Positions 1-64,000 of a stretch of 64,000 nucleotides of DNA are shown here, piece by piece (positions within the stretch are counted from its first letter, which is position 1; each line of letters opens with the position of its first letter). The position numbers and the translations under genes were made by a program. The DNA is taken from NCBI GenBank assembly GCA_042408215.1, contig JAYFMW010000030.1, forward strand, positions 384,001-448,000. Direction: 5' to 3'. The stretch is from Microcoleus sp. (lineage in GTDB: Bacteria; Cyanobacteriota; Cyanobacteriia; Cyanobacteriales; Microcoleaceae). Under the pieces are notes generated by a model. The model was not told where the DNA came from and ran no database searches. It was given only the letters and a program-made list of their open reading frames with translations.

Positions 1-1
1 A

Positions 2-3000
2 TCTGGTATTTTTCAAGCAGAAGCCGCCGCCTTGGAAAAATTGGCAACCAAGCTGAGTTCTTGGACAGCACCGCTGCAAAATGCACTATCTCAACAACAT
101 CAATTTCGCACTTGTTTTCAACTCATACCACCAGCGCCAGGAAAAGCTGAATGGAGTTTAAATTATTGTTTGCAAGCAGCAGATGAAAATGAATTTTTGG
201 TAGATGCAAGAACTGTTTGGAACAACTCTGTCGAGCGTTTCAATTATGCAGGCAGGACTATAGAATTACCTCAAGAAACTTTGCTCAGTGGCTTGGGTTT
301 AGCCTCAAAACTTTATCCGTTAATTGAACCGAGTTTGCAAGCACAGCGCCCTCAATATTGTCTTTTAAAACCCTTAGATGCTTACAATTTTATCAAGTCT
401 GTGGCTTGGCGGTTTACTGACAGTGGATTGGGTGTAGTTTTGCCGCCGAGTTTGACCAAGACAGATGGTTGGGCGAGTCGTTTGGGTTTGAGTATTCAAG
501 CGGAAACAACCCCCCCCAACCCCCCCTTGCTAAGGGGGGGCGCTGGAGAAACTAACCCCCCCTTAGTAAGGGGGGGCAAGGGGGGGTTAGGATTGCAAAG
601 TCTGTTAAGTTTTAAGTGGGAATTGACCATCGGCGGACAGCGAATTTCTAAGGCTGAATTTGACAGGCTGGTAGAGTTGAATTCGCCTTTGGTGGAAATT
701 AACGGTGAGTGGGTGGAATTGCGCGCGCCGGATGTGAGGGCTGCTCAAACTTTTTTTGCTAGTCGCAAAGAGCAAATGACTCTTTCTTTGGAAGATGCTT
801 TGCGTTTGGCTTCGGGTGATTCTCAGACAATTGAGAAATTGCCTGTGGTGAATTTTGAGGCTACTGGTCAACTTCAGGAGTTGTTGAATACTTTAAATAA
901 TAATGAGGCCGTAAGTGCGATCGCGCCGGCTAGTTTCCGAGGTGAATTGCGGCCATATCAAGCCCTAGGAGTTGGCTGGTTGGCCTTCTTAGAACGCTGG
1001 GGTTTGGGTGCTTGTCTCGCGGACGACATGGGTTGCGGTAAATGTATTTTACCACAAAATATTCTTTTTGTCAATGGTTTTTTACAAAAAGCTGAACAAA
1101 TCTGGGAAGCTTATGCCGGCAAGACAGAATTTGATGGTGAGGGGTTTTGGGCTGAACCTAACGAGCAATTACTGGTGAATTCCATCAATCAGGAAACAGG
1201 CAAAATTGTCGAGGCGAATATTCGACGGCTTTACCGCCAGCAAGTGCAAGAAAAGTTGCGAACCATCAAACTACAAGATGGTAGCAGCATCACCATTACT
1301 CGCAGCCACAAATTGTTAGTACGGGATAGCTGGACAAATGACCTTAAGGTTGGAGATTATGTTTGTGTTCCTGCTAAATTGTATTGGGAAGGAAAGCCGG
1401 AAGATCCTGATTTAGTGAAGTTTCTGGCTTGGCAGATTGCTGAGGGATACGAGAATCGCGATCGGGCCATGCTCACCATAGGACAAAAAGATGTGGCAGT
1501 TCTTGAAGAATTGCGTTTCACCCTTCATCATTTAAGCAAAAAGTATGGGATAAAAATCAATAATCCTGCTGTTCGTACTCCCGGTAAGCAAAGAGTAGCA
1601 TATTTATCTGTATGCAGTCGAGAATACCAAACCTTTCTTGAGTCTAAAGGCTACGAGTGGGGGAAACTGTCAGCCGAGAAAAGCTTCCCACAATTCATCA
1701 TGCAAGCCAATCTTGATAGCATCAGAATTTTTCTTAAAAACTACTTTGATGCTGAAGGTTCTGTCCTTCTTAACACGCGAAATATCGAAATTAGTAGCGC
1801 TTCGCCTTTACTAATTCAGCAACTTTCTACACTGCTGCGGCGCTTTGGAATTTGGCTGCGAATCAGCGCTAAACAAAAACGTGCCACCAATGGCAGCGGT
1901 ATTTTTCGCACCTATTATATCGGTACTTTTGGTGGGAACTCAGTTCGCATATTTTTGGATGAAATTGGTTTTGGTTATCCAGAAAAACAGCGTAAATTAG
2001 ATCTGATTTGCGAAGCGACTTGCAACACCAATGTTGAAGGGATTCCAGTTTCTGATATCGTCGCTCGTGCAGTGGAAATTACAAAATTACCATTGCGCCA
2101 TTTTGGAATGCACAACCCGGTTTATATCAACGGTTCCCAGCAATTTTCACACACGAGTCTGACAAGGGTAGTCGCTGGGATGGACAATATTCTAGATGGC
2201 TCCGCAGAACAAGAATACCGTCAGCTAAAGCTTTCAAAGTGGACGAATCAGACTCTAGAAGCTTATGCAAATTTAGACACACAACAGCTACAGACAATCA
2301 GACAAAGTTTACAAGTTGTTCTCGACCAAGAAGTATTTTATTGTCGGATTGAAGAAATTGAGGAGTTTGAGTATGAAGGGTGGGTTTATGATTTTGAGGT
2401 TGGCAAACATCACAATTTTGTTGCCAATAATATTTTGTGCCATAACACTGTTCAGCTAATTGGTTTTCTCCTGCATTTACAAGAAAACAATTCCTTGGAA
2501 GGGCCGACATTACTGGTTTGTCCGACATCGGTATTGGGTAACTGGGAACGGGAAGTCAAGAAGTTTGGCCCGACACTAAAAGTATTACTGCATCACGGAG
2601 ATCGACGCGCTAAAGGCAAAGCATTTGCTACTGCAATTAAGGGAAAAGATTTAATCATTACCAGTTACGCCCTAGTGTTTCGCGATGCGAAGGAAATTCA
2701 AGGTACTAAATGGCAAGGATTGGTTTTGGATGAGGCACAAAATATTAAAAATTCGGAGTCTCAGCAGTCGAAAATAGTACGAGAAATCGAGGCATCTTTT
2801 AAAATTGCGCTGACAGGAACTCCGGTGGAAAATAGACTGCAAGAATTGTGGTCAATTTTAGAGTTTCTGAATCCGGGGTATTTGGGGCCACGCAATTTCT
2901 TTCAGCGCCGGTTTGCAATTCCGATCGAGAAATATGGCGATCGCGAATCTTTGCAGACTTTGCGATCGCTAGTTCGGCCTTTCATCCTCCGCCGCCTGAA

Positions 3001-3808
3001 AACTGACAAATCAATCATCCAAGATTTGCCCGAAAAACAGGAAATGACTGTGTTTTGCGGACTGGCGACTGAACAGGCGACATTATATCAGCAAATAGTC
3101 GAAACGTCAATAGCAGAATTGGAATCTGCCGAAGGTATTCAGCGCCGGGGCATGATTCTGGCTTTGTTGGTAAGACTCAAACAACTTTGCAATCATCCGG
3201 CTCTTTTGACGGCTAAACAAAACCCGAAAGCCTTGGGAATTAAGAGTCAGGAGTCGGGGAAATTGCAGCGGTTGTTGGAAATGTTGGAAGAGGTTGTCGC
3301 TGAGGGCGATCGCTCTTTAATTTTCACTCAATTTGCGGAATGGGGAAAACTGCTCAAACCGCATCTAGAACAGCATTTAGGTCGAGAAATTCTGTTTTTG
3401 TATGGCGGAATTAAGCAGCAGCAGCGGGAAGAAATGATCGATCGCTTCCAGCATGACCCCCAAGGCCCACCGATTATGATATTATCTTTAAAAGCTGGCG
3501 GTACGGGCCTCAATTTAACGCGAGCAACTCATGTTTTTCACTACGACAGGTGGTGGAACCCAGCAGTAGAAAATCAGGCAACTGACCGCGTATTTCGCAT
3601 TGGTCAAACTCGCAATGTTCAAGTACATAAATTTGTGTGTACTGGTACATTAGAGGAAAAGATTCATGATATGATTGAAAGCAAGAAAGCCTTGGCAGAA
3701 CAAGTTGTCAGTGCTGGGGAAAACTGGATTACCGAGTTGGATACAGACCAACTTCGCAATTTACTAATTCTCGATCGCAATGCTATCATAGAAACGGAAG
3801 AAGAATAA
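2..3808 (+). CDS. SNF2-family (SWI2/SNF2) helicase/ATPase, 5' partial, interrupted by an intein
   Basis: Frame is open from the window start. Motifs: LRPYQ, LADDMGCGK|T (Walker A split by the intein), LVLDEAQNIKN, ALTGTPVENRL, SLKAGGTGLNL, WWNPAVENQATDR. Confidence 0.95.
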   Translation, partial: SGIFQAEAAALEKLATKLSSWTAPLQNALSQQHQFRTCFQLIPPAPGKAEWSLNYCLQAADENEFLVDARTVWNNSVERFNYAGRTIELPQETLLSGLGLASKLYPLIEPSLQAQRPQYCLLKPLDAYNFIKSVAWRFTDSGLGVVLPPSLTKTDGWASRLGLSIQAETTPPNPPLLRGGAGETNPPLVRGGKGGLGLQSLLSFKWELTIGGQRISKAEFDRLVELNSPLVEINGEWVELRAPDVRAAQTFFASRKEQMTLSLEDALRLASGDSQTIEKLPVVNFEATGQLQELLNTLNNNEAVSAIAPASFRGELRPYQALGVGWLAFLERWGLGACLADDMGCGKCILPQNILFVNGFLQKAEQIWEAYAGKTEFDGEGFWAEPNEQLLVNSINQETGKIVEANIRRLYRQQVQEKLRTIKLQDGSSITITRSHKLLVRDSWTNDLKVGDYVCVPAKLYWEGKPEDPDLVKFLAWQIAEGYENRDRAMLTIGQKDVAVLEELRFTLHHLSKKYGIKINNPAVRTPGKQRVAYLSVCSREYQTFLESKGYEWGKLSAEKSFPQFIMQANLDSIRIFLKNYFDAEGSVLLNTRNIEISSASPLLIQQLSTLLRRFGIWLRISAKQKRATNGSGIFRTYYIGTFGGNSVRIFLDEIGFGYPEKQRKLDLICEATCNTNVEGIPVSDIVARAVEITKLPLRHFGMHNPVYINGSQQFSHTSLTRVVAGMDNILDGSAEQEYRQLKLSKWTNQTLEAYANLDTQQLQTIRQSLQVVLDQEVFYCRIEEIEEFEYEGWVYDFEVGKHHNFVANNILCHNTVQLIGFLLHLQENNSLEGPTLLVCPTSVLGNWEREVKKFGPTLKVLLHHGDRRAKGKAFATAIKGKDLIITSYALVFRDAKEIQGTKWQGLVLDEAQNIKNSESQQSKIVREIEASFKIALTGTPVENRLQELWSILEFLNPGYLGPRNFFQRRFAIPIEKYGDRESLQTLRSLVRPFILRRLKTDKSIIQDLPEKQEMTVFCGLATEQATLYQQIVETSIAELESAEGIQRRGMILALLVRLKQLCNHPALLTAKQNPKALGIKSQESGKLQRLLEMLEEVVAEGDRSLIFTQFAEWGKLLKPHLEQHLGREILFLYGGIKQQQREEMIDRFQHDPQGPPIMILSLKAGGTGLNLTRATHVFHYDRWWNPAVENQATDRVFRIGQTRNVQVHKFVCTGTLEEKIHDMIESKKALAEQVVSAGENWITELDTDQLRNLLILDRNAIIETEEE
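510..588. repeat. C/G-run palindromic repeat inserted in frame in the SNF2 gene
   Basis: CCCCCCCCAACCCCCCCTTGCTAAGGGGGGG...CCCCCCTTAGTAAGGGGGGGCAAGGGGGGGTT matches the intergenic copies at 21313, 27390, 30634 and 40816. Confidence 0.8.
1043..2446 (+). mobile_element. Intein (468 aa) with LAGLIDADG homing endonuclease
   Basis: Starts at Cys (CILPQN) after GK. Block B ITITRSHKLL, LAGLIDADG-like FLAWQIAEG and FLKNYFDAEG, C-terminal VYDFEV..HHNFVANNILCHN followed by Thr. Confidence 0.95.
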
Positions 3809-3819
3809 CTACGCACTTT

Positions 3820-4013
3820 GACCAAAGAAACCGGGTTTTTTACCAGGCTTAAAGGTGATAGTCCAGTTATTCGTAAAAACCCGACCAAAGAAACCGGGTT
3901 TTTACCAGGATTAAAGGTGATAGTCCAGTTATTCGTAAAAACCCGACCAAAGAAACTGGGTTTTTACCAGGATTAAAGGTGATAGTCCAGTTATTCGTAA
4001 AAACCCGGTTTCT
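3820..4013 (+). repeat. Three tandem 62-63 bp copies of the AGAAACCGGGTTTTT...AAAAACCCGG element
   Basis: Units start GACCAAAGAAAC at 3820, 3883 and 3945 and are near-identical. Confidence 0.9.
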
Positions 4014-4086
4014 GACTCTCCTAGATCGATCAAGCTTTCTTCCTTCTTCCTTACTCCTTCTTCCTTATTCCTTCTTCCTTCGGCTT

Positions 4087-4914
4087 ATGATTGACAGAGA
4101 ATGGTGGACGCAACAATGGCTTGATTTAATCAATACCTACCGCTTCAAAAAGCGTTTAGAGCGCGGCTGGCAATACGCGCGGGAAGGTAAGGTTCTCAGC
4201 ATTAAATTTCCCAACCAAGAAGTAATCGCGCTCGTTCAAGGTACCGATCCAAAACCTTATCAAGTTTCTTTAGGACTCGATACATTGAGCGATGAAGATT
4301 GGGATTATGTGATTGAAAATATGTCTCAAAGAGCTATTTTTTCTGCGAAACTATTAGCAGGAGAAATGCCGCACAATATAGAAGATGTATTCGCAGCCGC
4401 CGGCAAAACGCTATTTCCGTTAAGTTTGTCGGATATTCGATCGCGCTGTAGCTGTCCTGACCCCAAAAATCCTTGCAAACACATCAGTGCAGTATACTAC
4501 TTATTGGGCGATCGCTTTAGCGAAGACCCTTTCGTACTCTTTCAACTGCGCGGCAGAACTAAAGAGCAAATCTTGACAGCACTCCGCCAAAGGCGAGGTA
4601 TGGAAGGAGGCGAAAATACACAACTCAAATCGGGCGAGAATTCCCCAAATTCTAATTCTCAATTGCCCAAAGTCGATCGCTTTTGGGAATACAACCAGCA
4701 ACTAGAATCATCTCTAGTAGTAATTGTACCCCCACCGAGCAGCGAAACAGTTTTAGATATTTTAGGCCCAATTCCCCTAACAACTGAAGGTAAAGGAACC
4801 GCCAGCAAATCATCCCCTGCATCTGAGGCGCTCAAGCAGCATTTTGCCAAAATTTACCAAGCAGTTAGCCAGCAAGCAGTTTTAGCAGCACTAAAACGGG
4901 GCGAAGCAGATTAA
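4087..4914 (+). CDS. SWIM zinc-finger protein (usual partner of bacterial SNF2)
   Basis: CSCPD..NPCKH motif and DPFVLFQLRG. The ATG at 4087 is preferred because the longer ORF start lies in repeats. Confidence 0.9.
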   Translation: MIDREWWTQQWLDLINTYRFKKRLERGWQYAREGKVLSIKFPNQEVIALVQGTDPKPYQVSLGLDTLSDEDWDYVIENMSQRAIFSAKLLAGEMPHNIEDVFAAAGKTLFPLSLSDIRSRCSCPDPKNPCKHISAVYYLLGDRFSEDPFVLFQLRGRTKEQILTALRQRRGMEGGENTQLKSGENSPNSNSQLPKVDRFWEYNQQLESSLVVIVPPPSSETVLDILGPIPLTTEGKGTASKSSPASEALKQHFAKIYQAVSQQAVLAALKRGEAD

Positions 4915-4960
4915 CCGTTTTTGTAGGGGGTTCTCGTGATTACCGACAGGGCTACAATTT

Positions 4961-5074
4961 CTAATGGCGTTTAGCAGTAGAAGGAGGGTTGGTCAAGCGC
5001 AACCAAGTTGCCAAAGTGCCTACCGCGAAGATTGAAGCCAAGCTAAAAGTCAAGAAAGTCTCAAATGCTGACAT
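4961..5074 (-). CDS. Putative 37-aa single-helix membrane protein
   Basis: ATG at 5074 to TAG encodes MSAFETFLTFSLASIFAVGTLATWLRLTNPPSTAKRH. It is below the ORF-track cutoff. Confidence 0.35.
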   Translation of the reverse strand: MSAFETFLTFSLASIFAVGTLATWLRLTNPPSTAKRH

Positions 5075-5202
5075 AGGGGTGTTCCCATTTGGTGAATTAA
5101 AGGAATCTTGCTATTATTTATATCAGCATCGATCGATATTTTCAACCGATCGCCCACAAAGTTTTTACTACTTAACGTTTCGTAACATTACATAAAACAA
5201 CA

Positions 5203-5841
5203 TTACAATTCATTCAGATTATGGATCGCTTCTATTAATTCCTGGGGTTTTTCAATCAAAAAATCGGGATTGTGTGCCGCCAAAGTTTCCTGAGAATTAA
5301 AACCCCAACCTACAGCAATTACCTTAATTCGAGTTTTTTTAGCCGCGTCTATATCTCTAATTTCATCTCCCACATAAACGACTTGTTCGGGATTGATATT
5401 CTGTTTTTTCAACCACCTGTTAATTACTTTATGTTTCCCAAAAGTTGTGCCGGATTCAATAAAATCAAAGGTATCTTCTAAACCGTTTTTTTTCATGGAA
5501 ACCACAACATTTTCTCTAGAGTTAGAGGTGATAATACCCAGTTGAAAACCGCCGTTTTTTAACTCTAATAAAACTTCTTTAATCCCAGGGAATAAATGAA
5601 TATTGGTAATTTCACTCCGTAACTCTGCTTTCAACTTTCTAATTAGCAGCGGGAATTTGAAGATGGAAATTCCCGAATACTTCAAGATTTGCCAAGAATT
5701 TAAATTGCTCAGTTGAGCGAGTTCCTCTTTGGTGGCAGACTTAAAGCCGAATTCTACTGACAAACGATTGGTTATGCTTAGAAGAACATCTATTGTATCT
5801 GCTAACGTACCGTCAAAATCAAAAATAATTACTTTGAGCAT
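5203..5841 (-). CDS. HAD-family hydrolase (phosphoglycolate phosphatase-like)
   Basis: IIFDFDGTLAD, ITSN and YVGDEIRDIDAA motifs. Confidence 0.9.
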   Translation of the reverse strand: MLKVIIFDFDGTLADTIDVLLSITNRLSVEFGFKSATKEELAQLSNLNSWQILKYSGISIFKFPLLIRKLKAELRSEITNIHLFPGIKEVLLELKNGGFQLGIITSNSRENVVVSMKKNGLEDTFDFIESGTTFGKHKVINRWLKKQNINPEQVVYVGDEIRDIDAAKKTRIKVIAVGWGFNSQETLAAHNPDFLIEKPQELIEAIHNLNEL

Positions 5842-5947
5842 TTAAACTACGTTGTGGGCATGGGGCATTGGGCATGATTGGAACTAACAAATAACCAACA
5901 GTCAACAACCAACAGTCAACAGCGTTTCCCTGAGCGAAGTCGAAGGG

Positions 5948-6910
5948 TCAACAATCACCTGACGGTGCAACCGGAATTGATATAATTTGATTTGCCCTCG
6001 CATTTCGCCGCAGCATTTCTGGTTTAATTCGCCGCAATGCGGAAGCAGTAAATCTGCGGTTCCACTCTTCATCGGAAATTTCTGCCAATTCTGCAAGTGT
6101 CGGTGCTATATTTTCAGGATAAGGCTCAAATTCCGCCACATCAGTTGCTTTTGCAAAACGCTGATTCCAAGGACAAACATCTTGACAAATGTCGCAACCT
6201 GCTACCCAACCTTGTAAATTAGATGCGATTTCGTCTGGCAGTTTTTCGGCTCGATTCTCGATCGTATGATACGCTATACATCGATCGGCATTAACGACAA
6301 AAGGCTCAGTAATCGCCCCCGTCGGACACGCATCAATACAGCGAGTGCAGGTTCCGCAATGTTGAGTATGCCCAGAATCTGGCACTAACTCCAAATTCGT
6401 CAAAACTTCACCCAAAAACACCCAAGAACCGTATTCCCGCGAAATTACATTACCATTTTTAGCAATCCAGCCAATCCCCGCCCGCTGCGCCCACACCTTA
6501 TCCTGAATTGGGCCGGTATCAGCATAATACCGCGCTTCAATGCCCTCGCCTTGCGATCGCACCCAATCCGCCAAAACCTTCAGTTTTTTGTGCAGAATTT
6601 TATGATAATCCCGTCCCCAACCGTAGCGAGAGATTTTGGCATATTCGGCACTGCCCGGGCGTTGGTGAGGCGTATAGTAATTGATGGCGACACATATTAA
6701 GGACTTCACCTCTGACATAGAAGCACGAATATCCTGACGTTTCGGGTTAGCCATCCATCCCATATCCGCCTGATAACCCTTGTCTAGCCACCTCTGCAAC
6801 CTTTGTGCTTCCTCGTCAGTGCCGCAGTCTACCAAAGCTATCCCAACCTTGTGAAATCCCAATTCTAGGGATTTTTGCTTCACCAAAATACTGCTAATTG
6901 GTGCTTTCAT
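5948..6910 (-). CDS. queG: Epoxyqueuosine reductase
   Basis: ISRYGWGRDYH, AGIGWIAKN, CGTCTRCIDACPTGA, GCDICQDVCPWN. Confidence 0.95.
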   Translation of the reverse strand: MKAPISSILVKQKSLELGFHKVGIALVDCGTDEEAQRLQRWLDKGYQADMGWMANPKRQDIRASMSEVKSLICVAINYYTPHQRPGSAEYAKISRYGWGRDYHKILHKKLKVLADWVRSQGEGIEARYYADTGPIQDKVWAQRAGIGWIAKNGNVISREYGSWVFLGEVLTNLELVPDSGHTQHCGTCTRCIDACPTGAITEPFVVNADRCIAYHTIENRAEKLPDEIASNLQGWVAGCDICQDVCPWNQRFAKATDVAEFEPYPENIAPTLAELAEISDEEWNRRFTASALRRIKPEMLRRNARANQIISIPVAPSGDC

Positions 6911-7097
6911 TTGACTCCGGGCAAATATTTAAGTTAGTATTGACAATTTTAACTTTATATGATATAAAAAGCGATTTTAACGATCGACTTTCTACATATA
7001 CTAATTTTGTTTATAGTTTAGTGACGGCGATCGCAATTTACCAAACCATTGATTATAGTTTTGTAACTCAGCTATATGTAATTTATATTGGCAATTG

Positions 7098-7115
7098 TTA
7101 ACAAAATGTTACATA
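7098..7115 (+). promoter_or_regulatory. HLR1-like (RpaB) direct repeat upstream of ocp
   Basis: TTAACAAA-AT-GTTACATA has one mismatch to the (G/T)TTACA(T/A)(T/A)-N2-(G/T)TTACA(T/A)(T/A) consensus. Confidence 0.45.
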
Positions 7116-7187
7116 CTTTTAATCAAGGGAAATCCAGGTTCGCCAATGACCGTACCTCACTAAAACCGCGAATCTCACAAAATACAC

Positions 7188-8150
7188 ATGGCAGTTAGTA
7201 TTCAATCGGCTCAATCTATTTTCTCCAACACCGAGATTGCTAGCGTTGTTCCGTCTACCACGGAAGCATTCTACAAACTCAGCGTTGAAGACCAACTAGC
7301 CTTGCTGTGGTATGCATACACCGAAATGGGCATTTCCATTACCGCAGCCGCCCCCGGAGTAGCCAGCATGGCCCTTGTCGAAGGCATACTTACTGAAATT
7401 AAGCAAATGTCGCCGGCTGCTCAAAGCAAAACCATGTTCGACTTGGCTAGCAATGCTGACACAACCATCGGCCGCATCTACACCTCCTTGCGCGTCAATA
7501 CCAAACTCGGTTTCTGGTACGAACTAGGACAATTGATGAAACAAGGCCTTGTCGCTCCGATCCCCGCTGGCTATCAAATGTCTCCCGAAGCCACCACAGT
7601 CCTTGAAACCATCAAAAAACTCGATCCCGGTCAGCAAATTACCGTACTGCGTAACACCGTAGTTCACATGGGCTACGATCCTGATTTTAGCCAAGAATAC
7701 GGCAAACGGTCAGCCCCTCGCAGCACTCCTACGGCTGTCGAGCAGCGGGTTAAAACCCAGATTGAAGGTATTAGCGAGCAGACTGTGCTTAGCTACATTG
7801 ACAACATGAATGCCTTCGACTTTACTCCTGCTGTCGCTTTATTTGCCGAAGAAGGTGCTCTGCAACCGCCGTTCCAAAAGCCGATTGTGGGTCGCGAAGC
7901 CATCCTCAACTATATGCGAGAAGAGTGCATCGGACTCAAAATGATGCCACAACAAGGCGTATCCGAACCCGCAGAAGATGGCTACCGCCAAGTGAAAGTG
8001 ACAGGTAAAGTCGAAACTCCTTGGTTTGGCTCGAATGTGGGTATGAACATTGCATGGCGCTTCTTGCTTGATCCCCAAGGTCAAATTTTCTTTGTGGCGA
8101 TCGACTTGTTAGCATCTCCCAAAGAATTGCTAAACTTGATCCGCAAATAG
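7188..8150 (+). CDS. ocp: Full-length orange carotenoid protein (NTD plus NTF2-like CTD)
   Basis: EDQLALLWYAY, KLGFWYELG, GQQITVLRN, GALQPPFQKPIVG, VTGKVETPWFG, FFVAIDLLASPKELL. Confidence 0.95.
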   Translation: MAVSIQSAQSIFSNTEIASVVPSTTEAFYKLSVEDQLALLWYAYTEMGISITAAAPGVASMALVEGILTEIKQMSPAAQSKTMFDLASNADTTIGRIYTSLRVNTKLGFWYELGQLMKQGLVAPIPAGYQMSPEATTVLETIKKLDPGQQITVLRNTVVHMGYDPDFSQEYGKRSAPRSTPTAVEQRVKTQIEGISEQTVLSYIDNMNAFDFTPAVALFAEEGALQPPFQKPIVGREAILNYMREECIGLKMMPQQGVSEPAEDGYRQVKVTGKVETPWFGSNVGMNIAWRFLLDPQGQIFFVAIDLLASPKELLNLIRK

Positions 8151-8323
8151 AAACTCCAGTTCTGTTAGTCAAACAGGACTCTACAGAAACCCAGATGCCC
8201 AAAGGTGTCTGGGTTTGATCGCGATCTCAAATCCTCTCTTCATCGGAATAGTAAATTTGAGTTAACAGTTAACAGTTAACAGTTAACCGTCAACAATCAT
8301 CTCCAAGAGTGCAACCGGAATTG

Positions 8324-8416
8324 ATCTCAAATCCTCTCTTCATCGGAATTATTCAGATCTCCATTCTCTCCCTCTGTGTCCTCTGTGTTCTCTGCGGTTA
8401 AATCATTCCGATACAA
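8324..8416. repeat. ~93 bp dispersed element; second, inverted copy at 57055-57147
   Basis: CAAATCCTCTCTTCATCGGAATTATTCAGAT...CTCTGTGTCCTCTGTGTTCTCTGCGGTTAAATCATTCCGATACAA aligns to the reverse complement of 57055-57147. Confidence 0.85.
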
Positions 8417-8834
8417 CAGCCAACAGTCAACAGCCAACAGTCAACAGTCAACAGCCAACAGTCAACATCACCTGACGGTGCAACCGGAATTGATATGAAT
8501 CGACCCTGAAAAGTCCCCCACTCGCCAGAGGAATGCTTAAGCTGGTCTACTGAGCTCTTTAGGACTTAGACAACTGGGCGACAATTGATGTTGAAAACCG
8601 GATATTTTAGGCCCAAATGCTTCACCATCCCTTTCGCTCTGAGTTCAGACTCCTATGCAATCTTTGATTTTGTTCGAGATGTCTATTTGACCAAATTGCT
8701 GGCTTGTCAAAAAGTTGATGGCCAATAACTCTCTTTCGTTGCTTTCATCACCGATCTAGAAAGCCGAAGTCAGAAGTCAGGAGTCAGTTGTTAGTTGCTA
8801 CCAATAACAAATAACCAATAACAACTAATTAACA

Positions 8835-8893
8835 ACTAATGACTAATGACTAATGACTAATGACTAATGACTAATGACTAATGACTAATGACT
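8835..8893. repeat. Heptamer STRR array (ACTAATG)n
   Basis: About 8 tandem copies visible. Confidence 0.9.
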
Positions 8894-8907
8894 TCTGATT
8901 AATTAGA

Positions 8908-9333
8908 CTAATTAATTTTTTCAGGTAAACTCGCTTCCAACGTCAGACAGTTACGACCATCTATTTGCAAACTGTAGTCTACCCGATCCATAAGTCTGCT
9001 CATAATCAGCCAGCCATAGCCACTTTCCTGTTTAGCTTCCGGCCGCGGGGGACTGTAAGTATCCATTTCGTAACCTTTACCGTAATCCCAAATTTCTAAA
9101 CCAATGTCCCTATCTTTTAATTTCAAACGAATTAACACGGGCAAATTAGGTTGATCTTTGTGAGCGTGGCGGATCACGTTAGAATAGGCTTCTGCTAACA
9201 CCAAACGCAAACGATTCGACTGACGAGGCCAATCGACGTGCTCTCCTAGTTCAACTTCTAAACTGCTAAGCAACCAATTTTCAACAATTGTTAAAAACCG
9301 CAAGTCGCTTGGCACATGAAGCTCAGTATTCAT
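8908..9333 (-). CDS. RsbW/SpoIIAB-like anti-sigma Ser kinase (HATPase_c_2)
   Basis: LVLAEAYSNVIRHAH, EIWDYGKG, ESGYGWLIM. Confidence 0.9.
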   Translation of the reverse strand: MNTELHVPSDLRFLTIVENWLLSSLEVELGEHVDWPRQSNRLRLVLAEAYSNVIRHAHKDQPNLPVLIRLKLKDRDIGLEIWDYGKGYEMDTYSPPRPEAKQESGYGWLIMSRLMDRVDYSLQIDGRNCLTLEASLPEKIN

Positions 9334-9512
9334 AAAAAATCCTGTAAGTTTGGAAACCCTGTGTCTTCCGACCAGGGATGAAACACGCGGTGCCGAATTG
9401 ATTCGGCGTGAATATTTGCTGCTACAGGGGAGATGCTCAATTGAGGAGGGTCAACTTAGGGCTTCAGTTTTTTAGGCCCGAAGCCCCAGACTTCTAGTTG
9501 GGGGTTCTTGAC
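9334..9512. mobile_element. 179-bp non-autonomous IS200/IS605 derivative with both ends; minus strand resembles the 5' part of a HEARO/IscB omegaRNA
   Basis: Left-end hairpin GAAACCCTGTGTCTTCCGACCAGGG and right-end hairpin GAAGCCCCAGACTTCTAGTTGGGGG...TTGAC. Removing it restores a 4-nt stop-to-start spacing. Confidence 0.7.
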
Positions 9513-9516
9513 AGAT

Positions 9517-11190
9517 TCAGAGAACCTCCAGAGAGAGTATGGTTTGGTCGTCTTCCTGCACTGGATTATCAGCTCGGATGTGAGCCAATAAGTTGTCCAA
9601 GTTTAAGCAACCAGGCTCCTCAATCAGGAGTTGCCACAGCCCTTCTTGTTGTAACATGGAACGAGTTTGTTGACCCCCTGCGATCGCCTGATTAGTGACA
9701 GTCGCTTCAGTAATCCCATCGCTCGTCAGCAGAAATACATCTCCTGATTTTAGTTCGATCGTACCCGATTTTCCCTTCCACACTGGCAGTATCCCCAAGG
9801 GGATGCCACGAGCTTTGAGGAAATTCGGTTCTACCGGTGTTGCACCGCCAGCGGCTTGAGCTTTCACCTCCGAGTGAGACCAAACTATCGGATAGATGTG
9901 ACCAGCATTGGCAAAAGCCAGGTGTCCCGTGGAGGGCGTGTAACGAGCTACAACCATTGTAATAAAATGGTTGTTACCAATTAAGTCATCAGCCATACTG
10001 CTATTCATGTTCAGCATGACTTGGCTTGGTTCGGGAGAAATTTCTACACTGAGTTCCCGTCGCATTACCGAAATGGCACTAGCCATAAATAGAGCAGCCG
10101 GAACACCCTTACCGGAAACATCTCCCACCGCGATCCAAATATCCCCTTGGGAGTGAACGTAGACTTCAAAAAAGTCGCCACCAACTTCCCGTGCAGGATA
10201 GCAGCAAGCTTGGACTCTGACCGTTTCAAAATCCGGCCAACTTTGACGCAACAAGTTTGTTTGGATTTGGCGAGCCACCTCCAACTCATTTTGCATCTGC
10301 TGGGCTAAATCCAGAGTCCGCTGGTAGAGTTTAGCTTGGGAGAGAGCGAGGGCAGCTTGAGCAGCTACACCTTCGATTAACTCTATATCTTCCGCCGACC
10401 AAGTATTGCTATTGCCAACTTGGCACAGTGCAAGTACCGCCAGAATGTCTTGCTGGTAAGTCAGTGGCACCGCAATCTCAACCGAGTTACCGTCATTTTT
10501 ACTGCCGCTTTGCAGTTGAGTTTGGCGGCTGGCTACGGCTTGAATCAGCAAATCTTCATTAAAAGAAAAGCTGGTGGTTTCTGCTGTTTGGGATTGGTAG
10601 GGGAAAGTGCTCGGCAATAAGCGTGAGCCCTCTACTGGCCGTAGCATACAATAGCTGGCCTCAAAAGTTTGACCTACGGTTTGGACAATAGTTTGTACCA
10701 TACTAGAGTAATCTAGCGACCCGCGAATCACGCTCATCACCTCATTGAACAGAGATTCTTTGCGTAAAGCGCGACGCAGTGCGACGTTCCGCTGCCTGTA
10801 GTATTTGTAAGTTTCTGAGGCTTGATTAATAACCGATTTTAGTTCTTCTGGATTCCACGGTTTGGTGATGTATTTGAAAACTTGACCTGAGTTGATGGCC
10901 TCCACCAAGTCTTCAACATCAGTGTATCCCGTCAAGAGAATCCGAATCGTATCGGGAAAGCGCTCGACTGTTTTGCCCAAAAATTCAGTGCCATTCATTT
11001 CAGGCATCCGCTGGTCAGATATAATCACCGCCATCTCGCCCTGTTCGTCTAGAACTTGAAGGGCACTGAGGGCGCTATCTGCTTTATAAACTTGAAAGTC
11101 GCGTCGAAACGTCCGGTACAGCAAATCCAAGTTGTCGGGTTCGTCATCGACTACCATTAGTTTCAGCTTGCTTCCATCTCCCCGACTCAT
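9517..11190 (-). CDS. Response regulator-GAF-PP2C (SpoIIE/RsbU-like) phosphatase
   Basis: Receiver (VVDDE, ISDQRMP, ITKPW), GAF region, and EVGGDF, GDVSGKG, NAGH, SDGITEA, EDDQT. Confidence 0.93.
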   Translation of the reverse strand: MSRGDGSKLKLMVVDDEPDNLDLLYRTFRRDFQVYKADSALSALQVLDEQGEMAVIISDQRMPEMNGTEFLGKTVERFPDTIRILLTGYTDVEDLVEAINSGQVFKYITKPWNPEELKSVINQASETYKYYRQRNVALRRALRKESLFNEVMSVIRGSLDYSSMVQTIVQTVGQTFEASYCMLRPVEGSRLLPSTFPYQSQTAETTSFSFNEDLLIQAVASRQTQLQSGSKNDGNSVEIAVPLTYQQDILAVLALCQVGNSNTWSAEDIELIEGVAAQAALALSQAKLYQRTLDLAQQMQNELEVARQIQTNLLRQSWPDFETVRVQACCYPAREVGGDFFEVYVHSQGDIWIAVGDVSGKGVPAALFMASAISVMRRELSVEISPEPSQVMLNMNSSMADDLIGNNHFITMVVARYTPSTGHLAFANAGHIYPIVWSHSEVKAQAAGGATPVEPNFLKARGIPLGILPVWKGKSGTIELKSGDVFLLTSDGITEATVTNQAIAGGQQTRSMLQQEGLWQLLIEEPGCLNLDNLLAHIRADNPVQEDDQTILSLEVL

Positions 11191-11305
11191 AAAAACTCTC
11201 GTTAAGTGGGAAACTCAGTGTCTAAAGACCTGAGAGGTAAACGACCCTTCGACTACGAGGAAGGGCATCGCACGAGCGGTTGAAACCGCCGTGAATCTTT
11301 CTTTA
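11191..11305 (+). mobile_element. Orphan IS200/IS605 left end
   Basis: TCAT|...GGAAACTCAGTGTCTAAAGACCTGAGAGG...GCGGTTGAAACCGC is homologous to the left end at 9334, and its hairpin matches the right end at 13821-13855. Confidence 0.6.
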
Positions 11306-11434
11306 GCATGACACGGGAGTTGCTTGATAGGAGTGTACTTTTGTAATGCACTTTCGGTGGGACTCGGCTACGCGAACGTGCATCGCTGTTACCACCTCAA
11401 ACTTTGCAACTCGCGATCGCATGGCCGGGCCGAA

Positions 11435-12337
11435 TCAAATTAATTTTTCTGCCAGTCTGAGCTTAGCAGAACGAGCGCGGGGATTTCTACTTACTTCTTC
11501 CGATTGTGCAATAATCGGCTTTTTTGTCAGTACGCGCAAACAGTCTGTGGCTCTGAGTTGGTGCTTAACCGGTCTGTCTTCGAGACTGTGAAAAGTAATA
11601 ATTCCGAGCCTCCCACCGGGTTTTAACCACCTTGGCGCTTGGTTGAGGAAAGTTTCTAGAGAAGCCAGTTCCGAGTTGACGGCTATCCTTAGTGCTTGGA
11701 AAGTACGAGTGGCTGGATGGATTCTGCCATTACGCTGCTTGGGTGGGAAGGTGCTGGCGATCGCACCAGCGAGTTCTGTTGTACTGTCAAAAGGACGCCC
11801 TTGCACAATCCGCCTGGCGATGCGGCGAGACAGTCGCTCCTCGCCGTATTTATAAATGATCTCCGCTAGTTTAACTTCATCCCAGTGATTGATCATCTCT
11901 TCAGCCGTCAAAGATTGCTGTTGGTTCATACGCATATCTAACTTAGCTGGATGGCGAAAACTAAAGCCACGTTCCGGTGTATCGAACTGAGCCGAGCTAA
12001 CGCCTAAGTCTGCTATGATACCATCAAATGTGGAATCTTGAGAGTGATAGTCAGCAAAATTGCCGTGCCAAAACTCGACGGGAGCGTTAGCAAATCGGGT
12101 TTGGCAAAAACGGATGGCTTGTTCATCGCGATCGATCGCCACCACTGTAACATCAGCCGCCGCCGCTAAAATCAAACCAGTGTGTCCACCGCCTCCTAAT
12201 GTCGCGTCCAAATAGTGGCCGCCTGGGCGCACACCCAAACCCGCAATTAACTCTTGACCCAAAACTGGAACGTGATAGGTGTCAACACTGACATCTGATC
12301 CAAGGGTGTCCTTCTCAGAAAGCTCAATATCCTTCAT
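11435..12337 (-). CDS. rsmH: 16S rRNA m4C1402 methyltransferase
   Basis: [56 protein letters not shown]. Confidence 0.96.
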
Positions 12338-13855
12338 AATAATAATATGGGATCCGGGAAACGAGCGAGACTTTAGTCCTTCCTAGGGAAGCTCTAAGGG
12401 GGACTTCAGTCCCCGTGTTCTTTCTTTCTTAGCCGAATAGTGTATGTCTTCTATTTGACGTATCCACTATAATCGTTTAAGCTAAAAAGATCAACCAATC
12501 TTCAGGAAAGCAGAGGTGAATAAAACCCAAAGAATTATGGGAGTTCAGCAAGTATTGCTGTCTCCAACCAAAGAAGTTCAAGCATTGTTGGAGTATCTCT
12601 GTCAACAATCTGGTAAACTGTATAACAGTGGTATTTATTTGGCTCGTCAGACTTTTTTTAAGACAGAAAAACTGTTGACTGGAAAATTTGACTTGTCTGT
12701 TGAATCGTCAGTGTCAAAATCACTGGTTGCTAAATCGTTGCCATCAACACCAATGCAGCAAACATTGATGTCAGTCACAGAAGCCTTCAAATCTTTTAAA
12801 GAATTAAGAGATTTGTACAGGAAAGGTCAATTGCATTTTAAGCCCAAGCCACCGGGATATCTGAAAGGGTCTAAGCTGTTCAAAGTAGCTTATCCAAATT
12901 CTGGAGGATTAAGACCTAAACTTGTTGGAAATCAGTTAAAATTTTCCTTGGGTTTAACAGTGAGGCGATGGTTTGGAATTCCTGAATTCTTTCTACCCAT
13001 GCCATCAAATCTTGATTTTTCCAAGGTTAAAGAGTTTACGATTCTTCCTAAGAATGGTGCTTTTTACCTGGAAATGTCCTACGAAGTCGAAAAAGAACAA
13101 CATAATCTGGACATTAATCAAGCGTTATCAATTGACTTGGGAACTGCTGACAATCTAGCAGCTTGTGTCGATACACTAGGAAACTCCTTCTTAATTGATG
13201 CTCGTGCCATGAAAGCGATGAATCAATTGTGGAACAAGAAAGTAGCAACTAGAAAAGAAGGAAAATCCGAAGGTTATTGGGACAATTGGTTAGATCGTGT
13301 AACCCGTAAACGCAATCACCAAATGCGTGACGGTGTTAACAAATCAGCTTTGTTAATTGTCAACCATTGTCTGAAATTTGGAATTGGCACACTGATAGTT
13401 GGGTGGAATGAAGGTTTCAATTCTAATAGTAATCTAGGCAAAGTGAATAATCAAAAGTTTGTTCAAATGCCTTTAGGTAAGCTGAAAAATAGGTTAAAAG
13501 AACTGTGCGATTTGCACTGCATCAGGTTTGTTGAAACCGAAGAAGCGTATACATCGAAAGCTAGTTTTCTGGATGGAGACTCCCTACCCAAATATGGTAA
13601 AAAACCATCTGGGTGGAAAGCGTCTGGAAAGCGGATTGAACGTGGCTTGTATCGGTCAGCTAATGGTACTGTAGTGAATGCAGACTTAAATGGTGCTGCC
13701 AACATTCTGAGAAAAGTAGCCAGTAAGTTAGGTATAGACTTAAACCAACTGGGTAGACGTTGTTTGACGACCGTAGCGAGAGTTAGACTTTGGGTATTAC
13801 CCAAGCCTAGTTCTGTCCGCAGAATCTCAGCGTATGAAAGACCTGAGAGTGTCAA
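12338..13855 (+). mobile_element. tnpB-only IS200/IS605 element between rsmH and ndhH
   Basis: TCAT target, then a degenerate left end (GGGAAAC...GGGGACTTCAGTCCCC). Right end GAATCTCAG...CTGAGAGTGTCAA. Confidence 0.75.
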
Positions 13856-13895
13856 AATCTATAAAAGCGAAACAAAAATCAACAATAGTCAGTAA
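12516..13895 (+). CDS. tnpB: TnpB (IS605 OrfB) RNA-guided nuclease family
   Basis: SIDLG (RuvC-I), IVGWN, EEAYTSK, NADLNGAANI (RuvC-III). Confidence 0.92.
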   Translation: MNKTQRIMGVQQVLLSPTKEVQALLEYLCQQSGKLYNSGIYLARQTFFKTEKLLTGKFDLSVESSVSKSLVAKSLPSTPMQQTLMSVTEAFKSFKELRDLYRKGQLHFKPKPPGYLKGSKLFKVAYPNSGGLRPKLVGNQLKFSLGLTVRRWFGIPEFFLPMPSNLDFSKVKEFTILPKNGAFYLEMSYEVEKEQHNLDINQALSIDLGTADNLAACVDTLGNSFLIDARAMKAMNQLWNKKVATRKEGKSEGYWDNWLDRVTRKRNHQMRDGVNKSALLIVNHCLKFGIGTLIVGWNEGFNSNSNLGKVNNQKFVQMPLGKLKNRLKELCDLHCIRFVETEEAYTSKASFLDGDSLPKYGKKPSGWKASGKRIERGLYRSANGTVVNADLNGAANILRKVASKLGIDLNQLGRRCLTTVARVRLWVLPKPSSVRRISAYERPESVKIYKSETKINNSQ

Positions 13896-13913
13896 TCATT
13901 AATTCATTTAATT

Positions 13914-15098
13914 ATGTCAAGAATTGAGACTAGAACCGAACCGATGGTGCTGAACATGGGGCCGCACCACCCATCCATGCACGGGGTACTCCGGTTAATC
14001 GTCACCCTAGACGGGGAAGACGTAGTGGACTGCGAGCCTGTTTTAGGCTATCTGCACCGTGGGATGGAAAAAATTGCCGAAAATCGCACAAACGTGATGT
14101 ACGTGCCCTACGTGAGCCGCTGGGACTACGCTGCGGGGATGTTTAACGAAGCGGTGACAGTCAATGCACCGGAAAAGTTGGCGAATATTGCTGTCCCCAA
14201 ACGGGCTAGTTATATTCGGGTAATTATGCTGGAGTTGAACCGGATTGCTAACCACTTGATGTGGGTAGGGCCGTTTTTGGCGGACGTGGGAGCCCAAACT
14301 CCTTTCTTCTATACTATGCGCGATCGCGAACCGATTCTCGATTTATGGGAAGCAGCCACCGGTTATCGCATGGTGAATAATAACTATTTCCGCATTGGCG
14401 GAGTTGCGGCAGATTTACCCTACGGTTGGGTAGATAAGTGCGAAGATTTCTGCGATTACTTCCTTCCCAAAATTGACGAATACGAACGTTTAATCACCAA
14501 CAATCCTATCTTCCGCCGCCGGATTGAAGGGCTGGGTACTATTTCTCGCAACGAAGCGATTAACTGGGGACTATCCGGCCCCATGTTGCGCGGTTCCGGC
14601 GTCAATTGGGATTTGCGGAAAGTTGACCATTACGAATGTTATGACGACTTCGACTGGGAAGTTTGTACAGAAGCTGCGGGCGATTGTTTAGCCCGGTATT
14701 TGGTACGAATTCGGGAGATGCGCGAGTCAGTGAAGATTATCTATCAAGCCTTGAAAGGAATCCCCGGCGGCCCTTACGAGAATTTGGAAGCGAAGCGACT
14801 CGAAAGCGGGCCAAAATCCGAGTGGAATAGTTTTCAATATCAGTTTATTGGCAAAAAAGTCGCGCCGACTTTTAAGATTCCCAAGGGCGAACATTATGTC
14901 CGCGTTGAAAGCGGCAAAGGTGAGTTGGGGATTTACATTATCGGAGACGATAGTACATTTCCTTGGCGCTGGAAGATTCGGGCTGCGGACTTTAATAATT
15001 TGCAGATTTTGCCTCACATTGTGCGCGGCGTGAAGATTGCGGATTTGGTGGCGATTTTGGGAAGTATCGACATTATTATGGGTTCAGTGGATAGGTAG
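13914..15098 (+). CDS. ndhH: NAD(P)H-quinone oxidoreductase subunit H
   Basis: [41 protein letters not shown]. Confidence 0.98.
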
Positions 15099-15207
15099 AA
15101 AAAAAGGCGATCGCATTTTAGGGCTGTCAGCAAAAAAGTGCGATCCTCTTCGAGGGCTTCGCTAACGCCCTTTTTTGCATCAGATAAAGTCCAGGGCACA
15201 TAATACC

Positions 15208-15274
15208 AAAGAAACCGGGTTTTTTACTTCAACTGTCGGCTACAACGAAAGATTTTCGTAAAAACCCGGTTTCT
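15208..15274. repeat. AGAAACCGGGTTTTT...AAAAACCCGGTTTCT inverted-end element; other copies at about 20289-20357, 45228-45291 and 57163-57227
   Basis: Conserved inverted termini around a variable core, directly visible. Confidence 0.8.
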
Positions 15275-15394
15275 GACTACCCATAAATCTGGGACTGTAT
15301 ATATTAACAATATTTCTCTCTTCTCTCTTCCTCTGTGCCCTCTGCGCCCTCTGCGGTAAAAAAAATCTTTATTTCATCTTTGCTTCGATAAACT

Positions 15395-16600
15395 ATGACA
15401 TTTCAGAAATTAGATATCAATGACAGCAACCCGGAACTCTGCGATTTAATCTGCGAAAGAATTGCCGCAACTCCGCAGCAGCGAATTACCTTTGCTGAAT
15501 ATATGGATTTAGCATTATATCATCCGCAGTATGGTTACTATAATAGCGATCGCCCGGCGATCGGCAAACAAGGCGATTTTATCACGTCGTCTGATTGGGG
15601 TGCTGATTTTGCCGAGGTTTTGGCGGAGCAATTTGTGGAAATGTGGGAAATTCTCGATCGCCCTCAAAACTTCACAACCGTAGAAATGGGCGCTGGGCGG
15701 GGAACTTTCGCCAAAAATGTGCTGCAATACCTGCAACGGCAACATCCCGACTTATTTAAAACTTTAACATACATAATTGTTGAAATTTCGCCAATACTGC
15801 AAGCAGAACAACGGCAAAGTTTAGGTGATATCAAGTGTGTTAAATGGTGTCAGTGGGACGAGATAGTTGATAATTCAATTGTCGGCTGTTGTTTTTCTAA
15901 TGAATTAGTTGATGCTTTCCCCGTGCATCAATTCATTCTGGATCAAGGGCAAGTTATGGAAATTTATATTACCACAGAATCCCCAAAAAGTCAACAAAAA
16001 GAGATCGAATTTGTTGAGGTACTTGGCGAAGTATCTACACCTAAAATTGCTGAATATTTTGATTTTCTAGGCATAGATTTATCGGCGAGTGTTTACGGGG
16101 ATGGTTATCGCAGTGAGGTGAATTTGGCGGCTTTGGATTGGATGAGTACAGTTGCTCAAAAGTTGCAGCGGGGATATTTGTTAACTATTGATTACGGCCA
16201 TCCAGCGCACCGCTATTATAATCCGAGGCGCAGGGAGGGGACGCTACAGTGTTATTATCTGCACCGATATCACAATAATCCTTATATTAATGTGGGGCGG
16301 CAGGATTTGACGGCTCATGTCAATTTTACGGCGTTGGAAAAGCAGGGTGAATTGTGCGGTTTGGATGTGGTAGGGTTTACTCAGCAGGCTTTGTTTTTGA
16401 TGGCGTTGGGTTTGGGCGATCGGATTGCTTCTCTATCCACAAGTGTATTAGATGTGGCAACGTTGTTGCGGCGCAGGGAGGCTTTGCATCGGTTGATCGA
16501 TCCGATGGGTTTGGGGGGTTTTGGGGTTTTGGTGCAGTGTAAGGGGTTGAGGGAGGGGGGAAAGGGGAGAATATTGAAGGGTTTGATGGTGCCTGATTGA
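15395..16600 (+). CDS. MidA/NDUFAF7-family SAM-dependent methyltransferase
   Basis: ITFAEYMDLALYHP..GYY, GDFITS, VEMGAGRG, SNELVDAFP, TIDYG, QDLTAHVNF. Confidence 0.92.
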   Translation: MTFQKLDINDSNPELCDLICERIAATPQQRITFAEYMDLALYHPQYGYYNSDRPAIGKQGDFITSSDWGADFAEVLAEQFVEMWEILDRPQNFTTVEMGAGRGTFAKNVLQYLQRQHPDLFKTLTYIIVEISPILQAEQRQSLGDIKCVKWCQWDEIVDNSIVGCCFSNELVDAFPVHQFILDQGQVMEIYITTESPKSQQKEIEFVEVLGEVSTPKIAEYFDFLGIDLSASVYGDGYRSEVNLAALDWMSTVAQKLQRGYLLTIDYGHPAHRYYNPRRREGTLQCYYLHRYHNNPYINVGRQDLTAHVNFTALEKQGELCGLDVVGFTQQALFLMALGLGDRIASLSTSVLDVATLLRRREALHRLIDPMGLGGFGVLVQCKGLREGGKGRILKGLMVPD

Positions 16601-16649
16601 TTATCCCAGATTGATAAGCTGTTCTCCATTTAAACCAGTAACGAGGCTA

Positions 16650-16713
16650 GTAGGGTGCGTCAGCTAGAACCCTTACGCTGAAACGGAAAACCTTAGATAC
16701 TGACGCACCCTAC
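16650..16713. repeat. GTAG-type REP-like inverted repeat
   Basis: GTAGGGTGCGTCAG...CTGACGCACCCTAC. A related copy lies at 32974-33039. Confidence 0.75.
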
Positions 16714-16746
16714 GCCAGGAGTTTAAATGCCGAACAGCTTAATTAA

Positions 16747-17322
16747 CTAATTAAGCTGTTTTTTAACCGCACGAGCGATTAAAGGTGCTTTTTTTTCTAA
16801 CCCTTCTAAATTAAGTTCATTCTCTAGATACATCCGATACCACTCCTGACGTTGTTCAATCACCCATTCACTATTCTGAAGCTGTAACTGTTTGATGGTA
16901 AATTCGGCTCGATCGCGATCGCCGGAAGGAACCGCATCAGTCAAAACCAACTGACAAGAAGGTAGGATAATCTCAAACCAATTATCTTCCACTTCAAACG
17001 GATCGAGAATTTGTCGATCGTAAGTTCCTTTGCAGCTATTTACCCGTTGCAAAGCATAGCGATAGTTTTTCCATTCATAAATCAAATGGCGGTTTTCTGC
17101 TTTACTTTTACTCAAATAATGATCGACAGTTCCCATCCGACTCGGTATATACATAACTGAATAGCCACAAAGATTTTGGAACCCTTTAGCTAATGCGGGT
17201 TTTAAGGTAGACCAAAAATCCTTTGGTTCTTTCCCAGGATTGTTAACTAACCAATTATTGCCTGCTTTTCGCACTTTTTCCTCAAAATTTGCTGGTTCCG
17301 GTGGCGGAGTAAATTGTATCAT
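16747..17322 (-). CDS. HNH endonuclease (PtuB-like)
   Basis: CGYS...GTVDHY.SKS...LIYEWKNYRY...VNSCKG...ILDPF. The ATG at 17322 lies 2 nt after the ATPase stop, with GAGG upstream. Confidence 0.85.
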   Translation of the reverse strand: MIQFTPPPEPANFEEKVRKAGNNWLVNNPGKEPKDFWSTLKPALAKGFQNLCGYSVMYIPSRMGTVDHYLSKSKAENRHLIYEWKNYRYALQRVNSCKGTYDRQILDPFEVEDNWFEIILPSCQLVLTDAVPSGDRDRAEFTIKQLQLQNSEWVIEQRQEWYRMYLENELNLEGLEKKAPLIARAVKKQLN

Positions 17323-17324
17323 CT

Positions 17325-19013
17325 TTACTCTACCTCGGTGCTGACAATCCATCGCGGCCAGAAGCGATCGTGTTCTGGTAAAACTCGCAGGAGTTCCTGA
17401 TGAATTTGCTCTTTAGTTCTCAGGTATTCAGGAAAAGCATCTATGCTTTCTCCTCGCATGAAGGTATAGGCGGCATCAATCGCTATTTCTGCTTCGCGGG
17501 AACGAGCCTGTTTTAACCCAAAAATATCTGAAGTTAGCCACCCAACAGCATCGCCATGTTTTGTCCAAGGAACTTCATTAAGAGTTACATCTTTACCCTG
17601 TAATTCAAACAAAAATAACTTATCTTGTCCCTCATCAAATTGAGGCTCAATTGAGGCAAGTACCAGAGGAGAATGAGTTGTCGCTATTACTTGAATCGTT
17701 ATCTGTTTCTGGAGACTTCTAGCTACTTCTAAGATGGCGGGCAGAATAGATCGTTGCCACTGAGGATGCAAGTGAGCTTCAACCTCATCCATCAGCAAAA
17801 TCATGTGATCCACAGGTTCTTGCTGTCGCAGCTTAGATGCTAGCGTGTGTTCGTACCAAGCCCACACCAGCAAGTAAGCTAGTCCTAAAATACGTTTTAT
17901 TCCTGCTGATGCGTAGATGACGGGGACAGTGCCGTAAGGTAAATTAAGTGTAGGAATCTCACGCACATCCTCGACAGAAACCCTGGTTGGTTCTCCCGGT
18001 TCCATCCATTCATCAGCATGGGGAGAAAGTTGTCGAATGACGCGAGATAATAGTTGGAATTTAGAGCGATCGGGTTGACGTTGCCAATTCACCCAATCGT
18101 GAATTAAACCATTACATAGGACTTTATCACCTACTCTTAATCCATTCCAGAGACTATCGGTAGTAAAATGATAAGAACTTGACGGCTGGCGAGTTGAATC
18201 GAGCACTGAAAATCCATCAACACGGATATAAATAATCAAGCTTCTCAAGCTGGGAGACCTTCGCAGATTGAGCCATTTCTGATCGGAATAACTAAATAGA
18301 CTTCTATATTCCTCAGAGTCTTTTTGATTGCTCAAAAGAGATATAATTTCTGGTGTTTCTCCTTCTACTTGTTGGGGAAAAGCGGGATGATCAGACCAGT
18401 TTCCGGTTAGTACCCACCACGCAACATCCAACAGAAAGGTTTTTCCCAAACCATTATCTCCCGTAAATAAATTGATCCGTTCACCAAATTCGACATCGAA
18501 TTGCGGGGCTGAACCCACCCATTTGAGGTGAAGTTCTTTCAGCATTTTATGGTGAATATATCCATCAAACTCTAGGTAGTATTCAGAATCAGATAATTTA
18601 TACAGACGGATATAGTCCCTACCGTACTTCTGCAATGTCTCGCTAGTAACGGGTTCAAATTGTTTCAGAGCACCACTTTGTTCTAACTTACCTTTGATCC
18701 AGCGACCTAGAATTTTTAAGTCCTCCTTGGATCTAAGGTTTTTGTAATGATCGCCTTGAGTGCGACAGGTAAATTTTGAACCATCATCAGTATGGGCTGT
18801 AAAATCCCCCTGGGGATAAACAGGATTATTTGTTGTTTCTGTATCTACTATAATCTCAACTTCATACCAGTCTCTAGGGATCACCTTCCCCGTGGATTTA
18901 CTTTCTCTTCCTTTTCCGAAAAAAGCATTGAGATTGGATTTTTGCTGATCGTTAACCCTGGATAAAGATATATCCACATAGGGCGTTTCAGGAGTTATGG
19001 CTGGTATGGACAT
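17325..19013 (-). CDS. Fusion of an NgoAVII/NgoFVII-type B3-like DNA-binding domain (aa ~1-150) and an ABC/AAA_21 (PtuA-like) ATPase (aa 157-562)
   Basis: N-terminal KSNLNAFFGKGR..PRDWYEVEIIV..TDDG..F.C..QGD..KNLRS..DLKILGRWIKG.LE. ATPase motifs GDNGLGKT, ASAGIKR, LLMDEVEAHLHP, ATTHSP. Confidence 0.85.
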   Translation of the reverse strand: MSIPAITPETPYVDISLSRVNDQQKSNLNAFFGKGRESKSTGKVIPRDWYEVEIIVDTETTNNPVYPQGDFTAHTDDGSKFTCRTQGDHYKNLRSKEDLKILGRWIKGKLEQSGALKQFEPVTSETLQKYGRDYIRLYKLSDSEYYLEFDGYIHHKMLKELHLKWVGSAPQFDVEFGERINLFTGDNGLGKTFLLDVAWWVLTGNWSDHPAFPQQVEGETPEIISLLSNQKDSEEYRSLFSYSDQKWLNLRRSPSLRSLIIYIRVDGFSVLDSTRQPSSSYHFTTDSLWNGLRVGDKVLCNGLIHDWVNWQRQPDRSKFQLLSRVIRQLSPHADEWMEPGEPTRVSVEDVREIPTLNLPYGTVPVIYASAGIKRILGLAYLLVWAWYEHTLASKLRQQEPVDHMILLMDEVEAHLHPQWQRSILPAILEVARSLQKQITIQVIATTHSPLVLASIEPQFDEGQDKLFLFELQGKDVTLNEVPWTKHGDAVGWLTSDIFGLKQARSREAEIAIDAAYTFMRGESIDAFPEYLRTKEQIHQELLRVLPEHDRFWPRWIVSTEVE

Positions 19014-19030
19014 TAAGTTACCTCACTTCA

Positions 19031-20173
19031 CTAAAAAGTAAATGTTAACTGTAATTGCTGTTCAGAAGCCTCTAATTCTGCGTGTTCTAATCGTTCCTTA
19101 ATTGACATCATTTGCAACTTTTGATTTAACTTGTATAAATCTACTTTCGGATAATCCTCTTTAAATAGCGGAATCAGTGATTCAACAACGTCAACTATTC
19201 CATCTGGCGGAACTGCATTGCCAATTTGTCTTCTTACTTCAGTAATAGAACCTTCAAAAACAAAATCATCGGGAAAACTTTGCAACCTTGCTCTTTCCCT
19301 ATTTGTCAATGAACGCGGTTCAGGATAATGATATCCCCAAGTACCACCACCACCACCAGCAATAATTGTAGCACAGGGTTTATCTGGATGAATTCGCCGA
19401 TAAACGTGACTGATCATGCCTTTTACATAGTATGGACTATCCTTCGGAATATCAGTAAAATTCCCTCCCGGTTTAATCCGACTCAAAATTTCAATGGTTC
19501 GAGGCTGAATTTTTTGATGTTCCTGATTATGTTCGACTTTTTCCACATTTTTGAGTGCTTCACCTGCTGTTCGATAGGGATATTTGCGATTTTCACCGTA
19601 TTCTGGCTGAGGATGCACAAAGTTAAATCCCGTATCCATCCGAATGCCAACTAATAACACTCTTTGGCGAAATTGGGGAACTCCGTAATCAGCAAAGTTG
19701 TAGAGTTTAGGTTTGACTAGGTAGCCCGGAGCGATACTTTCAAAGTCGGAAATTATTTGTTTTATTGCTTGATAATTATTGGCACTTAATAAGCCTTTGA
19801 CATTTTCTGCTACAAAAGCTTTGGGCTTTTTCTTATTGACAAAATCGAGAAAGTATGTATATAAATTGCCTCTGGTTCCTTCGAGTCCGGGGCGTTTCCA
19901 AATCATAGAAAAATCTTGACAAGGGAAGCCTCCTATACATATTTCTGCTTCGGGAACTTGTGCAATGTCTATATTTTCTATGTTGTCGTTGACGATGACA
20001 TCAGCAATGTTTCTACTGAATGTTTGACAGGCGTATTTATTGGAGTCGATCGCCCAAACTACCTCAAATCCGGCTTTGTGGAATGGTAAGTCCATGCCGC
20101 CGCAACCGGAAAATAATGAGATCAGTTGGGGCTTTGTTTTCCAGGCGATGGGCTTGAGACGTTCGATTAACAT
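19031..20173 (-). CDS. C5-cytosine DNA methyltransferase, M.NgoAVII/M.CglI-like (predicted GCSGC)
   Basis: FSGCGG, GGFPCQDFS, ENVKG, YGVPQ.RQR, RQIGNAVPP. The target-recognition segment YVKGMISHVYRR...IIAGGGGGTWGYH matches M.NgoAVII as recalled. Confidence 0.93.
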   Translation of the reverse strand: MLIERLKPIAWKTKPQLISLFSGCGGMDLPFHKAGFEVVWAIDSNKYACQTFSRNIADVIVNDNIENIDIAQVPEAEICIGGFPCQDFSMIWKRPGLEGTRGNLYTYFLDFVNKKKPKAFVAENVKGLLSANNYQAIKQIISDFESIAPGYLVKPKLYNFADYGVPQFRQRVLLVGIRMDTGFNFVHPQPEYGENRKYPYRTAGEALKNVEKVEHNQEHQKIQPRTIEILSRIKPGGNFTDIPKDSPYYVKGMISHVYRRIHPDKPCATIIAGGGGGTWGYHYPEPRSLTNRERARLQSFPDDFVFEGSITEVRRQIGNAVPPDGIVDVVESLIPLFKEDYPKVDLYKLNQKLQMMSIKERLEHAELEASEQQLQLTFTF

Positions 20174-20380
20174 ATTAGTTCGCAGTAGGACAAGGGCTGG
20201 CTGAATGCCGGCACCACAAGATAGTAATTATACCAAAATATAGTCGAATTCGACTAATCAATTGATCTTTCATTCTTCATCGTCGGGCTAAAAACCCGGT
20301 TTCTACGTCAATATTTCTCGCAGGGATGCAAGATTGTGCTCAGAAACCGGGTTTTTTGCGTAAGTCCTGCAATTGATATT

Positions 20381-21151
20381 TCACTCTTCATCGTCTAACT
20401 CGATCGCCACTTGACGCAGTTTTTCGGCCAATTTTTCAGCGCGGAGGCGTTCGCGATCGCCCCGCTGACGTTCTTGTTCTGTTCGTTCCTCCGACCACAA
20501 CAATAACTCGCCTGCTGCATTCCACCACCTCAGCCAACAGCCTGTTCTCCCTTCGTGGGTTCCTTCCCAAATTCCTAAAAATAAGTCTAATCCCGGTATC
20601 CAATAACGTCCATTTTCATCGGGTTTTTGCAAGTTGTAACGCTCTGATTCTAAAGCATAAACTTCTAAATGAGCGGTAGTTGCCCGAAAAATGACGTATC
20701 TGGGGACTTTGATTACTTGCTCGTAAAAAAACCACTTTCCCACCCGCGAGGTAAACTCAACAGAGTATTCTTCTCCGTAGGTTTCTGACAGAAATTCCAT
20801 CAGGATTTGGGGGATGGTTCCTTCTGTGTGTGGCGTGTAACTGCGGCGGATTTGCGAGACATTTTTGGGATTGACGGGTTTCACGTACATCCAATCTGGT
20901 GCTTTGCAGATAATGCGCTGTTCGCCGCTGGTTGAACCTGGGAAACTTATGCCGGCACAAAGGGCAAAGTTGGAAACTATTAAGGCATTCTGCATTAATT
21001 CAGGAAATGCTGTTAGTGGCTGGCGCAAAGCTGCGGCTAATAATGGTTGGCTTTCGTCTTCCACGGGGTCGTCTGGTAGTTGGAAATCTTCTGGTAGTAG
21101 CGGCCAGGTGATTGTGAGTTTTGTTGCTGGGTTTTTAGTTGCTACAGACAT
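20381..21151 (-). CDS. Uma2-family (DUF820) endonuclease-like protein
   Basis: LPDDPV, KAPDWMYV, MEFLSET, GKWFFYEQ, WLRWWN, and an ERQR coiled tail. Confidence 0.88.
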   Translation of the reverse strand: MSVATKNPATKLTITWPLLPEDFQLPDDPVEDESQPLLAAALRQPLTAFPELMQNALIVSNFALCAGISFPGSTSGEQRIICKAPDWMYVKPVNPKNVSQIRRSYTPHTEGTIPQILMEFLSETYGEEYSVEFTSRVGKWFFYEQVIKVPRYVIFRATTAHLEVYALESERYNLQKPDENGRYWIPGLDLFLGIWEGTHEGRTGCWLRWWNAAGELLLWSEERTEQERQRGDRERLRAEKLAEKLRQVAIELDDEE

Positions 21152-21312
21152 AGTTGATCGGAGTTAGTGGTTTTAATGGTTAAATTATATCTCTTAGTTT
21201 TTGGGATTAATGTTAATGGCTTAATTGCGAGGCAGATCCTCTGGATATGCGTTACCTTGCAGAGCCTGGTAACGAGGGAAATGGCCGTTTCTTTTGTTTG
21301 TATCGAAGTCTA

Positions 21313-21570
21313 GATCCCCCCTAACCCCCCTTAATAAGGGGGGGACAAGAGTGCCGTCAAAGCCCTTCTCAATTAGGGGGAACAAGAGTGCTGTCAATCG
21401 ATTTTAGATTTTAGATTTTAGATTTTAGATTTACCCCACGTATAAATGCGGGGGCTTGAGGATTTTAGATTTGGGATTTTGGATTGATTCCACGGATAAA
21501 TCCGGGGGCTTGTACCACCTTTGAAATTATTGGTCAAAGTCCCCCTTATTAAGGGGGATTTAGGGGGATC
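21313..21570. repeat. MITE-like C/G palindromic element with nested (GATTTTA)n and small hairpins
   Basis: Inverted termini GATCCCCCCTAACCCCCCTTAATAAGGGG / CCCCCTTATTAAGGGGGATTTAGGGGGATC. Relatives at 27390-27427, 30634-30876 and 40816-40941. Confidence 0.8.
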
Positions 21571-21594
21571 GAGACTTGGCTACAAGCGATCGTT

Positions 21595-22869
21595 CTAAGG
21601 GTTTTGAATCTTCTGCTGTAGTTCGTCTGTCATTGCTAGCAGTTCTGATTGTCCGATCGCACTTTGTTCCCCACTCGCCAACCACTTCAATTGTACCGTC
21701 TCGTTTTCCGCTTCCGCATCTCCCAAAACTAAGCAAGCAACAGCACCACTGCGATCGGCTCTTTTAAACTGTTTCCCGAAAGCACTAGCGCTCAAATCTA
21801 TCTCTACACTAAACCCCGCAATTCGCAATTTTTGTGCTAACAATACCGATTGTTGTTCGGCTTTTTCGCCCCTGGATACCAAATAAAAATCTAACTTTGG
21901 TTTGGGCAAAGGTTGCAACTTTTGCAACAGGATAATCAACCTTTCTACACCCATTGCCCAACCGACTGCCGCCGTATCCGGGCCGCCCAATTCCTTTACT
22001 AAACCGTCGTAGCGGCCACCCCCGCAAACTGTGGCTTGGGCACCTAAATCGTCGGAGATAATTTCAAAAGCGGTGTAGGTATAGTAATCTAAACCGCGCA
22101 CTAATCGGGGATTTAACTGATAGCTAATTCCTAAGTTGGTGAGCATTTGCTGCACTCGATCGAAGTGCGATCGCGAGGCATCGCCCAAATATTCCAAAAT
22201 ACTCGGCGCACCTTTGACAATTTCCTGAGTGCGCTCATTTTTGCTATCCAAAATCCGCAGCGGATTGCGAGTCAAGCGGTCTTGGGAATCGGCATCTAAT
22301 TCGGATTTGTATGGTGTAAAATAATCGATTAATGCTTGTCGGTAATTTTGTCTGTCTTCCTTGTTTCCGACAGAGTTAATATCGAGGCGCAAATTTTTTA
22401 AACCAAGAGTTTGCAGGATATCGCAGGCGATCGCAATTACCTCCACATCCGCACGGGGATTCGCACTCCCCAAGACTTCCACACCAATTTGATTAAACTG
22501 TCGTTGTCTGCCTTCTTGGGTGCGTTCGTAGCGAAACATCGGCCCAGTATACCACAGACGCTGCACGTCACCAGCCGCGTACAAACTATTTTGAATAAAA
22601 GCTCGCACTACTCCGGCTGTTCCTTCTGGCCGCAAAGTAGTCGATCGATCGCCCTTATCTTTAAAAGTGTACATTTCTTTGCCCACAACATCGGTAGCTT
22701 CGCCGATGCCGCGTTCAAATAAGGATGTTTGTTCAAAAATAGGTGTCCGAATTTCTCGATAGGCCGCTTTTTTCAAAATTGTTCTAGCGACTTCTTCGAT
22801 ATTTTGCCAATATCGAATTTCATCGGGCAAAATATCCCGCGTTCCCGGTAAAGTTTTAATTGCACTCAT
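21595..22869 (-). CDS. hisS: Histidine--tRNA ligase
   Basis: GTRDILP, TPIFE, KEMYTF, LRPEGTA, GPMFRYER, LVRGLDYY, GGGRYDGL. Confidence 0.98.
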   Translation of the reverse strand: MSAIKTLPGTRDILPDEIRYWQNIEEVARTILKKAAYREIRTPIFEQTSLFERGIGEATDVVGKEMYTFKDKGDRSTTLRPEGTAGVVRAFIQNSLYAAGDVQRLWYTGPMFRYERTQEGRQRQFNQIGVEVLGSANPRADVEVIAIACDILQTLGLKNLRLDINSVGNKEDRQNYRQALIDYFTPYKSELDADSQDRLTRNPLRILDSKNERTQEIVKGAPSILEYLGDASRSHFDRVQQMLTNLGISYQLNPRLVRGLDYYTYTAFEIISDDLGAQATVCGGGRYDGLVKELGGPDTAAVGWAMGVERLIILLQKLQPLPKPKLDFYLVSRGEKAEQQSVLLAQKLRIAGFSVEIDLSASAFGKQFKRADRSGAVACLVLGDAEAENETVQLKWLASGEQSAIGQSELLAMTDELQQKIQNP

Positions 22870-22874
22870 TTTGT

Positions 22875-22950
22875 TAGTCAGTAGTCAGTAGTCATTGGTC
22901 ATTAGTCATTGGTCATTAGTAATTGGTCATTAGTTATTGGTCATTAGTCT
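22875..22950. repeat. Heptamer STRR array (TAGTCAT/TGGTCAT)n upstream of hisS
   Basis: Visible tandem heptamers. Confidence 0.85.
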
Positions 22951-23081
22951 TGTCCTTGGTAATTTCAGATTTGTCATTGGTATTGGGTTTTTAGCAACTA
23001 ACGTCTTAATTAAAAGCTAATAACTTTTGTATTTATTAGTTCTCAATCCTTAACTCTTACCTAATGACTAATGACTGCTGA

Positions 23082-23393
23082 CTAATGACTAATAACTAAT
23101 GATTCCCAAGATCCATATCGATCGCCATAATAAGCCAAAATGCGATCGACCCGTTGGCGATCGGCCAAATCGAACCCTTCAGGATACTGTATCCACAAAG
23201 CCCCAACTTGGCTGTCGCTGTAATCAAACCGCTGCGACTGCTGCGGAATTAAACCGGTTTCCACCCCTTCAACTTGACGCAAATGGGCCGCCACTTCGCG
23301 ATACACCGCCAGTGGCAATCCAGGGCATTGAATTTGATAGCGCAGTTGTTTTTCTTGTGCCGTTTGCATCATCTGTTTGTCTGTCCGCAACAT
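23082..23393 (-). CDS. Conserved cyanobacterial hypothetical protein
   Basis: LPLAVYREVAAHLRQVEGV...FDY..SQVG. Co-oriented immediately downstream of pedR. Confidence 0.75.
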   Translation of the reverse strand: MLRTDKQMMQTAQEKQLRYQIQCPGLPLAVYREVAAHLRQVEGVETGLIPQQSQRFDYSDSQVGALWIQYPEGFDLADRQRVDRILAYYGDRYGSWESLVISH

Positions 23394-23403
23394 TGGGCCC
23401 TAC

Positions 23404-23679
23404 TTAAGATACTTCTTTATCGATCGGTCTTGGTAGAGGGCAGCAGTTAATATTGTCTAAACATACCTTTCCCCACTGCAAAGCCCAGCGCACCAGTGCA
23501 ACTCGATTGTCAACCCGCGTCTTATTCAAGATATTACTAATGTGGTTGTCAACTGTACGCTTGCTAATCTCCAACTTTTCGGCTATTTTCTCATTGGTCA
23601 ATCCCGTCGCGACTAATTCTACCACTTGCAATTCTCTGTCTGACAAGGTGACAGGGGTCTGAGAAACGCTCCCACTCAT
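23404..23679 (-). CDS. pedR: Small LuxR-type redox-responsive regulator
   Basis: LSDRELQV...ISKRTVDNHISNIL...NRVALVRWALQWGKVC...NCC. Confidence 0.88.
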   Translation of the reverse strand: MSGSVSQTPVTLSDRELQVVELVATGLTNEKIAEKLEISKRTVDNHISNILNKTRVDNRVALVRWALQWGKVCLDNINCCPLPRPIDKEVS

Positions 23680-24201
23680 AAATTTTTCCTATGTGTGCAT
23701 ATTTACCTATCTACAATTCTAGAGGATGAAGGATGAACTATGAAGAGAAAATTAAATCTTTTTGTGCTATAGTTGCCTGCGTGAGGTTCTTCTGGTCGAT
23801 CGAGGATCGCGCCCTAAAGAGCGCACTCCCGACACAGGGTGCAAGTGCAGGCCCTTAATTCCTGTGCTCTGGGTGGCGGCTCAACTACAAACTCGATCGC
23901 CTAGTTAGGGCGCATTCCACCGAAGCCGCCCAGAAACCCCCCATCAACCAACTATTCGCCAATGCTTTGGAAGCCTCTGAGATACAGACCATTGTAGTTT
24001 GGGCCTTGAGCGTAACACCTGATTAACGGGAGTTTAAGAGATGTTTCGATAAATTGATCTAGTTAGGGCAACTACAGTAAGTCTGATATGATCGGAGTTG
24101 GCATTAAACAATATTTCGTAAATTTTCAAAGTAGGCGACGCATTTAGAGATAATTATTGACCAGTCTGCTGCTTGTCTAAAATCTCAAATCTAAAATCAA
24201 T

Positions 24202-25200
24202 ATGACTTATCCTCGCGTTCTCTGTTTGGGTGAAATTTTATTTGACTGTCTAGCGGCTCGATCGGGACTTTCCTTAGAAGAAGTAGAGTCTTGGACGGCC
24301 TATCCGGGCGGCGCCCCTGCAAATGTTGCCTGTGCCTTAGTTAAATTGGGTACTCCTGCGGGATTTATTGGTGCTGTAGGTGGGGATGAATTGGGCAATT
24401 CCCTAGTGCAGGTATTGCAAGAAATAGGGGTTGACACTACAGGAGTGCAGCGCCATCCGACAGCACCGACGCGGCAAGTTTATGTATTGCGAAATGAAGC
24501 GGGCGATCGCTCTTTTGCCGGTTTTGGCGAATTGAATACTGCGGAGTTTGCCGACAGTCACCTCCTCGCTGCCCAAATACCGGAGGTGCTGTTCGAGAAT
24601 GCTGAATTTCTAGTGTTAGGTACTTTAGAATTAGCTTATCCAGACAGTCGAGCGGCGATAGAAAAAGCGATTCAACTAGCAGAAATATACAACCTAAAAA
24701 TTATAGTTGACATCAATTGGCGACCCGCATTTTGGCAAAATCCAGAGTCAGCAAAACCGCAGATTAAAGAACTCTTAAAAAAAGTGGATTTTCTCAAGTT
24801 ATCTGAAGAAGAAGCCGAATGGTTATTTGAAACTACCGACGCAGGAGCTATTACCTACCGCCTCGATTCCACAGAAGGTGTTTTGGTAACTGGGGGCGAT
24901 AAAGGTTGCTCCTATTGTATCTCGGAAAATGAAGGAAAAATCCCCGCTTTCCTTGTAGATGTTGAGGATACAACTGGTGCTGGCGACGGTTTTGTGGCTG
25001 GTTTAGTCAGCCAGTTGTGCAAGGAAGGAATTCAGAGTTTAGCCGATCGAGAAATAGCTAAAAAAGTTGTAACTTATGCGAGTGCAGTAGGTGCGATGAC
25101 AGCGATGAAACCAGGGGCAATTACAGCCCAACCAACCGCCGCTGAAGTAGAAGCTTTCTTGTATTTATACAAAAATTATTCTCTAAATGGTTGCAGGTAG
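24202..25200 (+). CDS. PfkB-family carbohydrate kinase (fructokinase-like)
   Basis: PGGAPANVA, DINWRP, KLSEEE, DTTGAGDGF. Confidence 0.92.
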   Translation: MTYPRVLCLGEILFDCLAARSGLSLEEVESWTAYPGGAPANVACALVKLGTPAGFIGAVGGDELGNSLVQVLQEIGVDTTGVQRHPTAPTRQVYVLRNEAGDRSFAGFGELNTAEFADSHLLAAQIPEVLFENAEFLVLGTLELAYPDSRAAIEKAIQLAEIYNLKIIVDINWRPAFWQNPESAKPQIKELLKKVDFLKLSEEEAEWLFETTDAGAITYRLDSTEGVLVTGGDKGCSYCISENEGKIPAFLVDVEDTTGAGDGFVAGLVSQLCKEGIQSLADREIAKKVVTYASAVGAMTAMKPGAITAQPTAAEVEAFLYLYKNYSLNGCR

Positions 25201-25928
25201 GGAGACGAAAGAATGCTCTTGTCCCCCCCCTTCTTAAGGGGGAGTAGGGGGCAAGAATGCGGGGGGATCGAAACTTCGATAAAAACAAGAGAGACTTTTC
25301 CCTACAACAGTGTCAAAATATAAACAGCTAAGTAGATTTGAGCAAATTCTGAGGAAGCGACAGTGACCGAAAAAAATACCGCTAGGGAAACGAAAGAACA
25401 CTCTTGTCCCCCCCCTTCTTAAGGGGGAGTAGGGGGCAAGAATGCGGGGGGATCGAAACTTCGATAAAAACGAGAGAGACTTTTCCCTACAACAGTGTCA
25501 AAATATAAACAGCTAAGTAGATTTGAGCAAATTCTGAGGAAGCGACAGTGACCGAAAAAAATACCGCTAGGGAAACGAAAGAATGCTCTTGTCCCACCCC
25601 CTACTCACACCCTACTCCCTTCTTAAGGGGGATGCGAGGGGGATCGAAACTTCGATAAAAACGAGAGAGACTTTTCCCTACAACAGTGTCAAAATATAAA
25701 CAGCTAAGTAGATTTGAGCAAATTCTGAGGAAGCGACAGTGACCGAAAAAAATACCGCTAGGGAAACGAAAGAACACTCTTGTCCCCCCCTTCTTAAGGG
25801 GGGCTAGGGGGGATCGAAACTTCGATAAAAACGAGAGAGACTTTTCCCTACAACAGTGTCAAAATATAAACAGCTAAGTAGATTTGAGCAAATTCTGAGG
25901 AAGCGACAGTGACCGAAAAAAATACCGC
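25198..25928 (+). repeat. Four tandem ~170-191 bp units, each containing the leader and first codons of the downstream gene
   Basis: Units start at about 25198, 25383, 25568 and 25759 and all end ...GAGGAAGCGACAGTGACCGAAAAAAATACCGC. Confidence 0.92.
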
Positions 25929-27363
25929 CCAATGGGATGCCCGCAGGTTTGTCAAAACCCTAGCTTATTTCGGCGTCATTCCATGCATTAGCTGGCTGCA
26001 ACAACTCTTCGGAAGCAGCCGCAAAAGTAAAAAAGAACAACCCAAATTGGTACTGGTAGCCGGTGCCACCGGCGGTGTTGGTAAGCGAGTAGTGCAGCGG
26101 CTGCAACAGCGGGGAATAAAAGTAAGAGCCCTCGTTAGAGATACCAAAAGAGCTCAAGAAATTCTCGGTCAAAATGTCGAATTAGTCGAGGCAGATATCA
26201 CTCTACCAGAAACACTTACACCGCTAGTAACAAACGGCGTAGAAGCAGTTATCTGCTGCACGGGCACCAAAGTTCAACCCGTAGAAGGAGACACCCCAAC
26301 CCGCGAAAAATACTATCAAGGCATCAAATTTTATATGCCAGAAGTTGTCGATGTTCCCGAAATAGTCGAATATAAAGGCCTCAATAATTTAGTCAAAGCT
26401 GTTCGCAACCAGCTCATAAAATCCGGCGAAAAAACCATTTTCGACTTCACAAAACCCAGCCAAGATTTAAAAGAAACTTGGGGAGCACTCGACGACATCG
26501 TGATGGGTGGCGTCAGCGAAAGTTCGATTCGACTGACAGACAATACAGCCTTATTCACGGGCAATGTTTCTACTGCCAATTCCGGCGGCTTTGCTTCGGT
26601 TCGCACTCGCAACTTTGACCCGCCCATCGATGTTACAGGATTTAGCGGCATCCAACTGCGCGTTAAAGGCGACGGCCAACGCTACAAGTTTATTATTCGC
26701 AGCGAAGCTAAATGGGACGGAATTGGCTATTGCTATTCTTTTGACACCGTTTACAATATCTGGATTACTGTCACCATTCCCTTAGACAAATTAATTCCCG
26801 TATTTCGCGCCAAAACAGTAAAATCTGGTGCAAAAATAGACACTAGCGGCATTTATTCATTCCAATTAATGCTGAGCAAATTTGAATATGATGGCGCGCT
26901 AAACCCAAAATTTAGACCGGGTATTTTTCAACTACAATTAGAGTCTGTCGCAGCTTGTGACGGCATAGCTTTGCCGCGATTTGTGATGGTGAGTTCAGCC
27001 GGAGTTACTCGCCCTGGCCGCCCCGGAATTAATTTGGAAGAGGAACCGCCCGCAGTCAGAATGAATGAGATGTTGGGGGGAATTTTGACTTGGAAATTGA
27101 AAGGGGAAGATTGCGTGCGATCGAGTCGCATACCTTATACTATTGTCAGACCTTGCGCTTTGACAGAAGAGCCTGGGGGTAAAGCTTTAATGTTCGACCA
27201 AGGAGACAATATTAAAGGTAAAGTCAGTCGGGAAGATATTGCTGAATTGTGCGTGCAAGCTTTGGATCGGCCTCAAGCTTGCAATGTTACTTTTGAGGTG
27301 AAAGAGGGAGAAAGTGGCAGTGTTCCTGGAGACTGGCTGGGTTTATTTTCTGGTGTTAAATAA
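25909..27363 (+). CDS. NAD(P)-binding SDR protein with inserted CIA30 (NDUFAF1-like) domain
   Basis: VAGATGGVG, WGALDDIVMGGVS, GGFASVRT, LRVKGDG, MLSKFEYDG, YTIVRP. Confidence 0.9.
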   Translation: MTEKNTAQWDARRFVKTLAYFGVIPCISWLQQLFGSSRKSKKEQPKLVLVAGATGGVGKRVVQRLQQRGIKVRALVRDTKRAQEILGQNVELVEADITLPETLTPLVTNGVEAVICCTGTKVQPVEGDTPTREKYYQGIKFYMPEVVDVPEIVEYKGLNNLVKAVRNQLIKSGEKTIFDFTKPSQDLKETWGALDDIVMGGVSESSIRLTDNTALFTGNVSTANSGGFASVRTRNFDPPIDVTGFSGIQLRVKGDGQRYKFIIRSEAKWDGIGYCYSFDTVYNIWITVTIPLDKLIPVFRAKTVKSGAKIDTSGIYSFQLMLSKFEYDGALNPKFRPGIFQLQLESVAACDGIALPRFVMVSSAGVTRPGRPGINLEEEPPAVRMNEMLGGILTWKLKGEDCVRSSRIPYTIVRPCALTEEPGGKALMFDQGDNIKGKVSREDIAELCVQALDRPQACNVTFEVKEGESGSVPGDWLGLFSGVK

Positions 27364-27529
27364 CAATTGTTTGTAGGGGTCGAAGTCTAGATCCCCCCTA
27401 ACCCCCCTTAACAAGGGGGGGACAAGAAATTAACTGGTTCCCAGGCACAGCCTGGGAACCAGTAGAATAACTAATAACCAATAACTAATAACCAATAACT
27501 AATAACCAATAACTAATAACTAATAACCA

Positions 27530-28417
27530 ATGCCCATTATGTCTTTGACTTTTTTGCGACGATACTCCACGCCTTATTTGTTTTTGCTTCCGGCTTTATT
27601 TGTTCTGAGTTTGACTGTTTTGTGGCCGGCTTTGCAGGCTTTTTATTTGAGTTTTACCAGTTATGAGTATGACTTAACTCAAGCGCCGCAGTGGGTGGGT
27701 TTGAAGAATTTTGAGAGGTTGGCGGGCGATCGAGTTTTTTGGCAAACTATGAGCAATACGCTGCTATACCTCACCTGCGTTGTGCCTGTCTTGGTTATTT
27801 TGCCTTTGGGAATGGCTATTTTGTGCAACCAAAAACTCAAAGGGATGAACTGGTTTCGAGCAGCATACTACACGCCGGCGGTAATTTCAATGGTGGTGGC
27901 TGGTATTGCTTGGAAGTGGCTGTTTGCAGAAAATGGATTGCTGAATCAGTTGGGGGAATTGTTTGGTTTACCTGCTGTTTCTTGGCTGGCTAATCCGAAG
28001 TTGGCAATCTTTAGCGTGATGGTTGTTACTATCTGGAAAGGGTTGGGTTATTACATGGTGATTTATTTGGCTGGGCTGCAAGCTATTCCGGCTCAACTTT
28101 ACGAAGCGGCTGCTATTGACGGTTCTGATGGTTTTGGGAAGCACTGGGATATTACTTTGCCGCTGATGAAGCCTTATTTAGTTTTGGTAGCGGTAATTTC
28201 GGCGATTTCTGCTACTAAGGTTTTTGAAGAAGTTTATATTATGACTCAAGGCGGGCCTCGCAATAGTTCTAAGACTGTTGTTTATTATGTTTATGAACGG
28301 GCTTTTAAGGATTTGGAAATTGGTTATGCTTGTACGATCGGGCTGGTCTTGTTTTTGCTGATTTTGGGTTTGTCTATTTTGCAAGTTAGCATTCAAGGCT
28401 TAGCTCGAAAGGATTAA
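27530..28417 (+). CDS. Sugar ABC transporter permease (LacF/UgpA-like)
   Basis: EAA loop LYEAAAIDG and multiple TM segments. Confidence 0.9.
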   Translation: MPIMSLTFLRRYSTPYLFLLPALFVLSLTVLWPALQAFYLSFTSYEYDLTQAPQWVGLKNFERLAGDRVFWQTMSNTLLYLTCVVPVLVILPLGMAILCNQKLKGMNWFRAAYYTPAVISMVVAGIAWKWLFAENGLLNQLGELFGLPAVSWLANPKLAIFSVMVVTIWKGLGYYMVIYLAGLQAIPAQLYEAAAIDGSDGFGKHWDITLPLMKPYLVLVAVISAISATKVFEEVYIMTQGGPRNSSKTVVYYVYERAFKDLEIGYACTIGLVLFLLILGLSILQVSIQGLARKD

Positions 28418-28465
28418 GATTTATGACAAATATTAAATTGCGACAGCCTCGCAACCGCTAGCGGG

Positions 28466-28620
28466 GTGGGAATTAGTGAGGAAGTGCGGGGGAGGATATT
28501 TGACCCATTTTTTACTAGGAAGTCGATCGGCAAAGGTACGGGAATTGGGCTGTCAATTAGCTGGCATATTGTAGTTGACAAATACGGGGGGATCTGGCGG
28601 TGCGTTTCTATTCCGAAGGG
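28466..28620 (+). pseudogene. Fragment of a histidine-kinase HATPase domain
   Basis: [34 protein letters not shown] (G1/F/G2 boxes) with no upstream domains. Confidence 0.7.
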
Positions 28621-28710
28621 ACTGAATTTGCAATCTTGGGCTGCCAATTCAACAGCAACTTCGAGAAAGTTCAGCCCAAAAATGCGGAAGTTGCTGTTAA
28701 ATAGAAAGAT

Positions 28711-28748
28711 AAAAAGCGATCGCCCTTTTTGACAGGCGATCGCTTTTT
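28711..28748. terminator. HIP1-based hairpin, probable bidirectional terminator
   Basis: AAAAAGCGATCGCC-loop-GGCGATCGCTTTTT between convergent transcription units. Confidence 0.6.
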
Positions 28749-28764
28749 CATGGGCTGGCTAATT

Positions 28765-28971
28765 CTATTCTGGGAAATCAGGAATTACCCATTTTGGGGG
28801 TTCCCGGCGTTTCTTTCTCACCGCTTCCTCTGCTATTTCTAGCATTTTGTCGAGAGAAGTATTTTCAATAAAACTTGACGTTGCCGCCGCATATTCTCGC
28901 TTCGGGCACTTGTCGCCCAAAACGCAACCGTTGACGCAAGCTACAGCACAATCGATAGTGTTCTCCACCAT
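28765..28971 (-). CDS. Small Cys-rich hypothetical protein
   Basis: CAVACVNGCVLGDKCP...TSLDKMLEIAEEA. Confidence 0.7.
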   Translation of the reverse strand: MVENTIDCAVACVNGCVLGDKCPKREYAAATSSFIENTSLDKMLEIAEEAVRKKRREPPKWVIPDFPE

Positions 28972-29133
28972 AACTTTTTTCCTTTCAGGGTTCCAACAAC
29001 TAATAGGTAGGTACTCTGGGTTAATTTGTCAAGAGACTACCCTAGATCTTTATTTTACTTAAAGAGGAGGAAGATGTCGATCGGCTCTGCCAAATTGTTA
29101 TAAAATTGAACCAACCTATCTAATCAGCCCAGC

Positions 29134-29547
29134 ATGAGCAATTTTCTGCGCCGCTTCAAACTTTTACCTTGGCGGGAAATGCTGCAAATTTCCGCCCTCG
29201 TCAACTCCATCGTGGTTGGATTGGAGTTATTTCTAGGGTGGGGTTTCATCCAGTCGCAACTATTCCGCAACGTCTTGAAGCTTCTCTTCGGTTCCTCGCT
29301 GGGGATGTTGATACCTTTCGCTATAGCAGTGGGAATGGGGGCTTTAGCAGTTTACTTTTTAGAGTATTGGCAGCAGCAGTTTTTGCTCAACCGAATTAGT
29401 TTGTGGGTTTTAGTTTTCTGCATACTCCTAGGTTTGCTGTTAAAGTCATTCCTGCCCATACCTCCTTTTTTAGCAAGTTTATCGGAAACTGCACTCATCG
29501 GTGTTGCGGTGGGTGTTTTTTGGAAAGGTCGGCCTTATTGGCGGTAG
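29134..29547 (+). CDS. Hypothetical 4-TM membrane protein
   Basis: Four hydrophobic segments and a C-terminal FWKGRPYWR. Confidence 0.75.
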   Translation: MSNFLRRFKLLPWREMLQISALVNSIVVGLELFLGWGFIQSQLFRNVLKLLFGSSLGMLIPFAIAVGMGALAVYFLEYWQQQFLLNRISLWVLVFCILLGLLLKSFLPIPPFLASLSETALIGVAVGVFWKGRPYWR

Positions 29548-29693
29548 TTATTTGTTATTTGTTATTTGAAAAACTACTAACAACTAATTTTCTCAATTCC
29601 TAGCAGAGAGGGACTAGAAGAATAAAGGGGTAAATTCTGCTAATTTGATCTAAAATGTTTGGCATTGTGTACAGAATTTGTCCCTACTGAATA

Positions 29694-30548
29694 ATGACCA
29701 TCAAAACACGTCAACAAACTAACCTGTTGCTGCTATTATTTCCCGCCACCGCATGGCTGATAATTTTCTTCATTTTCCCAGTGTTAATTGTACTTTTGTA
29801 CAGTTTCTTAGAACGCGGTACTTATGGTGGTATCACTTGGATATTTACACTCAGTAACTACGAGCGTTTGTTCAGCGGACTTTTCTTAGGGGTAATTTGG
29901 CGATCGCTCTGGCTGGCTTTCCTGACAACTGCTGCTTGCTTGTTAGTCGGTTATCCCCTAGCATTTTTCATCGCCACCCGTTCTCCCCGCTGGCGAAATG
30001 CCTTGTTATTGTTAGTAATTATTCCATTTTGGACTAATTTTTTAGTGAGAACCTACGCCTGGATTATCCTGCTGCGTAGCGAAGGAGTCATTAACACAGC
30101 CTTGCAAAGCCTGCAAATTATTAATGAACCATTAAACTTGCTGTTTACACCTTTCGCTGTGGCGATCGGTCTAATTTACGGTTATTTACCTTTCATGGTT
30201 CTGCCCTTATATTCTAGCATAGAACGCTTCAATTTTTCATTAGTAGAAGCCGCTCAAGATTTAGGGGCAAACGACATCCGCACTTTCTGGCGCGTATTTT
30301 TACCTTTGACAACTCGCGGCATTGTTGCAGGCTCAATACTGGTTTTTGTGCCAGCAGTTGGTGCTTTCATTACACCGGATATCTTGGGCGGTTCTAAAAC
30401 AATTATGGTAGGGAATGTGATTCAAAATCAGTTTCTCAAAGCCCGCGATTGGCCTTTTGGTTCGGCGCTTTCTATGCTGTTGACGGTAATAGTATTAATC
30501 CCAGTTTTAATTTATTTTCGCGTGTCTGATGAAACCGAATCAAGGTAA
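29694..30548 (+). CDS. potB: Polyamine ABC transporter permease
   Basis: IPFWTNFLVRTYAW, YLPFMVLPLY, EAAQDLGA. Confidence 0.88.
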   Translation: MTIKTRQQTNLLLLLFPATAWLIIFFIFPVLIVLLYSFLERGTYGGITWIFTLSNYERLFSGLFLGVIWRSLWLAFLTTAACLLVGYPLAFFIATRSPRWRNALLLLVIIPFWTNFLVRTYAWIILLRSEGVINTALQSLQIINEPLNLLFTPFAVAIGLIYGYLPFMVLPLYSSIERFNFSLVEAAQDLGANDIRTFWRVFLPLTTRGIVAGSILVFVPAVGAFITPDILGGSKTIMVGNVIQNQFLKARDWPFGSALSMLLTVIVLIPVLIYFRVSDETESR

Positions 30549-30941
30549 TAAGTGTAAGGTGCGCCCATAAGCACCATACATTTAGGGTAAGATGCACAAA
30601 TATAGCGTTTCTCTGTCTGGTGAGGTACATAAATGATCCCCCTAAATCCCCCTTATTAAGGGGACTTTTCCGGTTCCCCCCTTATTAAGGGGGGTTAGGG
30701 GGGATCGGGCGACTAGGGCGTGTTTTCAAAGTCTATATTTACCTGTCTGTTGCGAAGAAGAACCCCCCCCGGCCCCCCTTAATAAGGGGGGAGAATGAGC
30801 GTCAAAGTCAACCCCTACTCACACCCTACTCCCTTTTTAAGGGGGGTTAGGGGGCTCAGGTGGCTAGGGGGGATCGTTTTTGTACTACCTATAATTGAGA
30901 AACGCTATCACTAATAACTAATAACTAATAACGAATAACCA

Positions 30942-31814
30942 ATGACTAAACTAGATTTACTCGTTCGTGCGATCGGCAAAAGGTGGCTTTGGATACAAGC
31001 TGCACTAGCATTTGCCTTCCTCTACCTGCCAATTCTGATCTTAATTATTTACTCTTTCAACGCCTCTAGATTTAACGCCGTTTGGCGCGGTTTTACCCTC
31101 GATTGGTATCGCAGCTTATTCAGCGATGCCGGCACACTCGGAGTCGGAACAACAGCCTTAATGGCTAGCAGTAGCAGTGCTGGAATCTGGACAGCCCTCA
31201 ACAACAGTTTGCTAATTGCAGCTATTTCTACCCTGCTAGCAACAATTTTCGGTACAACGATCGCCCTAGCCCTAGAACGCTTTCATTTTCCCGGACGCAA
31301 AGCAGTAGAAGCTTTACTATTTTTGCCGATTATTATGCCAGAAATTACGATCGGCATTTCGCTGCTAGTTTTTTTTACCCTAGTATTTCGGATAGTTGAA
31401 AATCTCACTGGTATTCGCCTTAATCTCGGCTTACCAACAGTAATTATTGGTCACGTTGCCTTTAATATTTCCTTTGTTACTATTACTGTCAGGGCGCGTT
31501 TGGCAGAACTCGATCCGACACTAGAACAAGCATCTTTTGACTTGGGCGCTAACGAATGGCGGACTTTTTGGCGGATCACCTTCCCTCTAATTTTGCCTGG
31601 TATTTTCAGCGCCGCACTGCTAGCTTTTACTCTGTCTCTTGACGATTTTGTCGTGACATTCTTTACCACGGGCGTCGGTTCAATGACTTTGCCACTATTT
31701 GTTTATGGCATGATCAAATTTGCTGTGACACCAGCGATTAATGCCATCTCAACTTTGATGTTGTTGGCTTCTTTGTTGCTGGTTGTATCGTCGCTGAGAG
31801 TTCAAAAAACTTGA
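30942..31814 (+). CDS. potC: Polyamine ABC transporter permease
   Basis: FLYLPI..YSFN, LLAFTLSLDDF, PAINAIST. Confidence 0.88.
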   Translation: MTKLDLLVRAIGKRWLWIQAALAFAFLYLPILILIIYSFNASRFNAVWRGFTLDWYRSLFSDAGTLGVGTTALMASSSSAGIWTALNNSLLIAAISTLLATIFGTTIALALERFHFPGRKAVEALLFLPIIMPEITIGISLLVFFTLVFRIVENLTGIRLNLGLPTVIIGHVAFNISFVTITVRARLAELDPTLEQASFDLGANEWRTFWRITFPLILPGIFSAALLAFTLSLDDFVVTFFTTGVGSMTLPLFVYGMIKFAVTPAINAISTLMLLASLLLVVSSLRVQKT

Positions 31815-31893
31815 ATAAGAAGGAACGGAGAAAATAGCAGGGTAAAATAATTGCATTATGTGTCATAATTGTCACGTACAACTAATAAAACTT

Positions 31894-32955
31894 ATGAAAC
31901 GACTGTTGACTTTCCTACTTTTGTTCATGCTCAGTGCAATGCTGCCTTTCGGCTGTAGCCGCACAGGTGGCAACCAGCAGCAAGTGCTCAGCATTTACAA
32001 CTATTCAAGTTATATCGCCCCGGAAGCTATAGCTCAATTTGAGAAAGAGAATAATGTCAAAATTCAATATGATACTTTCGAGAATAGCGATGCACTCTAC
32101 GCCAAACTCAAACAGGGAAATCCTGGTTATGATGTGATATTTCCCGCCGATTACATGGTGAGAATTATGGTATCGGAGAACATACTTGAACCGCTAAATT
32201 TGCCGAACATTCCTAACCAAAAAAACCTCGATTCAAACTTTACCAGCCAAACATTCGATCCAGGTAATAAATATTCCTTGCCCTATCAGTGGGGAACAAT
32301 GGGAATTGGTTACAATTTCAAAGCAACCAAGGGGGAAATTAATAGTTGGGCGGCGATGTTTGACCCGAAATATACTGGAAAAATAGCATGGCAAGATGAT
32401 GCCAGATACACTTTTGCAGCCGTATTGATGTATTTAGGTTTTGATCCAAATACAACTAATCCTGAAGAGATTAACAAAGCGCGAGACTTGTTGATTAAAA
32501 GTAATAATATCATTGCAGCTTTTGTCCCGGACACGGGTCAAGCTCTGCTCGATCAAGGAGAAGTTAATGTGACAATGGAATGGAGTGGCGATCTTTTCCA
32601 AGTTATGAAAGAGAATCCCAATCTCCGCTATGCTATTCCGAAAGAAGGAACTATTGTCTTTTCTGACAACATGGCAATTCCCAAAGGTGCACCTCATAAA
32701 GAGTTGGCTGAGAAATTTATTAACTTTGTTTTGCAGCCAGACGTTGGGGCGAAAATTTCCAATTTTACCCACTATGGTTCGCCGAACAAAGCGGCGATAG
32801 TTCAAGGTTTAATTGACCCGAAAGATTTGACCAATCCTCAAATTTATCCGCCGGCTGAGGTGTTTGGCAAAATGAAATTCTTGCAGGATGTTGGGAAAGC
32901 AACTGCATTGTACGATCGAGCTTGGACGGAAGTTAAAGCAGGCGCTGGGAAATAG
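31894..32955 (+). CDS. potD: Polyamine ABC transporter substrate-binding lipoprotein
   Basis: Lipoprotein-like signal peptide (LPFGC), YDVIFPADYM, PYQWGTMGIGYN, WSGD, IPKEG. Confidence 0.88.
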   Translation: MKRLLTFLLLFMLSAMLPFGCSRTGGNQQQVLSIYNYSSYIAPEAIAQFEKENNVKIQYDTFENSDALYAKLKQGNPGYDVIFPADYMVRIMVSENILEPLNLPNIPNQKNLDSNFTSQTFDPGNKYSLPYQWGTMGIGYNFKATKGEINSWAAMFDPKYTGKIAWQDDARYTFAAVLMYLGFDPNTTNPEEINKARDLLIKSNNIIAAFVPDTGQALLDQGEVNVTMEWSGDLFQVMKENPNLRYAIPKEGTIVFSDNMAIPKGAPHKELAEKFINFVLQPDVGAKISNFTHYGSPNKAAIVQGLIDPKDLTNPQIYPPAEVFGKMKFLQDVGKATALYDRAWTEVKAGAGK

Positions 32956-33069
32956 ATAGAAAACACATAATTTGTAGGGTGCTTCAGCAGAGGGTTATTT
33001 GAGCCATAAACGATCGGCTAATCGCGCTCCGCACCCTACAATTATAGCTCACTCATAACTGTCAACACA

Positions 33070-34158
33070 ATGCACGCAGTAGAAGTCTTAAACGTTTCCA
33101 AATTATTTAAAAGTGCCCGCAGTCAAGATTTTTTGGCTGTAGACAATATCAATCTGCAAATTTACGATCGAGAATTTTTTTCTTTGCTTGGCCCTTCAGG
33201 CTGTGGGAAAACTACAACTTTGCGAATGATTGCGGGCTTTGAAATGCCCACAGTGGGGGAAATTTATATTCACAATCAACCGATGCAAAATCGGATGCCA
33301 TTTCACCGCCCAGTGAATACAGTTTTTCAAAATTATGCTTTGTTTCCGCACATGACAGTAGCACAAAATGTTGCTTTTGGGTTGGAAATGGAGAATTTGC
33401 CCGCACAACAAATTCGCGATCGCGTTTCTCAAACTTTAAAGTTAGTCCAGTTAACGGATGTAGAAAAACGCTATCCGCGCCAACTCTCAGGAGGACAGCA
33501 GCAGCGGGTAGCCCTGGCCAGAGCATTAGTGAAGCAGCCGTCTGTTTTGCTTTTGGATGAACCCCTAGGAGCCCTTGATTTAAAATTGCGAAAGGAGATG
33601 CAATTAGAATTAAAAAAAATGCAGCGACAATTGGGAATTACGTTTATTTATGTAACTCACGATCAAGAAGAAGCATTAACAATGTCGGACAGAATTGCAG
33701 TGATGGAGGGAGGAAAATTGCAACAAGTGGGAACGCCGATCGATATTTATGAATATCCGAAAACGCGGTTTGTTGCTGATTTTATCGGTGATAGCAATTT
33801 CTTAAGCGGGCGAGTAGTGGAAAAGCAAAATGGTAAAGTAGTAGTGTTAGTTGATCGACAGTTGTCTGTGTTAGTGGCGACGGCGGAGGATATGCCGGCG
33901 GGGAAAGTTGTCACCTTGGTGTTGCGGCCAGAAAAAGTGGCTATTTATCCGGCTAATTATGAGGCTGAGTATAGTTGGCCGGGAACTGTTGAAGAGGCAA
34001 TTTATATTGGTACTGACACGCGGTATATTGTGCGATTGACTGCTAAAAGTTCGATCGCAATTCGCCGACAAAATTTGCACAGAGATGACTTGCAGCGGCA
34101 CAGAGTCGGCGACAGCGTTCTTGTCGCTGTGCCGCCGGAAAGTATCTGTATTTTATAG
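33070..34158 (+). CDS. potA: Polyamine ABC transporter ATPase
   Basis: GPSGCGKTT, LSGGQQQRVALAR, LLLDEP, YVTHDQEEA, and a TOBE tail. Confidence 0.9.
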   Translation: MHAVEVLNVSKLFKSARSQDFLAVDNINLQIYDREFFSLLGPSGCGKTTTLRMIAGFEMPTVGEIYIHNQPMQNRMPFHRPVNTVFQNYALFPHMTVAQNVAFGLEMENLPAQQIRDRVSQTLKLVQLTDVEKRYPRQLSGGQQQRVALARALVKQPSVLLLDEPLGALDLKLRKEMQLELKKMQRQLGITFIYVTHDQEEALTMSDRIAVMEGGKLQQVGTPIDIYEYPKTRFVADFIGDSNFLSGRVVEKQNGKVVVLVDRQLSVLVATAEDMPAGKVVTLVLRPEKVAIYPANYEAEYSWPGTVEEAIYIGTDTRYIVRLTAKSSIAIRRQNLHRDDLQRHRVGDSVLVAVPPESICIL

Positions 34159-34267
34159 CCGTGATTTCTGGTAAATACCCGACTTCTAAATCAAATTTAT
34201 TCAATGGCAATTCCGAAATTGAGTGATCTCAATTCCGGTAGCATCGGAATTAATATTAGCCGAAATT

Positions 34268-34408
34268 AGGAGACGGCAGTGCCGTGTCCCTACAATATTA
34301 TTTTGGGGTAGGGACACGGCATTGCCGTCTCCTCTATTATTCCGGTGCAACCGGATTTGATATGAGGTACATAGTTCTTGTAGGGACACGGCAGTGCCGT
34401 GTCCCTAG
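34268..34408. repeat. Cluster of GTAGGGACACGGCA.TGCCGTGTCCCT REP-like palindromes
   Basis: Three copies visible. Confidence 0.8.
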
Positions 34409-34475
34409 GGCGATATTGATAGTACCTATAAACCTGCAATTTTCTGATAACTGGGAACGAGCAAAACCAGTAATT

Positions 34476-36536
34476 TTAAGGTGAGGGAATTTCCGCCGAG
34501 GGAGAAGGAGTTTCCGCAGTCGGCGATGGCGACGACTGCGGAGTTTCCGCAGTCGGCGATGGGCTCTGCTGTGGAGTTGGGGCGAGACTTTCAGGCGGTG
34601 GCGGAAGTGGCTCCGGTACTGGCTCTGGGGTTGGGCGGTTGCGTACCCACAAACCTAAAGCCAGGCCAGCTAACATCAGCCCCAACAGCCCTAACACCGA
34701 TAGTAAAAGCTTTAACCGCTGCTGTTTTTGAGCTGGTTCCTGGGGAGTGTTGGTTTCCGGGTAGAGCAACTGTTTGGAAGATTCTGACATTTGAGACTCT
34801 GGAATGCTGGCTGACATGGGCCCTGACATGGGCAGTGATATCGACGCGGTAGTCGGTGCTGACACAGGTGCTGATACTGATTTTGGGTCAAATAGTACCA
34901 ATCTCTCTGGTGACATTCGACAGTGAGTCGCAACTACAGAGGTGTTGTCGTAACCGTTTTTCTCGTTGGCTAGCTGAATCAAAGACTGAACTGCCGCCTC
35001 TAAAGACATCTCGCCTTTGAGTACCGCAGGGCCGTAACTTGCCCAAGATTGCTCAACCCAGTTGTTGTCGCTCAAACCGTCTGAACACAGGAGCAATAAG
35101 CCTTCGTCTTCGATCATAAATCGCTGAATCGTCGGGTGTAGGAAATCGCCGTCTCGTGTGCCCAAAGCTTGAGTCAGAGCTCCTGCATCGTTTCGGCTTT
35201 GGGCTTCCCAGTACAAACTGTGTCCGAGTCGCACTTCTCTGGATGCTACGTCATCATCGACTGTCAGCCGCTGGCAAGAATTTTCGGAGATCCAATAAGC
35301 GCGGCTGTCTCCGACATTGACTAAATAAAGTTCGTGGCTGTTATTCAGGAGCAAATCCTCGGACATAATTTTTACCTTTTGAGGTAACTGGAGAGCCATC
35401 ACTAAAGTTGTTCCCATCCGCTCTCGTAACTCTTTTCCCTGCTGGTTATTCTGAGCGGAAATCACATTATTCACAACTCTCACAATCTCTTCGAGTTGCT
35501 TAATTACCATTGTCGGTGTCATCAATTCATCTTGTTCAGCGATTTCTGCGAGGAAATTTTGAATCAAAGCTTTCAGAGACTGGACGGCTAGTTGACTTGC
35601 AATTTCTCCCCCTTCGTGGCCTCCAACCCCGTCACAAACTATGGTTAAATAAGGAATTAGTTTGTCGTTACCCGCTGTTTTGCTAGATTTCAAATCGGAT
35701 GGAGTCGGATAGCAACTGTCTTCATTATGGGAGCGTTGAGGGCCGGTATCCGTCAGGCCAAATACATCTAAATCCAAAGGTAATTGAGCTGCTTGTTCTA
35801 ACAGTAACTCGTTGAGTTCGAGGGCGATCGCCTCCAAATTCATGCTGCTGCGGCGCATAAACAGACAAATCTCTCCGAGTCTCGACTGTACCTGGGGCCG
35901 AGCCGATTCCACCAAACCCGACCACACATCTCCCAAATCCCGTAGCGTCGGCTGATAATTGCCCTTGTGTAGTTGCAGCAGCCGCACCCGCGAACCTTCT
36001 ACTCGCAAATTTTCTGGGACTAGCAAACTCGAAGCTACTCCCTGTTCCGACAGTGGTGTCCACAATTGGATCATTTGCCACAACCAGTAAACTTGGCGCA
36101 CGGCGGTTGTGTGAGACCAAGCTTCTAAAATAGAAGGATACAAGCGACCGTAAGTGTCGATCGGCACATTTTCTAACAATAGGGCGATCGCTGTTTCCGC
36201 TGCTTCCCCCAGTGGACAAAAACCGTATACTTCAGGCGTATGCAGCCGTTGGGGGTATAAGTGAAGGTAAGGCGCGATCGCATCCGGCAGTTCTTCTGGG
36301 ACGATCGGAAGCAAATCTGGACGGCTCTCTAGCCAGATTTGGGGCGCAATCACAAAGTAGCGATCGGCGATGACTGTACCCGCCGGTATCTCCTCAACAG
36401 AAGGCTCTACCACCCACAAATATCGATAAATCAACTCGGTTTCGCAAGCTGCACAGTGCTGGCTGCCAAAGGTATTGCGGGGTTCGGGACAGCTAGGATT
36501 CTGGCAATAAATGGGTTGGGAGAAACTGTTGATCAT
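34476..36536 (-). CDS. PP2C-family Ser/Thr phosphatase with N-terminal Cys zinc ribbon, degenerate kinase-like region, TM helix and Pro-rich tail
   Basis: CQNPSC..CAAC, GPQRSHNEDS, VCDGVGGHEGGE, MGTT, NVGDSRAY, CSDGL, GYDNTS. Confidence 0.88.
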   Translation of the reverse strand: MINSFSQPIYCQNPSCPEPRNTFGSQHCAACETELIYRYLWVVEPSVEEIPAGTVIADRYFVIAPQIWLESRPDLLPIVPEELPDAIAPYLHLYPQRLHTPEVYGFCPLGEAAETAIALLLENVPIDTYGRLYPSILEAWSHTTAVRQVYWLWQMIQLWTPLSEQGVASSLLVPENLRVEGSRVRLLQLHKGNYQPTLRDLGDVWSGLVESARPQVQSRLGEICLFMRRSSMNLEAIALELNELLLEQAAQLPLDLDVFGLTDTGPQRSHNEDSCYPTPSDLKSSKTAGNDKLIPYLTIVCDGVGGHEGGEIASQLAVQSLKALIQNFLAEIAEQDELMTPTMVIKQLEEIVRVVNNVISAQNNQQGKELRERMGTTLVMALQLPQKVKIMSEDLLLNNSHELYLVNVGDSRAYWISENSCQRLTVDDDVASREVRLGHSLYWEAQSRNDAGALTQALGTRDGDFLHPTIQRFMIEDEGLLLLCSDGLSDNNWVEQSWASYGPAVLKGEMSLEAAVQSLIQLANEKNGYDNTSVVATHCRMSPERLVLFDPKSVSAPVSAPTTASISLPMSGPMSASIPESQMSESSKQLLYPETNTPQEPAQKQQRLKLLLSVLGLLGLMLAGLALGLWVRNRPTPEPVPEPLPPPPESLAPTPQQSPSPTAETPQSSPSPTAETPSPSAEIPSP

Positions 36537-36826
36537 AGGGATTTTTTGTGTAAAAACATTCTGAAGATCTATAACTCGCTAGCCCAAATTCATGAGGGCG
36601 AGAATAAACTGATTTTAGCCCCTATCACTTTCTTAACTCCTAGAAATTGTCGTTGTCGCCAATGTCGATCGGCTCAAACTGTAATCTAAGTTACTAAAAC
36701 TCTGGTGTTGAGGGCGATCCGCTTCGAGGGCGCAGCGTAGGAACCCTGAGTCCGATCGCGGCGACCTCAAGCTGACACCGATCGCGTGAAAAATCGCGAT
36801 CGGGCAGACTTGTCACAAACCTTTAC

Positions 36827-38180
36827 CAAAAGTTTGGGTCTAAAGCCCCGTCCTTCTAGGACGGCTTTAATTTCTATAAAGTGTAAATAATTCTTAAATA
36901 TATGCACTTTGCGAATACAATGCTCTGCAAAAACGATAGAATAATAGCATGATTGTACTAGAGTTCAAGTTAAAAGGTAAAGCGCAGCAGTATCGGGTCA
37001 TAGACGAAATGATCCGCACAGCGCAATTTGTCCGAAACAAAACTCTTAGGCACTGGATTGATCATCAAGGAGTTAAGCTAGTCGATCTATACAAACAATG
37101 CGCCATCATGGCCAAAGAGTTTGAATGGGCGGGTAAGCTTAACTCAACTGCACGTCAAGCTTCGGCTGAACGTGCCATTTTTGCTATTCAACGTTTTTTC
37201 TCGAATTGCCAAGCTAAAAAACCAGGGAAAAAAGGATACCCACAGTTTAAGAAACACACCCGTTCAGTAGAGTACAAACAGTCAGGTTGGGCGCTTTCTA
37301 ACGACAAAAGATGCTTGACGTTTAAAGACGGCTTCGCTGCTGGAAAATTCAAGTTACTCGGTAGTCGAGACTTGCACTTCTATGCGCCTGATGAAATCAA
37401 ACGAATCAGAGTAATCCGTCGTGCCGATGGCTACTACGCCCAATTTTGTATCAACGTGGAACGGACAGAGGAAACAATTCCTACTGGCAAAGCCGTAGGG
37501 TTGGACGTGGGTTTAAACCATTTCTATACCGATAGTACCGGGGTAACAGTTCCAAATCCTCGACATCTCCGTAAAAGTGAAAAAGCTTTAAAGCGGTCGC
37601 AGAAAAGGGTTTCCAGAAAAAAGAAAGGTTCTGGCAATCGTAAAAAAGCTATCAATAAGTTAGGAAGAAAACACCTGAAAGTCAGTAGGCAACGCAAAGA
37701 CTTCGCCATAAAGACGGCGTTGTGCGCGGTAAAATCTAGCGATTTTGTAGCCTACGAAAACCGCCCGGTGCGGAATATGGTGAAAAACCATAAACTTGCA
37801 AAATCAATTAGCGATGCAGCTTGGTCACAGTTTGCTCAATGGTTAGAATATTTTGGAAAAGTGTACGGTAAAACAGTAGTTGCTGTTGCTCCTCAATATA
37901 CTTCTCAAGATTGCTCAACCTGTGGCAATAGTGTTAAGAAAACGCTATCAACTAGAACTCATGTTTGCAGTTGTGGCACGGTATTAGATCGCGATCACAA
38001 TGCAGCTCTGAATATTCTGGCAAAAGGATTAAAACAAACAGGAATCAATCTAAATACGGTGGGGCACACCGAAATTAACGCTTGGGGACAGAACGACCTC
38101 TACTCGTTGGTGGTAGCATCAGCGGGCAAGCCGACTGATTGAACCAAGAATCCTCGTGCCTTCAGGCCGAGGAGTGTCAA
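36827..38180 (+). mobile_element. tnpB-only IS605-group element (IS608-like ends)
   Basis: TTAC target at 36823-36826. Left end AAAGCCCCGTCCTTCTAGGACGGC, right end GAATCCTCG...CGAGGAGTGTCAA. Confidence 0.9.
36949..38142 (+). CDS. tnpB: TnpB
   Basis: GLDVG, AYEN, CSTCG..CSCG zinc finger, DRDHNAA. The D-E-D triad is intact. Confidence 0.94.
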   Translation: MIVLEFKLKGKAQQYRVIDEMIRTAQFVRNKTLRHWIDHQGVKLVDLYKQCAIMAKEFEWAGKLNSTARQASAERAIFAIQRFFSNCQAKKPGKKGYPQFKKHTRSVEYKQSGWALSNDKRCLTFKDGFAAGKFKLLGSRDLHFYAPDEIKRIRVIRRADGYYAQFCINVERTEETIPTGKAVGLDVGLNHFYTDSTGVTVPNPRHLRKSEKALKRSQKRVSRKKKGSGNRKKAINKLGRKHLKVSRQRKDFAIKTALCAVKSSDFVAYENRPVRNMVKNHKLAKSISDAAWSQFAQWLEYFGKVYGKTVVAVAPQYTSQDCSTCGNSVKKTLSTRTHVCSCGTVLDRDHNAALNILAKGLKQTGINLNTVGHTEINAWGQNDLYSLVVASAGKPTD

Positions 38181-38465
38181 GTTAATTTACAAATATTCCT
38201 GTGGTTGGTATTTTCGACCTTTTTTGTGCTAGCTACCAGGCGTTTGATACCAAAAGGCAAGGCCAGGGCGATCGAAGATGCCAAAGAAGCCAAAACATTA
38301 ACAGAAATTCCCCCCGGAGAAGCGGGACGAGTGATTTATGAGGGCAATTCTTGGCGAGCGCGTTGTGAAGATTGCGACGCAGCTATCCCCGCCAACCAAA
38401 ACGTCATTGTAGTCGGACGGAAAGGCACTACTTTGATAGTAGTGCCAGATTTGTTGCATTCATGA
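38181..38465 (+). pseudogene. 5'-truncated NfeD-like protein fused to the IS right end
   Basis: One TM helix plus an OB fold (GRVIYEGNSWRARC, VVGRKGTTLIV), upstream of an SPFH gene. The N-terminal TM helices are missing on both sides of the IS. Confidence 0.75.
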
Positions 38466-38479
38466 AAAAAATGCGAAAT

Positions 38480-38692
38480 TGGTAATTGGGCATTGGTAGT
38501 TGGGAATTGGGCATTGGGAATTGGGCCGAAGAGCATTGGGAATTGGGAATTGGGAATTGGGAATTGGGAATTGGGAATTGGGCCGAAGAGCATTGGGCCG
38601 AAGAGCATTGGGCCGAAGAGCATTGGGCATTGGAACTAACCAACAGTTAACAGTTAACAGTTAACAGCTAACAGCTAACAGTTAACAATCAA
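38480..38692. repeat. Heptamer arrays (ATTGGGA/C)n and (AACAGTT/CT)n with a 15-mer ATTGGGCCGAAGAGC x4
   Basis: Directly visible. Confidence 0.9.
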
Positions 38693-38711
38693 CAATTATT
38701 AGGATACGACC

Positions 38712-39686
38712 GTGGAACAGTTTTTTTTGTTAGTATTTTTAGCATTAGGCGGCTCTGCCCTCGCAGGTTCCGTCAAGATTATCAATCAGGGAAATCAAGC
38801 GTTGGTAGAAACTTTAGGTAAATACAGCGGCAAGAAACTCGAACCGGGCTTAAATTTTGTAATGCCATTTCTCGATCGAGTCGTTTACGAGCAAACAATT
38901 CGGGAAAAAGTCTTAGACATTCCCCCCCAAGCTTGTATCACCCGCGATAACGTTTCCTTCACCGTTGATGCTGTCGTTTATTGGCGGATTGTGGACTTGG
39001 AAAAAGCCTGTTATAAGGTAGAAAATCTTCAGTCAGCAATGGTTAATATGGTGCTCACCCAAATTCGCGCCGAAATGGGTCAACTCGACCTCGAACAAAC
39101 CTTTACTGCTCGTTCTCAAATTAATGAAATCTTGCTCAGAGATTTAGACATTGTTACCGATCCTTGGGGAGTGAAAGTGACGCGGGTTGAATTGCGCGAT
39201 ATTATCCCTTCTAAAACTGTACAGGAATCGATGGAATTGCAGATGGCAGCCGATCGCCGTAAACGGGCGGCAATTCTGACATCCGAAGGCGAACGGGAGT
39301 CAGCGGTTAACAGCGCCAAAGGTAAAGCCGAAGCCCAAGTTTTGGATGCAGAAGCGCGCCAAAAAGCGACTATTTTGGAAGCAGAAGCTCAACAAAAGGC
39401 GATCGTCCTGAAAGCTCAAGCAGAACGCCAAAGTCAGGTTTTGAGAGCTCAAGCTACTTCTGAGGCCTTGCAAATTATCGGTAAAACTCTGCAAACTGAC
39501 CCCAATGCCCGGGAAGCTTTACAATTTTTGTTAGCTCAAAACTATTTGGATATGGGCTTGAAAATTGGCACCAGCGGCAGCAGCAAGGTGATGTTTATGG
39601 ACCCGCGCAGCATTCCCGCTACCCTTGAAGGAATGCGATCGATTGTTGGGGAAGGTAATAATAATGAGGTGAAAAAGTTGTCTTAA
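38712..39686 (+). CDS. SPFH/band-7 (stomatin-like) protein
   Basis: [38 protein letters not shown] coiled coil. Confidence 0.93.
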
Positions 39687-39728
39687 AGATATTGTTGCGG
39701 GCCATAGATATCTATTTACATGGTGTTT

Positions 39729-39922
39729 GTAGGGGCGGGTTCCACCAACAATAATTGCCAATAATTAACGATCTCTCAAACCCGCCCCCACCCCACGGTA
39801 AATGCCCGCGTAAATTTTTGGCATTTAATAAAAATAAAGGTTGATTTATATTATCTGTGATGGGGGCGGGTTTATTTAGATTGTTTGTATGCGTTAAATA
39901 TGGTTTGTAAAACCCGCCCCTA
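39729..39922. repeat. REPIN-like pair of GTAGGGGCGGGTT...AACCCGCCCC elements; also at 41778-41942, 44954-45148 and 45331-45390
   Basis: GTAG followed by a GC hairpin, in inverted or direct pairs. Confidence 0.8.
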
Positions 39923-39958
39923 GGAGAATTAGGGTCAATCTATTTCCTTCTTCCTTCC

Positions 39959-40351
39959 CTAAGATTCGTGAGCGAGAGTGCACCGATCGCACAATCCAAA
40001 AAACTCCAAAGTGTGATAGTAAATCTTAAAAGAATGAGATTGTTGCAATTGGCTTTCTAAGTGGTGAACCGGGCATTCGTCAATGGTAATTGACGCGCCA
40101 CATTCCAGACAAGTTAAATGATGTTGGTCTTGGTGGGCGGCACCGTAAAGAGACTCACCGCTAGGGAGGGTTCTAACGTGAACCAACCCTTCTCGTTTTA
40201 AACCGTCGAGGGAACGGTAAACAGTTGCTAAGCCCATGCTGTGGTCGCTGTTACGCAGTTCTAAGTAGATATCTTGCGCTGAGAGCGATCGATTAAAGTG
40301 CTTGAGTAAGTGTAAAATACGCTCCTGACTGCGGGTGCGGTTAGTTCTCAT
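39959..40351 (-). CDS. zur: Fur-family regulator, Zur/FurB type
   Basis: GLATVYR, HHLTCLECG, HTLEFFGLC..C. Divergent from purS. Confidence 0.8.
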   Translation of the reverse strand: MRTNRTRSQERILHLLKHFNRSLSAQDIYLELRNSDHSMGLATVYRSLDGLKREGLVHVRTLPSGESLYGAAHQDQHHLTCLECGASITIDECPVHHLESQLQQSHSFKIYYHTLEFFGLCDRCTLAHES

Positions 40352-40494
40352 AATTTTATTGTGTAATCTGCTGGAATCAAATCTTTCCCTGTTTCTAGGC
40401 TAGCTCACTTGGGGTCAGGAAAGGGCGATCGGTGTCCAGCCTAGTTGTAGAATAAGATGGCCATAACTTTCGCATCACCTACCGCAACATTGCT

Positions 40495-40779
40495 GTGACT
40501 CAAAAATATCTTGCCCAAATCTATGTTACCCTCCGCCCTTCGGTTTTAGACCCGGCCGGCACTGCCGTACAGTCTGGTTTGCAACACATGGGATACGACA
40601 ATGTTGAGCGTGTGCGAATCGGGAAGTACGTTGAATTGACGCTGACTGCTGCTGGTGAGTCGGAGGCCCGCGAACAACTCGATCGCATTTGCGACCAACT
40701 TTTGGCCAATCCAGTGATTGAGAATTATCGCTTTGATTTGACTGAAATTCCTGTTGCTGTCGAGACAGTGGCGGCATAA
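40495..40779 (+). CDS. purS: FGAM synthase subunit PurS
   Basis: LRPSVLDPAG, VRIGK, LLANPVIE. Confidence 0.95.
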   Translation: MTQKYLAQIYVTLRPSVLDPAGTAVQSGLQHMGYDNVERVRIGKYVELTLTAAGESEAREQLDRICDQLLANPVIENYRFDLTEIPVAVETVAA

Positions 40780-41058
40780 ATTCGATCGCCCCTAGGGTGT
40801 GTTTTTTGCCCCGGAGATCCCCCCTAGCCCCCCTTAAGAAGGGGAGTAGGGGGTGGGACAAGAGTGTTCAGAGTCTCTGTTAAAGACACAAGAACTCCGA
40901 ACACTCAAAGTCCCCCTTCTTAAGGGGGATTTAGGGGGATCTAGACTCAGATAAAAGCGAGAAAAACATAAGATTTCAGTCTTAAGTTGACACCTCTCCT
41001 TCTTCTATCCATCCGTTACATCCGTTACAAAATCCGTTGCCGAACTTTCTTTGTGCTT

Positions 41059-41760
41059 ATGAAATTTGGAGTTATTGTTTTTCCGGGTTCAAATTGCGAT
41101 CGCGATGTGGTATGGGTAACTCAAGGGTTACTCCACCAACCGACGCGGATGATTTGGCACGAAGATACCGACATTTCGGATATCGATATTATGGTAGTTC
41201 CCGGCGGTTTCAGTTACGGAGATTATTTGCGGTGCGGCGCGATCGCCCGTTTTTCTCCGGCGATGCGGGCTACTGCGGAACACGCGAACAAAGGCAAACT
41301 TGTACTGGGTATTTGCAACGGTTTTCAGGTGCTGACTGAAGCTGGTTTACTCCCCGGTGCTCTGGTGCGGAATGCGGGATTGAATTTTATTTGCGATCGC
41401 ACTTCGTTGAAAGTCGAACGCAGTAATACTCCTTGGACTTCGGCTTATAGTTCGGGAGAAATCATCGATTTGCCGATCGCCCACGGCGAAGGCAACTATT
41501 ATGCCGATGCCGATACTGTAGCAGAACTAGAAGAACACGATCAAGTGTTGTTTCGCTACTGCACGGATGCGGGCGAAATTAGCGATGCTGGGAATCCCAA
41601 CGGTTCGTTAAATAATATTGCGGGTATTTGCAATCGGGCGGGAAATGTGTTAGGAATGATGCCGCATCCTGAACGGGCATCCGATACCATGTTGGGCGAA
41701 ACTGATGGGATGAAATTGTTTCAAGGGTTGCTGATGTCAACTGTTGCTGCAATTTTATAG
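41059..41760 (+). CDS. purQ: FGAM synthase subunit PurQ
   Basis: FPGSNCD, GGFSYGDYLR, GICNGFQ, AHGEG, MMPHPER. Confidence 0.97.
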   Translation: MKFGVIVFPGSNCDRDVVWVTQGLLHQPTRMIWHEDTDISDIDIMVVPGGFSYGDYLRCGAIARFSPAMRATAEHANKGKLVLGICNGFQVLTEAGLLPGALVRNAGLNFICDRTSLKVERSNTPWTSAYSSGEIIDLPIAHGEGNYYADADTVAELEEHDQVLFRYCTDAGEISDAGNPNGSLNNIAGICNRAGNVLGMMPHPERASDTMLGETDGMKLFQGLLMSTVAAIL

Positions 41761-41952
41761 TTGATATTTGCGATGTTGTAGGGGCGGGTTTTACGAATAA
41801 TAATCGCCTGAAACTAACAATCTCATAAACCCGCCCCGGCCCCAATACTAACGAACCCAAATTTGGTATTATTTCCTGTAGGGGCGGGTTTTACCAAAAA
41901 TAATCGCGCTCAAACCAAAAATCTCATAAACCCGCCCCGGCCGCTCTTTTAG

Positions 41953-42516
41953 CTATGATAATTCACGCAATATGGTTTCGATCGCCAAATCGGACAAACC
42001 AAGCACCAAAGCGATTTGGCATGGTTCGATACCTTGACTGTGCAATTTACAAACAACATCAGCAACATCAATTTCGAGCCGTTCGATCTGAGTTTTGAAT
42101 CTGGAGTCAGTGAGGTGATTATTGTCAGAGTCGCTAGGCGGTGAAAGACAGGGGTTGAGGTTGAGGGTGTGGACGTATTCGACGTATTGAATATAATCTC
42201 TGCCGAAGTTTGAGGTATTGCTGATATTTCTGCGATCGCAAGCAGCTTTGAGATTAGATTTTTGCATCTCTTCATCCATCACCACGGAGAGAGTTTTAAG
42301 CAACTTGTAGCCGACTTCTCGGACATATTTTGTAGTGTAGCGGGTGTCGCGGGCGATCGTTTCGTAGGTTTTGCCATCATACATTCCCTGAAACAGTAAC
42401 CGTTGCAGCGTGTTGAGATGCTTCCCAGTTTTCTCGAAGATGAGGCCATCAACTAATTTTAGCAGTTCGTTTTCGTCAGGGACGGCTTGCAACGGGCGAT
42501 CGTCGTTGGGCTGCAT
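41953..42516 (-). CDS. Stand-alone HTH protein resembling the N-terminal HTH of cyanobacterial STAND/vWA-MoxR-associated proteins
   Basis: KHLNTLQRLL..G...GKTYETIA....YT..YVREVG.KL.K.LS.....E..KSNL, plus a second HTH-like C-terminus. Confidence 0.65.
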   Translation of the reverse strand: MQPNDDRPLQAVPDENELLKLVDGLIFEKTGKHLNTLQRLLFQGMYDGKTYETIARDTRYTTKYVREVGYKLLKTLSVVMDEEMQKSNLKAACDRRNISNTSNFGRDYIQYVEYVHTLNLNPCLSPPSDSDNNHLTDSRFKTQIERLEIDVADVVCKLHSQGIEPCQIALVLGLSDLAIETILRELS

Positions 42517-42553
42517 GGGTTGAGTAAGGGCAAAATAAAATTGTGTGAAACTC

Positions 42554-42583
42554 CGGGCTTTTTCAGTCTTTTTCGGGCTTTTT
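42554..42583. promoter_or_regulatory. Three phased 10-bp direct repeats C(G/A)G(G/T)CTTTTT in a divergent promoter
   Basis: CGGGCTTTTT CAGTCTTTTT CGGGCTTTTT. Confidence 0.4.
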
Positions 42584-42649
42584 TGGTCAAGACAGATGTG
42601 AGACAGGTCAAGTAAAGTTCTTGAATCAGTTTATTTTCACCAGCATGAG

Positions 42650-44839
42650 GTGAGTAACACAATGCCTGACAATTTAGCTCTGTTGGACAAAAACGATAAC
42701 TTTTCCAATGGTAACACAGGAAACGACTTGATATTCGATCCGGCTGGTGGGGATGAGTCGCGATCGAGTTCCCAAGTCGGCGGTGGCTCACTTTCAAGGG
42801 ATGGTAGTGCATATATTTTAACCGAGGGAAGCGACACATTTACGATTCCCCTTGGCTTGCTCGATACTCTCATCGGCGGTTTGCGGGGTTTAGGCGGTGC
42901 GGATTCGATTACGGGTTCGGAATCTGGGGATATCGTCTATGGCGACGAAGGAAATGACCGAATTGAGGGTCGAGGTGGTGCTGATTTGCTCTACGGCGGC
43001 TTGGGAAACGATTTTCTGAGCGGCGGTGCGGGCCAAAATGGTCTCCTTGGCGGTGCGGGTGCTGACACCTTGCAGGGTGGTGAAAGTGCCGATGGTGTCA
43101 ACGGAAACGCAGGTAATGACGTAATTTTCGGTGGAGGCGGAGACGACTTTTTGCGGGGTGGTCGCGGTAACGATATTATCAATGGGGAAGATGGCAATGA
43201 CTTTCTGATTGGCGATTTTGGCAATGACACCCTGACTGGTGGTGCGGGTCAAGATCTATTTTTTCTGCGCTCTGAGGCGGCTTTAGGCTCTCCTACGTTT
43301 GACTTAATCACCGACTTTCAAAGAACAATTGATTTCATCGGACTTAGCACAAATCTTAAGGAATCCGATATTGTTTTGGAATCGAAAGTGCAGCCGTCTG
43401 GTGGTTCTGCTGTGGATATTAAAGTAGCTGCAACAGGGGCTTTGTTAGGTACTGTTTTGGGAGTTACACCGGACGATTTAAAAGGCCGATTCAGACCTTA
43501 TGATGTGGAACCAGATCGTCCTGAAGATAAAGTCACAATTGATTTACCGGAAGTTAAAAAGCTATCTGATAACAAATTTCAGATGGAATTTCCGGCGAGT
43601 GATGGTAGCAAATATACAGTAGTTTTTCAAGATGATGCTGACGGACGTTTCGTAGAATCAGTTATATTTGTACCCAATCGTACAACTGGTGTTCGTGGTA
43701 GTACAACGCGCATGAGTCGAGATGGTACAAGGGCGGATGTCACTCTTGAAGGATCTAATGAAACTGTACGAGTTGAGAATCAACCGAGTAAAGAACCTGG
43801 AAAGCCGGATCAAGGTGTTATATCGCGGATCAAAGATGGTCAGATTGTTGACACTGTAACTTTTCCTGTGCCAACCGAGCCGACCGTACCTACTAATCCT
43901 GAGCCACCAAAACCAACGACTCCGACCGTTGGTCAACCAGATTTTGCGAAAGCTTGTCAGTCGGTTAAAGACTTCTGTGAAGGAACTGCAAAACTGGCTA
44001 AAGTGGTTGATTTTGCTGCTGCTGCGTCAGCCGTTGGTGCTTTAGTATTGCCTCCTTTTAGGGTTGTTAACAAAGCAATGGAGGCCGCGTCTACAGGATT
44101 TAAAGTCCTTGACTACAGTTGCAAACTTCTTACAGGTAGCGATAAAGACCTTGGTGATGCGGTAATTGACGAATTGACTGGAATAGGAGTTGGGAAAATT
44201 ATCCAATCAGCAGGAATTGCAGGAGAAGTTATAGGAGGTAGTTTAGATTTAGCTTCATCTACTAAGGATCTCATTGATTTATTTTTTGGGGAAGAGAAGC
44301 CGACAGAACCTTCTAAAACTAACTTTTTGCCTCAGATCCGAAAGTTTCTTACTAAAAAGTATAATTTTCCATTTGACTTCTGCGACAAACCTGCGACTAC
44401 TCCTGTAACGCCTCCACCAACACCATCCACTCCCTTCAAGAAAATAGAGATAACACCGTCTGCTATCCCTTATCTGGGGACTGCTAACCTGAATGTCAAA
44501 TACGTGAATCCAAGCAACAACAGCACAAATATAGAGATTTCGGGTACTGGTCGAAAAGGTATTGGAAATCCCACATTTCTAATTCCAGAAGATAAAAAAG
44601 GTCAAGGAGAGTTTAATTTCACTTTGACGAATGGCGGCACACAGCTAGGAGGACCGGGTAGTGCAAACCTGAAGAATTTCTTAGACGTTACGATTGGGAC
44701 TGGAGGGGGAGGACAACTATTTGATACTGTTAATTATCGTCAACAATCATTCGATCTTCTGGCAGCGCCAAATGGTATAAATAACATTTTACCTAATGTC
44801 TATACGGTTAGTTCGGTAGAGGGTTTGACACGGCGGTGA
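42650..44839 (+). CDS. RTX/hemolysin-type Ca-binding repeat protein with uncharacterised C-terminal domains
   Basis: Many GGxGxDxLx nonapeptides in aa ~80-205, Pro/Thr linkers, and a Cys-containing helical region. Confidence 0.85.
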   Translation: MSNTMPDNLALLDKNDNFSNGNTGNDLIFDPAGGDESRSSSQVGGGSLSRDGSAYILTEGSDTFTIPLGLLDTLIGGLRGLGGADSITGSESGDIVYGDEGNDRIEGRGGADLLYGGLGNDFLSGGAGQNGLLGGAGADTLQGGESADGVNGNAGNDVIFGGGGDDFLRGGRGNDIINGEDGNDFLIGDFGNDTLTGGAGQDLFFLRSEAALGSPTFDLITDFQRTIDFIGLSTNLKESDIVLESKVQPSGGSAVDIKVAATGALLGTVLGVTPDDLKGRFRPYDVEPDRPEDKVTIDLPEVKKLSDNKFQMEFPASDGSKYTVVFQDDADGRFVESVIFVPNRTTGVRGSTTRMSRDGTRADVTLEGSNETVRVENQPSKEPGKPDQGVISRIKDGQIVDTVTFPVPTEPTVPTNPEPPKPTTPTVGQPDFAKACQSVKDFCEGTAKLAKVVDFAAAASAVGALVLPPFRVVNKAMEAASTGFKVLDYSCKLLTGSDKDLGDAVIDELTGIGVGKIIQSAGIAGEVIGGSLDLASSTKDLIDLFFGEEKPTEPSKTNFLPQIRKFLTKKYNFPFDFCDKPATTPVTPPPTPSTPFKKIEITPSAIPYLGTANLNVKYVNPSNNSTNIEISGTGRKGIGNPTFLIPEDKKGQGEFNFTLTNGGTQLGGPGSANLKNFLDVTIGTGGGGQLFDTVNYRQQSFDLLAAPNGINNILPNVYTVSSVEGLTRR

Positions 44840-45206
44840 TAATGGCTATAATCGGGCGGGCACGGGGGCACCGCCCCTACAGGAATCATTTGTAATTTCA
44901 GTGTGATGTAGAGTTGGTTTAAGGGCGATTAATTCAATATTTAATAAAATGTGGTAGGGGCGGGTTCGCCGACCAATTATGTCACCCACCGATAATCTTA
45001 ATAAACCCGCCCCCACCCAACGAATAACCCCGAATAACTATCACTGAATAACCATTAAATTTAATTAATTTTTAATCTTTTCGTGGGGTTGGGGCGGGTT
45101 TTTAGGATTGTCGATGGGTGTCAAATATCTGGGCGAACCCGCCCCTACAGTCATTGGGAATTTTCAGTTATTGTGATGTAGAGTTGGTTTAAGGGCGATC
45201 GCTATT

Positions 45207-45312
45207 AGGACTTACACTCATGGCCCCAGAAACCGGGTTTTTTAGAGAATATGTGGGTCACGAAGTATTTTCGTAAAAAAACCCGGTTTCTTTGGTTGGG
45301 TGCGTAAGTCCT
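45207..45312. repeat. MITE-like element with AGGACTTAC.../...GTAAGTCCT termini enclosing the AGAAACCGGG core
   Basis: Inverted termini are visible, with GCTAT on both flanks. Confidence 0.65.
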
Positions 45313-45585
45313 GGCTATCTAATAAAATTTGTAGGGGCTGGTTCAGCGATCGCTCCTGTCACCCACCGACAATCTTAATCAACCCGCCCCACTCAACCAG
45401 CGATCGCCTGCTCAAAGCTGTGCTTCTGAGATTGTGAACGGTTCGACGGAGTTTACCCTGAGTGCTTCCGAAGGGCTCACCTACCACGGGTGGAATCCTC
45501 ATAGGAGCGCGTCTTTCATCCCACACTAACCTTCGATCGGTATAGTGTGGGGATTCCCGTCTGTCAAGCTAATTCCTAAATTTAC

Positions 45586-46942
45586 CAAAAACATGGGTCT
45601 AAAGCCCCGTCCTTCTAGGACGGCTTTAATTTCTGCCAAGTGTAAACAATTCTTAAATATATGCACTTTGTGAATACAATGCTCTGCAAAAACGAGAGAA
45701 TAATAGCATGATTGTACTAGAGTTTAAATTAAAGGGCAAAGCGCAGCAATATCGGGTCATAGACGAAATGATCCGCACAGCGCAATTTGTCCGAAACAAA
45801 ACTCTTAGACACTGGATTGATAATCAAGGGGTTAAGCTAGTCGATCTATACAAACAATGCGCCATCATGGCGAAAGAGTTTGAATGGGCAGGAAAACTTA
45901 ACTCAATGGCACGTCAAGCTTCGGCCCAACGCGCCATTTTTGCTATTCAACGTTTTTTCTCAAATTGTAAAACTAAGAAGCCAGGAAAAAAGGGCTACCC
46001 GCAGTTTAAGAAACACACCCGTTCTGTAGAATATAAGACTTCAGGTTGGAAGCTTTCTGCCGACAAAAGATGTTTAACTTTCACGGATGATTTTGCCGCT
46101 GGAACATTTAGGCTACTTGGTAGTCGGGATTTGCACTTCTATGCACCCAAGGAAATCAAGCGAATCAGAGTAATTCGTCGTGCCGACGGTTACTACGCTC
46201 AGTTCTGTATTAACGTGGAACGGACAGAGGAATCTATTCCTACAGGTAAAGCTATTGGAATAGATGTAGGTTTAAACCATTTCTATACCGATAGTAGCGG
46301 AGAAACAGTTCCGAATCCTCGGCATTTGCGTAAAAGTGAAAGAGCTTTAAAGCGATTACAGAAACGAGTTTCTCGGAAAAAGAAAGGTTCTAGTAATCGC
46401 AAAAAAGCAATCAATAAGTTAGGTAGAAAACACCTGAAAGTCAGTAGGCAACGCAAAGACTTCGCCATCAACACGGCGTTGTGCGTAGTGAAATCTAGCG
46501 ATTTCGTAGCTTACGAAAATCTTCAGGTGCGGAATATGATTAAGAATCACAAGCTTGCTAAATCAATTAGCGATGCAGCTTGGTCACAGTTGGCTCAGTG
46601 GTTGCAATATTTTGGAAAAGTGTACGGTAAAACAGTAATTGCTGTTGCTCCTCAGTATACTTCTCAAGATTGCTCAACCTGTGGCAATAGTGTTAAGAAA
46701 ACGCTATCAACTAGAACTCATGTTTGCAGTTGTGGCACGGTATTAGATCGTGACCATAACGCAGCTCTGAATATTTTGGCGAAAGGATTGAAAGCCCGTG
46801 CAGGAATCAATTTAAATACGGTGGGGCACACCGAAATTAACGCTTGGGGACAGACCGACCTCTACTCGTTGGTGGTAGCATCAACGAGCAAATCGACTGA
46901 CTGAACCAAGAATCCTCGTGCCTTCAGGCCGAGGAGTGTCAA
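45586..46942 (+). mobile_element. Second, diverged copy of the IS608-like tnpB element
   Basis: TTAC at 45582-45585, the same left- and right-end hairpins, and a GTGTCAA end. Confidence 0.9.
45708..46904 (+). CDS. tnpB: TnpB
   Basis: GIDVG, AYENL, zinc finger, DRDHNAA. Highly similar to 36949-38142. Confidence 0.94.
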   Translation: MIVLEFKLKGKAQQYRVIDEMIRTAQFVRNKTLRHWIDNQGVKLVDLYKQCAIMAKEFEWAGKLNSMARQASAQRAIFAIQRFFSNCKTKKPGKKGYPQFKKHTRSVEYKTSGWKLSADKRCLTFTDDFAAGTFRLLGSRDLHFYAPKEIKRIRVIRRADGYYAQFCINVERTEESIPTGKAIGIDVGLNHFYTDSSGETVPNPRHLRKSERALKRLQKRVSRKKKGSSNRKKAINKLGRKHLKVSRQRKDFAINTALCVVKSSDFVAYENLQVRNMIKNHKLAKSISDAAWSQLAQWLQYFGKVYGKTVIAVAPQYTSQDCSTCGNSVKKTLSTRTHVCSCGTVLDRDHNAALNILAKGLKARAGINLNTVGHTEINAWGQTDLYSLVVASTSKSTD

Positions 46943-47031
46943 AACCATAATACGATCGCCAAAACCCGTTTTATTAATTTTATATTTTCAACTAGATCGA
47001 TTTCATTTGCAGGAGCGATCGCCCATACTGA

Positions 47032-48300
47032 TTACTTTGGCAAAGGCTCCAATAGTCGATCGGAATGACTAGCTGCAACCGCCGCAAATAAAGCCTCATA
47101 ATGATTCAAAGCTTCTTCAAATCCATAATTCTCAACAGCATAACTTCTGCCTTGCAAACCCAACATATCCACCTTAGCAGGATGCAAATACAAATCTTCA
47201 ACCCCATCAGCTAGAGCTTGCGGATCTTCCGGCGGCACCACCACCCCGCCGCCACTTTGCAGCACTGCTTTATGGGCAGTACCAGTTTCAGGAACCGAAG
47301 CCAAAATAGCCCGGCCGCTGGCGAGAATTACTTGAATTTTTGAAGGCATATTGAAGTTAGTAACGCGGCGCTTTTGTACCACCAAGCTAACATCAGCAGC
47401 AGCTAGCATTTCTGGTAATTTTTCTCGCGGTTCAAAGGGCAGCAACATCACATTAGTCGCTTTGTAAGTTTTACAATCTTTTTGCAAGCGCGCCAGTGCA
47501 GTTGATTCTCCGACAATTACAAAAGCGATTTCGGGTATGTGTTTTAAACGAGCCGCAGCTTTGACAACAGTTTGCAGGCCTTGAGTGAGGGCAATATTGC
47601 CCGCATAAAGAACGACAAATTTGCCCTGGAGATTGTGAGTTTCGCGAAAGGAGTTATTTTCCTTCGGTAAAGGGCGGATGAAATTCACATCCACCCAATT
47701 GGGAACGCAAGCTATTTTTTCCGGGGGTACTCCCTGAGAGTGCAATTTTTTGACAAAACCGCCGTCGATGACGCTAACTTGGCTCGCAGTTTGGTATGCA
47801 AATTTTTCTAAAGCGTCAGCAATCCGAATTAGGATTCCGTTTTTTTTCACTAAGCCGACGCGCACGGCTGCTTCTGAGACAATATCCTGAACGTTGAGGA
47901 CGATCGGGCAACCGCGAATCCAGCCGTAGAGGGCCACTGGGACGCAAATCGGCAATGGGGGCATGGTTGAGAAAATCACGTCGGGACGCCAGCCTCTGAA
48001 GGCTTGGACGGCGCTGGAGGCGACAAAGCTGCCGTCTAGCAGCAGTCTGTCTAGGAGGCTGGGGTGGGGGCCGTTGACGCGCAGGTAGCTGCGCTGAATG
48101 GTGACGCCTTGGTGTTCTTCGGTAAGGTAGAATTTGCCCCGATATTTTTCATAAATCCGGCGCTGGGGATAGTTGGGCATTCCTGTGACGACTCGAACTT
48201 GATGACCACGCTTGACTAGGCCCTGGGCTAGTTCTGTCATCAGGGGAGCAATGCCGATCGGCTCTGGGTAGTAGTTATAGGAATAAATCAGAATACGCAT
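47032..48300 (-). CDS. GT4 glycosyltransferase (WcaI-like)
   Basis: MRILIYSYNYYPEPIGIA, TGMPNYP, VPNWVD, YAGNI, MPSKI. Confidence 0.9.
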   Translation of the reverse strand: MRILIYSYNYYPEPIGIAPLMTELAQGLVKRGHQVRVVTGMPNYPQRRIYEKYRGKFYLTEEHQGVTIQRSYLRVNGPHPSLLDRLLLDGSFVASSAVQAFRGWRPDVIFSTMPPLPICVPVALYGWIRGCPIVLNVQDIVSEAAVRVGLVKKNGILIRIADALEKFAYQTASQVSVIDGGFVKKLHSQGVPPEKIACVPNWVDVNFIRPLPKENNSFRETHNLQGKFVVLYAGNIALTQGLQTVVKAAARLKHIPEIAFVIVGESTALARLQKDCKTYKATNVMLLPFEPREKLPEMLAAADVSLVVQKRRVTNFNMPSKIQVILASGRAILASVPETGTAHKAVLQSGGGVVVPPEDPQALADGVEDLYLHPAKVDMLGLQGRSYAVENYGFEEALNHYEALFAAVAASHSDRLLEPLPK

Positions 48301-48462
48301 AATATTTAGTTTGAAGCAAATTTTCCTGTCTCGCACGGGATCGAAGCAACACCCTGTTAATTGCCGGGGATTTGGTTGGCTTCCAGGCAACGCAGCAAGG
48401 GGCGGCGTCGATACCTGAGACGCGGGAAAAAGTCGCCCTCTGCGGTTTGAAACCTCCCGCCC

Positions 48463-48900
48463 TCACATAATATTTTTACGCATTAGCAGGCAGTTGCGGG
48501 AGTCGTCTGTACGGTTATAGTACAGCTCGTCTGTGAGCTGGTGCATGAATACCAGCCCCCTTTCTCCTTCTCTGTCCAAGGGATCGCGCTGCTCTTCCAT
48601 GATCGAGTGCAGCTTTGCTTCCAAGTCAAAGGGTTGACCCCTGTCCCAAATCTTGATTTCTAAGTAACTGGCAAACACTTTGACCTCAAGGTCGATGGGG
48701 GTCGCTCTGGGTAAGTTCTGGTGAGCGTGGCGGACAACGTTTGTAAAGCCTTCGTTGACAATCAGTTGACACTGCCACCACAAATCCCCAGGTAGCAGCG
48801 GCAAAACGATATTTTCCAACCATTCCAAAACTTCTGTTAAAGCCTTCATGTCTGTTTCAACCTGAAGGTGCGACTCGGCCTTTGGTTGCTTGTCTTTCAT
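48463..48900 (-). CDS. RsbW-like anti-sigma Ser kinase
   Basis: EGFTNVVRHAH, IWDRGQPFD, ERGL. Confidence 0.85.
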   Translation of the reverse strand: MKDKQPKAESHLQVETDMKALTEVLEWLENIVLPLLPGDLWWQCQLIVNEGFTNVVRHAHQNLPRATPIDLEVKVFASYLEIKIWDRGQPFDLEAKLHSIMEEQRDPLDREGERGLVFMHQLTDELYYNRTDDSRNCLLMRKNIM

Positions 48901-48904
48901 TAAT

Positions 48905-49903
48905 CTATACAGCGCCACTATTTTTCTGAAACAGGATGGTTACGGTTTTAACAATTAGTTTCAGGTCATACATCAGGCTCCAGTTTTGTTGGTATTTTAA
49001 GTCGAGGCGGATGACATCTTCAAAGTCGCGCACTTGAGAGCGGCCGTTGACTTGCCATTCGCCGGTCATCCCGGGCTTGACATCCAAACGCTGCCACTGG
49101 GGTACTTCGTAGCGCTCCACTTCGTCTGGGGTAGGTGGTCTGGTGCCCACTAGACTCATTTCGCCTTTGAGTACGTTCCAAAACTGCGGCAGTTCGTCGA
49201 GACTGGTTTTGCGTAAAATCTGCCCGACTTTGGTAATCCGGGGGTCGTTGTCATTTTTGAAAAATGCGCCGGAGGCTTGGTTTTTGATTTGGGATTTGAG
49301 GGCTTCGGCGTTGGTACACATCGATCGAAATTTCCAAATCCGAAACTTTTTTCCCATCCAGCCGCAGCGGGTTTGAGCGAAAAAGATCGGGCCGGGATCG
49401 TTGATTGTGATGGCTGCGACTATGGGTATGAACAATATTCCTGTAATTATCAAACCGACTATTGCCCCGACGATATCTATGAGCCGTTTCACCCACGATC
49501 GCACTGAGGGGTGGGTCATGGGTAGCTGATTGTCCGCTCGGTTGGTCTCTTTCGGGGCGGAGGTTGCAGAGGGCTGCTCGATCGTCAGCACTTGATCTAG
49601 GCTGGTAAGAGCAAATACTGCCATCACCTGTGGCTTGAGGCTTCGGAGCACTAAGTCGCTGCCCCGCTGTTTGGCAAATTTGAGATTGCCGACGAGGGCA
49701 CCGATCCCGCTACTGTCTATGAACGTGGTCTGACTGAAGTCTAGGACAATTTTACTGGGAACGGTGCTTCCAGAGAAAAGTTGCTGGCAGGTTGTCTTGA
49801 AGTTTACCGCTTCAAGTACGCTTAAGCGCACGGGGATGTGAACCGAGGGAATCTCGTCCAAATATGTTACCCGAAAATCTGCCTCTGGGGTTTGACTGAC
49901 CAT
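48905..49903 (-). CDS. STAS domain fused to a priming sugar transferase (Bac_transf, WcaJ/ExoY-like)
   Basis: LDFSQTTFIDSSGIGAL (STAS), KRLIDI, KFRSM, DPRITKVG, SLDELPQ, MSLVGTRP, KPGMTG.WQV.GR. Confidence 0.92.
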   Translation of the reverse strand: MVSQTPEADFRVTYLDEIPSVHIPVRLSVLEAVNFKTTCQQLFSGSTVPSKIVLDFSQTTFIDSSGIGALVGNLKFAKQRGSDLVLRSLKPQVMAVFALTSLDQVLTIEQPSATSAPKETNRADNQLPMTHPSVRSWVKRLIDIVGAIVGLIITGILFIPIVAAITINDPGPIFFAQTRCGWMGKKFRIWKFRSMCTNAEALKSQIKNQASGAFFKNDNDPRITKVGQILRKTSLDELPQFWNVLKGEMSLVGTRPPTPDEVERYEVPQWQRLDVKPGMTGEWQVNGRSQVRDFEDVIRLDLKYQQNWSLMYDLKLIVKTVTILFQKNSGAV

Positions 49904-50195
49904 GAAGTCCTGGTTTCAAATTTCAAGCTGATGTATCTAGCTTATTCTGTCCTAGCCGAGCGATTTTTACCAAACATTATTGTTAACACAAGGCCAGCTT
50001 TATACAAACTTTATATTTTAACAGGTCAACCGATCGATGGTTTAGGTATCAATCTGCTTGCCAACTAGGAGATGTCGAAGGATCAACAGTGCCTAGTTGA
50101 CATCTTCCCACCGATGAGTCGGAATACCGACTCTGAGGGGGATGCCCAAGATTACTCCTGAGAATTGCTGCTGCGACGAGACAACTTACGAGAGC

Positions 50196-50864
50196 TTACG
50201 AATTGTAGACGTTCTCTGACTGGGAAGTTTCGCGCTCCAGGGGTTTGACTTTGGCCTTGGCTTTGGCTGCGTTGCGTTTGAGGGCTTGGAGACGGGCTTC
50301 GTACTTGGCTCGCTGCTGCTTTTTGGAGGTTTGCTCGATCAGGGTTTTTAAGGCGCTACCGAGGCTTTTATAGGCGTTTGGGAGAGTGTAGCCGAAGCGG
50401 GTGGCGAGGGCGAGGGCTTTTTCGTCCGCGTCTACTGCTTCTTTTAAACTTTTTTCTCCGTTGTTTTTCTGGTACAGCCTCCAGCCGGAGATGCCACATA
50501 GGGATAGGGCTAGTACCAGCAGCAAGCCGTCTTGCACCCAAAGTTCGCCGACTGCGCCACCTAAACCGATGGCGAGGGCAGCCATTTCCCAGCCGTCTCT
50601 GGGGATGGTGTCGTTTTGGATTCTGGCGACTTCGTGCCAAAACAGGAGATTGCGCTGATCCATTGCTAGTTGTTCCCAGCGGATCAGGTCTATTTGTATT
50701 TCTACTTGATCTTTGCCGATTTCTTCGCTGCGGATCAAGGTGGGATTAACTTCTATGGTTTTTTCTACTGTTACCCAACTTTGTAGTTCTGGTGGCAGTA
50801 TATTTTTCAAGCGCCGGATTTCACTCATTTCGGCTCTTGCTGTGGAGGTTGCATAGGATGTCAT
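50196..50864 (-). CDS. DUF3318-like cyanobacterial membrane protein
   Basis: EIRRLK..LPPELQSWV, DQRNLLFWHEVARIQ, GWEMAALAIGLGG. Confidence 0.75.
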   Translation of the reverse strand: MTSYATSTARAEMSEIRRLKNILPPELQSWVTVEKTIEVNPTLIRSEEIGKDQVEIQIDLIRWEQLAMDQRNLLFWHEVARIQNDTIPRDGWEMAALAIGLGGAVGELWVQDGLLLVLALSLCGISGWRLYQKNNGEKSLKEAVDADEKALALATRFGYTLPNAYKSLGSALKTLIEQTSKKQQRAKYEARLQALKRNAAKAKAKVKPLERETSQSENVYNS

Positions 50865-51134
50865 AGCTCCGGCCTGAAATTTTTCAAAGGGTTAATTGCT
50901 TCTATATTCTGAAGTATAGCAAACCTTTTGGGCCTTGTATTCGAGTATGGTCGCGAATATTCCCCAGCCCGCATCACCCGATCGACTGACCTAGGTTATA
51001 ATTCTTAATGATTTTCTGGGCTGCTAGATGCTCAACGCAGAATTAAAACAGGGGGTCGATCGAGCTTTACTGAAAATTTTACTCGCAAAGGGCGATCGAC
51101 ACTACCTACCTACAGACCTCTTTTCTTGTTACTT

Positions 51135-52761
51135 TTACATAAACGGCTGAATTTCTTGTCGCAATTTCAACCAAGCTGACAAAACTTCTGGCTTAGAAGT
51201 TATACCTTTTTGGATCAAAACCACTCCATCTAACACTTGAGCAACTCCGTAAGTTCCCTGTCGCAGAGCTGCGTCTGCAAAACGTACTCCCCCCCTAACT
51301 CTACCTCGATCGACCGGAGCTTTTAAATTATTCTGCTGCAACTGCCACAAATCTAGCAATCCATAATCAACATCGACTGTTTTTCCATTTTCATCTTTCA
51401 TCTGCATCACTTCTAAACGAATTATGTTCCGGCGCCCGGAGAGGTGGGGAACTATGTAACCGCTGGTGGAAATGCTCGCATCTTTTGGAATCGAATTAAA
51501 AACTGTTTTTAAGTCAGCCGCGTGTTCCAATTGAGCGCTTAAAGATTGATAAACCCAAGGTTGGATGGAGTAAGGAGAAATGAAATACAAAGCTCGATGC
51601 GGATTAGAAGTGTAGGTCAGCAGTATTGACAAACCGATACACCCAATCCAGAAGCGGTGCAGCCTGGGTTTAAATTTTTCTTGATGTTGTGACCACCACA
51701 GTATTGTACCGTAAAATAAGCCGGGAATTACAGCTAAGGTGTAGCGAGTATTGATTGAAGTAGCAGACTGATTAAAAACTTGCAGCAGTAGAACCGACAA
51801 AGGAAAAATTGTCATGATCCAGGCGCTAGGAGTAATCACTGGTACAAATGCTAGCGGCAACCAATGACCTAAAAGGTATAAAATGCGTTTGCTGAAGTTG
51901 GTGAACAATACTTGAATTATGATCTGAGGTTGGCTGATAATCGCCCAGAGCAGTTCTAGAGTTGAGGGAGTTTCTGTTTTGACAAATTGCCTAAAGTAAT
52001 TAGCTAAGTACAGTCTGGAACTATCAACCGAAAACATCGGCATGACTGTATTAGTTATCAGCGTGACGTAGCTGAAGCTGACGGCGCACAAAGCTACACC
52101 AGTGCGTGGGTAACGGCGGCTGAAAATTAAATATACTCCGATTCCGAATAAGGTAATTCCCGCATCTTCGCGAGTTCCTAAAGTTAAAGCTGCGAAAATC
52201 CAAAATAACACCCAACGCTGCTTTTCTAATGCTAAAAGCAAGCTAAATACAAATAAAGGAATTTGGCAGTGTTCGTAGAAATTGCCCAGCGTCGGCCCGA
52301 TGACACCATTGGCTCCATAATAGCTAGCTACTATCATTACTGACATGGGAACAGACAGATAGTGTCTTGCTAAAAAATATAAAACTATTCCCGCAGCAGC
52401 GATTAAAGTTACTTGCAATACAATCAGCGTAACAGGAGTATGGAAATAGGGCATAAAGTGGCATCCAAAGTAAAAAATCAATGACAAAGTGTTGCCCTAA
52501 GTGGACGTAGGATGGATAGGACAGTTGTCTGTCCATCAGCGAGGCGCTGGAGGCGGCTGAGGAGAGGGAACTTTGAAATAGTTTACCTTGTACGCTGTTC
52601 CAAAATACTTGGTTAAATAGGCCGTGGTCGTAGGTGATTAAAAAGCTCTCGTAGTGGATTATACTAAAAGCTAAGACTACTGTAAAAAAAGTGGCTGCTA
52701 TGATTATAACTTGACGCAATCCTGTTTTATTTTGCCAGTAGTCGAGAGGTTTGAATTTCAT
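51135..52761 (-). pseudogene. DUF2079-like membrane glycosyltransferase, frameshifted near 52440
   Basis: The N-terminal frame (YDHGLFNQVFWN..HLGQHF..WMPLYALFP) continues as TPVTLIVLQV in another frame after one extra base. Confidence 0.75.
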
Positions 52762-52790
52762 AATTTTTGGCGGAATCAGATAATTTTTAG

Positions 52791-53567
52791 CTAAGGTGAA
52801 CTGAAGTTCTTCTGAAAGTCGGAAATAGAAATAAATTTTCCTTGGTTTTTCAGCCAAGTCAGATATTTTTCTAATTTGTTAACCATTTTGCTACCTGAGT
52901 CTTTTTTGACGTAACCGGGGAGTTGAAACTGGGAAATATCGGTGAATTCCCAGGGGTGAAAGTAAATGTTCAGATACGAGTCTGTTTCTAAGGTGAGCTT
53001 GGCTGCTAATTGTATCATTGACAGGGGGAAATTCTTAAAGCTCAGCCAAAATAGGGGAAATCGGATCAGAGGAGTAACTGAAATAGGAAGGTTGAGCAGT
53101 TTATTCGTATAATATGCAGTTCTAGGTTTAGATAGGTTGTTGTATCGACCGGGGATGTAGGTTGGATTCATGGATGAGTTGTATTCATAGCCTGCTTTTT
53201 CTATTTCTGCGTCGTCAACTGGCTGAAGTCGGGCCATCCTGAAGCCGGTGACTTTAGTGTTAGTTATAGATTCTAAGGTTTGCTTGGATTTTTGTAAATC
53301 ATCCGGGCAAAATTGGGAGTGGTAAAAGCCGTGGGAGGCAATTTCATGTTGTTCTGAAAGTTGCTTAATTATCTCTCGGTTGTGGAGTGCAAAGTTCGCA
53401 GTCACAAAAAATGTAGCAGTGATTTCTAATCTTTCCAGCAGTGAAATAACATTTAACAAGCCTCTTTTAGAGACTGCAAATTTGATGTCTTCTGCCAGCG
53501 GTTGACCGTATTCTTCGGGAATGTCAAATTCTTCTATATCAAAGCTCAACAAAATGTATTTATTCAT
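52791..53567 (-). CDS. Polysaccharide deacetylase (NodB/DUF3473-like)
   Basis: SFDIEE, ATFF, HEIASHG, GFRMAR, YFHPWE. Confidence 0.88.
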   Translation of the reverse strand: MNKYILLSFDIEEFDIPEEYGQPLAEDIKFAVSKRGLLNVISLLERLEITATFFVTANFALHNREIIKQLSEQHEIASHGFYHSQFCPDDLQKSKQTLESITNTKVTGFRMARLQPVDDAEIEKAGYEYNSSMNPTYIPGRYNNLSKPRTAYYTNKLLNLPISVTPLIRFPLFWLSFKNFPLSMIQLAAKLTLETDSYLNIYFHPWEFTDISQFQLPGYVKKDSGSKMVNKLEKYLTWLKNQGKFISISDFQKNFSSP

Positions 53568-54288
53568 AGTTTCCAGCCCGATTATTAGAGCGAATCTTTA
53601 ACAAGCATGAGAGCATTTGTAGAGAATCTTTAACTATATTTACTTGGGAAGCTTTGTATAAGTGTTGTTCGGAAATTCTGGCAGGAATTTCGCCGATTGT
53701 ATATCCTTTCTTTTGGGCTAAAAAAAGTAGTTCTGCATCAAAGGAAAATCCAGTGATTGTCTGCTGCTTGAAGAGTTATTGGCCAGGGATTTTCTTAAAT
53801 CCTTTGAGTCCAGCCTGCATATCTCTATAGGGCAGATTGAGAATTTTTCGCGAAAGAAAGTTAAATATCTTGCCTGAGATTTTTCTAATTAAGGTAAGAT
53901 TGCGGAAGTTGTCTTGATCGAGGTTTCTGCAACCAATTACCACGTCAAATTCTTCTAATTTTGCTACTAATGGTTCGAGGTGTTCGAGGGAGTAAGCTAA
54001 GTCGCCATCCATGAAGCAAATGCAGTCAGCATCTACATATTCGCTGCCTTTTTTGACGGCATAACCTTTGCCTTGGCGATGACTGTAAGAAATTAGTTTG
54101 ATATGATGTGTGGGGAAGGTTTTTAGTTTATTTTCGATAATTTGCAGTGTATCGTCTGTCGATCCGTCATTGACAATGATAAAATTGTAAGCGTGATTTC
54201 TTTGAGAATATTCTAAAATTCTGTCAAAAGTTTGCTCTATGCAATTTGCTTCGTTGTAAACAGGCAGAATTACTGCAATTTTCATCAT
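53560..54288 (-). pseudogene. GT2 polyprenyl-phosphate glycosyltransferase with an in-frame TAA at 53776-53778
   Basis: ILPVYNE, VNDGSTD, GKGYAV, MDGDL, DMQAGLKGF. After the stop the frame continues as LFKQQTITGFSFDAELLFLAQKKGY..EIP to a stop overlapping the next ATG. Confidence 0.85.
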
Positions 54289-54575
54289 TGTTATTGGCTG
54301 GGACTTTCGCAGGGGTTATGCTACCACTTCGGGGAGAAAATCACAAGTACAAAAATTACAGGGAAAACTTGGGGCGAGAAATAGTGATTGTCAACTGTGG
54401 GCTTGGGTTTGCAGGAGCGGTGCGATCGCCTAAACTGTATCATGCAGGACTTGACCTAGCTCATTTTTACCTAAAATAAGGGCGATCGATCTACAATCTA
54501 GATACAAACGCAACCTTGCCAAAAAATCCTCACCCTTCTAGCTAAGTTCTTTACCTCATTAGGTCGTAATTGTCA

Positions 54576-55517
54576 ATGGTAAATTTTTTAGTTGATAAAT
54601 TGCCTGAGTATTTTCAGCCCATTACCATCCGAAAAAAACGCATCATTAGCTTTTTGCTAGCATTCCTCCTAACTTTAATTAGTTCTCAAGTAATCTTAGA
54701 AATCATCACAGTTGAAATTCCGATTTTCGGGTTTCACGATATTGTTGACATTCAGAATCCCCAAGAAATACCACCGCAGCGCAGAGACTTTCCCGGCGAC
54801 TACAGCCAGCAAAACTTAGAACCTTTTTTAGAGTATTTAGTTGCCAATAACTATTGGTTTTTGTCAACCCAAGATTTTGACGATTACTTCTTAGCAAAAC
54901 CCAAGAAAATAGTACCCGCTGAATATCGCGATCGCCCAAAAGTCATGATTAGTTTTGACGACGGAAATAAAAGCATTTATACACATTTACTACCTATTTT
55001 AGAAAAACTAGAAAATAAGTACAGCCAAAAAATTAAAGTAGTTGTCTTTGTCAACTCCGGCTTTTTAGGTCGTCCAGATTCACTCATAAAAAAAGTCAAT
55101 TGTCAAGACTTGAGAGATGGATTTCAAAAAGGTTTTTATGATATTCAATCTCACGGACTGAATCATGAAAATTTAACAAAAATTTCCATTAAAGCTTTAG
55201 ACAGAGAGTTAGCTGAAGATCGAATTAGATTGAGAAAATGCACCCAAGATTTAGACCCAAATCAAAGAGTTGCCTCTCACATAGCCTACCCCTTTGGCGC
55301 TGTCAACAAACAAGTTGACAAATCTGTTGCCAAATACTACTCATCAGGATACTTATACGACAGCTTAAAATTCAAACTCCGCTTTTTTCCACCCAATAAA
55401 TACCGAATTTCGCGGTTGACAGTTAACAGCAAACACTCAACAAAAAGACTAATCCGCCTAGCATCAGGCAACTGGCTGCACAAAATAGTTGGCAAATCAG
55501 CTCCCAAGATTCTATAA
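54576..55517 (+). CDS. Membrane-anchored polysaccharide deacetylase (IcaB/PgaB-like)
   Basis: N-terminal TM helix, IPIFGFH, ISFDDG, IQSHG..H, IAYPFG. Confidence 0.85.
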   Translation: MVNFLVDKLPEYFQPITIRKKRIISFLLAFLLTLISSQVILEIITVEIPIFGFHDIVDIQNPQEIPPQRRDFPGDYSQQNLEPFLEYLVANNYWFLSTQDFDDYFLAKPKKIVPAEYRDRPKVMISFDDGNKSIYTHLLPILEKLENKYSQKIKVVVFVNSGFLGRPDSLIKKVNCQDLRDGFQKGFYDIQSHGLNHENLTKISIKALDRELAEDRIRLRKCTQDLDPNQRVASHIAYPFGAVNKQVDKSVAKYYSSGYLYDSLKFKLRFFPPNKYRISRLTVNSKHSTKRLIRLASGNWLHKIVGKSAPKIL

Positions 55518-55574
55518 TTATTAAATAAAGAATTGGTGAGTGCATTGGAATCGATAATATCACGGTAACAACAC

Positions 55575-57023
55575 ATGGTAAACAACGAAAATATTGTCGC
55601 GGATGCAGCAGTTTCCAAACGCGCAGACGCACTGGATGCCCTGCGCGGATTAGCAGTTTTGGCGATGGTTTTATCCGGTACAATAGCCCGCAAAACATTG
55701 CCTGCATGGATGTATCACGCCCAAGAACCGCCACCCATCCATGCCTTCAATCCTCAACTAGCTGGATTAACTTGGGTTGATTTAGTTTTTCCCTTCTTCT
55801 TGTTTGCAATGGGTGCCGCTATACCCCTAGCTTTGTCACGCCGCATCGCCAAAGGATGGGATCTAAAAAAAGTTATTGGTTCTATTTTAATCCGAGGGTT
55901 TCTATTAGGTTCATTTGCGATATTTCTCCAGCATATTCGACCAACTGTCATCGACCCTAACGAACCGGGCCCGCACAAATGGTGGCTAGCTATCTGTGGC
56001 TTTTTAATCCTATTTTTCATGTTCGTTCGCTGGCCAACTAAGAAGTTTTCCTGGTTGCGAACAGCTATAACCGTTGCTGCTTGGAGTGCTGGGGTTGGCT
56101 TCGTATCTCGCATCAAATATCCCAACGGAATTGGATTTGATGTTAACCGCAGCGATATTATCTTGATTGTGCTTGCTAATATGGCTGTTTTCGGCTCGAT
56201 AATTTGGCTGTTTACTCGTTCAAATACGTGGTTGCGAGTGGGATTTTTGGGCTTTGTATTCGCGATGCGACTCGCATCTCATACAGATGGTTGGATTAAA
56301 TTAATTTGGTCAGCCTCTCCTGCACCTTGGATTTTTCAATTTGATTATTTGAAGTATTTGTTTATTCTGATTCCCGGTACTATTGTCGGGGATTTACTGG
56401 GTCGGTGGATACAGTATTATTCCCCAGAAGAGGCGAGGGATTCTAACTGGAAGAGTCGGCGCTATTTCAGCATTATGATTTTGATGTTGGCTGTCAATTT
56501 AGTTTTGTTGGTTGGGCTGCAAGCTAGATTGGTATGGCAGACTTCGCTAGTGACTTTTGTGCTGTGTTTGTGCGGTTTAGTTTTGTTGAGAAATCCCGGC
56601 AATGTCACGGAAAATTTATTAAACCGCCTTTACAAATGGGGATTTTATTGGCTGGTTTTGGGTTTGCTATTTGAGCCTTATGAAGGCGGAATCAAGAAAG
56701 ATTCGGCAACTATGAGTTACTTTTTTGTAACGACTGGAATGGCGATTTTTATGTTAATTGGGTTGACGATAATTATCGACGTGTTTCAAAAAAGATGGTG
56801 GTTGCAGTTGTTTATTGATAACGGGGTGAATCCGATGATTGGCTACGTGGGATTTGCGAATATTGTGTGGCCGATTCTGGTTTTAAATAAATGGGAACCG
56901 GTGATTATAGAAATGACTTCAACTGATCCGTTTATGGGTTTTTTGAGGGGGTTTGGATATACGGCGATTGTGGCGTTAATTGTGGTGGTGTTTACGAGGT
57001 TTAAATTGTTTTTGAGGACGTGA
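55575..57023 (+). CDS. DUF5009/HGSNAT-like multi-pass membrane protein
   Basis: RADALDALRGLA, WMYHAQ, LTWVDLVFPFFLF.MG.AIP, GGIKKD. Confidence 0.8.
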   Translation: MVNNENIVADAAVSKRADALDALRGLAVLAMVLSGTIARKTLPAWMYHAQEPPPIHAFNPQLAGLTWVDLVFPFFLFAMGAAIPLALSRRIAKGWDLKKVIGSILIRGFLLGSFAIFLQHIRPTVIDPNEPGPHKWWLAICGFLILFFMFVRWPTKKFSWLRTAITVAAWSAGVGFVSRIKYPNGIGFDVNRSDIILIVLANMAVFGSIIWLFTRSNTWLRVGFLGFVFAMRLASHTDGWIKLIWSASPAPWIFQFDYLKYLFILIPGTIVGDLLGRWIQYYSPEEARDSNWKSRRYFSIMILMLAVNLVLLVGLQARLVWQTSLVTFVLCLCGLVLLRNPGNVTENLLNRLYKWGFYWLVLGLLFEPYEGGIKKDSATMSYFFVTTGMAIFMLIGLTIIIDVFQKRWWLQLFIDNGVNPMIGYVGFANIVWPILVLNKWEPVIIEMTSTDPFMGFLRGFGYTAIVALIVVVFTRFKLFLRT

Positions 57024-57245
57024 GATAATTAAAGGGAAAGTTTATCTTCACGTCTTGTATCGGAATGATTTAACCGCAGAGAACACAGAGGACACAGAGG
57101 GAGAGAATAGATATCTGAATAATTCCGATGAAGAAAGGATTTGATATGACGGACTCCGACAGAGAAACCGGGTTTTTACCGAATCTGCGAGTAAAAACGG
57201 AGTATTTTCGTAAAAAACCCGGTTTCTGAACCCCGTGCGTAACTC

Positions 57246-58304
57246 CTATGGAAGTGACTTTAAAATACCGCTTTCTAATTGGTCAATTGCTGCCATAATT
57301 CCGGTTGCTGGATTTTTTAGCAGGGATGTTTTGACATCTTTCAAGTAACTTACAATGTGTTCCCGCAAAATTGGTCTTTCTACTTTCACGGTGCGATCGT
57401 AATCCCACAAATCCCACATGATAATTCCAACACCAACAATCGGATCGATTAAACTTACTCCTAATTGACTCGCAACAGTACCGCCTGTTTTTGTGGCCAT
57501 CTTGGCGGCGGCTTTGCTGGCCACTTTTGCCGTAACTTTGCTGCCAATCTTGCTAGCAACTCCCAATATTAATGGCTTAGTAACTAAGTAACCGCTACCG
57601 CCAACTAATACTTTTAATGATAAATTCGAGACGTTTCCTTTATCGCTAATTGTGATGGCGATATCGTTCAGATATTTATCCCACTGTGCTTGAGGTATGT
57701 TATAATTGTTTTGAACTACTTTCACATTCTTGCTAACTTCTGCTATGTACAAGTTAGCCGTATCTTGAGTGATTAATTGAAACCGCAGTTGAGCGTTTCT
57801 TGGTATCAGCACGCGGTTGGCAAATTCTCTTTGAAAGTCTTCGGTTAATTTTTCGGAAACATCTTGAGAAGCTGCATTCATATCAAACCTGTTGATTACG
57901 GCTGATTTCACGAAATTGAAAGGTACGGTAAACTCCATCTTTTTTTGGTTGAAGTAATCGAAGTACCAATCGAGGAAACTGTTGTCAACTCGCGCAATTA
58001 CTTCGGCTTCCCATTTGTCCAACTCTTGAGAGGCGAAAGTCTCAGCAGTTATATGAGCTTTTTGGATGGCATTTTTCACATCTTGGTTAACTTTGCTAAA
58101 ATCCTGCGGCGGCGAGACTACAACTGTTGTGGTTGGAGTATTTGTGAATGACTTGGAAATGATAAAATTACCTAACAGGGGAATAATTACCACCAGAATT
58201 ACGCTCGTCCAAATCATGGGTGTCACAGTTTTGAGCAACTGAGCGATCGCCTTGAGACGTTCTGTTTTCTCCGAATAGCTAATTTTTTCCTTGTCTTGAC
58301 TCAT
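57246..58304 (-). CDS. Hypothetical membrane-anchored helical protein
   Basis: 352-aa ORF with an N-terminal TM helix, FLDWYF, and a Gly/Ala/Lys-rich hairpin. Confidence 0.75.
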   Translation of the reverse strand: MSQDKEKISYSEKTERLKAIAQLLKTVTPMIWTSVILVVIIPLLGNFIISKSFTNTPTTTVVVSPPQDFSKVNQDVKNAIQKAHITAETFASQELDKWEAEVIARVDNSFLDWYFDYFNQKKMEFTVPFNFVKSAVINRFDMNAASQDVSEKLTEDFQREFANRVLIPRNAQLRFQLITQDTANLYIAEVSKNVKVVQNNYNIPQAQWDKYLNDIAITISDKGNVSNLSLKVLVGGSGYLVTKPLILGVASKIGSKVTAKVASKAAAKMATKTGGTVASQLGVSLIDPIVGVGIIMWDLWDYDRTVKVERPILREHIVSYLKDVKTSLLKNPATGIMAAIDQLESGILKSLP

Positions 58305-58501
58305 GGCGGTTGCTCAATTGATGAGAACTAATGGCTAGTTTCGATTATAGGCGGCGCTTCCTGAATTGTGTTACGGGCTTGTGGCCTGGGATTCTGGAAG
58401 GGTTGGGGAAAAAGTGCGATCGACCTTTCATCCCTGACTGTATAATAGTCATAGCCTCAGTTATAATGCTCAGGTACTGACTTCCCCAAAAGTATAAAAA
58501 A

Positions 58502-59551
58502 ATGGTTCAAAAAATAGCTCTATTTAATCACAAGGGCGGCGTTAGCAAAACAACCACTACATTTAATCTAGGATGGATGTTAGCCACCAAGGGAAAAAAA
58601 GTAATCTTAGTTGATGCCGATCCGCAATGTAACCTGACAGGGATGGTTTTGGGATTTTCAACTAAGGAAGAACTAGAGGGATTATATCAAAAAAACCAGA
58701 ATATTAAATCAGGCTTAGCACCTGCATTTGAATCAAGACCTAAGCTAATTGAGGCTGTAGATTGTTTGCCAGTAGAAGGGTGCGATGGTTTGTTTTTGTT
58801 GCCCGGTCATGTGGGATTTGCTGAATATGAGGTAACATTAGGCATTGCACAAGAGCTAAGTGGTTCAATTCAAACACTGCAAAACTTACCTGGTTCAATT
58901 TCATATCTTTTGCAAAAAACAGCAGATAAATTTGAGGCTGATTATATTTTGATTGATATGAGTCCAAGTTTAAGCTCAATCAATCAGAACCTGCTGATGA
59001 CCAGTGATTTTTTCATACTTCCCACAAGTCCTGACTTCTTTTCAGTAATGGCGATCGATTCTTTGGCAACAATTTTGCCAAAATGGTATGCTTGGGCTCA
59101 AAAAGCTTCTGAAATGAGGATTTTGCAAGATGCCGACTATCCATTTCCCAAAGTTACACCGCGCTTGCTTGGGACTGTAGTTCAAAACTATCGAATAATA
59201 CGTCAAGAACCCGCTGCTGCTTTTCAGAATTGGATAAATGAAATTCAAGAAGCTGTTTCTAATAGATTAGTACCATCTTTGCAAACAAATAATATGCTAC
59301 TAAGTAATCAAATGTACAATTCTCAAGGAATTGGCAGTGATTTATGCCTTGCAAAAATTTCTGACTTTAACAGCCTTATTGCTAAGTCTCAAAAGTATCA
59401 AACACCAGTTTTTGCCCTCACATCTGAGCAAATAGAACAGGTTGGTATAGTTTTGAAAGGTACTTTAGGAGCACAAGAAGAGTTCAAAAAAGTTTTTTCA
59501 ACACTGGCGGACAGAGTTATTGGGTTAACGTGCCATGCAGCCAGCAATTGA
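58502..59551 (+). CDS. ParA/Soj-family ATPase
   Basis: FNHKGGVSKTT (deviant Walker A), VDADPQCNLT, LIDMSPS, PDFFS. Confidence 0.9.
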   Translation: MVQKIALFNHKGGVSKTTTTFNLGWMLATKGKKVILVDADPQCNLTGMVLGFSTKEELEGLYQKNQNIKSGLAPAFESRPKLIEAVDCLPVEGCDGLFLLPGHVGFAEYEVTLGIAQELSGSIQTLQNLPGSISYLLQKTADKFEADYILIDMSPSLSSINQNLLMTSDFFILPTSPDFFSVMAIDSLATILPKWYAWAQKASEMRILQDADYPFPKVTPRLLGTVVQNYRIIRQEPAAAFQNWINEIQEAVSNRLVPSLQTNNMLLSNQMYNSQGIGSDLCLAKISDFNSLIAKSQKYQTPVFALTSEQIEQVGIVLKGTLGAQEEFKKVFSTLADRVIGLTCHAASN

Positions 59552-60140
59552 TCTATTTCGCATCAGTATTGCTCGCGTTCGGGATCTGATTGCTGTGCAT
59601 AATTCTCTAAAAGCTCAAGCTAGCAGTGTTCTGGATCTTTCAGATATGTTGAGAGCTGCACTTGTTCTAGCCGTTAGCGCTTTGGACTACTATATCCACG
59701 AAGTTGTCAGGATAGGAATGTTAGAAATTCATCGGGGGCAACGTCCTGAACCTCCAGCATTTTCGGGGTTTCAAATTTCACTGGGTAACGCTCGTGCAGG
59801 TATAAACGCAGGACAAAATATTGATTCCTGGTTAGAAGATGAAATTCGCCAACGCCACAGCTACAAAAGTTTTCAGCAGCCAAATGCTATAGCTGATGCT
59901 GTCCGGCTGATTTGCGATAAAAAGTTGTGGGAAGAAGTCTCTATTAACATGGGTAGCCCTGCTAAAGATACAAAACAACAACTAAGTCTGATTGTCGATC
60001 GCCGAAATAAGATAGCACATGAAGCAGATATAGATCCTACTTTATCGTTAGGGAATCGCTGGCCGATTGATGAACTATTAGTTAATGAAGCGGTTGATTT
60101 TCTTGAGCAAGTTGTTGAGAGCATACACAAGATTTTGTAA
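59535..60140 (+). CDS. HEPN-domain protein (RiboL-PSP-HEPN-like)
   Basis: LRAALVLAVSALDYYIH, SFQ, and an Rx4H motif RRNKIAHEAD. Overlaps parA by 17 nt. Confidence 0.85.
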   Translation: MQPAIDLFRISIARVRDLIAVHNSLKAQASSVLDLSDMLRAALVLAVSALDYYIHEVVRIGMLEIHRGQRPEPPAFSGFQISLGNARAGINAGQNIDSWLEDEIRQRHSYKSFQQPNAIADAVRLICDKKLWEEVSINMGSPAKDTKQQLSLIVDRRNKIAHEADIDPTLSLGNRWPIDELLVNEAVDFLEQVVESIHKIL

Positions 60141-60160
60141 CGCTCAACTTCATCAATAAC

Positions 60161-60409
60161 TTAAGCCACTTGCTCAACATTGAGCCGCCCTTCAACCCGC
60201 TCATATTCATCTTCAAGCAGCCAAAGCCTGGCTTCCTCATAGCTAGAACAAGCAAAAACAATCTTATAGTCTTCAGTCGGATCAAAAATGCAAAAATTAT
60301 TTTTATCATCACCGAGCAACATCAAAACATAAGGAGGGACAGAGGTCGGGTCAACCCATATTTCTGTAAACTGCCAGTTATTTGCTAGGTTGGGTACGGG
60401 GGATGACAT
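60161..60409 (-). CDS. Small conserved hypothetical protein
   Basis: WVDP...PYVLML...IFDP...SYEEARLWLLEDEYE.VEGR. Confidence 0.7.
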   Translation of the reverse strand: MSSPVPNLANNWQFTEIWVDPTSVPPYVLMLLGDDKNNFCIFDPTEDYKIVFACSSYEEARLWLLEDEYERVEGRLNVEQVA

Positions 60410-60521
60410 GATATTTATCTCCTATCACTTTAATTTCACCGTAATGTAAAGGAATTTGGCTACCATCACTCTCAATTCTATAACCAATTGGGCTGGCAAA
60501 GTAGAGTCCATAATATTTTAA

Positions 60522-60556
60522 TAAAAACCCGGTTTATTAAATAAACCGGGTTTTTA
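60522..60556. terminator. Strong hairpin downstream of chlN
   Basis: TAAAAACCCGGTTTAT-TAA-ATAAACCGGGTTTTTA. Confidence 0.6.
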
Positions 60557-60574
60557 ATTCAAGGCTAAAAACTA

Positions 60575-61987
<1,413 letters not shown>

Positions 61988-62371
61988 TCAAATCTTCTCC
62001 CTTTAAATTGTATTTCGTCTTTAACGTGACTTACTTAGCAGCGAGGAAACACCTGTAGGCGATTGATTTGCTTCCTTAGCTAGCGACAGGAATACGTTCA
62101 CATTCGGCTTTGCGAGCGTGCAAGGTTTCTGCGTAATTCCTATCAAGAATAAATGCAGCAAACTCAATATTCCCGCAGTAACAGAATCCAAAATTTTAGC
62201 TAAAAAACTTTGGGCGATCCCTGGATGTAGTGTTTCTCAACGCTACAGGCATTTTGGTTTGGGACGGTTGTGAGTTTGAGCTAATTAAAAATTAACAACT
62301 CGCAACTCACAACTCGCAACTAGAGCGGGAACCCTGAAGATTAGGAGAGACGAAAGTCGATCGCAAAAACC

Positions 62372-63979
62372 CTACTTAAAATCCGACAAAAAGCCCGAAA
62401 TTTCTTCATCGTCGTCGTCGGAATCCAAATCGCCGAGACCTAAAGCATCTAAATCATCTTCATCAGGATCTCCAGTTGTTGCTTCTCCCAAATCGTCAAG
62501 TCCCAAATCGTCGAGGTCATCGTCATCGGATACAGAGAAATCGTCAATACCGTCTTCGTCGTCCAAATCGCCCAGATCCAGGTCTAGGTCATCGGAGGTC
62601 GGTTCCCCAAACGGGTCGGGTATTTGTTCTGCGACAAAATCTGCATCTTCTTCCCCAAAAGGATCGGATATCCCAGTGGCGATCGCCCCAGAAGTCAAAG
62701 TCCCAAATTCTGAGGCTTCTTCTTCCTCATCCTCACCGAGGTCGAGAGCGTCCAAAGCAGAGGCTTCTTCTTCCTCATCCTCACCGAGGTCGAGAGCGTC
62801 CAAAGCAGAGGCTTCTTCTTCCTCGTCATCACCGAGGTCGAGAGCGTCCAAAGCAGAGGCTTCTTCTTCCTCATCCTCACCGAGGTCGAAGTCGGAGACA
62901 GCCTCTTCTTCCTCATCCTCACCGAGGTCGAAGTCGGAGACAGCCTCTTCTTCCTCATCCTCACCGAGGTCGAAGTCGGAGACAGCTTCTTCTTCCTCAT
63001 CCTCATCCAGGTCGAAGTCGGAGACAGCCTCTTCTTCCTCTTCCTCATCCAGGTCGAAGTCGGAGACAGATTCTTCTTCCTCCTCGTCGCCCAGGTCGAA
63101 GTCGGAGACAGCCTCTTCTTCCTCTTCCTCGCCCATGTCGAAGTCGGAGACAGCCTCTTCTTCATCCTCAAACCCCTCCAAGGATTCCTCATCAGACGAG
63201 CTCAGTGCTGACGCTATTGCTGCGGCACCGGCTACTCCGGCGACTAATCCGGCTGCTGCTAAGACCGCACCGCCTAATTGATTAGATTTGGCGGCTGTGG
63301 GGGCCGTTGGCTCAGGGGCCACTGGGGGGGCCGTTGGCTCAGGGGCCACTGGGGGGGCCGTTGGCTCAGGGGCCACTGGGGGGGCCGTTGGCTCAGGGGC
63401 CACTGGGGGGGCCGTTGGCTCAGGGGCCACTGGGGGGGCCGTTGGCTCAGGGGCTACTGGGGGGGCCGTTGGCTCAGGGGCTACTGGGGGGGCCGTTGGC
63501 TCAGGGGCCACTGGGGGGGCCGTTGGCTCAGGGGCCACTGGGGGGGCCGTTGGCTCAGGGGCTACTGGGGGGGCCGTTGGCTCAGGGGCCACTGGGGGGG
63601 CCGCAGGTGCTGTTTGAGCGGGGGCTGTCGCTGCTGCGGGTGGGGATACTGCGACAGTTGCAGCAGAGACCACAGCGGGTTTGACTGCTGGTGAGGGCAT
63701 ACCCAGGGCTATGTCAGGGTCAAAATTTAGCCCTAGCACTTCGATCAGGCTGTCTGCATCCGGCTTGAGTTTTGAGAAGGGCAGCATTAATTGCTGGAGT
63801 TCCGGCTCCAGGGCAGCCGCAATTCCCAGGATGAGGTAAGAAACAGGCCTTTTCCCGCCGTCGGGTGTAGCGACCGTGTTGTCAGCCGTCATGTGCAGGA
63901 GCAGCCAAGCCCGATTTGCCTGGTAGTAGTCCAACCACTTCTGTTTGAGGGCCACTGAAAAAGTATCAAAAAAAGCCAT
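62372..63979 (-). CDS. DUF5331-like protein with expanded Pro-rich and acidic tandem repeats
   Basis: LKQKWLDYYQ.NR.W...TPDGGKRP.SYLILG...LGLNFDPD. Located upstream of chlN. Confidence 0.8.
   Translation of the reverse strand: MAFFDTFSVALKQKWLDYYQANRAWLLLHMTADNTVATPDGGKRPVSYLILGIAAALEPELQQLMLPFSKLKPDADSLIEVLGLNFDPDIALGMPSPAVKPAVVSAATVAVSPPAAATAPAQTAPAAPPVAPEPTAPPVAPEPTAPPVAPEPTAPPVAPEPTAPPVAPEPTAPPVAPEPTAPPVAPEPTAPPVAPEPTAPPVAPEPTAPPVAPEPTAPPVAPEPTAPTAAKSNQLGGAVLAAAGLVAGVAGAAAIASALSSSDEESLEGFEDEEEAVSDFDMGEEEEEEAVSDFDLGDEEEEESVSDFDLDEEEEEEAVSDFDLDEDEEEEAVSDFDLGEDEEEEAVSDFDLGEDEEEEAVSDFDLGEDEEEEASALDALDLGDDEEEEASALDALDLGEDEEEEASALDALDLGEDEEEEASEFGTLTSGAIATGISDPFGEEDADFVAEQIPDPFGEPTSDDLDLDLGDLDDEDGIDDFSVSDDDDLDDLGLDDLGEATTGDPDEDDLDALGLGDLDSDDDDEEISGFLSDFK
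62712..63165 (-). repeat. Acidic coding repeats: 7 x 42 nt (EEEAVSDFDLG-like) and 3 x 48 nt (EEEASALDALDLG)
   Basis: Visible in both protein and DNA. Confidence 0.9.
63303..63599 (-). repeat. 11 x 27-nt coding tandem repeat (PPVAPEPTA)
   Basis: Unit GCCGTTGGCTCAGGGGC(C/T)ACTGGGGGG on the + strand. Confidence 0.95.
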
Positions 63980-64000
63980 AACCTCTTTATCCTCATCCCG

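Follow-up and report, generated by a model that had tools for sequence, protein, structure and literature searches.

Three genes of the window begin at transposon left ends

The stretch analysed here, referred to as the window, comprises 64,000 nt of Microcoleus sp. (GCA_042408215.1, contig JAYFMW010000030.1, positions 384,001-448,000). Three of its minus-strand ORFs (Table 1) open with ATGA, as seen in both the ORF list and the sequence, and the motif GGAAAC lies 18, 18 and 19 nt past the antisense TCAT (at 9352-9357, 11209-11214 and 12357-12362, respectively). The pattern TCATN{18,19}GGAAAC has exactly three matches on both strands of the window, each of them on the ATGA that opens a minus-strand gene, against an expectation of 0.30 (sd 0.54); 1 of 100 shuffles reached three. 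This agrees with the initial annotation, which had placed the motif behind the ATGA starts of rsbW-like, spoIIE-like and rsmH genes. The gene names were likewise upheld by Pfam, with HATPase_c_2 in the rsbW-like product, Response_reg, GAF and SpoIIE domains in the PP2C phosphatase, and Methyltransf_5 in RsmH.

We identified IS200/IS605-type left ends at all three starts, as had been proposed. Comparison of filled and empty sites showed that the insertions are scarless and lie immediately 3' of TCAT, at start codons common to the orthologues. Gene and left end abut exactly because TCAT, the landing word, mirrors ATGA. DNA folding gave, at sites 1 and 2, a bulged hairpin that starts immediately 3' of GAAA, and at site 3 two different hairpins (12379-12391 and 12399-12414). 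The single-fold z-scores of the left ends are weak (-0.5 to -1.1, with -2.6 for the right-end hairpin of site 3), and the left-end hairpins therefore rest on family conservation, not on energy; the stem shows compensatory changes between sites 1 and 2.

The insertion at site 1 is, judging from the related loci, a genus-old left-end remnant. All 14 same-genus loci retain the left-end part, and only 3-4 nt separate the PP2C stop from the rsbW ATGA in six of seven outgroup loci. The N-terminus of RsbW (M-x-TEL-x-VPSDL) stands at the identical position in all seven. At site 2, genome copies match the MITE by BLAST as far as its position 233, and homology to relatives stops precisely at the PP2C start codon. 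The empty site, TCAT followed by GCTATTCCC, was found in six relatives, and the native PP2C leader with the remainder of the spacer has been deleted in the window. This copy has no right end, and so was classed as a fragment.

Site 3 holds a longer element, from which a deletion of about 400 bp has removed tnpA, as judged against full copies of 2,056 bp. Its tnpB ORF, which extends 40 nt beyond the right end, matches OrfB_IS605 (E 8e-14) and Cas12f1-like_TNB (E 5e-6), the nuclease identity being taken from the Pfam match. The empty rsmH site, TCAT followed by AATCTATAA..., was found in 11 relatives and equals the window flank after 13855; the sequence at 13856-13913 matches the entire rsmH-ndhH spacer of one relative (L012). 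An environmental contig (run X1) joins 12337 to 13856, indicating that the element is absent there, and five paralogues close in ...GAGTGTCAA, which sets the right-end boundary. Among the loci of 14 relatives examined, the insertions at sites 2 and 3 were found only in G008 (98% identity). The empty sites bear out the earlier proposal of intact coding sequences with swapped leaders, as element-free relatives carry other, native leaders.

The same starts have been hit separately elsewhere: that of rsmH in this lineage and in G004, that of rsbW in the ancestor of the genus as well as in G023, and that of the PP2C gene by family A in this lineage and by family B in seven relatives. These repeated independent hits also fit an insertion hot spot.

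Table 1. Genes, landing words and element parts at the three sites (window coordinates).
Feature	Position	Strand	Basis
rsbW-like anti-sigma kinase gene, 141 aa, start ATGA	8908-9333	-	Pfam HATPase_c_2, E 6e-20
TCAT target word, site 1 (antisense of ATGA)	9330-9333	+	sequence, pattern scan
Insertion-derived spacer, PP2C stop to rsbW start	9334-9516	+	nhmmer match, fold, relatives
Old left-end remnant	~9334-9420	+	guide GAAA 9353-9356, bulged hairpin 9357-9377
REC-GAF-PP2C (SpoIIE-type) phosphatase gene, 557 aa, start ATGA	9517-11190	-	ORF list, Pfam
TCAT target word, site 2	11187-11190	+	empty site in relatives
Truncated 'type b' MITE, left-end half, without right end	11191-~11423	+	BLAST, alignments, fold, relatives
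Left guide GAAA, site 2	11210-11213	+	hairpin 11214-11234 adjoins
rsmH, 16S rRNA m4C1402 methyltransferase, 300 aa, start ATGA	11435-12337	-	ORF list, Pfam
TCAT target word, site 3	12334-12337	+	empty sites in relatives and environmental contig
IS200/IS605-type element, 1,518 bp, tnpB only, tnpA lost	12338-13855	+	empty sites, paralogues
Left guide GAAA, TnpB element (predicted)	12358-12361	+	sequence; pairing rule as in the parts of PMC5934647 used here
Promoter-like site TTGATC-17-TATAGT, outward via left end to rsmH	12466-12494	-	consensus scan, alignment
tnpB ORF, 459 aa from GTG; ATG at 12548	12516-13895	+	Pfam
Right end: guide GAAT 13822-13825, hairpin 13826-13848, cleavage word TCAA 13852-13855	13822-13855	+	
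Native rsmH-ndhH spacer, 58 nt, split from rsmH by element	13856-13913	.	relative L012
ndhH	13914-15098	+	ORF list, Pfam

The elements belong to an IS200/IS605 family

The left end is repeated in the genome, and homology between copies begins directly after TCAT. Family members have subterminal hairpins, without inverted terminal repeats or target duplication, and their right ends close in a word of four bases of their own (TCAA in 157 right-end matches). Both ends share CTCAG-N-GNC ... GNC-CTGAG hairpins, whose lower stem is chimeric and unpaired in some subfamilies only, site 3 included. PF01797 (Y1 TnpA) matches 20 times in the genome, and three of these matches fall within full copies of the site 3-type element: in a 135-aa ORF within the 2,056-bp paralogues C30:360685-362740 and C13:77061-79116, and in a copy on C17. 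From these sequence features, namely Y1 TnpA, TnpB, subterminal hairpins, insertion at a fixed word and correlated guide/word pairs, we class the elements as IS200/IS605.

Most copies are non-coding derivatives of 350-480 bp. Elements of the PATE type are non-autonomous derivatives of IS200/IS605, and the units of 350-580 bp found here, which join the left end to a TGAC- or TCAA-type right end, are non-autonomous IS200/IS605 (MITE/PATE-like) elements, with both ends, no transposase gene, multiple copies and unique flanks. Five identical copies of 405 bp lie at separate loci, and a nested MITE in one relative (L014) has its matching empty site in another (L016). IS200/IS605 elements move as single strands ('peel and paste'), preferring the lagging-strand template. 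The orientations seen here are mixed along contigs C30 and C6, in an assembly of 30 contigs. No Rfam family matched at E up to 1, save a chance microRNA match.

Guides and landing words covary

In IS608, the left guide AAAG goes with the cleavage word TTAC and the right guide GAAT with TCAA, and pairs A+16:T-3 and A+17:T-4 are formed, according to the parts of PMC3201880 and PMC5934647 used here. Within the genus, GAAA goes with TCAT in 57 of 62 left-end matches of this genome, GAAG with TCAC in nine of nine copies and in the nested copy of L014, and AAAA with TTAT in 59 copies and one converted copy (C5:672437). The right-end pairs are GAAT/TCAA and CAAG/TGAC, the latter in 43 of 47 cases. 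At positions 1, 2 and 4, all five pairs agree with the IS608 pairing scheme. Family B, with GAGA-type guides, has TCAT in 12 of 12 copies. From sequence, the GAAA guide at the foot of the hairpin is predicted to recognise the landing word TCAT; natural covariation across subfamilies agrees with what the initial annotation had deduced for this pair, as does the presence of TCAT ahead of nearly all other copies.

Copies are docked on start codons in excess

Of the 57 TCAT copies, 34 lie on an ATG that begins an ORF of 100 aa or longer (here termed docked), compared with 12-15% under the null (binomial p = 4e-14). The nulls rest on crude gene calls, which take the first ATG and count ORFs from 100 aa upwards; they were 0.122 for starts among intergenic plus start TCAT sites, 0.141 when weighted by pentamer and 0.155 for all ATGA. 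The other 23 copies open no such ORF, and two of these sit on shorter real genes. Docked genes include fusA, rplS, hisG, chlB and lepB. Pfam families were found in 29 of the 34 docked ORFs, and in 16 a domain aligned from model position 1-3 within residues 1-25. Among 29 loci from other species of the genus, TCAT was present at 27 and a frame open for 100 codons or more at 19.

In the TCAT family, 45 copies face a gene start, 30 of these at distance 0, and 10 face a stop. In contrast, the TTAT family, used as a control, faces starts 26 times and stops 27 times (Fisher p = 5e-4) and stays at least 11 nt from any start. Three of nine TCAC-type copies adjoin GTG-started ORFs; one of these ORFs, glyA, encodes a complete SHMT domain at its N-terminus. 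The earlier statement that the family targets start codons therefore stands as regards the docking excess, and fails in that copies land at TCAT anywhere, with young copies docked at the rate of chance. We found no description of the docking of IS200/IS605 ends on start codons in the literature searched.

Retention as the likelier cause of the excess

The three left ends were inserted 3' of TCAT, a word that the GAAA guide is predicted to read, and we consider it probable that the start-codon excess reflects longer survival, not aimed insertion. Taking the identity of the nearest paralogue as a proxy for age, which is confounded with subfamily, the docked share rises from 2 of 10 copies (at least 97%) to 7 of 14 (85-97%) and 25 of 33 (below 85% or none), with a trend z of 3.3 and Fisher p = 0.0025 for young versus old copies. 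The young copies all have the left end ...ACGGGATGCGGG, the old ones mostly ...TCGGTAAGTGGG. As young copies sit at chance and old ones are mostly docked, longer retention is likelier than aimed insertion. In the 29-locus sample, all four sites common to this genome and other species are docked, and the site 1 left end persists throughout the genus loci compared. On the other side, the right end is still within 2.1 kb in 49 of the 57 TCAT copies, so docked copies are not mere undeletable stumps.

Under retention, TnpA would paste a single-stranded circle beside any accessible TCAT. A copy between the ATG and the native leader would be tolerated because the left-end antisense may provide a usable leader, with a T-run before the ATG, joined in some subfamilies by AGGA, GAGG or GAGAG; transcripts would either cross the element or originate within it. 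The native leader may then decay or be deleted, as at site 2, making the gene dependent on the element; as precise excision restores the gene while the native leader is intact, this step would need time. Docked copies would thereafter be kept, and copies elsewhere lost through excision and deletion, so that many housekeeping genes would today use leaders derived from transposons.

Aimed insertion, in which either the transposase complex or the condition of the target makes start-codon TCAT a much better landing site than other TCAT words (gene 5' ends being single-stranded or melted, for instance, or the flank offering additional pairing), appears unlikely, even with several observations in its favour. 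The three start codons were each hit independently in different lineages, on two occasions by elements of different families, and sites 2 and 3 are fairly recent, given their presence in G008 only and the absence of the site 3 element from the environmental strain. Start-codon sites (30) outnumber other sites up to 100 nt upstream of genes (5), some TCAC-type copies adjoin GTG starts as noted above, and engineered extra pairing can narrow the target choice of IS608, as described in the parts of PMC5934647 used here. However, the youngest copies are docked no more than expected (2 of 10 versus 0.14, p = 0.42) and the five identical 405-bp copies not at all (0/5), there is no motif 5' of TCAT beyond a mild T preference (TTCAT in 28 of 57), and the TTAT family has no pull to gene starts.

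That the GGAAAC-hairpin module is not mobile DNA, being instead a 5'-UTR regulatory RNA motif conserved in many genes, would accord with its position in the 5' leaders of at least 34 genes, with the compensatory stem changes and with its conservation throughout the genus at site 1. It is nevertheless a highly improbable account: the module forms the left portion of units with a matching right end (in 49/57), some of which hold tnpB and tnpA, these units are present or absent without scars at orthologous sites, the 23 copies without an adjoining ORF of at least 100 aa (two on shorter real genes) are not leaders of such genes, and the Rfam search yielded only the chance match. We give no more credence to TCAT being part of the element, which would bring its own ATG and create new or shifted starts on truncated or extended genes. 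Four near-invariant bases could formally count as homology between copies, but the empty sites retain TCAT, insertion-free outgroup orthologues use the identical ATGA start, the flanking word varies with the guide (TCAC with GAAG, TTAT with AAAA), and Pfam domains begin at the N-terminus.

Left ends as possible leaders of host genes

The initial annotation had further suggested that the ends supply AGGA or GAGAG ahead of the ATG. This is the case at sites 1 (AGGA) and 2 (GAGAG), 5-6 nt ahead of the ATG, with neither type at site 3; it does not extend to the genome, as a Shine-Dalgarno-like 4-mer comes from just 8 of 34 docked left ends, versus 24% of all genes. The feature common to docked left ends is a T-run ahead of the ATG. 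Rewired expression of the docked genes is plausible from the sequence. RNA-library contigs span all three junctions, with strand not given and DNA carry-over possible. At rsmH, the orphaned promoter-like site from the tnpA side, which falls within the stretch upstream of tnpA in full copies, would be the likely new promoter; a consensus scan gave 7 promoter-like sites in the region versus 6.0 from shuffles, so it is a lead only. The site 3 TCAT would, we infer, double as TAM for the element's TnpB.

More tentatively, the left ends might be evolved portable leaders, with a dependency ratchet that fixes the element, places essential genes on transposon DNA and uncouples operons. Such a leader would consist of the T-run, plus GAGG, AGGAGG or GGGGG at 5-8 nt in some subfamilies. 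The left end read backwards would then be a working translation start region, and the element could therefore park by an ATG without killing the gene. If so, fusA, rplS, rpsP, lepB and rsmH would be expressed from transposon DNA, and operons such as PP2C-rsbW would be uncoupled.

Comparison with known systems

The elements resemble IS608/ISHp608 of Helicobacter pylori, as presented in the parts used here of He et al. 2011 (PMC3201880) and Morero et al. 2018 (PMC5934647), in their subterminal imperfect hairpins with a bulged base, in the 4-nt guide immediately 5' of each hairpin foot, in insertion 3' of a 4-nt word left outside the element without target duplication, in a right end that terminates with a word of its own (the pair GAAT/TCAA being literally identical), and in full copies with tnpA and tnpB. 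They differ in the left word and guide (TCAT with GAAA, versus TTAC with AAAG), in the distances from the word to the left hairpin foot (23 nt versus 19) and from the right hairpin to TCAA (3-4 nt versus 10), in the divergent orientation of tnpA and tnpB, and in consisting mostly of 350-480-bp non-coding derivatives; the same parts of these papers describe no start-codon habit for IS608.

The TAM/target words TTCAT and TTTAT of ISGst5 and ISGst2 from Geobacillus stearothermophilus (Meers et al., 10.1101/2023.03.14.532601, in the parts used here) resemble those of our TCAT and TTAT families. There, one word serves both TnpA and the RNA-guided nuclease, and excision is far commoner than integration, so that retention is the limiting step. 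Unlike the elements studied here, ISGst5 holds IscB and not TnpB, and those parts of the preprint treat nuclease homing and give no start-codon position. Finally, the IS605 stem-loops by lipoprotein genes of Borrelia (Delihas 2009, PMC2775950, likewise in part) are similarly short end-hairpin units beside host genes, and in such PATE/Borrelia-type derivatives, as here, non-autonomous units outnumber autonomous copies. In Borrelia the stem-loops are found downstream of stop codons, whereas here the left end, in antisense, sits directly at the start codon and takes the place of the leader.

Left ends at three consecutive start codons

Three consecutive minus-strand genes of the window, encoding an RsbW-like protein (site 1), a PP2C phosphatase (site 2) and RsmH (site 3), begin with ATGA, and we found GGAAAC 18, 18 and 19 nt, respectively, past the TCAT that this start forms on the other strand, as the initial annotation had described. 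In genome coordinates the window is G000:C30:384001-448000. The pattern TCATN{18,19}GGAAAC occurs three times in the 64 kb, each time at one of these sites, against 0.30 matches expected. In BLAST and iterated nhmmer searches of the whole genome, the sequence right after each TCAT proved to be a repeat family, with homology starting one base past TCAT. We term docked an IS200/IS605-type left end that lies exactly at the ATGA start of an ORF. An Rfam scan of positions 8000-17000, with E-values up to 1, returned no guide-RNA family and a single chance microRNA match.

Genes and element around the three docked left ends (window positions)
Feature	Position	Strand	Basis and remarks
rsbW-like gene	8908-9333	-	ORF + Pfam (HATPase_c_2); start ATGA, TCAT(+) at 9330-9333
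PP2C phosphatase gene	9517-11190	-	ORF + Pfam (Response_reg + GAF + SpoIIE); TCAT(+) at 11187-11190
rsmH	11435-12337	-	ORF + Pfam (Methyltransf_5); TCAT(+) at 12334-12337
Site 3 element	12338-13855		complete unit
tnpB ORF	12516-13895	+	ORF + Pfam; right of rsmH
ndhH	13914-15098	+	ORF + Pfam; next after tnpB

The bounds of the complete element at rsmH are set by three observations: five paralogues match it up to ...GAGAGTGTCAA and then diverge; the empty site of 11 relatives reads CTTCAT followed by AATCTATAA..., identical to the window sequence past 13855; and a single environmental RNA-library contig joins 12337 to 13856, with 1,518 bases absent. The empty sites indicate that the insertion was scarless. 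The Logan contigs, from four metatranscriptome runs of mixed related strains, were taken for this empty-site joint alone and never for expression; metatranscriptome contigs bridge the rsbW, PP2C and rsmH junctions alike, carry neither strand nor ends, and may derive from DNA. In full paralogues of 2,056 bp, a Y1 transposase gene (135 aa) separates the left end from tnpB and is divergent from the latter; the window copy has lost this gene by a deletion of approximately 400 bp.

The tnpB ORF overruns the right end of the element by 40 nt and ends 18 nt short of the ndhH ATG. In one relative (L012), the native rsmH-ndhH spacer, which corresponds to window 13856-13913, measures only about 57 nt, and ndhH therefore now follows immediately after tnpB in the same orientation. 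A candidate promoter-like TTGATC-17-TATAGT at 12494-12466 points outward, within a segment that full copies have upstream of tnpA, and is a lead only; neither the promoter scan (7 vs 6.0) nor the terminator scan (6 vs 4.7) rose above shuffled sequence. The left-end stem has two versions, CTCAG/CTGAG and GAGCG/CGCTC, found both matched and as non-pairing chimeras (left ends at, e.g., window 12363-12391; contig 6, C6:209966; contig 14, C14:58764). As some of the chimeras are copies that moved recently, the lower stem may not be needed, or ends may swap parts.

Of the MITE at site 2, which we call type b, only the left half is present. Intact type-b MITEs span 350-580 bp and close in ...CAAG-hairpin-TTAC-TGAC; the site 2 copy matches them up to about position 233 (~11423) and has no right end. 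In six relatives the PP2C site is empty, reading TCAT followed by GCTATTCCCTACTCCTAGG..., with a native leader that includes AGGAG. Neither this leader nor the remainder of the spacer between rsmH and PP2C is present in the window. In seven further relatives (L014-L018, L020, L021) the same start codon is occupied by a 465-468 bp unit of a separate TCAT-flanked family, family B.

At site 1, the same left-end-like sequence follows TCAT in all 14 same-genus loci, with spacers of 133 to 645 nt that vary in the middle. Only 3-4 nt separate the PP2C stop from the ATGA of the rsbW orthologue in six of seven loci from other genera, where GGAGG falls within the final PP2C codons; all seven share the position of the N-terminus M-x-TEL-x-VPSDL. 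In the seventh (G023), a separate insertion of ~870 nt occupies the same rsbW TCAT; its left end is related and, read backwards, gives AGGAGG 7 nt before the ATG. The insertion at site 1 is thus old. Comparison with relatives yielded insertion-free loci at rsmH and PP2C, and at rsbW in six of seven outgroups. Tandem repeats of 7 nt, of the CAACAGT and TAATGAC types, form long runs at window 8230-8480 and 8780-8900 and in the rsmH-ndhH spacers of relatives, and vary greatly in length among species at the same spacer.

The landing word follows the guide

In IS608, according to two papers (PMC3201880, PMC5934647), the left guide AAAG goes with TTAC and the right guide GAAT with TCAA; each guide immediately precedes its hairpin foot on the 5' side, and the pairs given are A+16:T-3 and A+17:T-4. 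The first guide base is therefore paired with the second base of the word, and the second guide base with the first; by analogy with these two pairs, we infer that guide 4 would pair with word 4 and that position 3 would be non-canonical.

Genome-wide, the left guide GAAA predicts TCAT, which was found before 57 of 62 left-end matches. The right guide GAAT predicts TCAA, in which 157 right-end matches close, and CAAG predicts TGAC, present at 43/47 type-b right ends. In a second, abundant family with guide AAAA, 59 copies have TTAT as their flank, and so does one TCAT-family copy with guide AAAA. Guide GAAG goes with TCAC in 9/9 copies from other species; a tenth is nested in relative L014, with the empty site in L016. 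All 12 copies of family B, with left end CTGTCTTCCCCC... and a GAGA-type guide, are flanked by TCAT. The earlier proposal that GAAA specifies TCAT is thus well supported, by correlation. The covariation of GAAA/TCAT, GAAG/TCAC and AAAA/TTAT bears out in nature the rule of reprogrammable targeting that in vitro work on IS608 had established, and predicts the TAM of associated TnpB nucleases from sequence alone.

The TTAT family is young, with ~59 left ends, units of ~1.55 kb and short derivatives (e.g. G000:C12:48400-49953); its left end is TTAT followed by AAGAAATACCCTG-AAAA-CCCTG..., and a GAAT/TCAA-type right end closes it. Family B starts with CTGTCTTCCCCCTTGGAGA... in its 12 copies in this genome (e.g. 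C3:79295, C10:172597) and, read backwards, places GGGGG 7 nt before the ATG. Another IS200/IS605-type subfamily (...CCAAGAATCCTCG...GAGTGTCAA) contributes two further right ends to the window, at 38180 and 46942 (C30:422180, C30:430942).

Docking across the genome

The initial annotation had suggested tabulating left-end flanks against random TCAT sites. We left out matches starting past HMM position 10, including right-end matches, and the five left-end matches without TCAT. One nhmmer seed, the contig 14 copy, drew in an unrelated repeat of >100 copies, which was removed ahead of the counts. This repeat is short (...TAGTCCTGGACGCACGGGTGGTCAGAAACCGGGTTTTTT...; e.g. C14:104232, C6:446015), interrupts a TCAT-family left end with one of its copies, and resembles a small mobile hairpin or a terminator-like element.

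An ORF of at least 100 aa opens at exactly the flanking ATG in 34 of the 57 TCAT-flanked copies (binomial p ~4e-14), against null shares of 0.122 (2,101 ATGA starts vs 15,055 intergenic TCAT sites, from crude gene calls), 0.141 (weighted by observed pentamers) and 0.155 (all ATGA words opening at least 100 codons). Two more copies lie at shorter real genes, for ribosomal protein S16 (95 aa) and a DUF1816 protein (92 aa). A Pfam family was identified in 29/34 docked ORFs, and in 16 the first three model positions of a domain align within residues 1-25, indicating genuine N-termini. The docked genes include fusA, rplS, hisG, chlB, cbiC, and those for arginine decarboxylase, signal peptidase I, a class A PBP, Psb27, a STAS-domain protein and an OmpR-type regulator. 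Left flanks in the TCAT family face starts in 45 cases and stops in 10, with 30 at distance 0, whereas in the TTAT control family they face starts in 26 and stops in 27, never less than 11 nt from a start (Fisher p = 5e-4). Among 29 loci of other species in the genus, which as kin are not independent, TCAT is present in 27 and at least 100 open codons follow the ATG in 19; by the ORF criterion only, 7/12 family B copies lie at ORFs of at least 100 aa. For annotation, about six of ten such left ends pinpoint where the adjacent gene truly starts.

The STAS-domain (anti-sigma antagonist-like) gene, G000:C8:84300-84626, is docked by a MITE left end, and with PP2C and the rsbW-like gene makes three partner-switching-type genes with such leaders, which may be chance.

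Consequences for the leaders

Coding sequences are intact at all three sites, and the native leaders are displaced at rsmH, where native upstream DNA is now 1.5 kb off, and at rsbW, and deleted at PP2C. Leader replacement with an intact CDS, as first proposed, is thus borne out by empty sites in relatives and outgroup loci. We infer that the left-end antisense serves as the leader. Its family-wide feature is a T-run before the ATG. No stop-free reverse frame runs across the element: docked copies have an in-frame stop at a median distance of 8 codons upstream of the ATG, which prevents ribosomes from reading through it. The AGGA- or GAGAG-type motifs attributed to two of the ends are present, as ACAGGATTTTTT-ATG at site 1 and CGAGAGTTTTT-ATG at site 2, with nothing comparable at site 3. 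We rejected the left end as a general Shine-Dalgarno donor: a 4-base core occurs in only 8/34 docked copies, vs 24% of all genes.

If docked copies do act as leaders, core genes would continually gain new 5' regions from a common transposon family. Genes for translation factors and ribosomal proteins, and a partner-switching module, would then have leaders derived from mobile DNA. As these leaders differ among close species, they would offer a natural experiment on how promoter and ribosome-site replacement is tolerated.

Aimed insertion or survival

The docking excess could arise at insertion or afterwards. As a rough proxy of age we used identity to the nearest paralogue. The docked share was 2/10 at identities of at least 97%, 7/14 at 85-97%, and 25/33 below 85% or without a paralogue (trend z = 3.3; young vs old p = 0.0025), and none of five identical 405-bp copies was docked. 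Of the sites in this genome, four are shared with other species in the 29-locus sample, and all four are docked. According to a preprint (Meers, 10.1101/2023.03.14.532601), excision is orders of magnitude commoner than integration, and loss is therefore the default fate. We consider it probable that the element would land at TCAT without bias and that docked copies would then survive much longer. Docked copies are not mainly undeletable solo left ends, an idea we rejected, as a right end lies within 2.1 kb in 28/34 of them.

A real insertion bias towards start codons seems less likely, and both may act. Three points tell against survival as the sole cause: age is confounded with subfamily, the right end is still present in 49/57 copies, and each of the window's three start codons was hit independently in other lineages. 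However, the youngest copies dock at the level of the 0.14 null (p = 0.42), and the docked share climbs with the age proxy. The suggestion that this family targets start codons is thus supported in part: the excess at starts is large, and longer survival of docked copies is a likelier cause than aiming.

Comparison with known systems

The elements are ordinary IS200/IS605 members and their non-coding derivatives. In the full-text literature, mostly outside subscription journals, we found no paper on start-codon docking or leader replacement by IS200/IS605; the nearest printed case (PMC2775950) is that of IS605 stem-loops downstream of Borrelia lipoprotein genes. The TCAT word resembles the TTCAT target in print for ISGst5 (Meers preprint, 10.1101/2023.03.14.532601). 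The present analysis contributes a docking count within one genome set against controls, a gradient of docking with age, and the covariation of guide and word.

Follow-up and report, generated by a model that had tools for sequence, protein, structure and literature searches.

How Septu, the PtuA-PtuB anti-phage module, senses infection and what it cuts are still debated. A phage tail fibre, the ATP level, tRNA-Tyr and DNA nicking have each been reported, always for members distant from the pair described below; the tail fibre, tRNA-Tyr and nicking reports stem from its E. coli relatives. Published Septu and retron PtuAB are reported to cleave tRNA-Tyr in vivo (PMC13096335), and are described as only nicking supercoiled DNA in vitro (PMC13096335, PMC12819146). 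PtuA of retron Ec78 is reported to dock its sensor through an N-terminal extension (PMC12819146), which provides a precedent for re-aiming PtuA. Restriction-modification systems of the NgoAVII/CglI type are built differently, from a methylase (M), an R protein that joins a PLD nuclease to a B3 DNA reader, and a DEAD-Z1 helicase (N/H). Residue R285 of R.NgoAVII contacts the central G (PMC4267654). PMC4267653 reports that the ATPase of the CglI RN complex is not supported by methylated sites, a precedent for methyl sensitivity, and that a homologous system, BceSIV, reads GCWGC.

Parts of both kinds of system are joined in a locus within a 64,000-nucleotide stretch of Microcoleus sp. contig JAYFMW010000030.1 (the window). 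The list of open reading frames and their translations shows three genes in the same orientation on the minus strand: a C5 DNA methylase, then a 562-residue protein, then an HNH protein. The locus is flanked by a Uma2 gene and a Methyltransf_28 gene, and occupies a chromosomal slot bounded by hisS-uma2 and by the Methyltransf_28 gene-ndhH. Its features are:

20256-20241, minus strand: hairpin with a T-run, before the candidate -10 element (hairpin listing)
20227..20235, minus strand: candidate extended -10 promoter element TGgTATAAT (a consensus match only, read from the sequence)
19031..20173, minus strand: C5 cytosine DNA methyltransferase, 380 aa (open reading frame, profile matches)
19014..19030, minus strand: 17-nt spacer with GAGG, from the methylase stop to the B3-PtuA start (sequence)
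17325..19013, minus strand: middle gene (B3-PtuA fusion), 562 aa (open reading frame, profile and fold matches)
18567..19013, minus strand: B3-like DNA-reading domain, aa 1-149 of the fusion protein (PF20731, PDB 4rd5_A, Foldseek 4rd5_B)
18546..18566, minus strand: linker DGYIHHK, seven codons, from B3 to the initiator Met of PtuA itself (junction alignments)
17325..18545, minus strand: PtuA ABC-type ATPase core, aa 157-562 (PADLOC, Pfam, Foldseek)
17323-17324, minus strand: 2-nt spacer, from the PtuA stop to the PtuB start (sequence)
16747..17322, minus strand: predicted PtuB HNH nuclease, 191 aa (PADLOC PDLC00348, sequence)
16650..16713, no strand assigned: perfect 14-bp inverted repeat, arms 16713-16700 and 16663-16650, 36-nt spacer (sequence)

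The candidate -10 element is located 54 nt upstream of the methylase ATG, just past the hairpin. GAGG is found 8 nt before the ATG of the second gene and 11 nt before that of the third. The length of PtuB is counted from its second ATG; the first, at 17352, overlaps the upstream gene. Gene order and spacing appear compatible with a single transcription unit, methylase first, and the inverted repeat, which lies 34 nt downstream of the PtuB stop, is possibly its end. The three genes, the gaps of 17 and 2 nt and the GAGG sequences are as an earlier, sequence-only reading of this DNA had reported them. The motifs it quoted are likewise all present in the translations: KGMISHVYRR..GGGGTWGYH in the methylase, GDNGLGKT, DEVEAHLHP and TTHSP in the ATPase, and KSNLN.FFGKGR..WYEVE..TDDG..KN.RS..DLK.LG.WIKG in the N-terminal part of the middle protein.

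The methylase matches Pfam DNA_methylase (PF00145, E 4.7e-76), PADLOC MTase_II (PDLC03378, E 2.1e-114) and TIGR00675 (E 3.6e-66), and carries FSGCGG, GFPCQDFS, ENV, QFRQRV and GNAVPP. It shares 60-64% identity with its homologues in three canonical M-R-N loci (L045, L046 and L049), where the methylase gene directly precedes PLD-B3 and Z1 helicase genes, and 81% with the methylase of L048, whose next gene encodes an intact PLD-B3 protein. The KGMISHVYRR...GGGGTWGYH stretch also occurs in the L045 methylase. Through its homologues in L045, L046 and L049, the protein can be assigned to the M.NgoAVII/M.CglI lineage, and by descent it is the cognate methylase of a restriction system of the NgoAVII/CglI type. 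Of the 79 genomes of the genus, 78 encode it, whether or not they also have B3 or PtuAB; ∼53 of these 78 have neither B3 nor this PtuAB, and the three allele types all show a dN/dS of 0.08-0.09. The methylase is, thus, a genus-wide resident gene and not cargo of the chimera, so that the earlier proposal of a three-part unit has to give it up as a component that travels with the fusion. Because it was inherited from the old restriction locus and is resident in nearly every genome, its linkage to the fusion is no evidence of functional coupling. Its occurrence in genomes lacking both B3 and PtuAB, at equal dN/dS, means that its presence is no argument for coupling either.

The N-terminal domain of the middle protein is a B3 domain of the R.NgoAVII/R.CglI type, as the sequence-only reading had proposed from its motifs. 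Residues 19-140 match Pfam RE_NgoFVII_C (PF20731, E 2e-29), and the B3 part matches the PDB entries of R.NgoVII B3 (4rd5, E 8.5e-35; 4rct, E 7.3e-34) and the PADLOC REase_II model PDLC03530 (E 4.9e-41). A Foldseek comparison of the fusion model with the R.NgoAVII B3-DNA complex (4rd5_B) gave a TM score of 0.80 (target), with an rmsd of 2.2 Å and 46% identity. R94, the counterpart of R285 of R.NgoAVII, is invariant in 16/16 aligned B3 domains, and the arms that contact DNA rank with the most conserved columns of the alignment. One phosphate-clamp position, K275 in R.NgoAVII, is a point against the best reading, as the fusions have R, S or Q there. Over the 10 fusion genes, B3 has a dN/dS of 0.138 at a dS of 0.98, with no stop or frameshift in any of the ten; the fused domain is under purifying selection. 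Its descent from an R gene is evident from its boundaries: Microcoleus B3 proteins start inside the PLD-B3 linker and stop at the R protein's own C-terminus, ...YYLEF, which is the same endpoint as in the L048 PLD-B3 protein and in stand-alone B3 proteins.

The remainder of the protein (aa 157-560) matches the PADLOC PtuA model PDLC00307 (E 3.2e-172) over profile positions 1-418 of 424, as well as Pfam AAA_15, AAA_21 and AAA_23. Its motifs are intact: Walker A GDNGLGKT, signature-like SAGIKR, Walker B LLMDEVE and H-loop TTHSP. Foldseek relates the fusion model to solved PtuA chains, with 9n69_B at E 3.4e-15, 8eea_D at 1.2e-14 and 8sux_C at 2.1e-14 (8eea_D, 8sux_C and 8ee4_E lie at about 1e-14 to 1e-13); sequence matches to solved PtuA cover roughly 50-100 residues within aa 354-458. 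The core is 62-93% identical to unfused PtuA proteins of ∼410 aa, mostly cyanobacterial, and has a dN/dS of 0.18 in the 10 fusion genes. Modelled with AlphaFold, the 562-aa protein reaches a mean pLDDT of 82.2, with values <50 only at linker residues 152-154 and the C-terminal end. An X14 metatranscriptome contig (18413-18698, 0 differences) spans the B3-PtuA junction, and RNA-library contigs cross both the B3-PtuA and the PtuA-PtuB junctions, which is weak support, DNA carry-over not being excluded. The fusion is genuine: one polypeptide combines the reader of a restriction enzyme with the ATPase of Septu. A different N-terminal domain, of ∼213 aa, is borne by a Nostocales PtuA clade (PADLOC PDLC00270), a further precedent for re-aiming PtuA by additions at this end. 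PtuB matches PADLOC PDLC00348 (E 1.2e-72, profile positions 1-190 of 198) and NCBIfam PtuB NF041761 at E 1.4e-4, below that model's cut-off; a PDB sequence search with PtuB gave no match. Its HNH residues, by inspection of the translation, are H68, N86 and N95. The full-length PtuA match, the PtuB match and the fold similarity together bear out the suggestion that the ATPase and HNH genes form a PtuAB pair.

The PLD nuclease and the SF2 (N) helicase, already noted as absent, are indeed missing from the locus. The Pfam search found no PLD domain (PF09565 or PF13091) in the 562-aa protein, and tblastn with two R proteins against the window's genome returned matches to the B3 part only. The open reading frame list contains no DEAD-Z1 helicase (N/H subunit) gene within the locus; the only genomic match to the helicase, at 26% identity, is on contig C5 within a separate Dcm + Z1 + DUF4420 cassette. 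The same list shows no RT gene in the locus, where the gene upstream of ptuA is the methylase.

Across the 79 genomes of the genus, the fusion occurs in 10, unfused PtuAB in 10, B3 alone in 4 and a broken fusion in 1. In the four B3-alone genomes, B3 adjoins an Imm5-like gene, and the domain may be useful without any nuclease; conversely, the retention of PtuAB in 10 genomes without B3 indicates that B3 is not needed for keeping that pair. Decay of the module is seen as an internally deleted fusion (G201), a 39-aa PtuA remnant (G219) and a premature stop in PtuB in one of the 10 fusion loci (L002). The fusion is also present in a more distant relative (L018), with a longer, different linker. 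L018 is sister to all Microcoleus copies in the rooted PtuA tree, and the fusion is therefore old; this distribution, together with the purifying selection on B3, disposes of the concern that the fusion might be confined to a single strain and not maintained by selection.

Related loci show how the chimera arose. Related genera retain a methylase and a PLD-B3 gene at this slot. In Dapis (L048), the same synteny holds the methylase and an intact PLD-B3 gene of 338 aa. Both genes are in pieces in L047, while in L043 the R gene is frameshifted and the portion of the locus examined has no methylase match. From these sequences, the locus descends in situ from an NgoAVII/CglI-type restriction system at the same chromosomal slot. 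The slot formerly housed such a restriction-modification system, of which the methylase survived and became a genus-wide resident. The N helicase disappeared, as did the PLD nuclease half of R, and the B3 half became fused in frame, via the seven linker codons, to a PtuA gene at its initiator Met. The sequence-only reading, which had the reader grafted onto a PtuAB effector, was right about the outcome; the events took place in situ, within a decaying NgoAVII-type locus.

We consider it somewhat likelier than an even chance that this is a Septu module re-aimed by a restriction-enzyme reader, with B3 recognizing GCSGC-type sites that lack methylation and either recruiting PtuAB or activating it. 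In such a mechanism, the methylase would mark the roughly 15,000 GCSGC-type sites of the chromosome, and the B3 domains of a PtuA oligomer would bind such sites only if unmethylated, as in incoming phage or plasmid DNA. Binding would load or switch on the ATPase-HNH complex, and PtuB would nick or cut the DNA bound by B3. We infer here the recognition sequence, the block of binding by methylation, the coupling of B3 to PtuAB and DNA as the substrate. A GCSGC specificity of reader and methylase is suggested by sequence relationship, and it could instead resemble the GCWGC of BceSIV. Also against the proposed mechanism, the genome shows no avoidance of GCSGC (observed/expected 0.96), unlike GGWCC (0.22). 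DNA cutting by PtuB is left in doubt by the tRNA-Tyr cleavage of the published complexes. More tentatively, and at rather less than even probability, exchange of the N-terminal domain on PtuA may have turned Septu into a true restriction enzyme. B3-PtuA-PtuB would then cut DNA sequence-specifically and at the expense of ATP, leaving alone any DNA that carries the mark of a species-wide methylase, and would define an undescribed restriction-modification class (methylase + reader-ABC ATPase + HNH). If so, a ready-made dissection would be at hand in the natural alleles of this one locus: the fusion, PtuAB lacking the reader, the reader lacking PtuAB, and the methylase on its own.

The reader could act as a sensor and not as a guide: B3 on unmethylated foreign DNA would only switch PtuAB on, and PtuB would cleave tRNA-Tyr or other host nucleic acids, stopping growth in an abortive-type response without cutting the invader at the site. 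The N-terminal extension of the retron PtuA, which is described as purely a link to the sensor (PMC12819146), fits such a role. We nevertheless regard it as unlikely, as a DNA-tethered reader puts the nuclease on DNA, and as this PtuAB is a distant relative of the E. coli pair (short PtuA matches, no PDB match for PtuB), so that the substrate cannot be transferred from there. Alternatively, PtuAB could function as Septu pairs ordinarily do. The fused B3 would then be what is left of a dead restriction gene, either tolerated or serving just to tether the protein to DNA, and the methylase an unrelated resident orphan. The genus-wide methylase (78/79), the persistence of the same PtuAB clade without B3 in 10 genomes, the decayed restriction genes around it (N absent, PLD lost, R frameshifted in L043 and L047) and the erosion of the module itself in G201, G219 and L002 are all in keeping with this. 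However, a neutral appendage of 150 codons is not expected to remain open with a dN/dS of 0.14 at a dS of about 1 in 10/10 genes, or to persist in the distant L018 after its linker was replaced, and the B3 DNA-contact arms are too well kept for a remnant, which makes this account decidedly improbable.

A third mechanism is modeled on retron Ec78, which is reported to hold PtuAB neutral on msDNA and to release it on infection (PMC12819146, PMC12640716): B3 would park inactive PtuAB on chromosomal DNA, to be freed by phage-induced DNA damage or degradation. We give this very little credence. If methylation blocks B3, as PMC4267653 indicates for the CglI complex, the methylated host chromosome would have no parking sites, and nothing in the present data points to parking.

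A Septu module re-aimed by its B3 reader, the interpretation we prefer, would have a defined input, since PtuA is fused to a reader type that is solved, sequence-specific and methylation-sensitive, switchable by one methylase and one 5-bp motif. Activation and substrate choice thereby become directly testable, and the four natural allele states in one slot of one genus allow comparative and population tests without engineering. The successive states of the locus also illustrate how an unrelated effector can take over the reader and the methylase of a restriction system that is dying out, and how a leftover methylase can become a species-wide self mark, exploitable by later defence modules.

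The claim of a new defence system holds in part. We found no report of a PtuA with an N-terminal sequence-specific DNA reader in the literature searched for this architecture; on the other hand, PADLOC models match every part (MTase_II, REase_II PDLC03530, PtuA, PtuB), so automatic tools would call two known systems and not a new one. The MADS system (mad1-8) shares the concept that methylation marks self, and one effector in it, MAD3-MAD4, is described as an ABC-type ATPase with a nuclease partner (PMC13662399). MADS is, however, an eight-gene operon with a Toprim/OLD-type nuclease, compared to three genes here, and the NCBIfam MAD3 model NF047739 scores 24.5 bits, where its cut-off is 420. 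Type I-A retrons (Ec78/Eco7, 'Septu type II') likewise have PtuAB co-opted by another sensor via an N-terminal addition to PtuA (PMC12819146), but there the sensing is done by an RT-ncRNA-msDNA complex, separate from PtuAB and sequestering it, whereas here the sensor is a covalently fused domain predicted to read double-stranded DNA. With the NgoAVII/CglI type, the locus shares a homologous methylase and B3 reader, in the order methylase, reader. It has neither the PLD nuclease nor the DEAD-Z1 motor of that type, an ABC ATPase and an HNH nuclease replacing motor and cutter, and B3, C-terminal in R, is N-terminal in the fusion. With Septu type I (E. coli structures 8EE4, 8EEA and 8SUX), it has in common full-length PtuA and PtuB matches, the PtuA fold, an HNH gene directly after the ATPase gene, and the Walker and HNH residues. 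Septu type I consists of two genes and no extra sensing domain; here PtuA carries a 149-aa B3 domain and a linker, and it adjoins the reader's cognate methylase.

The three genes of the locus lie on the minus strand, separated by gaps of 17 and 2 nt and with GAGG preceding both downstream starts, an arrangement that the sequence-only reading had described and that is seen in the sequence:

19031–20173, minus strand, C5 methylase of 380 aa (Pfam DNA_methylase, E 4.7e-76)
17325–19013, minus strand, B3-PtuA fusion (the middle gene), 562 aa, with RE_NgoFVII_C and AAA domains
16747–17322, minus strand, HNH gene PtuB, 191 aa from an ATG located 2 nt past the upstream stop

Residues 19–140 of the middle protein match Pfam RE_NgoFVII_C (E 2e-29), a PF20731-type domain, and are followed by AAA_15, AAA_21 and AAA_23 matches. 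The PADLOC PtuA model PDLC00307 covers residues 157–560 along nearly its whole profile (E 3.2e-172), the third protein is identified as PtuB by PDLC00348 (E 1.2e-72), and the B3 part is also matched by the REase_II model PDLC03530 (E 4.9e-41). By sequence comparison with the PDB, R.NgoVII chains 4rd5 and 4rct match the B3 part with E-values of 8.5e-35 and 7.3e-34, while PtuB has no match at E≤0.1. An AlphaFold model of the fusion protein, computed from 36 aligned sequences, has a mean pLDDT of 82.2, with values below 50 only at the linker (residues 152–154) and the last residues. Foldseek searches with this model retrieve solved PtuA chains (9n69_B, 3.4e-15; 8eea_D, 1.2e-14; 8sux_C, 2.1e-14), as well as the B3-DNA complex of R.NgoAVII (4rd5_B; target TM 0.80, rmsd 2.2 Å, 46% identity). 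The B3 resemblance and the PtuAB identity had been put forward in the sequence-only reading, with a proposal to check the N-terminal and ATPase parts by profile and structure; both domain identities came out as claimed, and the anatomy of the locus is secure.

A candidate terminator region (16650–16713), an inverted repeat with perfect 14-bp arms and a 36-nt spacer, follows shortly 3′ of ptuB in the interval between two convergent genes. A gene for a Uma2-family putative endonuclease (20381–21151, minus strand; PF05685, E 3.3e-7) immediately precedes the methylase and keeps its syntenic position at nearly all loci; a T-run hairpin separates the two. Further away, a 459-aa ORF (12516–13895, plus strand) resembling IS605-type TnpB sits between an rsmH-like gene and ndhH, and the G+C content around it falls to 0.38–0.40.

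The parental restriction enzymes consist of a methylase (M), a PLD-B3 nuclease (R) and a Z1 helicase (N). The sequence-only reading had stated that the PLD nuclease and SF2 helicase are missing here, and both absences are borne out. No PLD domain was found in the fusion protein by Pfam scan, and tblastn of the 7.36-Mb window genome (G000) with two PLD-B3 proteins recovered the B3 part alone. B3 occurs once in this genome, and PtuA has no second close copy there. The N helicase of the canonical locus L045 had a sole match in it, a Z1 protein of 26% identity encoded on a different contig. The idea of a helicase of the N type working in trans was rejected, as this single weak match belongs to its own Dcm-Z1-DUF4420 cassette. 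That cassette (contig C5, 17000–31000; L059) is defence-like and encodes a 404-aa C5 methylase, the 924-aa Z1 protein, a 581-aa ORF without family assignment and a DUF4420 PD-(D/E)XK protein; TnpB-type and resolvase-type genes adjoin it.

To place the locus in context, 50 loci from a scan of species-representative genomes were compared by tblastn with the window proteins. A shared slot is bounded by hisS-uma2 on one side and by a Methyltransf_28 gene and ndhH on the other, and its contents differ. Type A loci (L001–L007, L016, L018 and the window) contain methylase, B3-PtuA and PtuB; type B (L008–L015, L017) contain methylase, unfused PtuA and PtuB; and type C (L038–L041) contain methylase, a 149-aa stand-alone B3 protein and a 215-aa ORF. 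In Dapis (L048), the methylase is followed by an intact PLD-B3 gene (338 aa) in which both Pfam domains are present; an N gene is lacking. Both the methylase and R genes are fragmented in Okeania (L047), and in L043 the R gene is frameshifted, with no methylase match in the available part of the locus. Canonical M, R (PLD-B3) and N (Z1) systems are found at three loci from outside the cyanobacteria (L045, L046, L049), with methylases 60–64% identical to that of the window, whereas no such methylase is present at 19 unfused PtuA-PtuB loci (L019–L037), most of them from Nostocales, the others from Hormoscilla and one MAG of candidate division KSB1. Comparison of these two sets shows that the methylase and B3 derive from the restriction lineage and PtuAB from the Septu lineage. 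Locus L018 (JBLNEP010000150.1) is labelled as an Actinomycetota MAG, yet it has the cyanobacterial synteny hisS-uma2-methylase-B3-PtuA-PtuB and proteins 74–85% identical to those of the window; a cyanobacterial contig binned in error is the probable explanation.

A census of 79 genomes of the genus found the full fusion in 10, all with open frames (10/10, 565–573 codons), the PtuA core without B3 in another category of 10/79, and B3 alone in 4/79. Another PtuA, 44% identical and in a frame of ~650 codons, is present in three genomes (G250, G214 and G228), one of which also has the fusion; this second long form carries an N-terminal extension of ~240 residues. The methylase is found in 78/79 genomes, including 71/71 of good quality, and the sole genome without it is only 67% complete. 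For the internal stops flagged in the methylase of 12 genomes, examination of four showed that the alignment simply overruns the gene's normal stop at residue 366. This near-universal presence, against shifting downstream content, makes the methylase a resident gene of the genus followed by variable genes. Signs of decay of the effector module are seen beside an intact methylase: a premature stop in PtuB in one of the 10 type A loci (L002:7674–8111), an internally deleted fusion full of stops in one of the 79 genomes (G201; L062:1492–2026), and a 39-aa PtuA remnant in G219 (L060:3646–3762).

Wherever PtuAB is absent, the methylase or stand-alone B3 is followed by the 215-aa ORF (L038:6506–7153; also L039–L041 and L061, the last from G271, a methylase-only genome where it comes after the methylase). 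It has no Pfam or PADLOC match. In the protein Atlas it groups with Imm5-type immunity proteins (scores 0.93–0.98), and it resembles an orphan immunity gene that occupies this slot.

The sequence ...YYLEF forms the C-terminus of both the L048 R protein and the stand-alone B3 proteins, and the N-termini of the Microcoleus B3 proteins fall within the PLD-B3 linker. At the fusion junction, seven codons (DGYIHHK or variants) separate LEF from MLKELHL, the first residues of unfused PtuA. The linker of L018 is longer and unrelated, and the PtuA methionine is not retained. Median pairwise Nei-Gojobori dN/dS values are 0.138 for B3 in fusions (42/45 pairs usable, dS 0.98), 0.18 for the PtuA core, 0.30 for PtuB, 0.08–0.09 for the methylase, equal across types A, B and C and with frames open in 23/23, and 0.085 for hisS. 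The prospect that the fusion is peculiar to one strain and free of purifying selection, which would have undone the sequence-only reading, thus fails on both its occurrence in 10/79 genomes plus L018 and the B3 dN/dS of 0.138.

Alleles move between species, since the types are scattered on the hisS tree (9 changes compared with 9.8 in shuffles; as low in 74/200 shuffles). Type B forms a single clade on the methylase tree (support 99) and the PtuA tree (100), and type C a single clade on the B3 tree (98), adjoining the B3 of the window. On a PtuA tree rooted with 7 outgroup genes, hand-picked from the 19 unfused loci, the L018 fusion branches as sister to the whole set of Microcoleus copies, and it is only this position that favours an old fusion, preceding the unfused form. 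Global alignments of four type B intergenic regions with a fusion locus revealed no B3 remnant upstream of unfused PtuA. Homology begins only ~5 nt before the PtuA ATG, and a simple B3 deletion was therefore rejected as the origin of type B.

The spread of the fusion was assessed by two B3 searches. In a search restricted to proteins of 309–984 aa, drawn from 5.8 billion proteins, the best 120 of 343 matches comprise 20 B3-PtuA proteins, each sharing no less than 76% identity in B3, and 100 PLD-B3 proteins. In an exhaustive search of 1.84 billion representative proteins, B3 followed by an ATPase occurs, among the 150 of 331 matches listed, only in P0011 and the fragment P0221. P0258 has B3 followed by ~100 residues without assignment, and the others among the proteins scanned (seven) are PLD-B3 or fragments. 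Judged on the matches listed, B3 and PtuA were fused in a single, lineage-specific event. In Nostocales, one clade of the PtuA subfamily found here has a different helical N-terminal domain of ~213 aa (L053:1498–3426, genome G104; P0362–P0440). These long proteins match PADLOC PDLC00270 over their full length, and 80/80 matches of the domain are PtuA proteins. Neither Pfam nor PDB sequence searches matched the domain; its model (pLDDT 73.7) has no Foldseek match at E≤0.001, and the best VIA-align Z-score of 3.7, mostly to winged-helix proteins, is at noise level.

Traces of transcripts were sought among assembled contigs from four metatranscriptome runs, in which uncovered parts are uninformative and neither level nor strand is readable. 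One contig (X14, 18413–18698, 0 differences) crosses the B3-PtuA junction and another (X17, 16742–17572) crosses PtuA-PtuB, while contigs in X15 and X16 switch at 18567 to sequence matching the type C allele. This shows that parts of the operon are present in RNA libraries, and no more than presence.

The C5 methylases M.CglI and M.NgoAVII modify GCSGC, and ATP hydrolysis by the R2N2 complex requires DNA that carries unmethylated sites; the homologue BceSIV reads GCWGC (PMC4267653). R.NgoAVII grips the major groove with an N-arm (212–247) and a C-arm (270–290), reads the central G by R285 and clamps phosphates by K212 and K275 (PMC4267654). In an alignment to the PDB chain, R94 is the counterpart of R285 and is invariant in 16/16 B3 domains, while R84, the counterpart of K275, varies among R, S, Q and K. 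The acidic pair D241/D243 of that paper aligns to E-x-E in both the deposited chain and the window protein.

The sequence-only reading had proposed that a reader of unmethylated GCSGC was grafted onto a PtuAB effector. We consider it somewhat better than an even chance that the B3 reader directs PtuAB to unmethylated DNA, because the mark of the neighbouring methylase blocks the parent enzyme of the reader, selection has retained that reader on a defence pair of ATPase and nuclease, the methylase comes first in the predicted transcript, and the 15,353 GCSGC sites on the host chromosome would need masking. Avoidance of GCSGC as a mark of active restriction gave no signal (observed/expected 0.96; rank 314/1024 pentamers). 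In the same genome, GGWCC is strongly avoided (0.22, the lowest among all pentamers) and GATC-containing pentamers are scarce (0.44–0.53), a hint that further restriction systems with these targets are, or once were, active.

Several features caution against over-reading guided restriction: the methylase is kept whatever the effector, PtuAB is kept without B3, B3 is kept without PtuAB, and DNA is only a putative substrate of PtuB. That B3 is a legacy appendage seems quite unlikely; such a reading would accommodate PtuAB loci lacking B3, and has to be weighed against the selection on B3 within the fusions. A role of B3 as a sensor that triggers abortive action, in place of guided restriction, is also unlikely, if less so. 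Tether-and-release by B3 would be very improbable.

No description of a B3-PtuA fusion was found in literature searches on Septu/PtuAB, NgoAVII/CglI and B3-like PF20731 domains, and the PADLOC paper names Septu types I and II and the neighbouring Hma system, with no methylase-linked Septu (PMC8565338). Stand-alone PtuAB nicks DNA (PMC12819146), and ATP inhibits it (PMC12819146, citing Li et al. 2024). In the stand-alone Septu EcB88, the Walker and HNH residues are needed and tRNA-Tyr is cleaved (PMC13096335). In retron Ec78, PtuA has gained an N-terminal extension, which docks the sensor (PMC12819146).
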